From Gemmatimonadota bacterium (GTDB lineage: Bacteria; Gemmatimonadota; Gemmatimonadetes; JACCXV01; JAHWKZ01): 33,514 nt of DNA. How positions within the stretch are numbered: the stretch's first letter is position 1; each line of letters opens with the position of its first letter. This document shows, in pieces, positions 1-33,514 of the stretch. The position numbers and the translations under genes were made by a program. The stretch covers positions 1-33,514 of the forward strand of contig JBDHIC010000018.1 of NCBI GenBank assembly GCA_039589035.1, given 5' to 3'. The notes under the pieces were generated by a model that saw nothing but the letters and a program-made list of their open reading frames with translations, did not search any database and was not told the origin of the DNA.

Positions 1-675
1 GCCAAAACTACCAATCGCAGCCGCGACCTCGACGTCGGTTTGGCATCATTGGCAGCCTATCGTTCGACCCTACCCCCTCGAGATGCAGATGAGCTCCTGC
101 CATTCGAGCGCGATCTGCGTGAACGAAGGCGCCGAGGTCACGACAAGGTCCGTAACACCCTCGATGGCGGTCGCTACAGGCGCTTCACCACCGAATATGG
201 AACGATCCTAACCACACCGACGTCGGAACGCGTCAGTTCGGGCACGATAGCCGACTTCGCCTCGGCCTGGATTTGGACCGCCTACCGACGCGTCCTGCGA
301 AAGGGTCGGATGTTTGGCCCAACCCCATCCGTCAAGCAACTCCACAAGTTAAGGTTAGCGTGCAAGAGGCTTCGGTATTTGATCGAGGTCTACGAAAGCC
401 TGTACGCGGGGGAGAAGATCGCCGAGCTGATCGACACCCTGCAGGACTTTCAGACGCTGCTCGGCGACTTGCACGACGCCGACGTTCAGCGTCGCGAGAT
501 GGAGAGATTCATCCGCGCCACGACGGCTCCGGCCACCCCAGTGGTGTACGGGTTTGTCGGAGAACTGGGGGATCGCATCGTCGTGATCCGCACAGAGTTT
601 GGTCAACGGTTCGATGCGTTTGCTCGACCATCGAACGAATGGCGTTTTCGGGAGTTGTTTCAGCCGAATCGGTAA
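1..675 (+). CDS. CHAD-domain polyphosphate-binding protein, 5'-truncated by the window edge
   Basis: Frame is open from position 1 (AKTTNRSRDLDVGL...). It carries the CHAD motifs RDLDV, LHKLRLACKRLRY and LQTLLGDLHDADV, and lies next to ppk2. Confidence 0.88.
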   Translation, partial: AKTTNRSRDLDVGLASLAAYRSTLPPRDADELLPFERDLRERRRRGHDKVRNTLDGGRYRRFTTEYGTILTTPTSERVSSGTIADFASAWIWTAYRRVLRKGRMFGPTPSVKQLHKLRLACKRLRYLIEVYESLYAGEKIAELIDTLQDFQTLLGDLHDADVQRREMERFIRATTAPATPVVYGFVGELGDRIVVIRTEFGQRFDAFARPSNEWRFRELFQPNR

Positions 676-690
676 CGCTGCGCCAGAACC

Positions 691-1476
691 TCAGTAAATC
701 TCAGGTACGAACGTCTGATCCGACATCGGTGGGCGCACATACCCCCCCCGCTGTCGTTCCGATAGCTCGATCGGTTCAGGGGTCAAGTCTTCGTAATCGA
801 ACATGCTCAGCAGGTGACTGATACAGTTCAATCTGGCCCGCCTTTTGCTGTCCGCATTGACCACGTACCAAGGCGCCTGCTTGATATCGGTGTAGGCGAA
901 CATCGCGTCCTTGGCTTTCGAGTACTCGACCCATTTGAGACGGGCTTGCAGATCCATCGGACTCAGCTTCCAGCGTCGTGTGGGGTCGTCTATGCGTTGT
1001 TGGAAGCGTCGCTCCTGTTCCTCGTCGCTGACCGAGAACCAGTACTTGATCAGCTTGATGTCAGATCTAACCAGAGAGCGCTCGAACTCGGGAACGCTCC
1101 GAAAGAACTCCTGATACTCTTCGTCCGTGCAGAAGCCCATGACACGCTCCACGCCGGCGCGGTTGTACCAGCTGCGATCGAACAGGATCATCTCACCGGC
1201 GGCCGGAAGCTCCTTGACGTAGCGTTGGAAGTACCACTGTGTTTTCTCGCGTTCGGTCGGAGTGGCAAGCGCTACGACGCGAACGATGCGCGGGTTACAA
1301 CGTTGTGTGATGCGTTTGAGCACGCCGCCTTTCCCGGCTGCATCGCGACCCTCGAAGATGACGACCGCCTTCCCACCGGTGTGCTTGATCCACTGCTGCA
1401 GCTTGACGAGCTCGGTCTGCAACCGCGCGAGCTCTCGATTGTACGTCTTCTTGTCGAGCGATTTCTTATCGCTCAT
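691..1476 (-). CDS. ppk2: Polyphosphate kinase 2
   Basis: Walker A FEGRDAAGKGG, WYFQRY, Walker B FDRSWYNR and lid WKLSPMD; 261 aa single domain. Confidence 0.96.
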   Translation of the reverse strand: MSDKKSLDKKTYNRELARLQTELVKLQQWIKHTGGKAVVIFEGRDAAGKGGVLKRITQRCNPRIVRVVALATPTEREKTQWYFQRYVKELPAAGEMILFDRSWYNRAGVERVMGFCTDEEYQEFFRSVPEFERSLVRSDIKLIKYWFSVSDEEQERRFQQRIDDPTRRWKLSPMDLQARLKWVEYSKAKDAMFAYTDIKQAPWYVVNADSKRRARLNCISHLLSMFDYEDLTPEPIELSERQRGGYVRPPMSDQTFVPEIY

Positions 1477-1486
1477 GACAACAGTC

Positions 1487-1954
1487 TCATTCTGGAGCCA
1501 TCCCCTTGGAGGCGAGTTCTTCGATAGCGGACGTTGACTTTTTCAACGACTGCAAGCCCATACCCTTCAGTACTGGGTGGGCCTTCGTGAACTGGATCTC
1601 GGCGTAGTCGACGATCTGAATGTGGTTGCCCCACGGATCGAGAAAATCGCGGCCCGAGGGCGACAAGATGTCAGCGCCGGCTTGTCGTGCCGCGCGCACG
1701 ACCTTTTTGATGTCATCCACGACCAGACCGAAGTGTCGATGGGTGTCGGGGGCCTGAGATCGGCCCTCGCTCAGAGCGATGAACTGATCACCTAAGTCGA
1801 TGAACGCCATGCTCTTTCCACGACTTCGAAGACGCAGGTCGAACAACTGGCCGTAAAACTCCAGTGCCGCGTCGATGTCCCCGACTTCCAACGCGACGTG
1901 GTTCACGCCTACGGCTCGGGCCGGCTGGGTACCCCGATCAGTCGAAATGGCCAT
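1487..1954 (-). CDS. VOC (glyoxalase/bleomycin resistance) family protein
   Basis: Motifs GVNHVALEVGDIDAALEFY, HFGLVVDD and FLDPWGNHIQIV. Start moved to the ATG at 1954 because the longer ORF extension overlaps the divergent gene. Confidence 0.85.
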   Translation of the reverse strand: MAISTDRGTQPARAVGVNHVALEVGDIDAALEFYGQLFDLRLRSRGKSMAFIDLGDQFIALSEGRSQAPDTHRHFGLVVDDIKKVVRAARQAGADILSPSGRDFLDPWGNHIQIVDYAEIQFTKAHPVLKGMGLQSLKKSTSAIEELASKGMAPE

Positions 1955-2055
1955 CGACGCGTACGATAGTATGCAGTTGGACAGAGCACCACCGTCGCGA
2001 GCGTCAAACCGGCCGTCCCGGCTCGGTGTTTTCATTAGGGGAACCAAGGACCGAT

Positions 2056-2904
2056 ATGAGAGTCTGCCTACGCCAGCGACGCTACACACTGATTGGGCTC
2101 CTGCTGGGAGTTGTTGCGCTCGTGTATCCGATCGGTCTAGCCTCCCAAACCCTGGCCCGTAGCAATGTTCGGCCGACCGCGATTCCACTGCTGGGGTTGG
2201 GTTCGCCGCCAGCGGCGTCCGCGGAACTCGACAGCCTGTTGCAAATCCTCGAGCGATTCGATGCGGATCGCGTCGACGAGTTGGTGGCGCGCTACGATCA
2301 ACGCGGCAACGCCGAGAAACGAAGCCTCGAACAGCGCTTTGGCGTGATCCAGCACCGGTTCCGAGTTGACGCCGACCCGCGAGGGATCTTTCAGCGCTGG
2401 GTAGCTGCGGGTTATGGGGAATCGATTCTCGTTGATGCGCTCAAAGAGATCACGCAGGGCCGTTATTCCGCGTACTATTTCTTCGATGGCGTCATTCGTC
2501 CCAACGTGTTTGCGTCCGACCGCTACTTGGCTCGTCAGGAGAGCGCCGTCCATGAAAAGGTCCACCTCATCCAGCCTGCGATCTACCGGCGTTTGAGCCT
2601 TCGCTGCCGGTGGACAAACCCGCTTGATAGTTGCGTCCGGAGCCTCGAACCGGTGGCTGTCTACTTAACTGAATACGCGGTGCTAGATCGACGTTCGCCG
2701 CACTTGCCCGACGGCAGCATCAACCGGGCGATTGAACGCTACCTGGTAAGGGAAGCCGAGCGCTGCCGGTACGCCACTGACACGCCACGTTGCCCCGCAC
2801 CGCATCGAATTCGTGAGTACATCGAGTTGCCGCTCGAGGTAGCCCGGCTGGTGGAACGGCACGGCCTCGAGGGCGGCATCGTGAGGTTCGTGAACCGCCT
2901 GTAA
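2056..2904 (+). CDS. Hypothetical exported or membrane-anchored protein with an HExxH (zincin-like) motif
   Basis: AAGGA RBS before ATG 2056; basic then hydrophobic N-terminus (RQRRYTLIGLLLGVVALVY); AVHEKVHLIQ at 2545-2574. Confidence 0.65.
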   Translation: MRVCLRQRRYTLIGLLLGVVALVYPIGLASQTLARSNVRPTAIPLLGLGSPPAASAELDSLLQILERFDADRVDELVARYDQRGNAEKRSLEQRFGVIQHRFRVDADPRGIFQRWVAAGYGESILVDALKEITQGRYSAYYFFDGVIRPNVFASDRYLARQESAVHEKVHLIQPAIYRRLSLRCRWTNPLDSCVRSLEPVAVYLTEYAVLDRRSPHLPDGSINRAIERYLVREAERCRYATDTPRCPAPHRIREYIELPLEVARLVERHGLEGGIVRFVNRL

Positions 2905-2920
2905 GGCATCCTGCCGAACT

Positions 2921-3676
2921 TTATGGCGCCGGCCAATCCCTCATGATGGTCCCGAGGTCGATGTTGGGGGCGATCAGGCAGATGTGGCCGTGACCATGGA
3001 GTACACGAGAAGTCGCGCGCGGTAACCGTTCCGCCATATACTGAGCTTGTTCAACAGACGGAACGAGGTGGTCTTCCTCTGCCGCGAGCAACAGGGTCGG
3101 CGCGGTGATCTGATGCAGCTGGTCGCGGACATCGTAATGCTTCAAGATTCGAAGCCGGTTCAGATATCCCCGCCGGGTCGTCTCGGTGGTGAGCTTGAGG
3201 AATCGACGAATCTCGTTGCGGTGAGTGAAGTGGGAGTGGAGGCGCGTGGCGGTGAATTGTCGCACCAGCGTCATCGCCTTCCACGGGAAGATCCGCAGGG
3301 TAGAGATCACTACCCTCAATCGTGTCTGGGGCAGGTAACGTGGAAACGAGTTTATGATTACAAGCGCTCGCACGAGTTCCGGTCGTTCTAGCGCAAAACT
3401 GAGCCCGAGTGCGCCGCCGAACGATTCGCCGAGAATGACGGCTGGCTCGTTCGAGGGCGAGATCGATCGGATCACGCCGGCGAGATCGTCAATCAACGTC
3501 CCCATTTCGGACGCGGTATCGCGCAGGGCGTATGTGGCGACACGATAGTCCGGTGCCAAGAGCGGTTTTTGCCGGTAGAAGAGCTTGCCCGTTCCATCCA
3601 TACCGGGGACGCAAACCAAGGGCGGGCCCACTCCGTCAGCCGATACGCCCGGGTCGTATGAATCGCGATCAGTCAT
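2921..3676 (-). CDS. Alpha/beta hydrolase fold protein
   Basis: VPGMDGTG oxyanion region, GESFGG nucleophile elbow, EDHLVP acid and GHGHICL His. Start is ATG 3676 or GTG 3679. Confidence 0.9.
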   Translation of the reverse strand: MTDRDSYDPGVSADGVGPPLVCVPGMDGTGKLFYRQKPLLAPDYRVATYALRDTASEMGTLIDDLAGVIRSISPSNEPAVILGESFGGALGLSFALERPELVRALVIINSFPRYLPQTRLRVVISTLRIFPWKAMTLVRQFTATRLHSHFTHRNEIRRFLKLTTETTRRGYLNRLRILKHYDVRDQLHQITAPTLLLAAEEDHLVPSVEQAQYMAERLPRATSRVLHGHGHICLIAPNIDLGTIMRDWPAP

Positions 3677-3686
3677 CACTGCAACA

Positions 3687-4439
3687 ATGATGAACGATAG
3701 AGAACCGAGCGTCGACCGGGAACGCCGAATCAGCCGTTATGGCCGAGTAGCCTGGGCGTTTGTGACGCTGTTTGTTGTAGAGAGCATCGTCTTCGGGCTG
3801 TCGGTGCTACCGGCGGCGCTCTTCTGGGAATGGCATTTCAGCTGGACACTCTCGCCCCGGTGGTTGCGGGTGGTCGTTCTTGCGATGTCGTTTGTGCCAG
3901 CCTACATGCTCTTCGCGGTATCGCTCATGGTCCTCTCGGGTTGGGCCACGCGGATCACGGGGTGGCGGACTCCACCCAACGTCGAACTCAAGGTATCGGA
4001 CCTCGACTGGGCACTCCTCGATTGGGCCCGTTACATGGTATCGACTCATCTGGTGCGGATCTTCGCCGGCGTTCTGTTCCGATCGACTCCGGTGTGGACG
4101 ATGTATCACCGCTTGAACGGAGGGCGCATCGGTCACGGCGTCTACATCAACAGCATCTCGCTTACGGACCACAACTTGCTCGAGTTTGACGATCGCGTCG
4201 TGATCGGCTCCGACGTACATCTTTCGGGTCATACAGTCGAGGCTGGCGTGCTCAAGACCGCCCCGGTAAAACTCGGGCGCAACGTAACGATCGGCATCGG
4301 GAGCGTAGTCGGGATCGGCGTGGAAGTCGGGGCCGATGCGCAGGTTGGCGCGCTCAGCGTGGTACCGAAGTTCCGGAAGCTCGAGCCCGGCTCGGTCTAC
4401 GGTGGGGTTTCGATCAAACGTCTAAACGGCTCCGCCTGA
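3687..4439 (+). CDS. Membrane protein with a C-terminal hexapeptide-repeat (left-handed beta-helix) acyltransferase-like domain
   Basis: Two N-terminal hydrophobic segments, then GRIGHGVYIN, VVIGSDVHLSGH, VKLGRNVTIGIGSVV and VEVGADAQVGALSVV repeats. Start uncertain. Confidence 0.8.
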   Translation: MMNDREPSVDRERRISRYGRVAWAFVTLFVVESIVFGLSVLPAALFWEWHFSWTLSPRWLRVVVLAMSFVPAYMLFAVSLMVLSGWATRITGWRTPPNVELKVSDLDWALLDWARYMVSTHLVRIFAGVLFRSTPVWTMYHRLNGGRIGHGVYINSISLTDHNLLEFDDRVVIGSDVHLSGHTVEAGVLKTAPVKLGRNVTIGIGSVVGIGVEVGADAQVGALSVVPKFRKLEPGSVYGGVSIKRLNGSA

Positions 4440-5378
4440 CACACGGCTGGACGCTCGCTCCTCCCACCAGGCGATCGTCTGACGGAGGCCCTCCTCGAGG
4501 GGTACTTGCGCATCAAAGCCGAATAGCTCTCGTGCGCGATTCGTGTCGAGTGATCGCCGCAACTGGCCATCGGGCTTTGACGAGTCCCATCGCACTTCGC
4601 CTCCGAAGCCCGTCAGCTTGGCGATCAGCGCAACGACCTCACGAATCGCGATTTCGTGCCCGGTGCCGACGTTAACCGGTTCCGATCCGTCATAGTGTTG
4701 AGTGGCCAGTAGAATCGCCCGCGCCGCGTCCCCGACGTATAGAAACTCGCGACTGGCCGCGCCCGTGCCCCACACCTCGACGCTCTCAGCGCCAGCGTCC
4801 CTCGCTTCAACGAATTTGCGAATCAGGGCAGGGATAACGTGACTCGTCTCCAGGTCAAAGTTGTCCCGCGGGCCGTAGAGGTTCGCGGGTACCAGGTGGA
4901 TCCCGATCAGGCCATATTGCCTCCGGTAACCCTGGAGCATCACAAGCAGCGCTTTTTTGGCCACCCCGTAGGGGGCGTTTGTTTCTTCCGGATAGCCATT
5001 CCACAGGTCGTCCTCGTGGAACGGAACTCGAGCCCCATTGGGGTATGCACACGCGCTTCCTATCTGCACGACTTTTTCGACACCATGGCGCCGGCTCTCT
5101 TCGATCACGTTGAGGCCCATCACCATGTTGCCATAGAAGAACCGGCCCGGCTCGGCGACGTTGGCGCCTATTCCGCCGACGTCGGCAGCGAGATGGACAA
5201 CGATCTCGGGCCTTGCTTTGGCGAACAGCCGGCGCGTCGCCTCTTGTTCGGTCAAGTCGTGATCACGGCTTCGAGCAACAGTTGTTTGCGCCCCCTCGGC
5301 ATCGAGGAGCGACGTCAGGTGGGACCCAAGAAAGCCACCGCCACCCGTCACCAAGACCCGTTTTTGGCTGAGTTTCAT
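4422..5378 (-). CDS. fcl: GDP-L-fucose synthase
   Basis: Motifs [33 protein letters not shown] and [11 protein letters not shown]; ATGA overlap with the gmd stop. Confidence 0.96.
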
Positions 5379-6421
5379 TGGTCGCGGCGCCCCTCGAGCC
5401 ACTCGACCTGCTTCAGTCCCGCGTCCACCAGTGTTCGCTCGTGGTCAGCCAGCTCCATGTCGGCCTCGACCATCATCTTGACCAGCTGATCAAACGTCAC
5501 GGTGGGTTCCCAGCCGAGCACACGCTGGGCTTTCGACGCGTCGCCCTCCACTAGGTCGACCTCCGCCGGACGCATGTAGCGCGGATCGATCTTGACGTAC
5601 TTCTCCCAATCGAGATCGACCAGAGCGAAAGCGGTTTCGCAGAACTTGCGAACGGAATGTCGGACCCCGGTGGCGATCACGAAGTCGTCGGGGTCGTCTT
5701 GTTGCAGCATCATCCACATCGCTCGTACGTAGTCGCCGGCGAACCCCCAGTCGCGCTCTGCATCGAGATTGCCGAGGTAGAGTCGCTCCTGCAGACCACG
5801 TTTTATCCTCGCCACCGCCCGGGTGATCTTCCGGGTTACAAACGTTTCGCCACGTCGAGGCGACTCATGATTGAACAGGATGCCATTGCAGTTGAACATC
5901 CCATAAGCCTCACGGTGGTTCAGCGTCTGCCAGAAGCTGTACACCTTGGCCACGGCGTAGGGGCTGCGCGGGTGAAACGGAGTCTCCTCGTTCTGTGGCA
6001 CTTCGGTCACCTTGCCAAACATCTCTGACGACGATGCCTGGTAGAAACGCACCGGCTGGTCGAGTTGACGGATCGCTTCGAGTAGACGCAGCGCGCCGAG
6101 TGCGACGACGTCCGCAGTGTAGATCGGGTTCAGAAACGAAACCGCGACGTGAGATTGGGCCCCGAGGTTGTAGACCTCGGTCGGTTGGATTTCTTGAAGC
6201 AGCCGACTGAGCGTGTTGCCGTCGGTCAGATCCCCATAGTGGAGGAATAGCCGCGCGGACTCGATGTGGGGATCGAGGTAAAGGTGGTCGATACGCTCGG
6301 TTCCGAACGTGGACGAGCGCCTGACGAGCCCATGTACCTCGTAACCTTTGGCCAACAGGAGTTCGGAGAGATAGGACCCGTCTTGACCAGTGATGCCGGT
6401 GATGAAGGCGCGCTGTGCCAC
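5375..6421 (-). CDS. gmd: GDP-mannose 4,6-dehydratase
   Basis: Motifs [40 protein letters not shown] and [17 protein letters not shown]; GTG start with GGAG RBS. Confidence 0.97.
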
Positions 6422-6429
6422 TCCCGCTC

Positions 6430-7350
6430 CTAGAACAGGTTCTTGAGGACAAACATTACGTTTGCCGGCCGTTCGGCCAACCTACGCATGTACCAGGGGT
6501 ACCAATCGGGACCGTAGCTGATCAGGACGCGCACATGGTGGTTCTGCTCGGCCAACCGGCGCTGATCCCGGACACAGATCCCGTACAACATCTGAATTTC
6601 GTAGGCGTCTGAGGGGATCCCCGCAGATCGGGACCGTTGCACGATCTGCTCGAGAAGCGCCCCGTCGTGGGTACCAAAAGCGGCGCGCAACCCATTACCG
6701 ATGTGCGGCAACATCATCTCGGCGCATTTCATGAAGTTATCGTCAACATCTTGTTTTCTAGGGAACGCGACGTTCTTGGGCTCCATGTAAGCTCCCTTGA
6801 CGAGCCGAATCGCCGGGTTCAGCGGGATCAACCCGCTGAGATCATCAGCTGTGCGGTAGAGATAGGATTGCAGACATACTCCGACATTGGCGAACCGTTG
6901 GCGAGCACGCCGAAACAACTCGAGGGTAACATCGACGTAGTCGCTCATCTCCATGTCGATCCACACCCAGTTGTCCTTCTGATCAGCGTGCTCGATGAGC
7001 GCCTCGAGCTTCTGATAAGTGTGCTCCTGATCGAGATCAAGCCCGAGCTGGGTCAGTTTGATCGACACCTCGGTCTTGAGCCCCCGCTCGTTGATGCGAT
7101 CGATCGCTCGCAAGTAGTGAGCGGTAACTGCGTCCGCTTCGCCGAGGTCGTTCAGGTTCTCCCCGAGGCGGGTGATGATCGTGGTCATCCCCAACGCGGA
7201 GAGCTTTTCCGTTACCGCCAGGGCCGACTCGACATCCTCCCCCGGCATGAAGCGGCGAACCGCACGGCGAACGGGGGGAAGCCGCGGCACGGTGCGTTTG
7301 AGCCGTGGGTTCTGCGACGCCCATAAGAGGGCGCTCTTGGCTGGATTCAA
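6430..7350 (-). CDS. Monofunctional proline dehydrogenase
   Basis: Motifs [38 protein letters not shown] and YMRRLAERP; 306 aa, TTG start. Confidence 0.93.
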
Positions 7351-7447
7351 GGACTGATCTCCGTTTGCGTGGACCCCATGGGCGCGGAGGTTAAACTAGA
7401 TCACGTCGATCGAAAAGCCGCGAGGGGTTCATCAGGGAGGCAAATCG

Positions 7448-8463
7448 ATGAAAATGCGTGCCGCCGTCCTCGAGGAGTTCGGCCAGCCGTTGGTTGTCCA
7501 GGATGTTGACCTGGCGCCCCCCAAGGTGGGGGAGGTGCTCGTCAAAGTACACGCTTGCGGCGTATGCCATACCGATCTCTACACCGCCAGCGGCGCTGAC
7601 CCCAGCGGGTACACTCCGTGTGTGCTTGGCCACGAAGGCGCCGGTGTCGTGACCCAGGTCGGGGAAGGGGTAACGCTCGTTCAGCCGGGCGACCACGTGA
7701 TCACGCTGTTCTCGCCCGAGTGTGGCAAGTGCATCCATTGTAAGAGCGGCAAGACCAACATCTGCTTGGCGATTCGCGAGCAGCAAGGGAAGGGTAGATC
7801 GCGCTCGCCAAGATCGATCCCGCGGCCAGCCTCGAGACGGTTTGTATGCTGGCGTGTGGAGCCACCACCGGGCTGGCGGCGGCGCTGTGGAAGACCGAGG
7901 TCGAAGCCGGGTCGACGTGCGCCGTTTTTGGTTGTGGAATGGTAGGGCTCGGAGCGGTGCTCGGGTGTGCGATGCAGGGTGCGAAGAGAGTCATCGCCGT
8001 CGACCTGTCGGAGAAACGTCTCGAGCTGGCCAGAGGGGCCGGCGCGACAGATACGATCGTGGCCGACCAGGATCCGGTGGACCGTATTCTGGAGATGACC
8101 GACGGCTTTGGCGCCGACTACACGTTTGAAGCGACCGGGCTGGTCCGAGTCATGGGCCAAGCGGTCGAAGCGGCGCGCATGGGATGGGGGACGTGCACCG
8201 TCCTTGGTGTCGCCGGCAAGGGTGAGGCGCTCGAGATCATCCCGCGCTTCTTGATCACCGGGCGCAAGGTCCAGGGTGGCAGCTTTGGCGGCGCACGTGG
8301 CCGGACGCACGTGCCCCAGCTGGTCGATCTATATCTGCAAGGCAAACTCGATCTGGATCCGTTCGTCTCGCATCGCCTGACCCTGGACCAAGTGAACGAG
8401 GGCTTTGAGTTGATGGAGGCTCAGGACGGAATCCGGTCGGTGATTGTGTTCGACGCCGCGTAA
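7448..8463 (+). pseudogene. Zn-dependent class III-like alcohol/formaldehyde dehydrogenase disrupted by an internal deletion and frameshift at about 7795
   Basis: The N-part (7448-7795) has CHTD, GHEGAG and CGKCIHC...NIC, and ends at IREQQGKG. The C-part resumes in another frame at 7798 ([25 protein letters not shown]...GCGMVG). The family segment PDGTTR...HxMGxSTFxEYTV is absent. Confidence 0.88.
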
Positions 8464-8506
8464 GCGGCGACCAGTCCTCGGTCCCTCTTGATCGGAGGAG
8501 AGTACC

Positions 8507-9127
8507 ATGACCAACGGTGACGACTACCCAGTGCGCTTCGACGTCGACTACCCCGAAAAGCTCGACCAGCTCACGACCGCGTTCCGGATAGTGATGATCA
8601 TCCCGATCGCGATCGTCCTGCTCATGGTTTCCGGCGCCGCTATGAACTCCGAGGCTGGGGAGGGGGCGAAGAGTGTTGGCGGTGGTCTGCTGATCGCCGG
8701 ACCCTTACTGATGATCCTCTTCCGGCAGAAGTATCCGCGCTGGTGGTTCGACTGGAACCTCGAGCTGTTGCGCTTCACTGCCCGCGTCGAATCGTATTTC
8801 TTCCTGCTCACCGATCAGTACCCGTCGACCGACGAGGGGCAAGCGGTGCACCTCGACATCGATTACCCCGACGTCGAACGCGATCTCAACCGTTGGCTCC
8901 CGCTGGTCAAGTGGCTGCTCGCGATCCCGCACGTCATCGTATTGGCCTTCCTCTGGTTGGCGACTCTGGTGGTGGTCTTCGTCGCGTGGTTCGCGATCCT
9001 GTTTACGGGTCGGTATCCGAGAGGCCTGTTCGACTTTGTCGTCGGTGTCATGCGCTGGACTTGGCGTGCCGTGGCCTATGCGCTGGTGCTGACGACCGAT
9101 CGCTACCCGCCGTTCCGCTTGGTTTAA
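8507..9127 (+). CDS. DUF4389-like membrane protein
   Basis: Internal duplication (YPVRFDVDYP / VHLDIDYP; LFRQKYPRWWFD / LFTGRYPRGLFD; LTDQYP / TDRYPPF); strong GGAGGAG RBS. Confidence 0.85.
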   Translation: MTNGDDYPVRFDVDYPEKLDQLTTAFRIVMIIPIAIVLLMVSGAAMNSEAGEGAKSVGGGLLIAGPLLMILFRQKYPRWWFDWNLELLRFTARVESYFFLLTDQYPSTDEGQAVHLDIDYPDVERDLNRWLPLVKWLLAIPHVIVLAFLWLATLVVVFVAWFAILFTGRYPRGLFDFVVGVMRWTWRAVAYALVLTTDRYPPFRLV

Positions 9128-9128
9128 G

Positions 9129-9434
9129 GTGCGGTGGTGGCGGCGGCGTAAGGGAAAACGGGCTCGTTACGAAGGCCTTGAGTTCGCGGAGGTCGGTGAC
9201 GGAAACCCTCCACGCGTGTGGGTCGCCCAGGGACGCTCAGGCGCGCTTTCATGGGAGGCTCGAGCCGAGCGTGGGTCGGATCGTGTGGCCTGGGGGTTGA
9301 GTGTGCAGGGCACGCTGACGGGAAGCCAGGCCGTGTCGGGAACCGCCGCTGACGCCTATTCGGCACAAGACCACTGCCGGGCGGCGCTTCGGAAGATCAT
9401 CGACGAACACAACGAATTCGCCGATATCGCGTGA
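9129..9434 (+). CDS. Hypothetical protein
   Basis: 101-aa ORF starting with GTG 1 nt after the DUF4389 stop and filling the gap to the ArsR promoter; no recognisable motif. Confidence 0.4.
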   Translation: MRWWRRRKGKRARYEGLEFAEVGDGNPPRVWVAQGRSGALSWEARAERGSDRVAWGLSVQGTLTGSQAVSGTAADAYSAQDHCRAALRKIIDEHNEFADIA

Positions 9435-9461
9435 CGAATCAGCAGCGTGAAGGCGACGCTG

Positions 9462-9508
9462 TTGACACGAACTTATAATCAGTGTATACTTATATAAGTA
9501 ATGGCTTA
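9462..9508 (+). promoter_or_regulatory. Sigma70-type promoter with overlapping putative ArsR operator
   Basis: TTGACA (9462-9467), 17-nt spacer, TATACT (9485-9490). Perfect palindrome TACTTATATAAGTA at 9487-9500. Tandem imperfect sites TCAGT-N4-ACTTA (9479-9492) and TAAGT-N4-GCTTA (9495-9508). Confidence 0.8.
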
Positions 9509-9845
9509 CCAAAGTGTCCTGAGTGCTCTCTCTGACCCCACTCGCCAAGCATTGCTCGAACGGTTGCGGGAGCGACCCCACTCGGTCGGCGAGCTCGCGC
9601 ACCGCCTGCCAGTGAGTCAGCCAGCTGTCTCGCAACATTTGCGAGTGCTGCGGGAAGCCCGGCTGGTCACGTTGCGCAAGGACGGCACCCGCCGGATCTA
9701 CAGCTTGGATCCGACTGGGCTGGATGACCTGCGCGCATACGTCGAGTCGTTCTGGAGCGGTGTGCTGGACAGCTACGCGGCCCACACCGCGGAGCGGCGT
9801 CAGAGCGCAATGCAAAAGGAGAAAGAGAGGTCCAACGATGAATGA
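9501..9845 (+). CDS. ArsR/SmtB-family transcriptional regulator
   Basis: Motifs ALSDPTRQALL, SVGELA...VSQPAVSQHLRVLREARLV and GTRRIYSL. Confidence 0.93.
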   Translation: MAYQSVLSALSDPTRQALLERLRERPHSVGELAHRLPVSQPAVSQHLRVLREARLVTLRKDGTRRIYSLDPTGLDDLRAYVESFWSGVLDSYAAHTAERRQSAMQKEKERSNDE

Positions 9846-10320
9846 AGTCCGATCAAAGACCGAGATTCCGCCAGTCGAGAGCCTGGTGACGGTTGCCTGG
9901 GACCCGGAGCGCGCGTTCCGGCGATTCACCGAAAAGATCGCCGAGTGGTGGCCACTGGAGACCCATTCAATGGGCCAGGAGAAGGCCGACACGGTGGTTT
10001 TCGAGACACGGGAGGGCGGCCGGGTGTACGAACGGTCGACCGATGGCACCGAGACAACGTGGGGGACAGTGCTGGCCTGGGACCCGCCCCACCGCTTCGT
10101 CATGAGCTGGCACCCCGGTCGCGAGCCATCGACGGCGCAGGAATTGGAGGTCGCGTTCCAGCCCTCCGAGGGGGGCACTCGGGTCGCGGTGACCCACACC
10201 GGGTGGGAGAAGCTCGGCCCGGAGGGAGCCACCATGCAGACCAACTACAGCGAGGGTTGGGTCTTCGTGCTCGATCGCTACCGCGGCAGTGCTGAAACCG
10301 GATCGGCAACCGGCTCGTAG
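9838..10320 (+). CDS. SRPBCC/AHSA1-like ligand-binding protein
   Basis: Motifs AFRRFTEKIAEWWP, GTVLAWDPPHRFVMSW, GTRVAVTHTGWE and EGW; overlaps the ArsR 3' end with a GAGG RBS. Confidence 0.88.
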   Translation: MNEVRSKTEIPPVESLVTVAWDPERAFRRFTEKIAEWWPLETHSMGQEKADTVVFETREGGRVYERSTDGTETTWGTVLAWDPPHRFVMSWHPGREPSTAQELEVAFQPSEGGTRVAVTHTGWEKLGPEGATMQTNYSEGWVFVLDRYRGSAETGSATGS

Positions 10321-10415
10321 GGATACCTGAAGCTGGTAGAAGAGAATAAATTGAATCTCTTCTGGCCCAGGTGCCTCTCTATCATACGTAGCGATTAGCC
10401 CTCAACAGATAGGCC

Positions 10416-13400
10416 ATGCGACTACCCGAGATCTGCATCCAGCGACCCGTTCTCGCGAGCATGATGAGCGCCACTTTGGTGCTCTTTGGCATCATTGGGT
10501 TCACCCGCCTCCCGGTGCGTGAGTTCCCCGACGTCGACTCGCCGATCGTAAATGTGACCACGGTCCTGCGTGGGGCCAACCCGCGGGTCATCGAGTCGAC
10601 GGTCACCGACGTGCTCGAAGAGGAGCTGAGCACGATTCCCGGTGTGCGGACCCTGACCAGCGCGAGCTCGGAGCAGTTCAGCTCGATCACGCTTGAATTC
10701 ACGCTCGACCGCGATCTCGAGGCCGCCGCTCAGGACGTCCGCGACAAGGTGTCGCGGGTGCGAGACCGGCTTCCGCAAGAGGTCGAGGAGCCCGTCGTGG
10801 AGAAGCAGGACGCCGATGCCCAGCCGTTCTATTGGCTCGCGCTGTCGGGTGAGAATTACGACCTGCTCCAGCTCTCGGATATCGGCGACCGTATCGTCAA
10901 GAATCGGTTGCAGTCGGTTCCCGGCGTGGGTCGGGCACAGGTATTCGGCGAGCGGCGCTACTCGATGCGGGTCTGGCTTTCGCCGACCGAGATGGCTTCG
11001 CGGGGCGTCACCGTTCAGGACGTCGAGGCTGCGATCCAGAGTCGCAACGTTGAGGTCCCGGCTGGTCGAATCGAGTCCGATCGCCGCGAGTTCACCGTCC
11101 GCTCACTCGGGGAGCTCAAGACACCCGAGGAGTTCGCGGGTCTGACGGTTGCCAGCCAGAACGGGCAGCTCATCAAGCTGCGCGACATCTCACGGGTCGA
11201 GCTGGGGCCGGAGGACGACCGTGCGATTCTGCGTTTCAAGAGCGTCTCGGCGGTCGCGATCGGGGTTGTCCGCCAGTCCAAGTCAAACCTGGTCGATGTC
11301 TCGGATCGAGTCCGAGACGAGTTGCCGGCGATTCAGGCGGCGCTACCGCCGGGGGTCCAGCTTGACACGGCGTTCGACACCGCGGTCTTCGTACGGCGCT
11401 CGATCCGCGAGGCCGAGGAGACGCTCATCCTGGCCGGGATACTGGTAGTCCTGATCATCTTTGTCTTCTTGCGGAACGTCCGGGCGACGATCATTCCGGG
11501 ATTGGCGATCCCGACCTCGATCATCGCCGCCTTTGCGGTGATGTTCTTCTTCGGGTTCACGATCAACAACTTCACGCTGTTGGCACTGATACTGTCGATC
11601 GGGATCGTCGTCGACGACGCCATCATCGTGATGGAGAATGCTTATCGGCATCAGGAGGAGCTCAAGGAACCGCCTGACTTGGCGGCGATCCGTGGTACCA
11701 ACGAGATCAAGTTCGCGGTGATCGCGACGACGGTTGCGCTCGTGGCGGTCTTCGCGCCACTGCTTTTCCTTCGCGGCACGATCGGTCGATTGTTCAACGA
11801 GTTTGGGGCGGCGATGATCGGCGCGGTCGTGGTGTCGAGCTTTGTGGCGCTCTCCCTGACACCGATGCTGAGCGCCAAGATCCTGCGCGTCCCCAAGAGC
11901 CACGGCAAGCTGTTCTACGTGTTCGAGCGCACCTTCGAGCACATCGCGGCCCTCTACGCGACAAGCTTGGCGTGGGCGATGCGGCATCGCCGCGGCGTCA
12001 TTGCGGTCGCACTGGCGACCGTGCTCGTGGCGGTAGGTGCTTTCAAGATGTTGAAGCGAGAGTTCGTCCCGCCCGAGGATCGCGGCTGGTTCATGTCGAT
12101 CGTGGTGGCGCCGGAGGGTTCGTCGAAGGAATACACCGACGGCTATCAACAGCAGGTCGAGCGGATTCTCGGCAACACCGAAGATATCGAGGCCTACTTC
12201 AGCCTCGTCGGTTGGAACGGTCGGGTTAATAGCGGGATCGTCTTTATCCGACTGGCCGATTGGGACGAGCGCGACCGCGATGTGCAGGAGATCATCGCAG
12301 AGATTCAGCCGCAGTTCTTTATGCTTCCCGGTGTGTTCGCGTTTGCCAACAACCCGCCCGCATTTGGGTGGCAGAGTCCAATTCAGTTCGTGGTTCGAAA
12401 CCCCGACTTTGAAGCCCTCTCGGCCGGTCTCGAGACGTTCACCAATTCGGCGCGACAGATTCCGGGTTTGGTCAACGTCGATACCAATCTGAGGGTCAAC
12501 AAGCCTGAGTTGGTGGTGCGCTACGATCGCGACCGAGCCGAGGACCTGGGGGTCCCGATCCGCGACGTGTCGAACACGCTGCAGACGATGTTGGGCGGAC
12601 GCGAGGTCAGTACCTTCACCCGAGACAACAAGCTGTACGATGTCATTATGCAGCTCGAGCCCGAGGATCGCGCCTCGCCGAGCGACATGCGCGGGCTCCG
12701 GGTCCGCGGCAAGGACAACCAGCTGATAAGCCTCGATGCCGTGGCCAACGTCGAGGAGGGAATCGGTCCGCGCCAGCTCAACCACTACGACCGCGTGCGC
12801 TCGTTTACGTTGACCGGTAACATGGCGCCCGGCTTCACGTTGGGTGAGGCGATCGATCAGCTCCGAGCGGTCGGCGACTCTGTGTTGCCAGCCGGTTCGA
12901 CAATCGCCTTGAGCGGAGAGTCGAGGGAGCTCGAGGAGAGCGGCCGGACGCTCTACTTCGTGTTCCTGCTCGCGCTCGTGATCGTGTTCATGGTGCTGGC
13001 CGCCCAGTTCGAATCGCTGGTGCACCCGTTCACCGTATTGCTGTCGGTCCCGCTGGCGGTGACCGGCGCGCTCGTGATGCTGCTCCTTGCGCAATCGACG
13101 CTCAATCTCTATAGCCAGATCGGCATGGTGCTGCTTATCGGCCTGGTTACCAAGAACTCGATTCTTCTCGTCGAATACGCAAACCGATTGATGGAGAGCG
13201 GTTTAGAACCGGTCAAGGCGATGCTCGAGTCGGGACGCATCCGGCTGCGGCCGATTCTGATGACGGCGGTGGCGACGATCATGGGGGCGATGCCGATCGC
13301 GCTTGGTATCGGCGCCGGGTCGGCCAGCCGCCGGCCGCTGGGCTACGCCATCGTCGGCGGACTGGTCTTCTCGACGGCGCTCACGCTCTACCTGGTGCCG

Positions 13401-13496
13401 GTCGTGTACACGTTGTTGGCTGAAGCACGCGGCCGCGTAGGTGTTCGCTCTGGGGCTTCGGAATCGGTTCAGCCGGTTCCCGTGGAGGCAAAGTGA
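10416..13496 (+). CDS. RND efflux permease (AcrB/AcrD/AcrF family)
   Basis: 1026 aa; motifs CIQRPV, proton-relay GIVVDDAII, SLTPML, AAQFES, TKNSILLVE and RLRPILMT. Confidence 0.96.
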   Translation: MRLPEICIQRPVLASMMSATLVLFGIIGFTRLPVREFPDVDSPIVNVTTVLRGANPRVIESTVTDVLEEELSTIPGVRTLTSASSEQFSSITLEFTLDRDLEAAAQDVRDKVSRVRDRLPQEVEEPVVEKQDADAQPFYWLALSGENYDLLQLSDIGDRIVKNRLQSVPGVGRAQVFGERRYSMRVWLSPTEMASRGVTVQDVEAAIQSRNVEVPAGRIESDRREFTVRSLGELKTPEEFAGLTVASQNGQLIKLRDISRVELGPEDDRAILRFKSVSAVAIGVVRQSKSNLVDVSDRVRDELPAIQAALPPGVQLDTAFDTAVFVRRSIREAEETLILAGILVVLIIFVFLRNVRATIIPGLAIPTSIIAAFAVMFFFGFTINNFTLLALILSIGIVVDDAIIVMENAYRHQEELKEPPDLAAIRGTNEIKFAVIATTVALVAVFAPLLFLRGTIGRLFNEFGAAMIGAVVVSSFVALSLTPMLSAKILRVPKSHGKLFYVFERTFEHIAALYATSLAWAMRHRRGVIAVALATVLVAVGAFKMLKREFVPPEDRGWFMSIVVAPEGSSKEYTDGYQQQVERILGNTEDIEAYFSLVGWNGRVNSGIVFIRLADWDERDRDVQEIIAEIQPQFFMLPGVFAFANNPPAFGWQSPIQFVVRNPDFEALSAGLETFTNSARQIPGLVNVDTNLRVNKPELVVRYDRDRAEDLGVPIRDVSNTLQTMLGGREVSTFTRDNKLYDVIMQLEPEDRASPSDMRGLRVRGKDNQLISLDAVANVEEGIGPRQLNHYDRVRSFTLTGNMAPGFTLGEAIDQLRAVGDSVLPAGSTIALSGESRELEESGRTLYFVFLLALVIVFMVLAAQFESLVHPFTVLLSVPLAVTGALVMLLLAQSTLNLYSQIGMVLLIGLVTKNSILLVEYANRLMESGLEPVKAMLESGRIRLRPILMTAVATIMGAMPIALGIGAGSASRRPLGYAIVGGLVFSTALTLYLVPVVYTLLAEARGRVGVRSGASESVQPVPVEAK

Positions 13497-14806
13497 ACCG
13501 ATTTGGCATCGCGTTGGCGCTGCTGCTCGCCGCGCCCACAATCGCGACCGCTCAGGAAGCAGCTGGTCAGGAGTTCCCCGAGGTGACGCTGACTGAGGCG
13601 TTGCGGCGAGCAGCTTCGCTCGACCCCAACTACGTGGCGGCGCTCAACGAGGTCGGTGACGCCAATTGGCGACGAGTCGCCGCGTACTCAGCGTTTATCA
13701 CGCCGGCGGTGAGTTTTCAGTCGACTTCGACAAAGTTCAGCTCGGACATATTCAATGTCGGGACAAATCGTTTGACCGATCGCATCGTGGACGCGAATCT
13801 GACTGCCAGCTACGAGCTCTTTCGCGGCGGCGGAAAGTTCTTCGATCTCTGGAGCGCGAGGGCAGGGCTACGGAGCGCTCGCGCCAACGAGCGCCAGGCC
13901 CGGTTCGAGAGCGCGCTTCAGACCGAGTCCGACTACTACGTGGTCGTCGCGGAGAGAGAGTTGACCCGCGTCGCTTCGGGCCGCGTACGCCGTGCTGAGG
14001 AGCAGCTCTCTGTTGCGCGGGCCCGTGTCGTATCGGGGGCAGCGGTCCAATCCGACTCGCTGCAGCTGTTTCTCGAGCTGACCCGCGCCCAAGTCGATCT
14101 TCTGCGACAGGAAGCGAGTCTGCGGGTGTCACGGTACCAGCTCGGTCGCCGTATCGGAGCCGATGGACCTGTCAGCGCGGCGCCCCTCGATACGCTACCG
14201 GCGCCAGCACTGCCGGTATCCGAGGCGGACGCCGTTGCCGAGGCGGTGCAGGGGAGCCCGCGCGTCGTTCAGGCGCGCGCCGATGCCGTCGCGGCGAGCT
14301 CGGCTCTCAAGTCGGTTTGGTCGCAGTATCTGCCGAGCTTCACCTTGTTTGCCCGGTATACCGGGTTCGACGAGTCGTTCTTTCCGGACGCGACCGAGCG
14401 AACGTTGTTCGGGTTTTCGCTCGATATCCCGATCTGGGACAATGCCCAGCGCGAGGTGCGGCTGTCGGAGGCACGCACGACGAAAGCGATTACCCGAGCA
14501 CTACGAGATGATACGGAGCAAGCTGTCGCTCGCGATGTCGTCGAAGCGTATCAGTTGTACGAGACCGCTCGCGCGGCAGCTCAGTTAGCGACGACCGCGG
14601 TGGTTGTAGCGCGTGAGAACCTGCGCGTGCAGCAAGAGCGATACCGAGCTGGGGCGACGACGATCATCGACCTGGTAACCGCCCAGGTCGACTTGGCCGA
14701 CGCCGAAGCGGGTGTGGTCCAGGCGCGGCAACAAACCCGACTCGCGCTGGCCGGTCTAGAGGCGATCCTCGGTCGGCGGCTGTTCCCGAACCGGGCGGCA
14801 CCATGA
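13493..14806 (+). CDS. TolC-family outer membrane efflux protein
   Basis: Signal peptide; two OEP repeats (YLPSFTL, LDIPIWD, ERYRAGATTIIDLVTAQ); GTGA overlap with the RND stop. Confidence 0.92.
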   Translation: MNRFGIALALLLAAPTIATAQEAAGQEFPEVTLTEALRRAASLDPNYVAALNEVGDANWRRVAAYSAFITPAVSFQSTSTKFSSDIFNVGTNRLTDRIVDANLTASYELFRGGGKFFDLWSARAGLRSARANERQARFESALQTESDYYVVVAERELTRVASGRVRRAEEQLSVARARVVSGAAVQSDSLQLFLELTRAQVDLLRQEASLRVSRYQLGRRIGADGPVSAAPLDTLPAPALPVSEADAVAEAVQGSPRVVQARADAVAASSALKSVWSQYLPSFTLFARYTGFDESFFPDATERTLFGFSLDIPIWDNAQREVRLSEARTTKAITRALRDDTEQAVARDVVEAYQLYETARAAAQLATTAVVVARENLRVQQERYRAGATTIIDLVTAQVDLADAEAGVVQARQQTRLALAGLEAILGRRLFPNRAAP

Positions 14807-15948
14807 GGACGGACAATCGATATGAGAGGGGACCCACGATGGGGCTCGATAGGATGACAATCATCGCGCTGACCGCTGCACTAATGGCGTGTGGCAGCGC
14901 AGAATCGAATGAGGGCGGTCCCGGAGGAGACGGTCCACCCCCGATGCCGGTCGAGGTCGCGATCGCGCAGCAGGACACGGTGATTGATGAGCTCCTCGCG
15001 ACGGGCCAGATCGAAGCCGTTCAGGCGATCGATCTCAAGCCCGACATCGAGGGGCGGCTGGTGAGCATACTGGCGCGAGAGGGCGCGATAGTCAGTCGCG
15101 GCACGCCGTTGTTCAAGATCGACGATGCCGAGCTGAGAGCGCTGGTAGCCCAACTCGAGGCCGAGCGTGACTTGGCCGACCAGGCGCTCGAGCGGACGCG
15201 CGATCTGCTCGAGCGCAACGCGTCGTCACAAGCCGATCTCGAGGAGGCCGAGGCGAACCAACGGAGCACACAGGCGCAGCTCGAACTGCAGCAGGTGAGG
15301 CTCGAGCGGACCGTCGTCCGCGCCCCGTTCGCCGGCATCGTAGGTGAGCGCTACGTCTCGATCGGTGATTACGTGACGACGTCGACGGCATTGACCACAT
15401 TGCAGACGATCGATCCGCAGCGAGCCGTGTTCCAGGTTCCCGAGCGTCATGCCAACCGTTTGGCCCTCGGACAGACGGTGCGGTTCCAAGTAGCGGCCGT
15501 TCCAGATCACGATTTCGTCGGCGAGGTTGACTTTGTCGACCCCCGGGTCGAGCTCCCGGGCCGCATGATCACCGTCAAGGCGAAGATCCCCAACCCTGAT
15601 CGGGAGCTCAAACCAGGGATGTTCATCGAGACGCGGCTAGCCACCGACGTGCGCCCGCAGGCGATCGTCGTCCCAGAAGACGCGATTCTGCCGTTACAGG
15701 GGGCGAACTACGTGTGGGTGGTCGAAGACGGGACGGCCTCGCGGCGCGAAGTCGAGCTAGGCGTCCGCGTGCCGGGCTTTGTGGAGGTCAGAGGTGGGGG
15801 CGTTGCGGCTGACACCCAGGTCGTCGTCGGGGGCCTCGAGCGACTGTCCGAGGGAGCGCCGGTAATGCCGATGCCCCCGGGCGGGATGGCTGCTGGGGGT
15901 GCACCCGGCGAGCAGGCGCCTGCAGGCCAGGAGCTGGCCGAGCCGTGA
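14803..15948 (+). CDS. RND periplasmic adaptor (membrane fusion protein), probable lipoprotein
   Basis: Lipobox LMAC; lipoyl halves EGRLVSI...GTPLFKID and VRAPFAGIVG; LKPGMF. ATGA overlap at 14803, with an alternative start at 14839 that has a GAGGGG RBS. Confidence 0.93.
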   Translation: MRTDNRYERGPTMGLDRMTIIALTAALMACGSAESNEGGPGGDGPPPMPVEVAIAQQDTVIDELLATGQIEAVQAIDLKPDIEGRLVSILAREGAIVSRGTPLFKIDDAELRALVAQLEAERDLADQALERTRDLLERNASSQADLEEAEANQRSTQAQLELQQVRLERTVVRAPFAGIVGERYVSIGDYVTTSTALTTLQTIDPQRAVFQVPERHANRLALGQTVRFQVAAVPDHDFVGEVDFVDPRVELPGRMITVKAKIPNPDRELKPGMFIETRLATDVRPQAIVVPEDAILPLQGANYVWVVEDGTASRREVELGVRVPGFVEVRGGGVAADTQVVVGGLERLSEGAPVMPMPPGGMAAGGAPGEQAPAGQELAEP

Positions 15949-15950
15949 TC

Positions 15951-15980
15951 TGAAACCCGCACCCCCGTTTCACCGTATAA
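15951..15980 (+). promoter_or_regulatory. Possible ECF-sigma promoter upstream of the LVIVD gene
   Basis: TGAAAC (15951-15956), 17-nt spacer, CGTATAA; resembles the AAC/CGT consensus of SigW/SigM-type promoters. Confidence 0.4.
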
Positions 15981-16042
15981 CTCCACTAATCGTCAAGCGT
16001 TTCTCCATCCGTATCTACCAACAGCAACCGCGAGGGAAGCCG

Positions 16043-18292
16043 ATGCGCACCGCTTTTTTGTTCATGTTTCTTATGCTGATTGCCGTATCCGTGGCGCCGG
16101 GTCTGCAGGCCCAAGGTGCGATCGAGGCGCCAGAGGGGTTCACGATGTATTCGATCCAGGGGCCCGGCATCAATGCACCGCCGCTCCCGTTCAAGATCGA
16201 CGGTGACAAGTTCATCGCGCCCGAAGGCGGGATGGTCACCGTTACTGATAGTCACCTCACCGAAGACCGAGTCGACTTCAAGCTGCAGGTCCCAGGCGCC
16301 GATGTGCATTACGTCGGAGTTCGCGATGGTGACGTGTTTGCCGGTTTTGGTTTTGTACTCGAGGGTGATCAACGTGACGTGGCACCGGTCAGCTTTATCC
16401 CGGTAGGTCAAACCGCCACGATCGAACCCGATCCGTCGATGTTCGCGTCTGCGCCCGGGATCTCACGCGTCCAGGTCGTGCCGGGCGAAGCGACACTGGA
16501 GCCCGGCCAGCCGCGTCGCTTTGTCGCTCGCGTCTACGACGACGCCGGCAACGAGGTCACCGATCCAGAGGTCGAGTGGTTCGCTGGTGGTTCGCGAACT
16601 CGGATCGATACCGAAGGCGAGGTCGTATCGCTGGAGGCCGGTACGAAGCAGATCGTGGCGCTGGTCGACGGGGCGATTGGCATGGCTGAGATCACGGTGC
16701 TGAATCCGAAGATTGACTCGCTGACGATCTTCAACGACGTCCCCGGCGAACTCGCGGTCGGCAGCCAAGTGCCGCTCGAGTTGGATGGGATGAACTCGGT
16801 CAATCGTTGGGTGCTCGACCCCGAGGTTGCTATCCGTTCGAGTGCCCCGGACGTTGTGGCAATCGACGGTCACACGCTGGTAGCGCGATCCGCGGGTCGG
16901 GCTACGGTCACGGTTCAAGCCGACGCGGCGACCGCCGAGTACACGATCAACGTCGTGCGCGGTTCGGGCGGGTCGCTGTCGATCGCTGGCGTGCCGACTG
17001 GCGCCGTACGCACCGGCGATGTCGTCCAGCTGTCGCTTAACGAGGAGCACGCTTACCCGGTGTGGTCGGTTTCGGAGCCCGGCGCCGAGGTGTATGCCGA
17101 TGGTTCGTTCGTTGCCGAGCGCCCGGGTCGCTACACGATCGTGGCGGTGTTGGGTGATCGCGTCACGACATCGTCGATCGAGGCCGAGTCGCGTGGTGTA
17201 GCCGGCAAGATCCACATGAACGGCCACGGCAAGAACATCGAGACGTATACCGCCGATTTGTGGCCCCAGAACTCATACGTATACGTGGGGACGCATCAGG
17301 CGAACCAGCTTCGCACGTACGACGTGTCCGATCCGTCGAACCCGGTGCTGACCGACCAGCAAGAGTTCGACGCCCGGGTGGTCAACGACGTCAAGGTTTC
17401 GGAGGATGGTCGCTGGTTGGTAGCGACGCGTGAGGGCGCGGCCAACCGGCGCAACGGGATCCTCGTCTTCTCACTCGAGAATCCGGCGCAACCGGAGTTG
17501 GTGAGCGAGTACACCGAGACCCTGACCTCCGGCGTCCATAACGTATTCTGGGTCGGCGAGCTGGTGTACGCCGTGAACGATGGCACCGGTGACATGCACA
17601 TCATCGACGTCTCTGACCCGGTGAATCCGAGCGAGGTCGGTCGCTGGGGCCTCCCGGTCGAAGGCCGCTCGCTGCACGACGTCTGGGTTCAGGGTGGTAT
17701 TGCGTACCTATCGTACCTGCGAGACGGCTTGGTGATCTTGGACGTTGGGGGTGGCGGCCAGGGTGGCACGCCGTCCGAGCCGGTCCAGCTAAGCCGGATC
17801 TTCTACCCCGGTGGCCCGACCCACTCGGCGATTCAGTACGGGGATTACGTGTTCGTGGGCGATGAGGACTTCAGCCTCCAGGGAACGGTACCGGCGGGCA
17901 GCGATCCGCGCGGACCGGTTCACGTGGTCGATATCAGCGATATCGCCAACCCCAAGTACGTGGCCCGCTACGAGGTGCCGGAGGCGGGCGCACACAACTT
18001 CTGGATCGATGATGGCGTGTTGTACATCGGGTACTACCAGGGTGGCATTCGCGCCGTTGACGTGAGCGGCACGTTGCGAGGCGATCTCTACGCTCAGGGC
18101 CGCGAGATCGCGTACTTCCTGCCCGCCGCCGGACCCGAGGATGCCAAGAAGCCATACGAGACTCGCGTCTGGGGTGTGTTCCCGATGTTCGGCGACGGCT
18201 GGTCGGTGGTCGGCGATATGCTGTACGCGACCGACTACAATTCCGGACTCTGGACGTTCACCGTCGAGCTACCGGAGAAGCCGATCTCGTAG
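16043..18292 (+). CDS. Secreted protein with Ig-like domains and a C-terminal LVIVD-repeat beta-propeller
   Basis: Signal peptide ending LQA-Q; Big_2-like segments (SSAPDVVAIDG...GRATVTV); repeats YDVSDPSNP, IIDVSDPVNP, LVILDV and VVDISDIANP; GAGGG RBS. Confidence 0.85.
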   Translation: MRTAFLFMFLMLIAVSVAPGLQAQGAIEAPEGFTMYSIQGPGINAPPLPFKIDGDKFIAPEGGMVTVTDSHLTEDRVDFKLQVPGADVHYVGVRDGDVFAGFGFVLEGDQRDVAPVSFIPVGQTATIEPDPSMFASAPGISRVQVVPGEATLEPGQPRRFVARVYDDAGNEVTDPEVEWFAGGSRTRIDTEGEVVSLEAGTKQIVALVDGAIGMAEITVLNPKIDSLTIFNDVPGELAVGSQVPLELDGMNSVNRWVLDPEVAIRSSAPDVVAIDGHTLVARSAGRATVTVQADAATAEYTINVVRGSGGSLSIAGVPTGAVRTGDVVQLSLNEEHAYPVWSVSEPGAEVYADGSFVAERPGRYTIVAVLGDRVTTSSIEAESRGVAGKIHMNGHGKNIETYTADLWPQNSYVYVGTHQANQLRTYDVSDPSNPVLTDQQEFDARVVNDVKVSEDGRWLVATREGAANRRNGILVFSLENPAQPELVSEYTETLTSGVHNVFWVGELVYAVNDGTGDMHIIDVSDPVNPSEVGRWGLPVEGRSLHDVWVQGGIAYLSYLRDGLVILDVGGGGQGGTPSEPVQLSRIFYPGGPTHSAIQYGDYVFVGDEDFSLQGTVPAGSDPRGPVHVVDISDIANPKYVARYEVPEAGAHNFWIDDGVLYIGYYQGGIRAVDVSGTLRGDLYAQGREIAYFLPAAGPEDAKKPYETRVWGVFPMFGDGWSVVGDMLYATDYNSGLWTFTVELPEKPIS

Positions 18293-18327
18293 TCGCTGTA
18301 TGACAGCGCCTTGACGGTGCGATCAAA

Positions 18328-18364
18328 CACGAGCCCCCGGGCCTGATTGGTTCGGGGGTTCGTG
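18328..18364. terminator. GC-rich hairpin, likely terminator after the LVIVD gene
   Basis: CACGAGCCCCCGGGCC-TGATT-GGTTCGGGGGTTCGTG forms a 16-bp stem with G-U pairs; the U-tail is weak. Confidence 0.6.
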
Positions 18365-18403
18365 CGTTGTCGCCACCAACGTTGCTTCTTAGAATCGAGC
18401 CCT

Positions 18404-20830
18404 ATGCAGGAGTACGAAAAGCTCGGCGTCTTCTATCTGGGCCAGCTCTACGATCTGGGCGCGAAGGAGCGGTTGGATCCGCTGCTGCTCTACGATTCCC
18501 GCGATCTCGTCACGCATGCGGTGTGCGTAGGGATGACCGGGAGCGGCAAGACCGGCCTGTGCGTCGGGCTGCTCGAGGAAGCGGCGCTGGATGGGATACC
18601 GGCGATCGTCATCGATCCCAAGGGTGACCTCGGCAATCTGCTGCTTACGTTCCCAAAGCTTCGCGCCTCCGACTTTCGACCGTGGATCAACGAAGGAGAC
18701 GCCAGTCGGAAGGGTAAGACACCCGATGAGTACGCCGCCGCTCAGGCCCAGTTGTGGTCCAACGGGCTCGCCGGCTGGGGGCAGGATGGTGGGCGGATTC
18801 AGCGCTTGCGTGAAGCCGCTGATTTCACGATCTACACGCCGGGCAGCACCGCCGGCCGACCTTTGTCGATCCTCAAGTCGTTCGCCGCGCCCGACGCGTC
18901 GTTGCGCGACGACCCTGAACTGCTGGGCGACAAGATCGAGACCACCGTCACGGGGCTTCTGGGGTTGCTCGGCATCGAGGCCGACCCGATCCAGAGCCGC
19001 GAGCACATCCTGATCTCGACCATTCTGAAGGAGGCTTGGCAGGCCGGACGGAGCTTGGACTTGCCGGCGCTCATTCAAGCCATCCAGCAACCGCCGGTGA
19101 GCCGCATCGGCGTAATGGAGGTCGACTCGTTCTACCCCGCCAACGAGCGATACGAGCTGGCGCTCAAGCTGAACAACCTGATCGCTTCGCCTGGGTTCGA
19201 GAGCTGGCTGACCGGCGAGCCGCTAAGCATCGACAATCTCCTCTACACCGACGCGGGAAAACCCAGGGTCTCGATCGTTTCGATAGCGCACCTCAGCGAG
19301 CCCGAGCGGATGTTCTTTGTCTCGCTGCTGCTCAACGAAACGGTCGGGTGGATGCGCACCCAGTCGGGGACGACGAGCCTGCGAGCGTTGATCTATATGG
19401 ACGAGATCTTTGGCTACTTCCCACCGGTCGCCAACCCGCCGTCGAAGAAGCCGCTTCTGACGATGCTCAAGCAGGCCCGCGCATACGGTGTCGGTGTCGT
19501 GTTAGCAACGCAAAACCCGGTCGACCTCGACTACAAGGGGTTATCGAACACCGGCACGTGGTTTATCGGTCGTCTGCAGACCGAGCGTGACAAGGCTCGC
19601 GTGTTGGAAGGGTTGGAAGGTGCTTCGGCCGGTACCGGGGCGGCGTTCGACAAGAACGAGATGGACGAGACGCTGGCCGGACTAGGCAAACGAGTCTTCC
19701 TCATGAACGACGTTCATGACAGTGAACCGGCGGTGTTCCAAACTCGCTGGGTCATGTCGTACCTGCGGGGTCCGCTGACGCGCAATGAGATAAAGCGATT
19801 GATCGGTGACGTGGAGCCTGCCGTTGCTGAAATGAAGGCCCCCGCTCCCGCCGAGCCATCTGCACCGGCTGCGGCTTCGCGGCCCGTTCTGCCACCCAAA
19901 GTGCCCGAGCACTTCGTGCCCGTTCGGCAGCTCGCTCCCGCTGACGCCGAGCTCCATTACGATCCCACGCTGCTCTCTACAGCGCAGTACCGGTGCAGTA
20001 ACCGCAAGGCCGGGGTGAGCGTGACCGATGAGATCACCGTGCTCGTTCCGATGACCTCGGCGCCCATGGCGATCGATTGGAACGATGTCGCACGGGTCGA
20101 CATCGATGCCGGAGATCTCGGAACGGCACCTGAGGATGGCACCGTCTCATACGGCGAGGTGCCGGCAGCCGGCACCGACTCCAAGAGCTATACGGCGTGG
20201 AAGCGCGAGTGGAAGGATTGGGTCTATCGATCGCAGGCAATCAAGCTCTGGCACAGCCCGACGTTCAAGGACTACTCCGAGCCGGGGGAGAGCGAGCGCG
20301 ATTTTCGGATTCGGCTTCAGCAGCTGGCCCGCGAGCGGCGAGACGAAGAGAAGGAGAAGCTGACTAAGAAGTACACGCCGAAGATCGCGCGGATCGAAGA
20401 GCGAATCCGCAAGGCGCAACAGGCGGTCGCTCGCGAGGGAGAGCAATCGAAGCAACAAAAGCTCCAGACCGCGATCTCGGTTGGGACCACCGTGCTGGGC
20501 TCGATTCTGGGCCGAAAGACTTTGAGTCGCACCTCGCTCGGTCGGGCCACGACCGCCGCGCGTGGCGTAGGCCGCACGATGAAGGAGGCCGGCGACATCG
20601 GCCGTGCGAAGGAGACGGTCGCCGCCAAACAACAGGAGCTGGAAGAGCTCGACGCCGAATTCCGCGAAGAGATCGAAGCGCTCGAGGATAGGTTCGACCC
20701 GATGGCTGAGGAGCTCGAGGAGGTCGAAGTTCGGCCGCTCAAAAAAGATATCGCCGTCGGTCTAGTCAGCTTGGCCTGGGTTCCGTGCTGGGAGGACGCG
20801 CGGGGCAACCGCACCCCCGCATGGGAGTGA
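18404..20830 (+). CDS. HerA/FtsK-like (DUF87-type) ATPase with a long C-terminal coiled coil
   Basis: THAVCVGMTGSGKT Walker A, VIDPKGD, IYMDE Walker B and QARAYGVGVVLATQNP; E/K/R-rich helical tail. Confidence 0.88.
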   Translation: MQEYEKLGVFYLGQLYDLGAKERLDPLLLYDSRDLVTHAVCVGMTGSGKTGLCVGLLEEAALDGIPAIVIDPKGDLGNLLLTFPKLRASDFRPWINEGDASRKGKTPDEYAAAQAQLWSNGLAGWGQDGGRIQRLREAADFTIYTPGSTAGRPLSILKSFAAPDASLRDDPELLGDKIETTVTGLLGLLGIEADPIQSREHILISTILKEAWQAGRSLDLPALIQAIQQPPVSRIGVMEVDSFYPANERYELALKLNNLIASPGFESWLTGEPLSIDNLLYTDAGKPRVSIVSIAHLSEPERMFFVSLLLNETVGWMRTQSGTTSLRALIYMDEIFGYFPPVANPPSKKPLLTMLKQARAYGVGVVLATQNPVDLDYKGLSNTGTWFIGRLQTERDKARVLEGLEGASAGTGAAFDKNEMDETLAGLGKRVFLMNDVHDSEPAVFQTRWVMSYLRGPLTRNEIKRLIGDVEPAVAEMKAPAPAEPSAPAAASRPVLPPKVPEHFVPVRQLAPADAELHYDPTLLSTAQYRCSNRKAGVSVTDEITVLVPMTSAPMAIDWNDVARVDIDAGDLGTAPEDGTVSYGEVPAAGTDSKSYTAWKREWKDWVYRSQAIKLWHSPTFKDYSEPGESERDFRIRLQQLARERRDEEKEKLTKKYTPKIARIEERIRKAQQAVAREGEQSKQQKLQTAISVGTTVLGSILGRKTLSRTSLGRATTAARGVGRTMKEAGDIGRAKETVAAKQQELEELDAEFREEIEALEDRFDPMAEELEEVEVRPLKKDIAVGLVSLAWVPCWEDARGNRTPAWE

Positions 20831-21435
20831 GTCCGGCCGCGCGGGTAGCCGTCTTCGCCTCGGGTGGTGGCACGAACTTGGAGGCGTTGTTCGAAGCGCT
20901 GGAGGCTCACCCGGCTGCGGAGATCGCGTTGGTCGCTTCTGATCGCGACCGCGCGTTCGCGCTGGAGCGCGCGTCGCGCCGCGGCGTCGCTACCGCCATC
21001 GTGATCCACGACGACGGGGAATCGATTATCGAGTTGCTCGAAACGCACGCCATCGATTGGATCGTTCTCGCCGGTTATCTGCGCATCATCCCACCCGCCG
21101 TCGTCCAGCGCTATCGAGGCCGCATGCTCAACATCCATCCCGCGCTGCTGCCCAAGTTTGGTGGTGCCGGTATGTACGGGGAGCGAGTTCACGCTGCGGT
21201 GCTGGAGGCCGGCGAAACCGAGTCCGGTGCTACCGTTCACCTGGTGGATGAGCTTTACGATCACGGCCCGATCGTCGCTCAGCGAAGTGTGAGAGTGCAG
21301 CTCGACGACACGCCCGAGCGTCTCGCCGCCCGCGTGCTGGAGGTTGAGCACGAGTTGTTGCCCAAGGTCGTAATCGCCGCCGCCGAGGGCCGGATTCGGA
21401 CCGAGGGTGATCGGGCGTGGATCGTAGATGAGTAG
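20827..21435 (+). CDS. purN: Phosphoribosylglycinamide formyltransferase
   Basis: Motifs ASGGGTNL, LAGYLR, NIHPALLPKFGG, GATVHLVDELYDHGP and EHELL. GTGA overlap with the upstream stop; alternative ATG at 20821. Confidence 0.96.
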   Translation: MSPAARVAVFASGGGTNLEALFEALEAHPAAEIALVASDRDRAFALERASRRGVATAIVIHDDGESIIELLETHAIDWIVLAGYLRIIPPAVVQRYRGRMLNIHPALLPKFGGAGMYGERVHAAVLEAGETESGATVHLVDELYDHGPIVAQRSVRVQLDDTPERLAARVLEVEHELLPKVVIAAAEGRIRTEGDRAWIVDE

Positions 21436-22945
21436 CATCCGGCGCGCTCTGCTGTCGGTCTGGGACAAGACCGGCGTCGCCAGGACGCTTGAGGAGGCCG
21501 GGCTCGCAGTGACGTCGGTGGATCAGCTCACTCAAGCGCCGGAGTTCCTCGGGGGTCGGGTCAAAACCCTTCACCCGGCCGTTCACGGAGCGATCCTGGC
21601 GCGCCGCGACAGCGAAGCCGACATGGCCGACCTCGCCGCTCGTGGCATCGCGCCGATCGATCTAGTGGTCGTCAACCTCTACCCGTTTGGTGACGCCGAG
21701 ATGCTGGGCGCGACTGAAGAGGCGGCCCGCACCGAGCTGATCGATATCGGCGGCGTCACGTTGATCCGCGCGGCGGCGAAGAACTGGCGACACGTCACCG
21801 TTGTAACTGAGCCGTCGGATTACGAAGACCTGATCGTTCAGACGGCGGTCGAGGGGAAGATCGGGGTCACTACGCGGCGGCGATTGGCGGCCAAGGCGAT
21901 GCGGCTTACGGCTTGGTACGACAGCCAAATCGCGGTTTGGATGTCGGAGGACGAAGACGGTTGGCCCGAACGGTGGACGATCGGCGGGGAGCTCGTTGCC
22001 GAGCTCCGGTACGGCGAGAATCCGCATCAGGCGGCGGCGATCTACCGCGATCGACCGCCACGCCCGGCCGATCTGGCAGCGGTCGAGATCCTGCAAGGCA
22101 AAGCGCTCTCGTATAACAACTACATCGACGCGGAAGCCGCCCGGCGCGTAATCCGCGACTTGTACGCGCTCGATCCCGCGCGTGCCCACTGCGCGATCAT
22201 CAAGCATACGATCCCGTGTGGGGTGGCGAGCGCCGACACTTCTCTCGAAGCGTACACGCGGACTTTAGCCGCTGACCCGATCTCGGCCTTCGGCGGAATC
22301 GTCGCGCTCACGAGCCCGGTCGATGGCCCGTTGGCGAGCAAGCTGGCCGAGCATTTCCTTGAGGTCGTCTACGCCCCATCCTTCGAGCCCAAAGCATGCG
22401 AGGTGCTAGCCCGCAAGAAAAACCTGCGATTGTTGGCCGGACCGGTACCCGATTTCGACGAGACCGCCGGCGAGGTGCGGCGCGTTGGGGGTGGGCTTCT
22501 GTTCCAAGGACCCAACCTGACGTGGCTGCCAGCCGGTGCCGAGGTTGACGGTGAGCTCCACTGCCCAACCGCCGCTCAACCGACCGACGCTCAGTGGGAG
22601 GATCTCGTCTTTGCGTGGACGGTCTGTCGAGCGGTGGCTTCGAACGCCATCGTGCTCGCCAGGGAGTGCGCCACGATCGGGGTCGGCGGCGGCCAGACCA
22701 ATCGCGTCGGCGCGGTCGAGCTGGCGATCAAGTACGCTCGTCAGCTCGGCCATGAGACCGCCGGCGCGGTGCTCGCATCGGACGGTTTCTTTCCGTTTGC
22801 CGACAACATCGAAGTCGCCGCCGGGGCCGGTGTCTCCGCGATCATCCAGCCCGGCGGCTCACGCCGCGACGATGAAGTTATCCAGGCCGCCGACAGTGCG
22901 GGTATCTCTATGGTGCTCACCGGGATGCGACAGTTCCGACATTGA
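21428..22945 (+). CDS. purH: Bifunctional AICAR transformylase/IMP cyclohydrolase carrying an in-frame deletion of about 20 codons near the N-terminus
   Basis: Motifs GGRVKTLHP, IDIGG..LIRAAAKN, LRYGENPHQ, LSYNN, IKH, ASDGFFPF and QPGGS. DKTGV is joined directly to ARTL, so the conserved STGGT is missing. Confidence 0.93.
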   Translation: MSSIRRALLSVWDKTGVARTLEEAGLAVTSVDQLTQAPEFLGGRVKTLHPAVHGAILARRDSEADMADLAARGIAPIDLVVVNLYPFGDAEMLGATEEAARTELIDIGGVTLIRAAAKNWRHVTVVTEPSDYEDLIVQTAVEGKIGVTTRRRLAAKAMRLTAWYDSQIAVWMSEDEDGWPERWTIGGELVAELRYGENPHQAAAIYRDRPPRPADLAAVEILQGKALSYNNYIDAEAARRVIRDLYALDPARAHCAIIKHTIPCGVASADTSLEAYTRTLAADPISAFGGIVALTSPVDGPLASKLAEHFLEVVYAPSFEPKACEVLARKKNLRLLAGPVPDFDETAGEVRRVGGGLLFQGPNLTWLPAGAEVDGELHCPTAAQPTDAQWEDLVFAWTVCRAVASNAIVLARECATIGVGGGQTNRVGAVELAIKYARQLGHETAGAVLASDGFFPFADNIEVAAGAGVSAIIQPGGSRRDDEVIQAADSAGISMVLTGMRQFRH

Positions 22946-22979
22946 CCGTCGGATAGTCCGCCCCTAAGTTCACCCGCTG

Positions 22980-23237
22980 ATGGTCAAGACCAAAGCCCAA
23001 AAGCAAAAGCATCAATCCAAGGCCCGACCCAAGGGGCCCGCCCCGAAGGCCGCCCGGGCTGGGACGGGAGCGCCAGCGGTTGCATTCTCGCGTATCAACG
23101 CGATCTACTTGGGTGTCGGCGCCGTCGCGATCGGACTCGGGTTCTACCTCCTGGCGCAAGGCAGCATGGTGCTAGCGCCGATCCTGTTGGTCCTCGGCTA
23201 CTGCGTGCTTCTGCCGATCGGAATCATCAAGAAGTAG
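22980..23237 (+). CDS. Small two-TM membrane protein (DUF3098-like)
   Basis: Basic N-terminus, then FSRINAIYLGVGAVAIGLGFYLL and [19 protein letters not shown]. Confidence 0.7.
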   Translation: MVKTKAQKQKHQSKARPKGPAPKAARAGTGAPAVAFSRINAIYLGVGAVAIGLGFYLLAQGSMVLAPILLVLGYCVLLPIGIIKK

Positions 23238-24522
23238 TTCCCGTTAGATCTTCTAGCGGGCGCGGTATCGCGTCGGTCCCACGCGCAAAGATCCCCTCCC
23301 AGTCGATCTTTCCGGTCAGTTGCATGAGCATGAAGAGCGTCAGAACGGCTCCGATCGTGACCGTCAGGCCGGTGTACCCCTCGAAGAAGAAGGCGTAGCT
23401 GAACAGCACCAGGAAGACGAGCTGTGCGCCGCCAGCGTAGAACAGCGCCCGTCGCAACCCGCACACCAGTCGCAGATAGCTCACGACCAACGTGATCGAT
23501 ACGAAGGACGCCAACACGAACGCGATGTTGATGTCCAAATGATCGACCAGGTACGCCAAGAGCAGATGAAACGCGAAGAACCCCGCCGACAGGAAGAAGT
23601 AGTGCATAGGGTGGAGGTTGATGTGCCTGAGTGCGCCCAGCATGACCAGGACGGTGACAAAGAACAGCAACGAAACCGGCGCGAAGAACGTGATACGCGC
23701 GGTCAGCGGGCCGGGGTTCAACCGGTTCGGCAGGTCGACCCCGATGTGCTTGCCGCTCACCAGATTGTCAAACCGCCAGGCGAGCTTCCACCCCTGGTCG
23801 CGTTGCACCTTGGCGGTTGGTGACAGTGTGCCGGGCGGGAAATCGAAATCGCCGAAGTCGGTCGTCATCGTAAGCTCGAAATCCCGAACCGTCGAAACAC
23901 CGCCAACCGCGAAGTAGTAATTCCAGGTGTCCAAGCCGCGGGAGGTGTACCCGATCTCGACGTCAGCTTCTGCGCCCGGCTCCATCGCGGTCAGGATCCA
24001 GACGCCACGATCGAGCTGATCGGCGGGTGGCGCCTCTTGGCCGTTGACGCGGAACGAAAAGTCGTCGTATACCGAATCCGACGACGGAAACGTGAAGGCG
24101 ACCTTGACCGGTCCGGCGACGTCTTCGGACACCGTGAATCGGTAGCTGCCACGAAACTGGACGGTGTACGTGTCGTACCAGAGAAGGCCCTTGCGGCGAT
24201 GTTCGAGCGCCAGATCGGCTCTTACGCGACTGCGGACCAACGGGATCGAGATCGTTTCGCGGATCGTCTTTTCGACCTGGCGCTTTGTGACGCGTCCTTC
24301 CTCATCGGTTTCGATCACCTCCTCGGTCACCTGGCGCGGCAACTGATGCGAAACCGTGGGGGCGGCTTGGCGCTGAGCACCGCCCCAGAGCTGGGTCACA
24401 GCTTGCGAGAGCGCATAATCGGAGCTGCCGGTTCGGTGTACGACCGACGCGCCTAGCGCAAACCAGGCGAGGGCGGTGCAACCAAAGATGAATGCGACGG
24501 CGAACAAACGGCGAACGGTCAA
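23227..24522 (-). CDS. CreD-family inner membrane protein
   Basis: N-terminal [20 protein letters not shown], a large soluble domain, then about six TMs including [26 protein letters not shown] and [23 protein letters not shown] and TTGA coupling to uppS. Confidence 0.8.
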
Positions 24523-25289
24523 CGGGTACCTCCTTGAGTCGCGTGAAGTGGCCTATGGGTTTGGTTATCGGTGGCTGCATTTGGCAATGCGCCAAACCGG
24601 CGCTCGCGAGCCTGGAAATCACCAACCGCCCCTTCCAAATCGGAACGCTGGAAGTCAGGCCACAGCACCGGCGTGAAGTGGAGCTCGGCGTAGGCGCACT
24701 CCCAGAGCAGGAAATCACTCAGCCGTTGCTCACCGCTGGTCCGAATCAGCAGGTCGACCGCGGGGACATCGGGAACCGAGTTGCTGGCAACCAGAAGCTC
24801 GCGCTCGAAATCGCGCTGCTGCGCATGACCGGCGGTCGGGAAGTGACGCACCGCCTCAGCGATCGCCCACCGGGACGAGTAATCGATCGCTATCCGTAGG
24901 AGCAGTCGAGAGCCTGTGGCGGTGGCTTTCTCGGCTCGCTTGATCGCGCGGAGAAGCTTGGGCTCGAGCCGATCGCGACGCCCGATGACGTTTAATCGGA
25001 CGCCATTCGCGCGAAAACGGTTGATCTCAGCGTCCAGATGACGCTCGAAGAGCTTCATCAGCGTTCGGACTTCTTCCGCCGGCCGGCGCCAGTTGTCGGC
25101 CGAAAAGGCATACAGCGTAAGGGTCCCGATGCCGAGCGACGGGGCAGATTCGACGACCCGCCGCACTGTGTCGACCCCGGCTAGATGTCCCGAGGTGCGG
25201 CCCAAGCCACGGCGCGCGGCCCAGCGGCCGTTACCATCCATGATCAGCGCGACGTGCAGTGCGGCAGGGTCATGCCAAGTACTTGGCAT
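24519..25289 (-). CDS. uppS: Cis-prenyltransferase (undecaprenyl/decaprenyl diphosphate synthase), probably a second copy
   Basis: Motifs [47 protein letters not shown] and RRFG. ATG 25289 is preferred over TTG 25307. Confidence 0.93.
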
Positions 25290-25297
25290 CACAAAGT
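25272..25297. promoter_or_regulatory. Palindrome and putative operator overlapping the uppS start
   Basis: Perfect 18-bp palindrome ATGCCAAGTACTTGGCAT (25272-25289). The overlapping 17-mer ACTTGGCATCACAAAGT (25281-25297) matches the promoter site at 26339-26355 at 14 of 17 positions. Confidence 0.7.
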
Positions 25298-25312
25298 TAA
25301 CAGACAAAAAAA

Positions 25313-25678
25313 CTACTCCTCTCGCATGGCGTGAATCAGCGTCTCCATATGATCGAGGTACCGCTCGAGAGCTCGGCGGCCTTTGGCGGTCAGTTGATAG
25401 ACCGTCCGTGGGACCCGTGCTTCGAACCGTTTACGGCAAGACACGTAGCCGGCATCCTCGAGCTTGCGCGCGTGAACGCTCAAGTTTCCGTCGCTGGTCT
25501 CCAACAGATCTCGAAGCTCGGTAAAGGACAATGACGGATTGACCGCCAGCGCGCTCAGGATTCCGAGACGTACGCGCTCGTAGACTAGCCGATCGAACTC
25601 GCCGGCCTTGGGATCCGCGAGATAGCCGGCGATGCCGCGCAATGTCTGTTGCTTGCGGCTTGCCTTCTTGTTTGCCAT
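25313..25678 (-). CDS. Winged helix-turn-helix transcriptional regulator (HTH_34-like)
   Basis: Motifs [45 protein letters not shown] and [15 protein letters not shown]. Confidence 0.9.
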
Positions 25679-25685
25679 CGCCCGC

Positions 25686-26300
25686 TTAGCCCCCATAACG
25701 CCTCACGATCAACGCACCAAAGACGAGGTGCAAGCCACCGAAACCGATCGCCAGCAGCGGGTTCGCCCAACTGGCTGGTGCTGCCAATGCGATGAGACCC
25801 AAGACCATGAACGCGGCACCCATGATCGGCACCGATCGGACCGAGAACATGCCGCCGGTAACCACGCCAACACCGTATAGCAGCAACCATAACCCGGGAA
25901 TCGGGTCCACGATTTCAGCCCGATAGAGTGCGGCGGTCAGCGCGATGGCGGCGATCACCGGTGGCGCAAGTCCGAGAAGGAAGCGTCGACCGACACCACG
26001 CGACAACCGTTCACCCTGGTGCCTGGCCTTCTGGTGCATGAAAACGCCCCCGATCGTCGCCGCCAGTAGCGCATCCAGAACCCAGAGCGGGAGCCACTGG
26101 TCGGCGAGACCGGGGGAAGAGACGAGTGCGGCCGTTGCCAGAGCCGAGACACCCATTACGATCCCACCCCAACCGGGCACAGAGGTGAAAGCGCGCGACG
26201 ATTCCATCGTCTCGCGGATGTACTCGAGGTTGTCGATCGCCCTCGTGTGGAGGGCGACCGGCTCATTGGGCTCAGACCGCAGAGGCTCGGATGCCGACAT
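25686..26300 (-). CDS. Multi-pass membrane protein (about six TMs), partner of the wHTH regulator
   Basis: N-terminal helix ALHTRAIDNLEYIRETME, WLLLYG and C-terminal GFGGLHLVFG. The ATG at 26300 lies 7 nt after a -10 box. Confidence 0.82.
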   Translation of the reverse strand: MSASEPLRSEPNEPVALHTRAIDNLEYIRETMESSRAFTSVPGWGGIVMGVSALATAALVSSPGLADQWLPLWVLDALLAATIGGVFMHQKARHQGERLSRGVGRRFLLGLAPPVIAAIALTAALYRAEIVDPIPGLWLLLYGVGVVTGGMFSVRSVPIMGAAFMVLGLIALAAPASWANPLLAIGFGGLHLVFGALIVRRYGG

Positions 26301-26361
26301 GACCAGTAGCCTACCAGAATAATACTTTATTGTCAAGAACTTGATGATGCAAAGTGACTTT
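26301..26361 (-). promoter_or_regulatory. Sigma70 promoter (probably leaderless) with ACTT/AAGT operator repeats
   Basis: Minus strand: TTGACA (26336-26331), 17-nt spacer, TAGGCT (26313-26308), 7 nt, ATG, with no RBS. ACTTTGCATCATCAAGT (26355-26339) and further AAAGT/ACTTT half-sites flank the -35 box. Confidence 0.78.
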
Positions 26362-26547
26362 CTGTCCTCAGCGGACTGGGTCCTGGCCGACTCGATGCGG
26401 TTCGAAACTTGCAATTTGGGGACAATCAGATCCGACTAGGAACCGAGAAATCGTGCCCCGTGCCTGAGGATCAACGAGATTACATCGCATGGTCCGTTGC
26501 ACCCAGAGCGGAATACTAATCCTCGGACAAGGGGTTGCGTACACTAA

Positions 26548-27716
26548 ATGAAGACCAAGTATTCGATAATCGGGCTCGGCAAACTAGGCGCTAGCATGGC
26601 CGCTGGTATCGCCAGCCGTGGGTTTGAAGTGATCGGTGTAGACGTGAACGAGAATGCGGTGCGCTTGCTGAACGACGGCCACGCGCCGGCGCAGGAGACC
26701 GGGCTAGATGACCTGGTTGCAGCGAACAAAGAGCGGCTCAAGGGGACGATGAGCCATCGCGAGGCGGTACTTGGGTCGAACGTCTCGTTCGTGATCGTCC
26801 CCACGCCGAGCAATCAGGAGGGCATGACGAGCACCGTATTGCCGGGTGCGACACGCTATGGACTGCTGCCAGTACTGGAAGAAGCATCGGGGAAGAAGTG
26901 CGGTCCAGACTTTGGATTGTGCTACACGCCGGAGTTCATTGCCTTGGGAAGCGTGATCAGGGACTTCCTCAATCCGGATTTTACGCTGTTGGGGCAATTC
27001 GATGATCGCTGTGGAGAGAGGCTCGAAAAGTGCTTCGATGAGATCCTAGAGAGTCCGGCACCGTGCATGCGCATGAGTCTCGAGAATGCTGAACTGACAA
27101 AGCTGTGCGTCAATACTTACGTGACGACAAAGATCACGTTCGCCAACATGCTGGCCGAGATCTGCGAGATGATCCCGGGAGGCAACGTCGATGTGGTTTC
27201 GGACGCGCTGGGGCTCGACAAGCGAATCGGCCGGCGGTATCTCACCGGGGCACTGAGTCGAAACTGGCGGGTAAGTTCAACCCCGGAGACACCGTCGCCA
27301 TTCTGGGTCTGTCGTACAAGCCGTGGTCTCATATCGTAGAGGAGTCCCAGGCTGTTTATTTGGCCAAAGAGCTGTCGTCTGCAGGCGCACGCGTGGTTGG
27401 CTACGACCCGTTAGCGAACGACATGGCCCGTTCCGAGCTTCGCGACAAGGCGGTAATCGTTGATTCGATCGAAGACTGCGTTGCCGATGCCGACTGCATT
27501 CTGGTGTGCAATCCAGATCCAGAATTCAAGGCTCTGACGCCTGAGATGGCGCTGGGCGATAAGGGATCGGTCACGGTGGTCGACTTCTGGCGTTTCCTGA
27601 GATCGTCGCTCGAGGGTCATCCCGGTATCGATTACCGGGCGTACGGGACCAGCATCGACGACGATGCCAACGCCGAGGCGATGAAGGAGCTGTGGGGCGA
27701 GGGCGGCAACGCCTAG
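26548..27716 (+). pseudogene. UDP-glucose/GDP-mannose dehydrogenase family gene with two internal deletions, the second frameshifting
   Basis: IIGLGKLG, IVPTPS, STVLPG, PEFIALG, AELTKL and DKRIG are in one frame; AILGLSYKP...EESQ, YDP and VVDFWR are in another frame from about 27249. PTPS is only 6 residues from STVLPG, and the catalytic GxGGxCxPxD motif is absent. Confidence 0.88.
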
Positions 27717-27724
27717 GTGCGGTT

Positions 27725-28591
27725 TTGAGCCAGCAAGAGAGCCCCATGATCACGATCGTAACGCCCACCTACAACAGCGTTCGTACGGTGCGGGATACGA
27801 TCGAGAGTGTGCTGACGCAGGACTACCCAAACCTCGAGCATATCGTGATGGATGGCGGGTCCACAGACGGTACCCTCGATATTTTGGCAGACTATCCGCA
27901 TCTCACGTGGGAATCCGAGAAGGACGAGGGACACTACCACGCAATGCAAAAGGGCGCCGAGCTGGCGACCGGGGACGTGCTCGCGATCCTCAACTCGGAC
28001 GATTGTTACCGACCTGGAACACTTCACAAGGTCGCCGCTGCCTTTGATGCCCACCCCGAGTGGGACGCTCTTTTTGGTGACATTCGGTTCGTCGATTCGG
28101 ACGGAAATGAGATCTATCGACGGGAAGAAGCCAAGTACGACTATGATGTTCTCCGTTTCGGGGTCAATATCGTGAGCGACCAGACGCTGTTCTATCGACA
28201 AGAGACGTTTCATCGGGTCGGTGGATTGCGGTACGAGAAGTTCCGCAACTGTTGCGATTACGATATGGTCCTGCGCTTGGGCAAAAACGGCTTCAGGGTC
28301 GGTCACGTCAACGCAATCTTCACTAACTACCGAGTTCATGAGTTCGGACAGACTGCCGATAAGCGAATCGCCGAGAACATGCGCAGAGAAGTGAGACTTA
28401 TAAGAGATGAACATGGAGTGCCGCACGGGTTTCCGTATTACATCCTGATGGTTAGCCACAAGATCAAGCGGCAGTTGCAGAAGCTCTTCCTGCGGGGCAA
28501 GGTCGATCTCGTTTCGGGTCGCTGGAAACTCCGAAAGCACATGCGAGACCAAACGACGTTCTCTTCCAACGTGGGTCTTGACGAGCTGTAG
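27725..28591 (+). CDS. Family 2 glycosyltransferase (WcaE-like)
   Basis: Motifs ITIVTPTYNS, IESVLTQDYP, DGGSTDGT, SEKDEG, LNSDD and DYD. Start is TTG 27725 or ATG 27746. Confidence 0.92.
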   Translation: MSQQESPMITIVTPTYNSVRTVRDTIESVLTQDYPNLEHIVMDGGSTDGTLDILADYPHLTWESEKDEGHYHAMQKGAELATGDVLAILNSDDCYRPGTLHKVAAAFDAHPEWDALFGDIRFVDSDGNEIYRREEAKYDYDVLRFGVNIVSDQTLFYRQETFHRVGGLRYEKFRNCCDYDMVLRLGKNGFRVGHVNAIFTNYRVHEFGQTADKRIAENMRREVRLIRDEHGVPHGFPYYILMVSHKIKRQLQKLFLRGKVDLVSGRWKLRKHMRDQTTFSSNVGLDEL

Positions 28592-28627
28592 GTCACGGCG
28601 CGTACGTTCAACGCGCCACACGGGTAT

Positions 28628-28704
28628 GGGCGCATAGCTCAGGGGTTCAGAGCACCTGCCTTACAAGCAGGGGGTCCGTGGTTCGAATCCACGTGCGCCC
28701 ACCA
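28628..28704 (+). tRNA. tRNA-Val(TAC), intact, CCA encoded
   Basis: Acceptor GGGCGCA/TGCGCCC, D-stem GCTC/GAGC, anticodon stem CCTGC/GCAGG with loop CTTACAA, T-arm CGTGG-TTCGAAT-CCACG and ACCA end. Confidence 0.97.
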
Positions 28705-28783
28705 GTAATAAGCACAAGCAGAACATGCGGTTGGGGAAAATCGGCAGAAACGCCGGAGTAGGGGGGTGTGCTAGTAAGTGTGC

Positions 28784-29191
28784 AGCATCGCGTCGGCGGT
28801 CGGATTCATCGCCCTCGCCGGTGTAGCAACCGAGATCGGCGTCGTGATGCTCGTCTATCTAGATGAAGCACACGAGCGACATCGCCGTGACGGGCGTCTG
28901 CGGGATACGGCCGACGTCATCGATGCCGTGCAGGAGGGAGCGGGGGAGCGGGTGAGGCCGGTCATGATGACGGTCGTCGCCGATATAGGCGGTCTGTTGC
29001 CGATTCTCTGGGGCCACGGCACGGGCGCCAGCGTGATGCAGCGCATCGCCGCACCTATGGTGGGTGGAATGTTGTCCGCCACCGTGCTGGTGCTGCTCGT
29101 GGTTCCGACGCTTTACTCCGTCTGGAAGGAGCGACAGTTGCGAGGATCGATGGGGGTTGGCGCGCCCTCATCGTCAACTGAAGGGGTGTAA
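28784..29191 (+). pseudogene. C-terminal fragment (last about 135 aa) of a CusA/SilA-type heavy-metal RND pump
   Basis: Motifs SIASAVGFIALAGVATEIGVVMLVYL, ERVRPVMMT, GLLPILWGHGTGASVMQRIAAPMVGG; the family is about 1040 aa and the rest is absent. Confidence 0.9.
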
Positions 29192-29194
29192 CGA

Positions 29195-30121
29195 ATGAGT
29201 AGCCAGCACATGGGACACGGGATGGCAGGGCATGCCGCGGTCAATGCGCGAGCGTTGAGAGTCTCCGCGTGGCTTACCGGGGTCTACTTCGTCGTCGAGC
29301 TGCTGATCGGCCTGTATACCGGGTCGGTGGCCGTTATTTCCGACGCCATGCACACGTTCTCGGCCGTTGGAGGAGTGGTGCTGGCGATCGTCGCGGCTCG
29401 GATCGCCAGACGCCCGGCCGACGAGCGCCGCACGTTCGGATCGTTCCGGGCGGAGATCATCGGTGCGCTCCTGAACGGCGTCTTTCTGTTCGTGATGGCG
29501 ATTGTCGTACTCGTAATGGGATACCTGCGCCTACGGGCGCCGATACACCTGCCAACCACTCCGATGCTCTTCGCTGCCGCGGGCGGCATCATCACGGAGT
29601 TGATCTCGATCCGACTCCTCTACGCGGGCCAGAAAGGGGATCTCAACATCAAGGGGGCTTTCTGGCACATCGTCCAGACGTTCGTGGGCAGTATTCTGAT
29701 CATCGTGGCCGCGCTCGTGATCCGGCTGACCGGGTTTCTGTCGATCGACCCGCTTCTCGGTATGGCGTTCGGTCTTGTGCTCCTGTATGCGTCCTGGGGG
29801 ATCATGCGTGACGCCGTAGGAATCCTCATGGAAGGCGTGCCTCCTGATCTCGAGGTGCGGAGCGTAGTCGATCGGCTCAAAGAGCTGAGCAAAGTCGACG
29901 ACGTTCATCACGTCCACGCGTGGATCCTGACGTCCAACAAGACGGTTTTCTCAGCGCACCTCAGGACCGACGACATCGCTGCGGCTCCGGATGTGCTCGA
30001 TGCCGCCCACGATCTGTTGCGACGGGAGTTCGGATTCCATTTGTCCACGCTGCAGGTAGAGACGAGATGCCTTGACGAAGATCACGCGAGGGATCTCGAC
30101 TTTCTCAGACGGGGGGAGTGA
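29195..30121 (+). CDS. Cation diffusion facilitator (CzcD/ZitB-like) transporter
   Basis: His-containing N-terminus, SDAMH, RTFGSFRAEIIGALLNG, DLNIKGAFWH, ILMEGVP, VHHVHAW and TLQVE. Confidence 0.92.
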   Translation: MSSQHMGHGMAGHAAVNARALRVSAWLTGVYFVVELLIGLYTGSVAVISDAMHTFSAVGGVVLAIVAARIARRPADERRTFGSFRAEIIGALLNGVFLFVMAIVVLVMGYLRLRAPIHLPTTPMLFAAAGGIITELISIRLLYAGQKGDLNIKGAFWHIVQTFVGSILIIVAALVIRLTGFLSIDPLLGMAFGLVLLYASWGIMRDAVGILMEGVPPDLEVRSVVDRLKELSKVDDVHHVHAWILTSNKTVFSAHLRTDDIAAAPDVLDAAHDLLRREFGFHLSTLQVETRCLDEDHARDLDFLRRGE

Positions 30122-30149
30122 CGGACGGAGAATCGTCTCCCCTGACCGC

Positions 30150-30198
30150 GCTTGACATGCAGGAGGTCACGGGTTCGAATCCAGTGCCGCCCGCCATA
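30150..30198 (+). repeat. 3' half of a tRNA-Val(GAC), copy 1 (att-like, two substitutions relative to copy 2)
   Basis: GCTTGACATGCAGGAGGTCACGGGTTCGAATCCAGTGCCGCCCGCCATA; 47 of 49 nt identical to 32666-32714; no 5' half upstream. Confidence 0.92.
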
Positions 30199-30202
30199 AC
30201 AA

Positions 30203-31198
30203 TCAGCAAGGTCTTGCCACGACGATGCTAAGCGGCGAAGTGGTGGGGACGATCTCCTCGACCGCAAAGCCAGCCTGATGCAGCAAGTCGCGAAATTCGG
30301 CCGCCGTACGTTCCTGCCCTGCGGCCATCACCATCATGTTCAAGTCCATCCACTTGCCCATGTCGAATTCGGGCGTCTCCGGGATCACCGACTCCACTAC
30401 CATGAGCCGAGCGTCTGGTTTCGCGACCTTTCGCACGTTGCTCAGAAGGGCGATCGATTCCTCATCCGACCAATCGTGAAGAATCCAGCGCATCACGTAG
30501 GCATCAGCTTGGACGGAAACTTCCTCAAAAAAATCTCCGCCGACACGCTCGACCCGACCATCCTCCGGCGCGTGCGCAACGACCGCCGGCAGATCAAAAA
30601 GAATGCCCTGGCAAGAAGGATGCGAGTCTAGGATGCTCAACAGTTGCGATCCTATTCCACCCCCGAGATCGGCGATCACAGGGTATCGGCTCCAATCGAA
30701 GGCCTCAGCCACTGCCGGACTGATCGAGGCACTCAGGTCCCGCATCGCCTCGTTGAAAATCGTGTAGGTCTGAGGCTTCGATTGCATGTGCTCCCAAATG
30801 CTCTGGCCCGTCACCTGATCGAAGCCTGGACGACCATTTTTCAGGGACAGCATCAATCCTCGCCACCCCTCGAATACCGGAGCTCCGGCACAGAGCGTAA
30901 TTCGAATCCAAGCCCAATTTGAGCCCGGCAGTCTGCGACGGAGACATTCACTCGCGGGTGTGTTGCCGAATACTCCGGGCGATGTCTGAGTGAATATCCC
31001 GGTGCTCTCCAGGGCCCGCAGCATCCGAAACAGGCTCGGTCCGTGGGTATCGGTGCGTTCCGCAAGAACGTCAATGTGTAACGGGCCATCGGCCAGCACA
31101 TCGGCAAGTTCGAGTTGTGCTGCCGCACCGACGCAGCAACTCTGCCAGTGATTGTTGACGAGCCCTAGAATTTGCTCTTCAGGCGTAGCTGCGCTCAT
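30203..31198 (-). CDS. SAM-dependent O-methyltransferase (Methyltransf_2 with dimerisation domain)
   Basis: Motifs AAAQLELADVL, FNEAM, DLGGGIG, FDLP, GGDFF, ILHDW and DLNMM...ERT; GGAAGG RBS before ATG 31198. Confidence 0.93.
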   Translation of the reverse strand: MSAATPEEQILGLVNNHWQSCCVGAAAQLELADVLADGPLHIDVLAERTDTHGPSLFRMLRALESTGIFTQTSPGVFGNTPASECLRRRLPGSNWAWIRITLCAGAPVFEGWRGLMLSLKNGRPGFDQVTGQSIWEHMQSKPQTYTIFNEAMRDLSASISPAVAEAFDWSRYPVIADLGGGIGSQLLSILDSHPSCQGILFDLPAVVAHAPEDGRVERVGGDFFEEVSVQADAYVMRWILHDWSDEESIALLSNVRKVAKPDARLMVVESVIPETPEFDMGKWMDLNMMVMAAGQERTAAEFRDLLHQAGFAVEEIVPTTSPLSIVVARPC

Positions 31199-31277
31199 CG
31201 TCCAATTCCTTCCCTTGTTATGGTACCGCAGACATGTCGCCGCACGCCGTTTCCCGCGCCGTTTCCCCCGAGGCGGC

Positions 31278-32240
31278 TCATTTCGCGACCGCGTTTGGGG
31301 CTGGGGCGGAGAGCGCTGGGAGCTTGGCATCGATCTCCGGACGTGCGGACTCGAGCCACGGGGGAAGGACGAGTTTCTCGCCAAGGTGAGCGAGCTCCTC
31401 GTCGGCGGTGAAGCCCGGCCCTTCGGTGGCGAGCTCGAAGAGAACGCCACCCGGTTCCTTGAAGTAGACGGAGTGGAACCAGAAGCGGTCGATCACCGGA
31501 GTCGGTGTCACGTGCTTCTCAACCTGGGAGCGGACGTCGAGTAGCTCGGCGTCGTCCTCGACTTGGAAAGCGAGGTGATGAATCGATCCGACTCCCCAGG
31601 CTCCACGCCGGTCCATCGGGGCTTCGGTGAGGTCGAGCCACTTCCCGGAGCAACCGTCGTCGAGCACCCAACGCTCCCAGCCATGCTCGGATGCCTGTCG
31701 CCGGAACCCCAGGGCTTTCTCGAGAAAGCTCGTCGTGCCGCGTAGATCCCGCTCGCGCAGCCGGGCCCCGTCGAGGCCGCGGATCTGACGCTCGGGCGTG
31801 ACCTCGCTCTCTTCCCACGGAGTGAACGATCGACGGACGGCGGACTCGCTTTCGACGAGGGCGACGTGCATGCCGTGTGGATCCTGGAAGGGCAAGGTCC
31901 GCTCGCCGAAACGAGCGGTGACCTCGCCGACCGGAACTCCATAATGCTCGAGCCTCGCGAACCAGTAATCCAGTGTGCCGGGCGGCACCGCGAGAGAAAC
32001 CTCCGGCGCTGTGCCGTGACCGCGACGTGGCGGTGCGAGTTGTGGCCATGGGAAGAATGTCAGGTCCGTCCCCGGGCGCCCTTCGGCGTCGGCGTAGAAG
32101 AGGTGATATGTGCCGGGATCGTCCTGGTTGACGCTCTTCTTGACCAGGCGCATACCGAGCACGCCGGCGTAGAAATCGAGATTCTCCTGCGCCGGGCCCG
32201 AGATGGCGGTGACGTGGTGGAGCCCGTGAACGCTCTTTAT
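31278..32240 (-). CDS. Ring-cleaving dioxygenase / two-domain glyoxalase (MhqO-like) with ATA at the expected start
   Basis: Frame extends upstream of the called GTG to IKSVHGLHHVTAISGPAQENLDFYAGVLGMRLVKKSVNQDDPGTYHLFY; also IHHLAF, DRFWFHSVYFKEPGGVLFELAT and LPPWLE. Confidence 0.88.
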   Translation of the reverse strand: MKSVHGLHHVTAISGPAQENLDFYAGVLGMRLVKKSVNQDDPGTYHLFYADAEGRPGTDLTFFPWPQLAPPRRGHGTAPEVSLAVPPGTLDYWFARLEHYGVPVGEVTARFGERTLPFQDPHGMHVALVESESAVRRSFTPWEESEVTPERQIRGLDGARLRERDLRGTTSFLEKALGFRRQASEHGWERWVLDDGCSGKWLDLTEAPMDRRGAWGVGSIHHLAFQVEDDAELLDVRSQVEKHVTPTPVIDRFWFHSVYFKEPGGVLFELATEGPGFTADEELAHLGEKLVLPPWLESARPEIDAKLPALSAPAPNAVAK

Positions 32241-32663
32241 AGTTGTCCTTCCGGTTCGACGTTGGCCGACGGTGCCCGTTTCGGGAGCTTACTCGTTACT
32301 GCTGGCGAGTGCGAAATAGCTCGTCATGAGGCTCCGGGCTATTGAAGCAGCCGGGCTCAAGGTAGACGTTCAATTTGAGCAGTACGCTGGCGACGGCAAC
32401 GCGTCCTCATGGATAGGATCCGCGCCACTTGACGGGATAGTCCTCCTTACTATGGCTGCGATCACGCTATCAATAAGCGGCTATCGCGGTGGGAGTGGCT
32501 AGTCCCGGGCGCCCTGCCTTCTTTCGTTGCTGTGTGAGCGAGCAGATCCCACCAGTGCCAACAACAGTGACAAAATGCTTGGTTGGGCTTAGGGCTAGGC
32601 GTCGAAACAGACGTGCACTTTGTTGCCAGCTGGCGTCAGCGATTGCCAGTTGACGGTCGCCCG

Positions 32664-32714
32664 CTGCTTGACATGCAGGAGGTCACTGGTTCGAATCCAG
32701 TGCCGCCCACCATA
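32664..32714 (+). repeat. 3' half of a tRNA-Val(GAC), copy 2 (att-like)
   Basis: CTGC-TTGACAT-GCAGG-AGGTC-ACTGG-TTCGAAT-CCAGT-GCCGCCC-ACCA; perfect T-arm; no D-arm or 5' acceptor strand upstream. Confidence 0.93.
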
Positions 32715-32886
32715 TCTAACTACGAGAGAAGCAAGTGATTGGGTTGTTGCGGTCCATTCGTTTGACCGCCCAACGCGTCTTGTGGTAGGCTCGATGAGAA
32801 AGAGAACAAACTTCTCTCTGGCGAGTGGTCAAAGGAGGCTGGGTGTTTGACCCCGACGAGTTGAGGCCGAGGACAAGGCAGAGCGA

Positions 32887-33514
32887 TTGAGCATCGTTCC
32901 CGGGGCGGGAGTCAGCGAGGAGCTGCGTAGGAAACGCAAGCCGGCGCGAATTGTAGCAGCTTTGCTTGTTGGCGGGTTGGGGCTGACTCCGGCTTCGGGT
33001 GTCGCACAAACCCCGGCGGAAGGCGAACGCGTTGTCATCGAGAGCGCCGGATGGGAGCTCGTGGGCGATCTCGTACTTCCCAATTCGGCGGAGCCGCTTC
33101 CCGCCGTTCTGCTGCTCAACCAGGCGGCCGGCAACCGCACTGCCTACGCCAAGCTGGCGCAGCATTTGGCCGATCGCGGGATGGCGTCACTTCGTCTCGA
33201 CCTCCGCGGGCACGGTGAAAGCACGAACCTGGGGCGTTTCGTGCCGGGCGATAGTCTCACGGCGTCGTTTATCTGGGATTCAGAGGCGGACGTCATCGCG
33301 GCTCGCCGATATCTCGCATCCCTCGAAGCGATCGACGGGGAGCGGATCGCGATCGTCGGGGCCAGTTACAGCGGAGAGGAAATGGCAGAGGCGGGTCGGT
33401 TGACCACGTTCGCTCGAGCTTATGTGGCCTTGTCGCCTGGATCTTTTAGCGACGAGTCGATCGTGGGAATCGACACGAGCGGTATCCCCTGGCTCTTCAT
33501 CGCATCTCGGGAAG
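32887..33514 (+). CDS. Exported alpha/beta hydrolase, 3'-truncated by the window edge (not in the ORF track)
   Basis: Manual translation gives RRKRKPARIVAALLVGGLGL (signal-like), PLPAVLLLN, LRLDLRGHGES and IDGERIAIVGASYSG. Open to the end of the window; start uncertain (TTG 32887). Confidence 0.85.
   Translation, partial: MSIVPGAGVSEELRRKRKPARIVAALLVGGLGLTPASGVAQTPAEGERVVIESAGWELVGDLVLPNSAEPLPAVLLLNQAAGNRTAYAKLAQHLADRGMASLRLDLRGHGESTNLGRFVPGDSLTASFIWDSEADVIAARRYLASLEAIDGERIAIVGASYSGEEMAEAGRLTTFARAYVALSPGSFSDESIVGIDTSGIPWLFIASRE

Follow-up and report, generated by a model that had tools for sequence, protein, structure and literature searches.

A membrane protein, a winged-helix regulator and a second UppS as a candidate operator-linked operon in Gemmatimonadota and Acidobacteriota

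Genes, operators and promoter at the locus

The window analyzed here, a 33,514-nucleotide stretch of DNA from a Gemmatimonadota bacterium, holds four co-oriented genes that encode a membrane protein, a winged helix-turn-helix (wHTH) regulator, a second UppS (UppS2) and a CreD-like protein. These are accompanied by two operator-like sites, O1 and O2, and by a promoter:

25686..26300, minus strand: membrane-protein gene, 204 aa, no Pfam family; longest frame 25686-26414, preferred start ATG 26300
25313..25696, minus strand: wHTH gene, 127 aa, PF13601 (HTH_34); alternative start ATG 25678
24519..25289, minus strand: uppS2, 256 aa, PF01255; ORF 24519-25307, probable start ATG 25289
23227..24522, minus strand: creD-like gene, 431 aa, PF06123, TTG start
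26331..26356, minus strand: candidate operator O1, CACTTTGCATCATCAAGTTCTTGACA; its last six bases, TTGACA (26336-26331), are the operon −35
26308..26313, minus strand: −10 element TAGGCT, read from the sequence, 17 nt after the −35 and 7 nt before ATG 26300
25273..25298, minus strand: candidate operator O2, AACTTTGTGATGCCAAGTACTTGGCA, at the wHTH/uppS2 junction, covering the uppS2 start codon (25289-25287)

The observations behind the original prediction, which described four co-oriented and tightly spaced genes under one promoter with repeated operator-like sites, are confirmed overall, and its interpretation as one regulated envelope-stress unit is partly supported. All four open reading frames were found on the minus strand, and the expected 23-nt gap (wHTH stop at 25313 to ATG 25289) and TTGA overlap of uppS2 and creD (TTG 24522-24520 with TGA 24521-24519) are both exact, with AAGGAGG 6 nt upstream of the TTG. 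The expected 7-nt gap between the membrane-protein and wHTH genes exists if the wHTH gene starts at ATG 25678, but becomes an 11-nt overlap with the membrane-gene stop if it starts at ATG 25696. We prefer the latter start because GAGG lies just upstream of it and because an overlap of 8-11 nt is found in most homologous loci. Divergently upstream of the module, the window carries genes for a UDP-glucose/GDP-mannose dehydrogenase and a GT2 glycosyltransferase.

Two copies of the operator-like pattern ACTTTGNNNNNNCAAGTNCTTGRCA lie in the window (25273-25297 and 26331-26355), against 0.01 expected (100 shuffles, none with two or more matches). A 26-mer matrix was built from 23 sites, 20 of them from other genera and three from two loci of the same genus (L012 and L013). 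In a scan of the 2.3-Mb genome with this matrix, O2 scored 35.0 bits, the best in the genome, and O1 31.0 bits, with the next best sites at 16.6 and 14.1 bits; the only strong sites in the genome are these two, both within the module. Their placement supports the view that the four genes form one regulated unit.

The claim of a strong promoter stands in part. Its geometry is conserved in other genomes, where operator and promoter together precede the membrane-protein gene in 13 of 15 aligned loci from two phyla and in 15 of 16 sampled Gemmatimonadota loci, but a generic sigma-70 scan did not flag it, which we attribute to the −10 element TAGGCT matching at only 3 of 6 positions. Among 68 operator sites of at least 23 bits, 32 are followed by TAnnnT at 16-19 nt, and 29 of these 32 have an ATG or GTG a further 5-10 nt beyond. 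Given that the −10 lies 7 nt before ATG 26300, the operon transcript is apparently leaderless or nearly so. O2 differs, as there is no TAnnnT at 16-19 nt and hence no −10 after it. Junction operators like O2 are also present in L012, L013, L102, L113, L115 and L125, and where an operator precedes creD or lies at the uppS2 junction, its −35-like hexamer is usually weakened (TTTACA, TTCACA or TTGGCA) and a recognizable −10 is mostly absent.

A second prenyltransferase and a distant CreD homolog

The original prediction took uppS2 to be a second copy outside the usual gene context. Indeed, a separate housekeeping PF01255 gene flanked by frr, cdsA and dxr lies on contig C226, and uppS2 is not the only uppS of the genome. 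UppS2 resembles the housekeeping enzyme, represented by E. coli UppS (1jp3) and the frr-uppS-cdsA-dxr context, in its full-length PF01255 domain (E 2.7e-76, 256.4 bits vs 27, profile 1-219 of 219; TIGR00055 250.6 vs 109.55) and in its conserved motifs. Residues 10-235 align with 1jp3 (E 5.6e-64), and the catalytic motifs are intact, as had been claimed: DGNGRW, LTLYAFSxxNWxRP, RTSGExRLSxFLLW, AYAEL and RERRFG are all kept, the individual residues of which we take to have their accepted roles. Unlike the housekeeping enzyme, UppS2 has a dedicated candidate operator, lies outside frr/cdsA/dxr and belongs to a different profile family, passing NF011412 (PRK14839; 338 bits, cut-off 334) and not NF011405, whereas the housekeeping UppS reaches 243.4 bits with NF011412 and passes NF011405 (333.4 vs 304). 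UppS2 also forms a separate clade, divided in the tree from the housekeeping copies of the same genomes by a 100/100 branch and marked by substitutions near the conserved motifs (D65, R132, D192 and E197 in 14 of 14 sequences, against E, N, N and Q in 4-5 of 5 housekeeping sequences). The UppS2 residues aligned with E. coli A69 and L137, which presumably help to set chain length, are identical to those of E. coli UppS. By sequence, UppS2 is a complete second cis-prenyltransferase.

The CreD-like protein matches PF06123 above the gathering threshold (64.1 bits vs 23, E 1.4e-17), with a strong stretch at residues 258-409 only and a weak N-terminal match. Alignment to E. coli CreD with hhalign gave a probability of 93.9%, E 1.6e-7 and 22% identity over 354 columns. 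Given this low identity and its failure in the equivalog NF008712 (65.8 bits, cut-off 275), we regard it as a distant full-length homolog of E. coli CreD and not as an ortholog. Its AlphaFold2 (AF2) model has one transmembrane helix, a beta-rich domain (50-263) and five further transmembrane helices, consistent with a CreD-family inner-membrane protein. The absence of creBC, as originally predicted, is borne out. None is nearby, the search of the genome with E. coli CreC gave no histidine-kinase match on the contig of the window, and the ten matches on other contigs (best E 7.9e-21) are to the generic kinase core. Instead of being tied to CreBC, the creD-like gene lies under the candidate wHTH operator.

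A membrane protein paired with a winged-helix regulator

In the membrane protein, a conserved N-terminal helix on the cytoplasmic side precedes six transmembrane helices (AF2 model with pLDDT 81.8, helix 17-37 plus six more). The protein is almost wholly embedded and its loops are short, so that any signal has to be sensed inside the membrane or on its cytoplasmic side. Profile searches of Pfam and NCBIfam placed it in no family, and no informative solved structure or fold relative was found. It is nevertheless well populated, with 2920 cluster representatives among its relatives at E<=0.001, and an alignment of 13 sequences has 68% mean column identity. This alignment contains no HExxH motif, and the protein has no Pfam, peptidase or extracellular sensor domain. 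We propose that it serves as an intramembrane sensor or anti-repressor, which would probably involve physical contact with the wHTH regulator.

The regulator itself matches PF13601 over the entire profile (E 8.7e-28, 96.7 bits vs 27, residues 42-121, profile 1-80 of 80) and, in an alignment with its homologs, has a basic N-terminal tail. It is the likely ligand of the 26-bp operator, consensus GACTTTGCATTGCAAAGTACTTGACA. The features that suggest it may act as a repressor are two, the operator position and the consensus −35. The sites at creD and the uppS2 junction mostly have no −10, and the regulator could activate there. It is accordingly a real, if minor, possibility that the roles differ from those we propose, either because the wHTH protein recruits polymerase to creD and uppS2 as an activator or dual regulator, or because the membrane protein is a fourth working part (for example in polyprenyl phosphate handling) and the wHTH protein itself senses the signal. 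The weakened −35-like hexamers without TAnnnT have the look of activator-dependent promoters, the main operator palindrome is centered about 46 bp upstream of the start, and an embedded protein with short loops resembles a small transporter or enzyme. However, in most loci the operon promoter combines a perfect TTGACA with a conserved TAnnnT at 17-18 nt and should fire unaided, while O2 is positioned over a start codon within the transcription unit, as would suit a roadblock and not activation. Moreover, the membrane-protein gene stays with the wHTH gene even when the cargo changes, as fits a regulatory partner.

Small winged-helix repressors are also encoded in autoregulated operons with a membrane protein thought to relieve repression in BlaI/BlaR1 and MecI/MecR1. 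The module may be analogous in pairing a winged-helix regulator and a membrane protein in one operon, although the zinc-protease and extracellular sensor domains of BlaR1/MecR1 are replaced here by a six-helix bundle with short loops.

Distribution of the operon and a candidate circuit for carrier supply

The gene set recurs in other genomes, but not as the four-gene module originally envisaged. As judged from the sampled sequences, the conserved unit is the three-gene operon of membrane protein, wHTH and uppS2 with its candidate operator, found across Gemmatimonadota and Acidobacteriota, and this core is apparently old as well as widespread. The three genes are adjacent in 13 of 16 sampled loci. 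Among 151 sampled Gemmatimonadota genomes, 103 encode the membrane protein, and in at least 74 of them a high-scoring NF011412 uppS is located no more than ~1.5 kb from its gene; no NF011412 match above 260 bits was found in the 48 genomes without it. The CreD-like protein, by comparison, is present in 2 of the 151, both of the same genus as the window. This genus has the four-gene form with creD in common with Thermoanaerobaculia-type Acidobacteriota, which probably reflects lateral exchange. We found no description of the module in print. The sampled genomes are related, and all of these counts overstate independence.

In the Acidobacteriota sample, the membrane protein occurs in 49 of 151 genomes and a strong CreD-like protein in 33, with both in 13 against ~10.7 expected if independent, indicating that the CreD-like protein, which is present with or without the sensor pair, is not an obligate partner of the membrane protein. 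It is one of several optional cargoes of the trio, the others being DUF4153, or a geranylgeranyl-reductase-like flavoprotein together with the CreD-like protein. In Pyrinomonadaceae-type loci, the flavoprotein gene lies between wHTH and creD (TIGR02032 133.7 bits, E 1e-38).

One could therefore regard the CreD-like protein as a mere passenger, inserted after uppS2 by chance and with no functional tie to UppS2 or polyprenyl lipids. Such a view fits its near independence of the sensor pair in Acidobacteriota, its rarity in Gemmatimonadota and the 49 of 80 CreD-like loci with neither operator nor adjacent sensor pair (8 of the 49 keep uppS2 beside creD), but is very improbable in light of the remaining loci. 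uppS2 adjoins creD in 13 of the 80, in two gene orders and with or without the sensor pair, and a further 15 lone creD genes have the operator just upstream. In the window, the start of creD overlaps the stop codon of uppS2 and is preceded by an AAGGAGG of its own. The operator also tracks the sensor. In a sample not picked by operator, eight genomes with the membrane protein have an unlinked creD; in five of them an operator scoring 27.8 bits or more lies upstream of it, and the other three have no operator. The 12 genomes without the membrane protein have no such site (maximum 11.7 bits). One of the five positives, L141, is the same contig as L035, a source of the matrix. In five of five genomes where a lone creD follows an operator, the trio is encoded at another locus, and the membrane protein is absent from all five genomes with a creD-uppS2 pair. 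In sensor-less genomes with adjacent creD and uppS2, a CadC-like regulator is often alongside.

The suggestion in the original prediction that CreD works on or with polyprenyl phosphates gains support from three associations: creD beside uppS2 with or without the sensor, the operator on unlinked creD, and creD beside the geranylgeranyl-reductase-like gene, a pairing paralleled by creD and cbrA in E. coli. These point circumstantially to a tie between CreD and polyprenyl lipids.

Genes for carrier supply were also found in the predicted regulon beyond the adjacent uppS2. An unlinked uppS2 has the operator and leaderless geometry in genome G114, and G185 has operator-like sites ahead of idi (NF002995 180.9 bits vs 127) and of a Poly_export/SLBB (Wza-like) gene. 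The theme among the cargoes is isoprenoid, comprising uppS2, idi and the geranylgeranyl-reductase-like flavoprotein. Much of this could also be read as a module with a dedicated product, in which the chain made by UppS2 would serve a single purpose (exopolysaccharide, capsule, protein glycosylation, a saturated dolichol-like carrier or some other specific glycan or lipid), the CreD-like protein, DUF4153 or the reductase would process that product, and the regulator would turn the pathway on upon a developmental or nutritional cue instead of serving carrier homeostasis. The UppS2 clade with its specific D65, R132, D192 and E197, the dehydrogenase and GT2 genes next to the module, the site before the Poly_export/SLBB gene and a reductase suited to a saturated carrier would all agree. 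We consider this unlikely, given that the flanks vary by locus, with no glycan gene found repeatedly next to the trio across the 16 loci sampled. In addition, UppS2 is unchanged at the positions of E. coli A69 and L137 to which a chain-length role is presumably assigned, and the Wza-like site is a single case in a search whose reversed-pattern control gives 0-1 matches per genome.

Together, we favor, at a probability of about 55%, an autorepressed, membrane-controlled regulon for the supply of polyprenyl-phosphate carrier. From sequence we infer the DNA site and the regulon, while repressor polarity, sensor role and signal are proposed at a further remove. In the favored circuit, the HTH_34 regulator would bind O1 over the −35 of the leaderless operon promoter and shut off its own operon, and by binding O2 across the uppS2 start codon would also keep uppS2 and creD from being read through or translated. 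Coupling of the six-helix membrane protein to the regulator is suggested by the 8-11 nt overlap of their genes in most loci. Co-translated with the regulator, it would control it, most likely by holding it at the membrane upon an intramembrane cue. This cue, the least certain step, may be the state of the free polyprenyl-phosphate carrier pool. Derepression would then raise UppS2 and with it polyprenyl diphosphate, and in the genus of the window would also raise a CreD-family protein that might act on or beside polyprenyl-linked intermediates. A bolder version, which we entertain only tentatively, holds that a new family of intramembrane sensors measures free polyprenyl phosphate and sequesters the HTH_34 repressor, and that the CreD, DUF4153 and CbrA-like reductase cargoes all handle polyprenyl phosphate.

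To our knowledge, B. subtilis SigM is the only system for which control over the level of this scarce carrier has been worked out in detail. There, a membrane partner is proposed to hold the factor inactive, and its release raises genes for carrier supply or availability; the SigM authors expect analogous UndP-homeostasis pathways in other bacteria (PMC11081497). The module would resemble SigM and YhdL-YhdK, the anti-sigma complex in the membrane, in its proposed membrane partner and in a regulon that holds uppS2 and, in one genome, idi. In contrast, it uses an HTH_34 regulator with an operator over the −35 and not an ECF sigma factor, its membrane protein belongs to no described family, and its predicted main target is a whole second uppS. 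The module is thus a concrete candidate for a carrier-control pathway in two abundant, poorly studied soil and sediment phyla. It brings with it a small regulon with a defined operator, as well as a new family of membrane proteins comprising ~2,900 sequence clusters. If the bolder version is true, Gemmatimonadota and Acidobacteriota would possess a lipid-carrier homeostat built from parts unrelated to SigM/anti-SigM.

The module also gives a way into the molecular role of CreD, a question that dates from the cet/cre studies, as CreD-like proteins are repeatedly wired to enzymes that make or modify polyprenyls, and it ties DUF4153 to the same regulon as uppS2 and CreD-like proteins. On the bolder reading, it would provide the first biochemical context for the orphan E. 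coli families CreD, DUF4153 (the family of YhgE) and CbrA-like reductases. The Cre regulon and tolerance of colicins M and E2 are reportedly the subject of Helbig et al. 2012. One account links the Cre regulon to colicin M and E2 tolerance and describes E. coli creD and the geranylgeranyl-reductase-like cbrA as strongly co-induced by the lipid-II-cleaving colicin M (PMC3599342).

This induction raises the alternative of a defense module against antibiotics or bacteriocins that target the carrier (bacitracin-like agents, lipid II or UndP binders, colicin M-like enzymes), whereby the membrane protein would detect the drug or a trapped intermediate, and extra UppS2 and CreD-like protein would replenish or shield the carrier. 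The hosts come from soil and sediment, and the regulon logic is the same as for carrier supply. Such a role is rather improbable, as no resistance determinant (UPP phosphatase or BceAB-type sensor-transporter) lies beside the trio in the loci read; it would be a special case of carrier supply, from which sequence cannot separate it.

Returning to the carrier-supply regulon, its likeness to the E. coli Cre regulon (CreBC with creD, cbrA, cbrB and cbrC) lies in a CreD-family protein co-regulated with a geranylgeranyl-reductase-family flavoprotein. It differs in having no two-component system, in a CreD-like protein that is 22% identical and below the NCBIfam equivalog cut-off, and in the window's creD-like partner being uppS2 and not a reductase. 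CbrA is a flavoprotein of the geranylgeranyl reductase family and a distant homolog of the acidobacterial reductase-like cargo (E 4e-12), both being sub-threshold relatives of TIGR02032. Near some of the Pyrinomonadaceae loci that carry this cargo type, MacB/FtsX genes are found downstream of creD.

Gene organization and putative operator of the module

An ORF reading of the window places four minus-strand ORFs at 23227-26414. They encode a membrane protein, which is the proposed sensor, a wHTH regulator, a second UppS (UppS2) and a CreD-like protein, and are accompanied by two putative 26-bp operator copies, O1 and O2.

Features of the module in the window
25686-26414 (ORF; start placed at ATG 26300), minus strand: membrane protein, no Pfam or NCBIfam family
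25313-25696, minus strand: wHTH regulator, PF13601 HTH_34 (E 8.7e-28)
24519-25307 (ORF), minus strand: UppS2, PF01255 (E 2.7e-76) and NF011412 (338 bits, cut-off 334)
23227-24522, minus strand: CreD-like protein, PF06123 CreD (64.1 bits, cut-off 23)
26331-26356, minus strand: putative operator O1 (31.0 bits)
25273-25298, minus strand: putative operator O2 (35.0 bits), spanning the uppS2 ATG

Against the CreD equivalog model NF008712, the CreD-like protein scores 65.8 bits, below the cut-off of 275. The spacing in the original prediction is exact on re-reading for the 23-nt gap between the wHTH gene and uppS2 and for the TTGA overlap of uppS2 with creD, whose TTG start has AAGGAGG 6 nt upstream. 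The predicted 7-nt gap between the first two genes depends on the wHTH start chosen, as ATG 25696 gives instead an 11-nt overlap with the TAA of the membrane gene. We prefer this overlapping start because it has GAGG upstream and because the homologous membrane-protein and wHTH genes share 8-11 nt in most loci. A generic terminator scan gave no convincing terminator 3′ of creD. On the plus strand, an 85-aa membrane-protein ORF (22980-23237) converges with creD, the two sharing 11 nt at the creD 3′ end; by tblastn, it has a match in only 2 of 80 CreD-like loci, both from the genus of the window (L012 and L013).

When the regions upstream of the membrane-protein gene were lined up from 15 loci, the motif CTTTGy-N4-CAAAGTACTTGACA was present in 13, followed in these by TAnnnT at 17-18 nt and by ATG 7-9 nt further on. 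The window promoter reads CACTTTGCATCATCAAGTTCTTGACA (26356-26331), 17 nt, TAGGCT, 7 nt and ATG 26300, a spacing that implies a predicted leaderless mRNA for the operon. The claim of one strong promoter is thus backed by a geometry conserved in 13 of 15 loci, but a generic sigma-70 scan did not flag it. A 26-mer matrix was built from 23 sites, 20 of them from other genera and three from two same-genus loci. This matrix has only two strong matches in the whole 2.3-Mb genome, both inside the module; after these come 16.6 bits, which is the same palindrome read on the opposite strand, and 14.1 bits. The repeated operator-like sites noticed from sequence alone also hold up: a pattern covering both copies has two matches in the window, where 0.01 would be expected. 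A search of five complete genomes with a degenerate operator pattern returned eight matches, and the reversed control three. Taking all loci together, 68 sites reach 23 bits or more. TAnnnT follows 32 of them at 16-19 nt, in 29 cases with ATG or GTG another 5-10 nt on. This -10 element is mostly absent at sites upstream of creD and at the wHTH/uppS2 junction. As judged by these comparisons, the putative operator is conserved and, in this genome, confined to the module.

A core trio with a second uppS and variable cargo

The membrane protein occurs in 103 of 151 sampled Gemmatimonadota genomes and in 59 of 81 genera, counts that are not independent given that the genomes are related. The four genes had been proposed as a conserved unit, which the phylum does not bear out: by profile A1 (the CreD-like alignment) and PF06123, a CreD-like gene is present in only 2 of the 151 genomes, both from this genus, and the 16 membrane-protein loci that we read carry the trio of membrane protein, wHTH and uppS2 in 13 cases, the operator in 15 and a second junction site in three. 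Eight of the 80 CreD-like loci are labelled Gemmatimonadota, indicating that CreD-like genes also occur in unsampled parts of the phylum. Of the 103 genomes with the membrane protein, at least 74 have an NF011412 match of 262 bits or more within ~1.5 kb of the membrane gene, and among the matches listed none above 260 bits falls in the 48 membrane-protein-negative genomes. In one genome (G114), uppS2 is unlinked from the membrane gene and is preceded by a match to the degenerate pattern. By these comparisons, the membrane protein, wHTH and UppS2 are co-inherited. The tallies include unpublished genomes, namely G107 (membrane-protein and NF011412 tables) and G141 (NF011412 table) from Gemmatimonadota, and G243 and G218 (membrane protein) and G339 (CreD-like) from Acidobacteriota; the named loci are independent of these.

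Out of 1.84 billion representatives, 2,920 match the membrane-protein family at E<=0.001, a number that falls to 1,747 at E<=1e-10. All 30 of the nearest ESM Atlas clusters lack a Pfam family, and the best 150 profile matches are 131-300 aa long. A search of proteins of 358-2000 aa gave no form fused to the wHTH, a weak negative. The predicted model (pLDDT 81.8) has a conserved N-terminal helix (17-37), six TM helices and short loops. Foldseek returned no relative of this model at E<=0.001, and VIA-align gave generic helical bundles only, the best being a designed six-helix barrel (Z 10.6).

The window genome (294 contigs, 90% complete) has two PF01255 genes. As anticipated in the original prediction, the other one is a separate housekeeping copy, located on another contig (C226) with frr on one side and cdsA and then dxr on the other, and passing NF011405 (333.4 bits, cut-off 304). 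UppS2 aligns with E. coli UppS (1jp3) over residues 10-235 (E 5.6e-64) with conserved motifs intact, and its clade carries specific substitutions such as D65, R132, D192 and E197. In a 19-sequence tree, a 100/100 branch splits 14 module-linked from five housekeeping copies of the same genomes, and in a 39-row tree a branch with full support again sets the eight housekeeping copies apart. The window UppS2 groups with copies from Acidobacteriota four-gene loci rather than with those of other Gemmatimonadota trios (SH-aLRT 84-89), which suggests that the four-gene form has been laterally exchanged.

The slot taken by the CreD-like gene in the window holds a ~500-aa membrane protein 3′ of uppS2 in 9 of the 16 Gemmatimonadota loci (L111, L113-L116, L118 and L124-L126; for example L126:5671-7221), and both members run against Pfam are DUF4153 (PF13687). 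The DUF4153 gene of the window genome maps to a different contig and lacks the operator; we found no functional study of this domain in the literature searched. Pyrinomonadaceae-type loci have two additional genes separating wHTH from creD. The first encodes an uncharacterised membrane-anchored protein of 228 aa, and the second a flavoprotein that is best matched by geranylgeranyl reductase family models, with TIGR02032 at 133.7 bits falling short of its cut-off of 158.8. The ~228-aa protein (L060, L080, L083, L084 and L087; for example L087:2225-2911) has an invariant EK(H/Y)FCE(I/L)DCHLAYS, and a relative with 37% identity is encoded 3′ of a Gemmatimonadota trio (L115). In a further genome (G185), operator-like sites of 30.9 bits precede both idi, encoding isopentenyl-diphosphate isomerase (NF002995, 180.9 bits, cut-off 127), and a Poly_export/SLBB outer-membrane export gene. 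Both sites (L127 and L132) are distant from the sensor operon.

CreD-like loci and putative split regulons

The CreD-like protein has at least 7,977 homologues, of which the few named ones are "inner membrane CreD family protein" from Acidobacteriota. Its model (pLDDT 73.5) starts with a single TM helix, continues with a beta-rich domain (50-263) and ends in five helices. A fold search gave weak matches only (4g2a, TM 0.31; pentameric channels, TM ~0.15), and the sequence matched nothing below E 0.03 among solved structures. An informative solved relative was found for neither this model nor that of the membrane protein.

With profile A1 we retrieved 80 CreD-like loci, those nearest to the window being labelled Gemmatimonadota. 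Arrangements were read from tblastn of the window proteins and from gene maps, with ORFs in GC-rich loci picked by a GC3-weighted choice. The four-gene order of the window occurs in five loci, two from the same genus and three from Thermoanaerobaculia or 'Multivoradales'. Eleven loci, mostly Pyrinomonadaceae, have the sensor pair (membrane protein and wHTH) upstream of creD without uppS, and 15 further loci have a lone creD with a site of at least 23 bits 30-140 nt upstream, so that 31 of the 80 are tied to the sensor pair. Eight others, mostly Vicinamibacteria, have creD followed by uppS2 without the sensor pair; a pair hidden elsewhere in such genomes was rejected, the membrane protein being found in none of five searched. 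Two loci labelled 'uncultured Bifidobacteriaceae' (L031 and L048) carry an acidobacterial-type creD, and the uppS2 of L031 nests among Vicinamibacteria copies; these bins are probably mislabelled or mixed.

A ~473-aa protein with an N-terminal CadC/ToxR-type Trans_reg_C domain adjoins creD in 10 of the 80 loci (L014, L019, L022, L026-L028, L038, L039, L043 and L044; for example L044:4465-5886), on the same strand in seven and the opposite strand in three. Of the five creD-uppS2 genomes in which the sensor was sought, three (L019, L026 and L039) carry this protein, a candidate alternative regulator of creD.

In five genomes picked because their lone creD carried the operator, the membrane protein was found elsewhere in all five, with wHTH and uppS2 next in line (57-65% identity); in four, its gene has a site scoring above 18 bits in front of it. 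Where the sensor pair and creD occur without an adjacent uppS2, four of five genomes have a single housekeeping-type uppS and one has no match. A sample of 151 Acidobacteriota genomes, chosen independently of the operator, has the membrane protein in 49, a strong CreD-like match in 33 and both in 13; among these 13, the two genes are adjacent in four and unlinked in nine. A site of at least 27.8 bits lies upstream of creD in five of eight unlinked cases examined, one of the five (L141) being the contig of L035, a locus that helped train the matrix. The corresponding count in CreD-like genomes without the membrane protein is 0 of 12 (maximum 11.7 bits), a difference with a hypergeometric probability of 56/15504 = 0.004 if kinship of the genomes is ignored. 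By these comparisons, the putative operator is present before unlinked uppS2 and creD genes.

Proposed mechanism, E. coli parallel and neighbouring genes

Comparative evidence allows a mechanism to be proposed. The wHTH would be the protein that binds the operator, as no other regulator is conserved in the unit, and it would probably act as a repressor, given that the operator overlaps the consensus -35 and that O2 lies over a start codon. The membrane protein may in turn control the wHTH, since the two appear translationally coupled and the pair is kept together whatever the cargo. The isoprenoid-centred cargo and the precedent reported for SigM (PMC11081497) point to the state of the lipid-carrier pool as a candidate cue. 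We found no description of the sensor pair, operator or regulon in the open-access literature searched, and nothing relevant on an uppS paralogue with a winged helix or membrane protein in Gemmatimonadetes.

Colicin M hydrolyses lipid II, and creD, cbrA, cbrB and cbrC are reported among the genes that it induces most in E. coli (PMC3599342). E. coli cbrA is annotated as 'colicin M resistance protein'; CbrA passes NF008519, with TIGR02032 as its next-best model (114.8 bits). CbrA and the acidobacterial cargo flavoprotein are both sub-threshold TIGR02032 relatives, with 23% identity between them (E 4e-12). Profile A1 matches E. coli CreD in its periplasmic as well as its membrane part (probability 93.9%), and S. 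maltophilia lacking creD is described as having division and envelope defects (PMC4689548). Taken together, E. coli creD/cbrA and the acidobacterial loci indicate that a CreD-family protein accompanies an enzyme that modifies isoprenoids under regulatory systems that are unrelated.

Elsewhere in the window, a UDP-glucose/GDP-mannose dehydrogenase (26548-27716, plus strand) is split across two overlapping frames, with the N-terminal and central domains at 26548-27339 and the C-terminal domain at 27105-27716, which reflects a frameshift, a pseudogene or an assembly error. Next to it comes a GT2 glycosyltransferase gene (27692-28591). A free-standing 137-aa ORF (28778-29191, plus strand) matches only positions 915-1019 of the 1021 in the AcrB/RND profile and is probably the remnant of an RND gene; a CDF cation-efflux gene comes directly after it (29195-30121). 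Finally, an 827-aa protein with weak HerA/DUF87 ATPase matches is encoded at 18347-20830 on the plus strand, upstream of purN and purH.

Follow-up and report, generated by a model that had tools for sequence, protein, structure and literature searches.

A putative second copy of a promoter operator in the early codons of an accessory uppS gene from Gemmatimonadota

Auxiliary operators located inside coding sequence are known from Escherichia coli, where lacO2 lies in lacZ and galOI in galE. Regulators bound within transcribed DNA can act as roadblocks, with PurR at purB and the sites of CcpA or CodY within reading frames as examples. In Bacillus subtilis, the ArsR-type autorepressor SdpR is controlled by the polytopic membrane protein SdpI. 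Here we describe a four-gene operon that invites comparison with these systems. It was found in a stretch of 33,514 nucleotides from a Gemmatimonadota bacterium (the whole stretch is called the window), and it carries one sequence motif twice, beside the operon promoter (O1) and in the early codons of its third gene, uppS (O2).

As in the case of lacO2 and galOI, a second copy of the promoter operator is present downstream in a structural gene, and the same DNA encodes protein and, as predicted here, binds the repressor. The locus differs from both in that the copy sits some 1 kb from the first, at the edge of the third gene, where it overlaps the translation start, with a run of T residues as a partner 8 nt upstream, and in that the regulator is an uncharacterised HTH_34 protein. 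The likeness to SdpR/SdpI consists of a small winged-helix regulator gene beside the gene for a multi-pass membrane protein, both in an operon under its own control (self-regulation being predicted for the window), whereas the gene order and the protein families differ, and the regulator of the uppS operon scores below the ArsR/SmtB cut-off. In the LacI/Mfd roadblock, a repressor in a transcribed region stops RNA polymerase and lowers the expression of only the downstream genes, as the position of O2 would predict for the uppS operon; with LacI, downstream expression fell to about 13%, and Mfd removed the polymerases stalled at the roadblock (PMC6593788). The conserved T-run of the uppS system has no counterpart in the LacI, PurR, CcpA or CodY roadblocks.

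The closest relative of the regulator with a solved structure is PH1061 of Pyrococcus horikoshii (PDB 1ub9; E value of 2.3e-7 over residues 33-116), whose record describes a hypothetical protein and names no DNA site or function. Literature searches on HTH_34 (PF13601), on DUF4153 (PF13687), on uppS with CreD and on an operator or repressor of uppS revealed no publication on the regulator family or on the operon. Operators in coding DNA and roadblocks are kinds of element already known. What is new here is the regulator family, the target (a second UppS together with CreD or DUF4153), the fixed T-run partner, the placement of the site over a translation start across several phyla, and a clear codon signature.

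All four genes of the operon are located on the minus strand of the window (Table 1). The second product matches HTH_34 above the gathering score over the entire profile (positions 1-80 of 80), and its reading frame stays open up to an ATG at 25696. Two other assignments of this regulator were rejected, as an ArsR/SmtB metalloregulator (29.5 bits with NCBIfam NF033788, below the cut-off of 55) and as a member of the PadR family (26.3 bits with PF03551, below the cut-off of 27). Pfam HTH_5 gave 32.6 bits (cut-off 22), in the helix-turn-helix part only. The UppS protein likewise covers its whole profile (PF01255, 256.4 bits, positions 1-219 of 219), and scored 250.6 bits with TIGR00055 (cut-off 109.55) and 338 bits with NF011412 (against 334). 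The start of the creD-like gene overlaps the uppS stop by 4 nt; the best PF06123 stretch of its product is only C-terminal (profile positions 277-428 of 428), and its NCBIfam CreD score of 65.8 bits is below the cut-off of 275. Complex prediction for the membrane protein and the regulator (alignments A2 and A1) yielded a score of 0.09 against a mark of 0.32, which speaks neither for nor against binding.

Table 1. Positions of the genes and sequence features of the uppS operon in the window.
Feature	Position	Strand	Remarks
O1, promoter-side operator (putative) ACTTTGCATCATCAAGTTCT	26336..26355	-	21.4 bits, second-best in the host genome
Operon promoter	26308..26336	-	-35 TTGACA 26336..26331; 17-nt spacer; -10 TAGGCT 26313..26308
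Gene 1, polytopic membrane protein, 204 aa	25686..26300	-	no Pfam family above cut-off
Gene 2, winged-helix regulator (wHTH), 121 aa	25313..25678	-	Pfam HTH_34 (PF13601) 96.7 bits, cut-off 27
GAGGAG before the probable TTG start	25321..25316	-	invariant in same-genus relatives
T7 run	25306..25312	-	directly after the wHTH stop codon; ends 8 nt ahead of O2
O2, internal operator copy (putative) ACTTTGTGATGCCAAGTACT	25278..25297	-	best genome-wide matrix score; recurs at the same position elsewhere
Gene 3, uppS paralogue (cis-prenyltransferase)	24519..25307	-	PF01255 and TIGR00055
Gene 4, CreD-like inner membrane protein	23227..24522	-	PF06123 64.1 bits, cut-off 23

The host genome (G000) amounts to 2.30 Mb in 294 contigs, with a G+C content of 62%. 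Its other uppS gene (287 bits) is found on contig C226 (locus L036, positions 1486-2211, minus strand) in the usual frr-uppS-cdsA-dxr context, which rules out the window gene as the housekeeping copy and makes it an accessory paralogue.

On the promoter side, the last base of O1 is the first T of the -35 box, and 2 nt separate the 17-mer from TTGACA. Only 7 nt lie between the -10 box and the ATG of the first gene, a short gap which suggests that the operon mRNA is leaderless at this gene. The same geometry recurs in other genomes: among 98 O1 sites, TTGACA comes next in 58 and TAnnnT is found at 16-18 nt in 67, and 48 of the 67 loci with such a -10 box have ATG or GTG 6-7 nt downstream (loci L001-L117). 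A consensus promoter scan did not call the operon promoter, because its -10 box matches the consensus at only three of six positions, and the assignment rests on conservation. Being a conserved palindrome beside the promoter of the regulator's own operon, O1 qualifies as a putative operator. In two relatives (L002 and L006), an apparent tRNA gene is located on the opposite strand about 60-170 nt upstream of O1. The window sequence upstream of O1 differs from that in these two loci, which implies that the left border of the operon was rearranged within the genus.

The resemblance between the two sites was first noticed as a match at 14 of 17 positions between the start of uppS and the neighbourhood of the -35 box, and the count is correct: the plus-strand 17-mer at 25281-25297 agrees with the reverse complement of 26339-26355 at 14/17. 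When both strands of the host genome were scanned, no other position matched the promoter 17-mer at 14 or more of the 17 bases. The pattern ACTT-N9-AAGT occurs three times in this genome, two of them being the O1 and O2 sites. When the two 60-nt regions were shuffled and compared in every register and in both orientations, 14 matches were reached in 24 of 5000 trials.

A pattern search of 61 genomes that allowed two mismatches was as noisy as its control, only matches with no or one mismatch being informative, and a weight matrix was used instead. It spans 20 nt and was built from 27 O1 sites of other genomes, with the window excluded; its consensus is ACTTTGTAATGCAAAGTACT. In a scan of the whole host genome with this matrix, O2 came first with 29.6 bits and O1 second with 21.4 bits, the third-best position scoring 15.0 bits. 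The site at the start of uppS therefore ranks first genome-wide by a matrix derived from other genomes, and its description as a true second copy of the promoter-side motif is upheld. O1 and O2 are copies of one asymmetric 20-nt site of consensus ACTTTG-N5-CAAAGTACT; in O2, it takes the form of a 17-nt quasi-palindrome, ACTTTG-N5-CAAGT, followed by a conserved ACT. O2 begins 16 nt past the regulator stop codon and about 1.06 kb downstream of O1, and it covers uppS codons 4-10 when these are numbered from the TTG start discussed below. By the asymmetric motif, both sites have the same polarity. Aligned in this polarity they are identical at 11 of 17 positions, all within the conserved arms, while three of the 14 matches counted in the opposite orientation fall in the variable spacer, so that the opposite-orientation likeness would be partly a coincidence of non-conserved spacer bases.

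Within the genus (L001-L006), the spacers of O1 and O2 are nearly identical, with six to seven of the seven central bases shared in five of six genomes, and in L002 the 17-mers of the two sites are exact reverse complements of each other. The likeness of the spacers within the genus hints at copying between both sites. Spacers within one genome resembled each other only slightly more than spacers across genomes, the observed value being reached by 68 of 10000 permutations, and by 494 of 10000 when the five congeners were left out. An identical 20-mer, ACTCTCGGCTCCAAAGGACT, which matches the pattern weakly, was observed at positions 4574-4593 of contig C122 of the host genome and on several contigs of G001, G003, G004 and G006; it probably belongs to a repeated element or to a conserved RNA gene.

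The first-pass annotation had centred on an 18-bp palindrome, described as the first six codons of uppS and as beginning at its start codon. The palindrome, ATGCCAAGTACTTGGCAT, is indeed exact (25272-25289), and reads ATG CCA AGT ACT TGG CAT in the uppS frame on the minus strand. By itself, however, it is not unusual in the host genome, which contains 37 perfect palindromes of at least 18 bp in 2.30 Mb, or about 0.5 expected per 33.5-kb window. Nor does it appear to be the functional unit, as the five congeners keep a palindromic stretch of only 10-14 bp and the 18-bp perfection is particular to the host genome. The palindrome is composed of the right half-site of O2 and the mirror image of this half-site, ACTTGGCAT, and it is perfect because CCAAGT of the half-site happens to precede its mirror ACTTGG. 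The ACTTGG that follows the O2 half-site copies, in this genus, the O1/-35 junction AGTACTTGACA. We regard the palindrome as a by-product, the feature that matters being the putative 17-20-nt site. Its placement at the start codon was not confirmed either, since TTA or ACG stands in place of ATG 25289 in 5/5 same-genus relatives, whereas the TTG at 25307, 18 nt upstream of that ATG, is invariant in the genus, as is the GAGGAG 8 nt ahead of it. The uppS start is thus probably TTG 25307, with ATG 25289 as codon 7, and the palindrome most likely spans codons 7-12.

We examined how widely this arrangement is distributed. The regulator was found in 45 of 61 related genomes, and 30 loci were returned. 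All 30 have the membrane protein gene ahead of the regulator, with only part of this gene present in L015 and L029, and ACTTTG-N5-CAAAGT-AC-TTGACA is present upstream of it in 28; in the remaining two, the promoter region falls outside the locus. uppS directly follows the regulator in 17 of the 30 loci, and 14 of these 17 have O2 between the regulator stop and uppS. O2 was also observed in two of the 13 loci that have no uppS. A scan of named genome records with the regulator alignment gave 80 loci of metagenome-assembled genomes (MAGs) from Gemmatimonadota, Acidobacteriota (Bryobacterales, Terriglobia and Blastocatellia), Thermoanaerobaculia, Gammaproteobacteria and others. Here the membrane protein gene lies upstream in 79 and O1 is present in 70 of the 80, and uppS lies downstream in 65, of which 36 have O2 at 18 bits or more; among the 15 loci without uppS, three have O2. 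In these named MAG loci of about 5 kb, no further plus-strand site of at least 18 bits was found beyond O1 and O2. Conservation of the putative operators O1 and O2 across phyla is confined to these two positions of the loci.

When both sets of loci were pooled, O2 was present in 50 of 82 uppS loci. The 29 named-MAG uppS loci below the threshold consist of six with weaker O2-like sites (11.8-17.3 bits) and 23 whose best score is about 0 or less. The best scores are accordingly bimodal, with 56 loci at 11.8 bits or more and 23 of the 65 named-MAG loci at about 0 or less, a grouping that leaves out three uppS loci of the relatives that score below 16 bits. O2 is missing from 26 of the 82 uppS loci even when the sub-threshold sites are counted, and it is therefore not essential to the operon. 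Because the loci are related and the two sets partly overlap (the sequence of L107 is that of L007), these counts measure breadth and overstate independence. None of the conclusions depends on the unpublished genomes G016, G019 and G056.

The set of effector genes is modular. In L031 (1205-), L032 (1628-3484), L033 and L035, the gene after the regulator encodes a large DUF4153 (PF13687) membrane protein and not uppS, and in many uppS loci a DUF4153 or creD gene lies downstream of uppS. Additional sites of 27-30 bits were observed elsewhere in the larger genomes of the class (L118, L119, L121 and L123, from G060, G057 and G051), located before genes for small predicted membrane proteins or before a DUF4153 gene, and some of them are followed by TTGACA as O1 is. 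These extra strong sites suggest that the predicted regulon is wider in G060, G057 and G051.

The proposal that this stretch is dual-coding DNA gained support from the reading frame and from codon usage. O2 keeps to the frame of uppS in 48 of 50 loci, and a check of conservation at synonymous positions revealed that rare codons are enriched at the site relative to the gene bodies. At site positions 12-20, Gln is encoded by CAA 32 times and by CAG four times, although CAA makes up 25% of Gln codons in the same gene bodies. The bias is sharper for Ser (AGT 36, AGC 8; AGT is 4.3% of Ser codons in the gene bodies) and Thr (ACT 32, ACA 2; ACT is 8.9% of Thr codons). The retention of the rare A/T-ending codons CAA, AGT and ACT at O2 indicates that selection acts on the DNA and not on the peptide. 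Consistently, 23 uppS loci are without any O2-like site, which implies that the N-terminal peptide is dispensable for UppS. The prediction that homologous UppS proteins begin with M-x-S-T-(L/W)-H was roughly right: CAAAGTACT dictates (Q/P)-S-T, and S-T-L-H results where the site lies directly against the LHVA motif. Another genus includes two genomes in which the module of T-run and site overlaps the start of a DUF4153 membrane protein gene, and the products begin with MPSS or MTSS. With its motif, its reading frame and the selection at synonymous positions, O2 emerges as a putative internal operator in coding DNA.

In the window, the last two T residues of the T-run and the next G form the TTG at 25307..25305. 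A run of at least five T residues is present within 30 nt upstream of O2 at 50 of 55 sites; the gap between run and O2 is exactly 8 nt in 38 of these 50, and the base after the run is G in 38. No T-run of six or more was found in the 23 uppS loci without an O2-like site, and no comparable run precedes O1. Runs of T7 or longer number only 44 in the host genome when both strands are counted, and many of them are clear terminators. In the window, the hairpin before the run is weak (-4.8 kcal/mol) and a terminator scan called none at the run, while across the loci a rough terminator criterion picked out 13 of 50 T-runs. A canonical intrinsic terminator was rejected for this genus on account of the weak hairpin. 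Inspection by eye revealed no acceptable -10 box for a sigma-70 promoter at the T-run or O2 on either strand, and the -33/-7 spacing of Bacteroidetes-type promoters does not fit. Candidate roles for the run are a U-tract that aids the release of polymerase stalled at O2, a ribosome-loading tract, or both.

We consider an internal operator that gates read-through into uppS-creD to be the best explanation of these observations, and hold it with moderate confidence. According to this model, the regulator, encoded between O1 and O2, would bind both sites as a dimer. At O1 it would hinder RNA polymerase at the -35 box and so repress its own operon, and at O2 it would block those polymerases that the leaky, self-regulated promoter had let through. 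The membrane protein, as a presumed sensor, and the regulator would be made at a basal level, and uppS-creD would remain silent until release of the regulator. Looping between O1 and O2 may contribute. The centre of O1 lies near -46, and the regulator could therefore be an activator instead. The position of the T-run fits the stalling of polymerase at a roadblock only loosely; given how far from a bound protein polymerases stall, one halted at O2 would hold few U residues in its RNA-DNA hybrid.

A more specific version, which we put forward as a doubtful possibility, is that T-run and O2 together make a repressor-gated terminator, in which a U-tract without a hairpin terminates transcription only when the HTH_34 protein is bound 8 nt downstream. 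If this were true, the operon would be split into an always-on part for sensor and regulator and a tightly closed part for the effectors, namely a second UppS together with CreD or DUF4153. Such a module would be portable between genes and common to several phyla, and its operator, lying in the first codons, would dictate the N-terminal peptide (F-x-x-Q-S-T) of whichever gene comes next.

The alternative that survives best, though we consider it rather unlikely, is that O2 is an auxiliary operator which works only by looping to O1, so that the whole operon is repressed equally and uppS-creD has no separate control. In many genomes, both sites do carry the motif with one polarity, at a spacing of about 1.0-1.1 kb, and the near-identity of the O1 and O2 spacers in the genus would suit a pair of sites that act together. 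However, the distance between O1 and O2 varies from about 990 to 1100 bp without evident phasing, and O2 keeps its place with respect to the T-run and to the beginning of the gene that follows, not with respect to O1.

It is improbable that O2 acts in the mRNA, with the U-run as an S1-type ribosome-loading tract, a short hairpin of ACUUU...AAAGU at the start codon that tunes uppS translation, and only a secondary likeness to O1. Such a role would agree with the start codons around the site: TTG (36) or ATG (4) stands exactly 10 nt ahead of it, where the T-run ends, in 40 of 55 loci, and an in-frame ATG occurs within O2 in 31 of 50. It would agree as well with the scarcity of Shine-Dalgarno-like motifs, which were found at only 17 of 55 sites (11% for random 13-mers). 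Yet O1 carries the same sequence upstream of the -35 box, where it is not transcribed from that promoter. Moreover, the arms show no compensatory changes, position 6 being often A against an unchanged C12, as in ACTTTATG...CAAAG, and the conserved ACT tail belongs to no stem.

An internal promoter at O2 is unlikely, and in our estimate very much so; in this reading, the upstream transcript would stop at the T-run, and uppS would be activated by the regulator from O2 as the operon would be from O1. The 13 T-runs of 50 that come after a terminator-like hairpin, the many T-runs of the host genome that are clear terminators, and the TTGGCA that follows O2 in this genus, resembling the -35 box after O1, can be cited in its favour. 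On the other hand, the window has no TAnnnT at 16-18 nt after O2, and the hairpin is weak in its genus. O2 lies anywhere between about 0 and more than 40 nt from the conserved catalytic motif HVAIIMDGN, in contrast to the fixed geometry of O1, -35 box, -10 box and ATG, and a transcript from O2 would be without the uppS start codon. Finally, the idea that the site has no regulatory function, its likeness to O1 stemming from a conserved N-terminal peptide of a UppS subfamily or from chance, can appeal to the commonness of 18-bp palindromes and is largely refuted by the genome-wide first rank of O2 with an independent matrix, the rare codons fixed at synonymous positions and the 23 uppS loci that are devoid of the site, with the site also standing ahead of a different gene (DUF4153), so that we give it hardly any credence.

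The internal operator that we favour is predictable from sequence alone, which opens the way to direct and cheap experiments. The locus also provides a natural example of overlapping codes, in which three codons are fixed at choices that are rare in the G+C-rich genomes concerned. Undecaprenyl phosphate is the limiting lipid carrier for the cell wall and for envelope polymers, and to our knowledge the way in which bacteria adjust its supply is poorly understood. Conserved from Gemmatimonadota to Acidobacteria and also in some MAGs of Gammaproteobacteria, a second uppS under a dedicated, membrane-linked regulator would constitute an envelope-stress circuit so far undescribed, in phyla that do not lend themselves readily to study.

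Follow-up and report, generated by a model that had tools for sequence, protein, structure and literature searches.

Downstream of an intact tRNA-Val gene in an uncultured Gemmatimonadota bacterium, displaced 3′ parts of a tRNA-Val alternate with small groups of genes, and the question is how such an array was built with no insertion enzyme on board. The stretch analysed (the window, 33,514 nucleotides) is the whole of contig C18 (JBDHIC010000018.1, positions 1-33,514, forward strand) of assembly GCA_039589035.1, a MAG in 294 contigs that is 90% complete (G000). It was compared within a set of eight same-genus genomes (G000-G007), and every genome compared is a MAG. The preliminary description advised searching beyond position 33,514, where there is nothing, the window being a complete contig. 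C76 probably continues it: the two contigs overlap end to end over 332 nt with 96.7% identity, and G006:C95 is collinear with both. The displaced second half of a tRNA is a known footprint of site-specific insertion. What is distinctive here is its unusually minimal form. We lean, with modest confidence, towards a stack of small non-autonomous cassettes, inserted by a tyrosine integrase that acts at the anticodon loop and is provided in trans, with later trimming by deletions.

The islet starts at an intact tRNA-Val(TAC) (28628..28704; ARAGORN, and Rfam RF00005 with 72 bits), likely its attL-side anchor. Features are on the forward strand unless stated otherwise. The flank that follows (28705..28783) is conserved in G002 and G003 (comparison with G002:C11 and G003:C148). 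It ends in a 19-nt stub (28765-28783) that matched the start of a conserved block, arm A, at 19/19 positions by BLAST, and contigs of run X6 continue past 28783 into arm A sequence and not into cusA. Next is a C-terminal fragment of a CusA/CzcA heavy-metal RND pump (28778..29191; ~120 of ~1050 residues), recognised by profile searches. It matched Pfam ACR_tran at positions 915-1019 of 1021 (E 2.4e-24) and NCBIfam TIGR00914 at positions 931-1041 of 1051, the latter with a score far under the whole-protein cut-off, and is a deletion scar. The cargo of unit 1 is a cation diffusion facilitator (CDF) metal efflux transporter (29195..30121; Pfam Cation_efflux and ZT_dimer; TIGR01297 at 223.8 bits, over the cut-off). 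The 28 nt between its stop codon, which ends at 30121, and half 1 form a “class B” arm (30122..30149). The terminal ~13-20 nt of this arm recur elsewhere, preceding halves that, like half 1, start with GCGC-TTGACAT in G010:C162 (60 nt, 95%) and in G001:C178/G003:C108 (70 nt, 87%).

Half 1 (30150..30198) was identified by repeat and tRNA comparison as a displaced 3′ part of tRNA-Val(GAC). Two changes separate it from the native sequence, one of them disrupting the T stem. A SAM-dependent O-methyltransferase on the minus strand follows (30203..31201, start codon inferred; Pfam Methyltransf_2, E 1.8e-49, and Dimerisation domain), its stop codon beginning at 30203, 4 nt past the half; the tight flanking by stops noted earlier, 28 nt before and 4 nt after, was thus reproduced. 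A two-domain glyoxalase/extradiol-dioxygenase-fold protein (31278..32162, minus strand) matched Pfam Glyoxalase in two stretches, found on the in-frame translation 31278-32240; its match to catechol 2,3-dioxygenase was weak and under the cut-off. Half 2 (32664..32714), another displaced tRNA-Val(GAC) 3′ part by the same comparisons, shows no difference from the native G002 tRNA anywhere between the anticodon stem and CCA. An alpha/beta hydrolase (32887..33514; Pfam) is cut by the contig end and continues on C76. Downstream of it on C76 come a leader resembling c-di-GMP riboswitches, an ORF of 255 aa, a terminator and arm A, and then a third half. This half is of TAC type (G000:C76:6010-6059, minus strand) and lies ~1.8 kb past the window end. 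Because of this third half the composite islet measures ~6.7 kb, from the intact tRNA-Val(TAC) to the TAC-type half. The gene content of the successive blocks is as first described, and the two units in the window are 1445 and 2465 nt long. The GC content of the islet (0.565-0.643) is similar to that upstream (0.578-0.657), and a distinct base composition was rejected on this basis.

The two halves in the window are co-oriented direct repeats of 49 nt (30150-30198 and 32666-32714) reaching from the anticodon stem to CCA, and alignment bore out their reported 47/49 identity (96%). The longest exact runs common to both are only ~21 nt. The 38-nt repeat core (at most 3 mismatches) occurred twice in the window; among 100 shuffles the mean was 0.00 and none reached 2. 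Both copies start at the anticodon arm, as had been proposed, but their identity begins differently, with GC-TTGACAT in copy 1 and CTGC-TTGACAT in copy 2. Likewise, the common CCGC upstream is present in both, though one base out of register. The assignment to tRNA-Val also held, except that the preliminary description had missed the isoacceptor. The anticodon loop TTGACAT indicates that the halves derive from tRNA-Val(GAC) and not from the adjacent tRNA-Val(TAC), to whose 3′ part they are 71% identical. The intact cognate tRNA-Val(GAC) was not assembled in G000. As for the adjacent gene, its 3′ 49-50 nt recur with 100% identity on C76.

Displaced copies are not confined to these two. G000 has further ones on C77 and C40, where the halves are truncated, besides the TAC-type half on C76, and it also contains displaced 3′ parts of tRNA-Gln (2), tRNA-Arg(ACG) (1) and tRNA-Pro (1). 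Across G000-G007 and three other genera, the displaced copies have a common sequence from TTGACAT on to CCA, and the 2-4 bases preceding it vary (CTGC, GCGC, TGGA or TCGC). Such variation is expected if these bases are element-derived through crossover in the anticodon loop, and the shared start supports the earlier view of attR-type scars left by an anticodon-loop tyrosine integrase. Each repeat would then be a junction where the terminus of an inserted element meets the 5′ side of the displaced native 3′ part of tRNA-Val(GAC). Identity to the native tRNA is 96-100% for most halves, whereas core DNA is ~13% divergent between these species, so the insertion events are recent.

Other roles for these sites were considered. 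A tRNA-like RNA formed from arm and half was rejected, since Rfam gave only weak sub-threshold tRNA matches across the arm end and half, and ARAGORN called no displaced half or arm-plus-half site as a tRNA. An outward promoter (TTGACA of the anticodon loop, with TCGAAT 17 nt later) was not reported by a consensus scan and was likewise set aside. Dif-like Xer recombination was considered through visual comparison with a dif sequence, and this idea too was dropped.

Arrays of this kind recur in the genus. Sixteen intervals between Val-derived sites were found on nine contigs (G000, G002, G003 and G004), all co-oriented, from 128 to 3989 nt long and shorter than 2 kb in seven cases. On G002:C24 an intact tRNA-Val(GAC) is followed by four fragments, and G002, which is in 30 contigs, has a five-site array within a 151-kb contig. 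Many units end in a terminator, then the ~130-nt arm A, then a half of either Val type. Arm A itself is a conserved block of ~125-135 nt with a terminator hairpin ahead of it, lying directly 5′ of both GAC- and TAC-type halves. Of 31 family genomes, 6 had it, at 26 places altogether and all within this genus, and its copies are 82-96% identical while attached to unrelated cargo. A pattern scan of viral contigs for arm A returned 0 loci; one of JGI metagenome contigs returned two short contigs, each with only arm A and a TAC half. A conserved arm at the left end was rejected because similarity after the halves was weak and patchy, and partly due to a riboswitch leader or neighbouring genes. Arm A is absent at both halves of the window, one having the 28-nt arm and the other a private arm, which counts against cassette stacking.

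Cargo was not fixed but differed between species, and single blocks are shared. The outcome that the preliminary description named as pointing to ordinary island scars, only two copies with fixed cargo, was thus not what was found. Insertions are polymorphic as well, which favours cassette stacking: a TrkA-like gene directly follows tRNA-Val(GAC) in G004, and four units intervene in G002. The block comprising the dioxygenase gene, its upstream region and half 2 (31265..32712) is 99.2% identical in G006:C178, where both flanks are different; across 11.5 kb of core DNA, identity between G000 and G006 is 87%, and the G006 flank of the block matches G000:C77 at only 91.8%. Part of the sharing between species may be cross-binning, as some G003 contigs match G000 and G001 at 100%. 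No native flank could be recognised on the right of the TAC islet, the sequence past the C76 half having no syntenic match in G002 or G001.

The statement that the window holds no integrase was correct: PF00589 had no match on C18, nor on C76, C77 or C40 of G000. A six-frame search (E ≤ 0.001) found none on any of the nine array contigs. Only two PF00589 matches were present in G000, on C117 and C17, and by context these look like XerC and XerD. There were likewise just two each in G002, G003, G005 and G007. Searches with the recombinase profiles PF00239 and PF07508 returned 0 matches. On G004:C5, only 75 nt separate an arm A, whose TAC core has decayed, from a protein carrying Arm-DNA-bind_3 and Phage_integrase domains. 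This P4-type integrase, which scored far under integron-integrase cut-offs, is a candidate for the type of enzyme that would move the units. A search for its relatives among viral contigs gave only segments of 25-29% identity, and hence no helper element was identified. Two points weigh against cassette stacking here. The candidate helper lies beside an arm in only one of the eight genus genomes, where the core is decayed, and integrase-bearing mobile elements are frequently missing from bins.

We suggest that the ~6.7-kb islet grew as very small cargo units, 0.1-4 kb in length, were stacked in it by site-specific insertion. Such a unit comprises one or two genes together with an element-side arm, a tRNA core and, in many cases, a terminator. 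Lacking their own integrase, the units would be inserted, and possibly moved again, by a tyrosine integrase exchanging strands in the anticodon loop. We infer that this enzyme is supplied in trans, being encoded elsewhere or in some strains only, and that it may be of the P4-like type found beside the G004 arm A site. Subsequent deletions would have trimmed some units, with the cusA stub, the 19-nt arm stub and the truncated halves as their remains. The anatomy, its recurrence through the genus, the blocks common to several species and the integrase-free intervals are direct observations; the enzyme, its provision in trans and mobility at present go beyond them. Whether units still move today was approached through public contigs of four runs from four studies, compared with 26000-33514. 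Among the matches listed, there was no unit-skipping joint and none of the excision circles suggested earlier. This absence is weak evidence, silent on mobility, because contigs drop rare forms.

A wider, integron-like version of cassette stacking is doubtful. A P4-type integrase, borne by a minority of cells or on a transient helper element, would move cassettes consisting of cargo, terminator, 130-nt arm and tRNA-mimicking core. These cassettes would be taken up at several tRNA genes, leave as circles and insert again, and pass between species as well as from one tRNA-Val locus to the other, with the tRNA gene acting as attI and the arm plus half as attC.

The strongest competitor is a series of ordinary, full-size, integrase-bearing elements that inserted one after another at tRNA-Val and then lost their integrases and most genes to deletion, so that inert scars surround the few genes that survive. 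We consider it possible, if somewhat unlikely. Erosion is evident in the cusA fragment, in the stub of arm A at 28765-28783, in the truncation of halves on C40 and C77, in 29-34-nt fragments in G002 and G004, and in the two decay mutations of half 1. At tRNA-Val(GAC) in G008:C46 there is a classical island of ~6 kb that carries an integrase, and the public contigs held no excision product. However, a PF00589-detectable remnant was found in 0/16 intervals, and packing is tight, with no listed ORF of at least 50 aa between the CDF and methyltransferase genes. Scars would also not be expected to keep one 130-nt arm at 82-96% identity behind unrelated cargo, nor to combine near-native halves, pointing to recent events, with content that differs between species. 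The choice between eroded tandem islands and a cassette-like array, both offered in the preliminary description, leans to the latter, though not decisively.

Homologous recombination is an improbable sole explanation. Here halves and arms would be passive repeats, and once foreign island DNA had been taken up, recombination between them would carry blocks from one tRNA locus or genome to another with no site-specific enzyme acting today. It accounts for GAC-type halves at the TAC locus in G000 and G002, which simple insertion does not explain since the two anticodon loops differ, and for a TAC-type arm fragment at the GAC locus in G003. A TrkA-like gene adjoins a TAC-type half in G007 but GAC sites in G002, G003 and G004. 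Block borders also lie away from the halves, at 29112, ~31256-31265 and 32817. On the other hand, repeats of 50-180 nt are short substrates, and the origin of the halves, their start in the anticodon loop and their single orientation are left unexplained. Such shuffling can act on top of cassette stacking and need not replace it.

A contig chimeric at the shared 49-nt repeat, with the array not in one genome, is highly improbable even though the source MAG is fragmented (294 contigs), relatives' contigs often terminate at tRNA-Val or halves and no independent contig bridged half 2 among the matches listed from the four runs, since an independent X1 contig (29112-30360) crosses half 1, G006:C178 confirms the junction of dioxygenase gene and half 2, the five-site array of G002 sits inside a 151-kb contig, and exact runs between the window halves are only ~21 nt.

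If the units are inert scars, the islet is an ordinary record of past insertions. If they are non-autonomous cassettes that depend on a common integrase, small-genome sediment Gemmatimonadota would keep much of their flexible gene pool (including genes for metal efflux, enzymes that modify small molecules and genes under c-di-GMP riboswitch control) as tRNA-anchored stacks. The island-building logic of Prochlorococcus and of streptococcal CIMEs would then extend, in more minimal form, to another phylum. Units without an integrase escape island finders that require one.

An integron has an intI integrase adjacent to attI, and its cassettes are ended by attC. As in integron cassettes, one- or two-gene units are arrayed here, end in a recombination site and have the recombinase outside them. 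Unlike in integrons, intI, attI and attC are all absent, the sites consist of tRNA-derived sequence with an arm, and the candidate P4-type enzyme is not adjacent to the array start.

As far as the available text describes them, Islander islands each require an integrase and are at least 2 kb long (2-200 kb) (PMC4383910). The tandem arrays set out there also have an intact tRNA with co-oriented displaced 3′ fragments downstream and several islands per tRNA, and the anticodon-centred site type has the same identity block, from the anticodon region to the 3′ end (PMC4383910). An intact tDNA with a co-oriented displaced fragment of the same tDNA was clearly found in the relative, on G002:C24. Unlike the islands in that account, 0/16 of our intervals have an integrase, 7/16 are under 2 kb, and halves of one isoacceptor occur at the locus of another (PMC4383910).

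The portion consulted on streptococcal CIMEs presents them as ICEs or IMEs that have decayed and are mobilised jointly with a functional ICE already resident (PMC5704250). They carry genes for neither integration nor transfer, and resemble the present units in keeping attL and attR without integration genes and in stacking in tandem at the 3′ end of the target gene, as outlined there (PMC5704250). In our units tRNA-derived sites are the flanks and no recombinase families were found. By that partial account the differences are that no ICE or IME was seen next to our arrays, that units hold one or two genes, and that many have one dedicated arm in common (PMC5704250).

Tycheposons of Prochlorococcus, in the sections available, encode a tyrosine or large serine recombinase of their own, in many cases together with a replication module (bioRxiv 10.1101/2020.12.28.424599). 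Window ORFs matched only cargo in Pfam. Our units differ from the elements portrayed there in having neither module, and in phylum and integrase type (bioRxiv 10.1101/2020.12.28.424599). The same sections describe small genomes with flexible genes beside few tRNA genes, partial tRNAs that separate tandem elements and are scattered through islands, and niche-related cargo including metal homeostasis, all as seen here (bioRxiv 10.1101/2020.12.28.424599).

The window, a complete contig of a MAG with 294 contigs and 90% completeness, contained a single tRNA gene, tRNA-Val(TAC), at 28628-28704 (identified by ARAGORN and Rfam). Downstream of it lay a C-terminal fragment of a CusA/CzcA pump (28778-29191), a CDF transporter (29195-30121), a first displaced tRNA 3′ part (copy 1, 30150-30198), two minus-strand genes, for an O-methyltransferase and a glyoxalase/extradiol-dioxygenase-fold protein, a second displaced part (copy 2, 32664-32714) and an alpha/beta hydrolase truncated by the contig end. 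The copies were identical at 47 of 49 positions, and their 38-nt core was matched in none of 100 shuffles, so that chance occurrence is not expected. The blocks bounded by tRNA-Val halves, as reported in the preliminary description, are real, and its figures of 28 nt and 4 nt for the spacing between copy 1 and the stop codons on either side were right. The derivation of the halves from tRNA-Val also stood, but the isoacceptor had to be revised: since GAC is the anticodon within the loop TTGACAT, they derive from tRNA-Val(GAC) and not from the adjacent TAC gene (71% identical).

An intact tRNA-Val(GAC) gene was not found in the assembled contigs of the source genome (G000). ARAGORN proposed a 95-nt tRNA-Val(gac) at C8:17471-17565, which we rejected as a false positive, as by eye it sits in apparent coding sequence. 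In relatives the gene was found about 6 kb past tRNA-Ser(GCT) and about 8 kb past tRNA-Ser(TGA), frequently at a contig end, so that its absence from G000 most likely reflects a gap in the assembly. Further displaced halves, which the preliminary description proposed to look for, were present in G000: a piece of 42 nt on contig C77 that matched copy 2 exactly, a 16-nt stub preceded by a conserved arm on C40, and a 50-nt copy of the tRNA-Val(TAC) 3′ part (100% identical) on C76. We take C76 to be the continuation of the window, or a close strain variant of it, since the two overlapped end to end over the final 332 nt of the window at 96.7% identity and since contig C95 of the congeneric genome G006 was collinear with both. 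The TAC half would then lie about 1.8 kb past 33514, and the stretch from 28704 would form a composite islet about 6.7 kb long, with the intact tRNA-Val(TAC) at one end, the displaced half of that gene at the other and two GAC-type halves inside. Displaced 3′ parts of tRNA-Gln(TTG) (C122:4577-4621 and C104:217-260), tRNA-Arg(ACG) (C45:356-400) and tRNA-Pro (C40:8418-8449) were also found in G000, and stacking at tRNA genes thus extends beyond tRNA-Val.

The sequence from TTGACAT to CCA was common to all displaced copies, and the two to four bases before it varied (CTGC, as in the tRNA itself, GCGC, TGGA or TCGC). Such a pattern would be expected if integration exchanged strands within the anticodon loop, and the halves are very probably attR-type junctions of tyrosine-integrase insertion. 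The implied crossover position agrees with the anticodon-centred site class in the available text on Islander (PMC4383910). In an alignment of 400-nt flanks, ten displaced halves from the genus, seven of GAC type and three of TAC type, had an upstream flank in common. This arm spanned about 125-135 nt and, as read in the alignment, contained a pair of GTGCTAGT direct repeats and a pair of CGGCA-N3-TGCCG palindromes; ahead of it stood a terminator-like GC hairpin with a T run. The arm occurred at 26 places in six of the 31 family genomes, every one in this genus, and additionally in two short metagenome contigs. In the window only its first 19 nt (28765-28783) were present, fused to the cusA fragment. 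Contigs from a public sequencing run (X6) continued from 28783 into arm sequence, indicating a deletion in the window. Copy 1 was preceded by a 28-nt arm, partly common to G010, G001 and G003, and copy 2 by a private arm common to G006 only.

The 38-nt core, sought with up to three mismatches, was matched in 18 of the 31 family genomes. These included all eight members of the genus (3, 1, 6, 6, 2, 1, 3 and 2 matches per genome) and 10 of the 23 genomes outside it, with one or two matches each. In the best assembly (G002, 30 contigs), an intact tRNA-Val(GAC) was followed by four co-oriented fragments at spacings of 739, 2150, 1829 and 2045 nt. The cargo was of unknown function or encoded PD40 or TSP3 repeat proteins, and no integrase was found in it. 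Excluding G001:C178 and G003:C186, which were identical to other rows, we counted, over the loci retrieved, 16 intervals between Val-derived sites on nine contigs. They ranged from 128 to 3989 nt, all 16 were co-oriented, and no PF00589 match was found on the nine contigs. A comparison of cargo order, as had been suggested, showed a TrkA-like gene directly after the tRNA in G004 and beyond four units in G002, so that the tRNA site is polymorphic for insertion or deletion. In G007 (C31, locus L040 5585-7700), a TAC-type half with a partial arm, 1.6 kb past a tRNA-His/tRNA-Lys pair, sits directly before the TrkA-like gene, which in G002, G003 and G004 adjoins Val(GAC) sites. Matches to the Rfam c-di-GMP-I-GGC riboswitch were found within units upstream of genes of unknown function, in G002 (C24, L015 13442-13553 and 19151-19265), G004 (C106, L030 3737-3849) and G000 (C76, about 7423-7548). 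Their scores were 58.6-68.5 bits, two exceeding the gathering score of 59 and one just below it, and a similar 110-nt leader recurred at many sites across the genus.

Core DNA of G000 and G006 was 87% identical over 11.5 kb. The block 31265-32712, comprising the dioxygenase, its upstream region and copy 2, was 99.2% identical in G006:C178, where different sequence followed and the flank was 91.8% identical to G000:C77. The hydrolase was 96% identical in G006:C95, where a tRNA-Gln half lay about 1.9 kb away. Cross-binning does occur between co-occurring relatives, as contigs of G003 were 100% identical to the window (C186, 2274 nt) and to G001:C178 (C108, 4320 nt), whereas its core was only about 81-86% identical to those of G000 and G001. 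A version of the locus proper to G003, at 83%, was present as well, as were two intact copies of tRNA-Val(GAC), and the G003 bin seems to mix two populations. Given this, the mosaic identity inside the single contig G006:C178 is the better evidence for exchange.

That no integrase accompanies the blocks was borne out. Five candidates were scored in G000 with two PF00589 matches, which we take to be XerC and XerD; Resolvase and Recombinase profiles gave no matches there. Judging from the translations, one of the two genes appears to be flanked by TrmFO-like and HslV/HslU-like ORFs. Of the 31 family genomes, 30 had equally strong PF00589 matches; in the exception, G012 (55% complete), the sole match had E 6.3e-8. 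Three consecutive tyrosine recombinase genes were found on each of G001:C207, G004:C108 and G045:C250, unrelated to the arrays, a layout that we take to be that of 'recombinase in trio' elements. A candidate integrase of 388 aa, with the domains Arm-DNA-bind_3 and Phage_integrase, was found on G004:C5; its end lies 75 nt away from an arm whose core, of TAC type, is decayed. Its only close homologue among 35 order genomes (60% identical) came from G016, where a TAC-like half lay about 225 nt away; G016 is an unpublished genome, and publication of this point needs the depositors' permission. G008 had a different, unrelated integrase, carried by a classical island that occupies about 6 kb at tRNA-Val(GAC).

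We infer that the units may have entered as minimal integrase-less cassettes and may still be able to move. The 16 intervals without integrase remnant, the tight packing of the units, the single arm type behind unrelated cargo, the near-native halves and the near-identical blocks in differing contexts argue for this. Against it, deletion decay is clear, no excision product was seen in public contigs, the candidate helper was seen beside an arm in one genome only, and the MAGs are incomplete. GAC-type halves occurred at the TAC locus in G000 and G002, and the converse in G003. Simple insertion accounts for neither, since the two anticodon loops differ; composite units may have moved as one piece, or homologous recombination may have occurred between arms.

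The closest descriptions include the tandem tDNA islands of Islander (PMC4383910), CIMEs and accretion (PMC5704250), and the tRNA-anchored Prochlorococcus islands with scattered partial tRNAs (tycheposons, 10.1101/2020.12.28.424599). As far as the available portions of these sources go, Islander islands and tycheposons are defined by an integrase, which the present arrays lack, whereas the structural definition of a CIME fits them. On the same portions, the present arrays differ in that their units hold one or two genes, a dedicated arm serves two isoacceptor targets, and the phylum is Gemmatimonadota.

The 5′ side of tRNA-Val(TAC) is variable too, since G001 and G004 were without the dehydrogenase and GT2 glycosyltransferase found upstream of the tRNA (26342-28626), and the counterpart of the 25686-26414 gene adjoined the tRNA there. 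The UDP-glucose/GDP-mannose dehydrogenase gene of G000 (26548-27716) was split into two overlapping ORFs of 263 and 203 aa. The relatives G002 and G003 and one contig from the public run X5 had 85 nt more at about 26823, and G002 and G003:C186 had 126 nt more at 27255, so that in G000 the gene is probably either broken or built differently.
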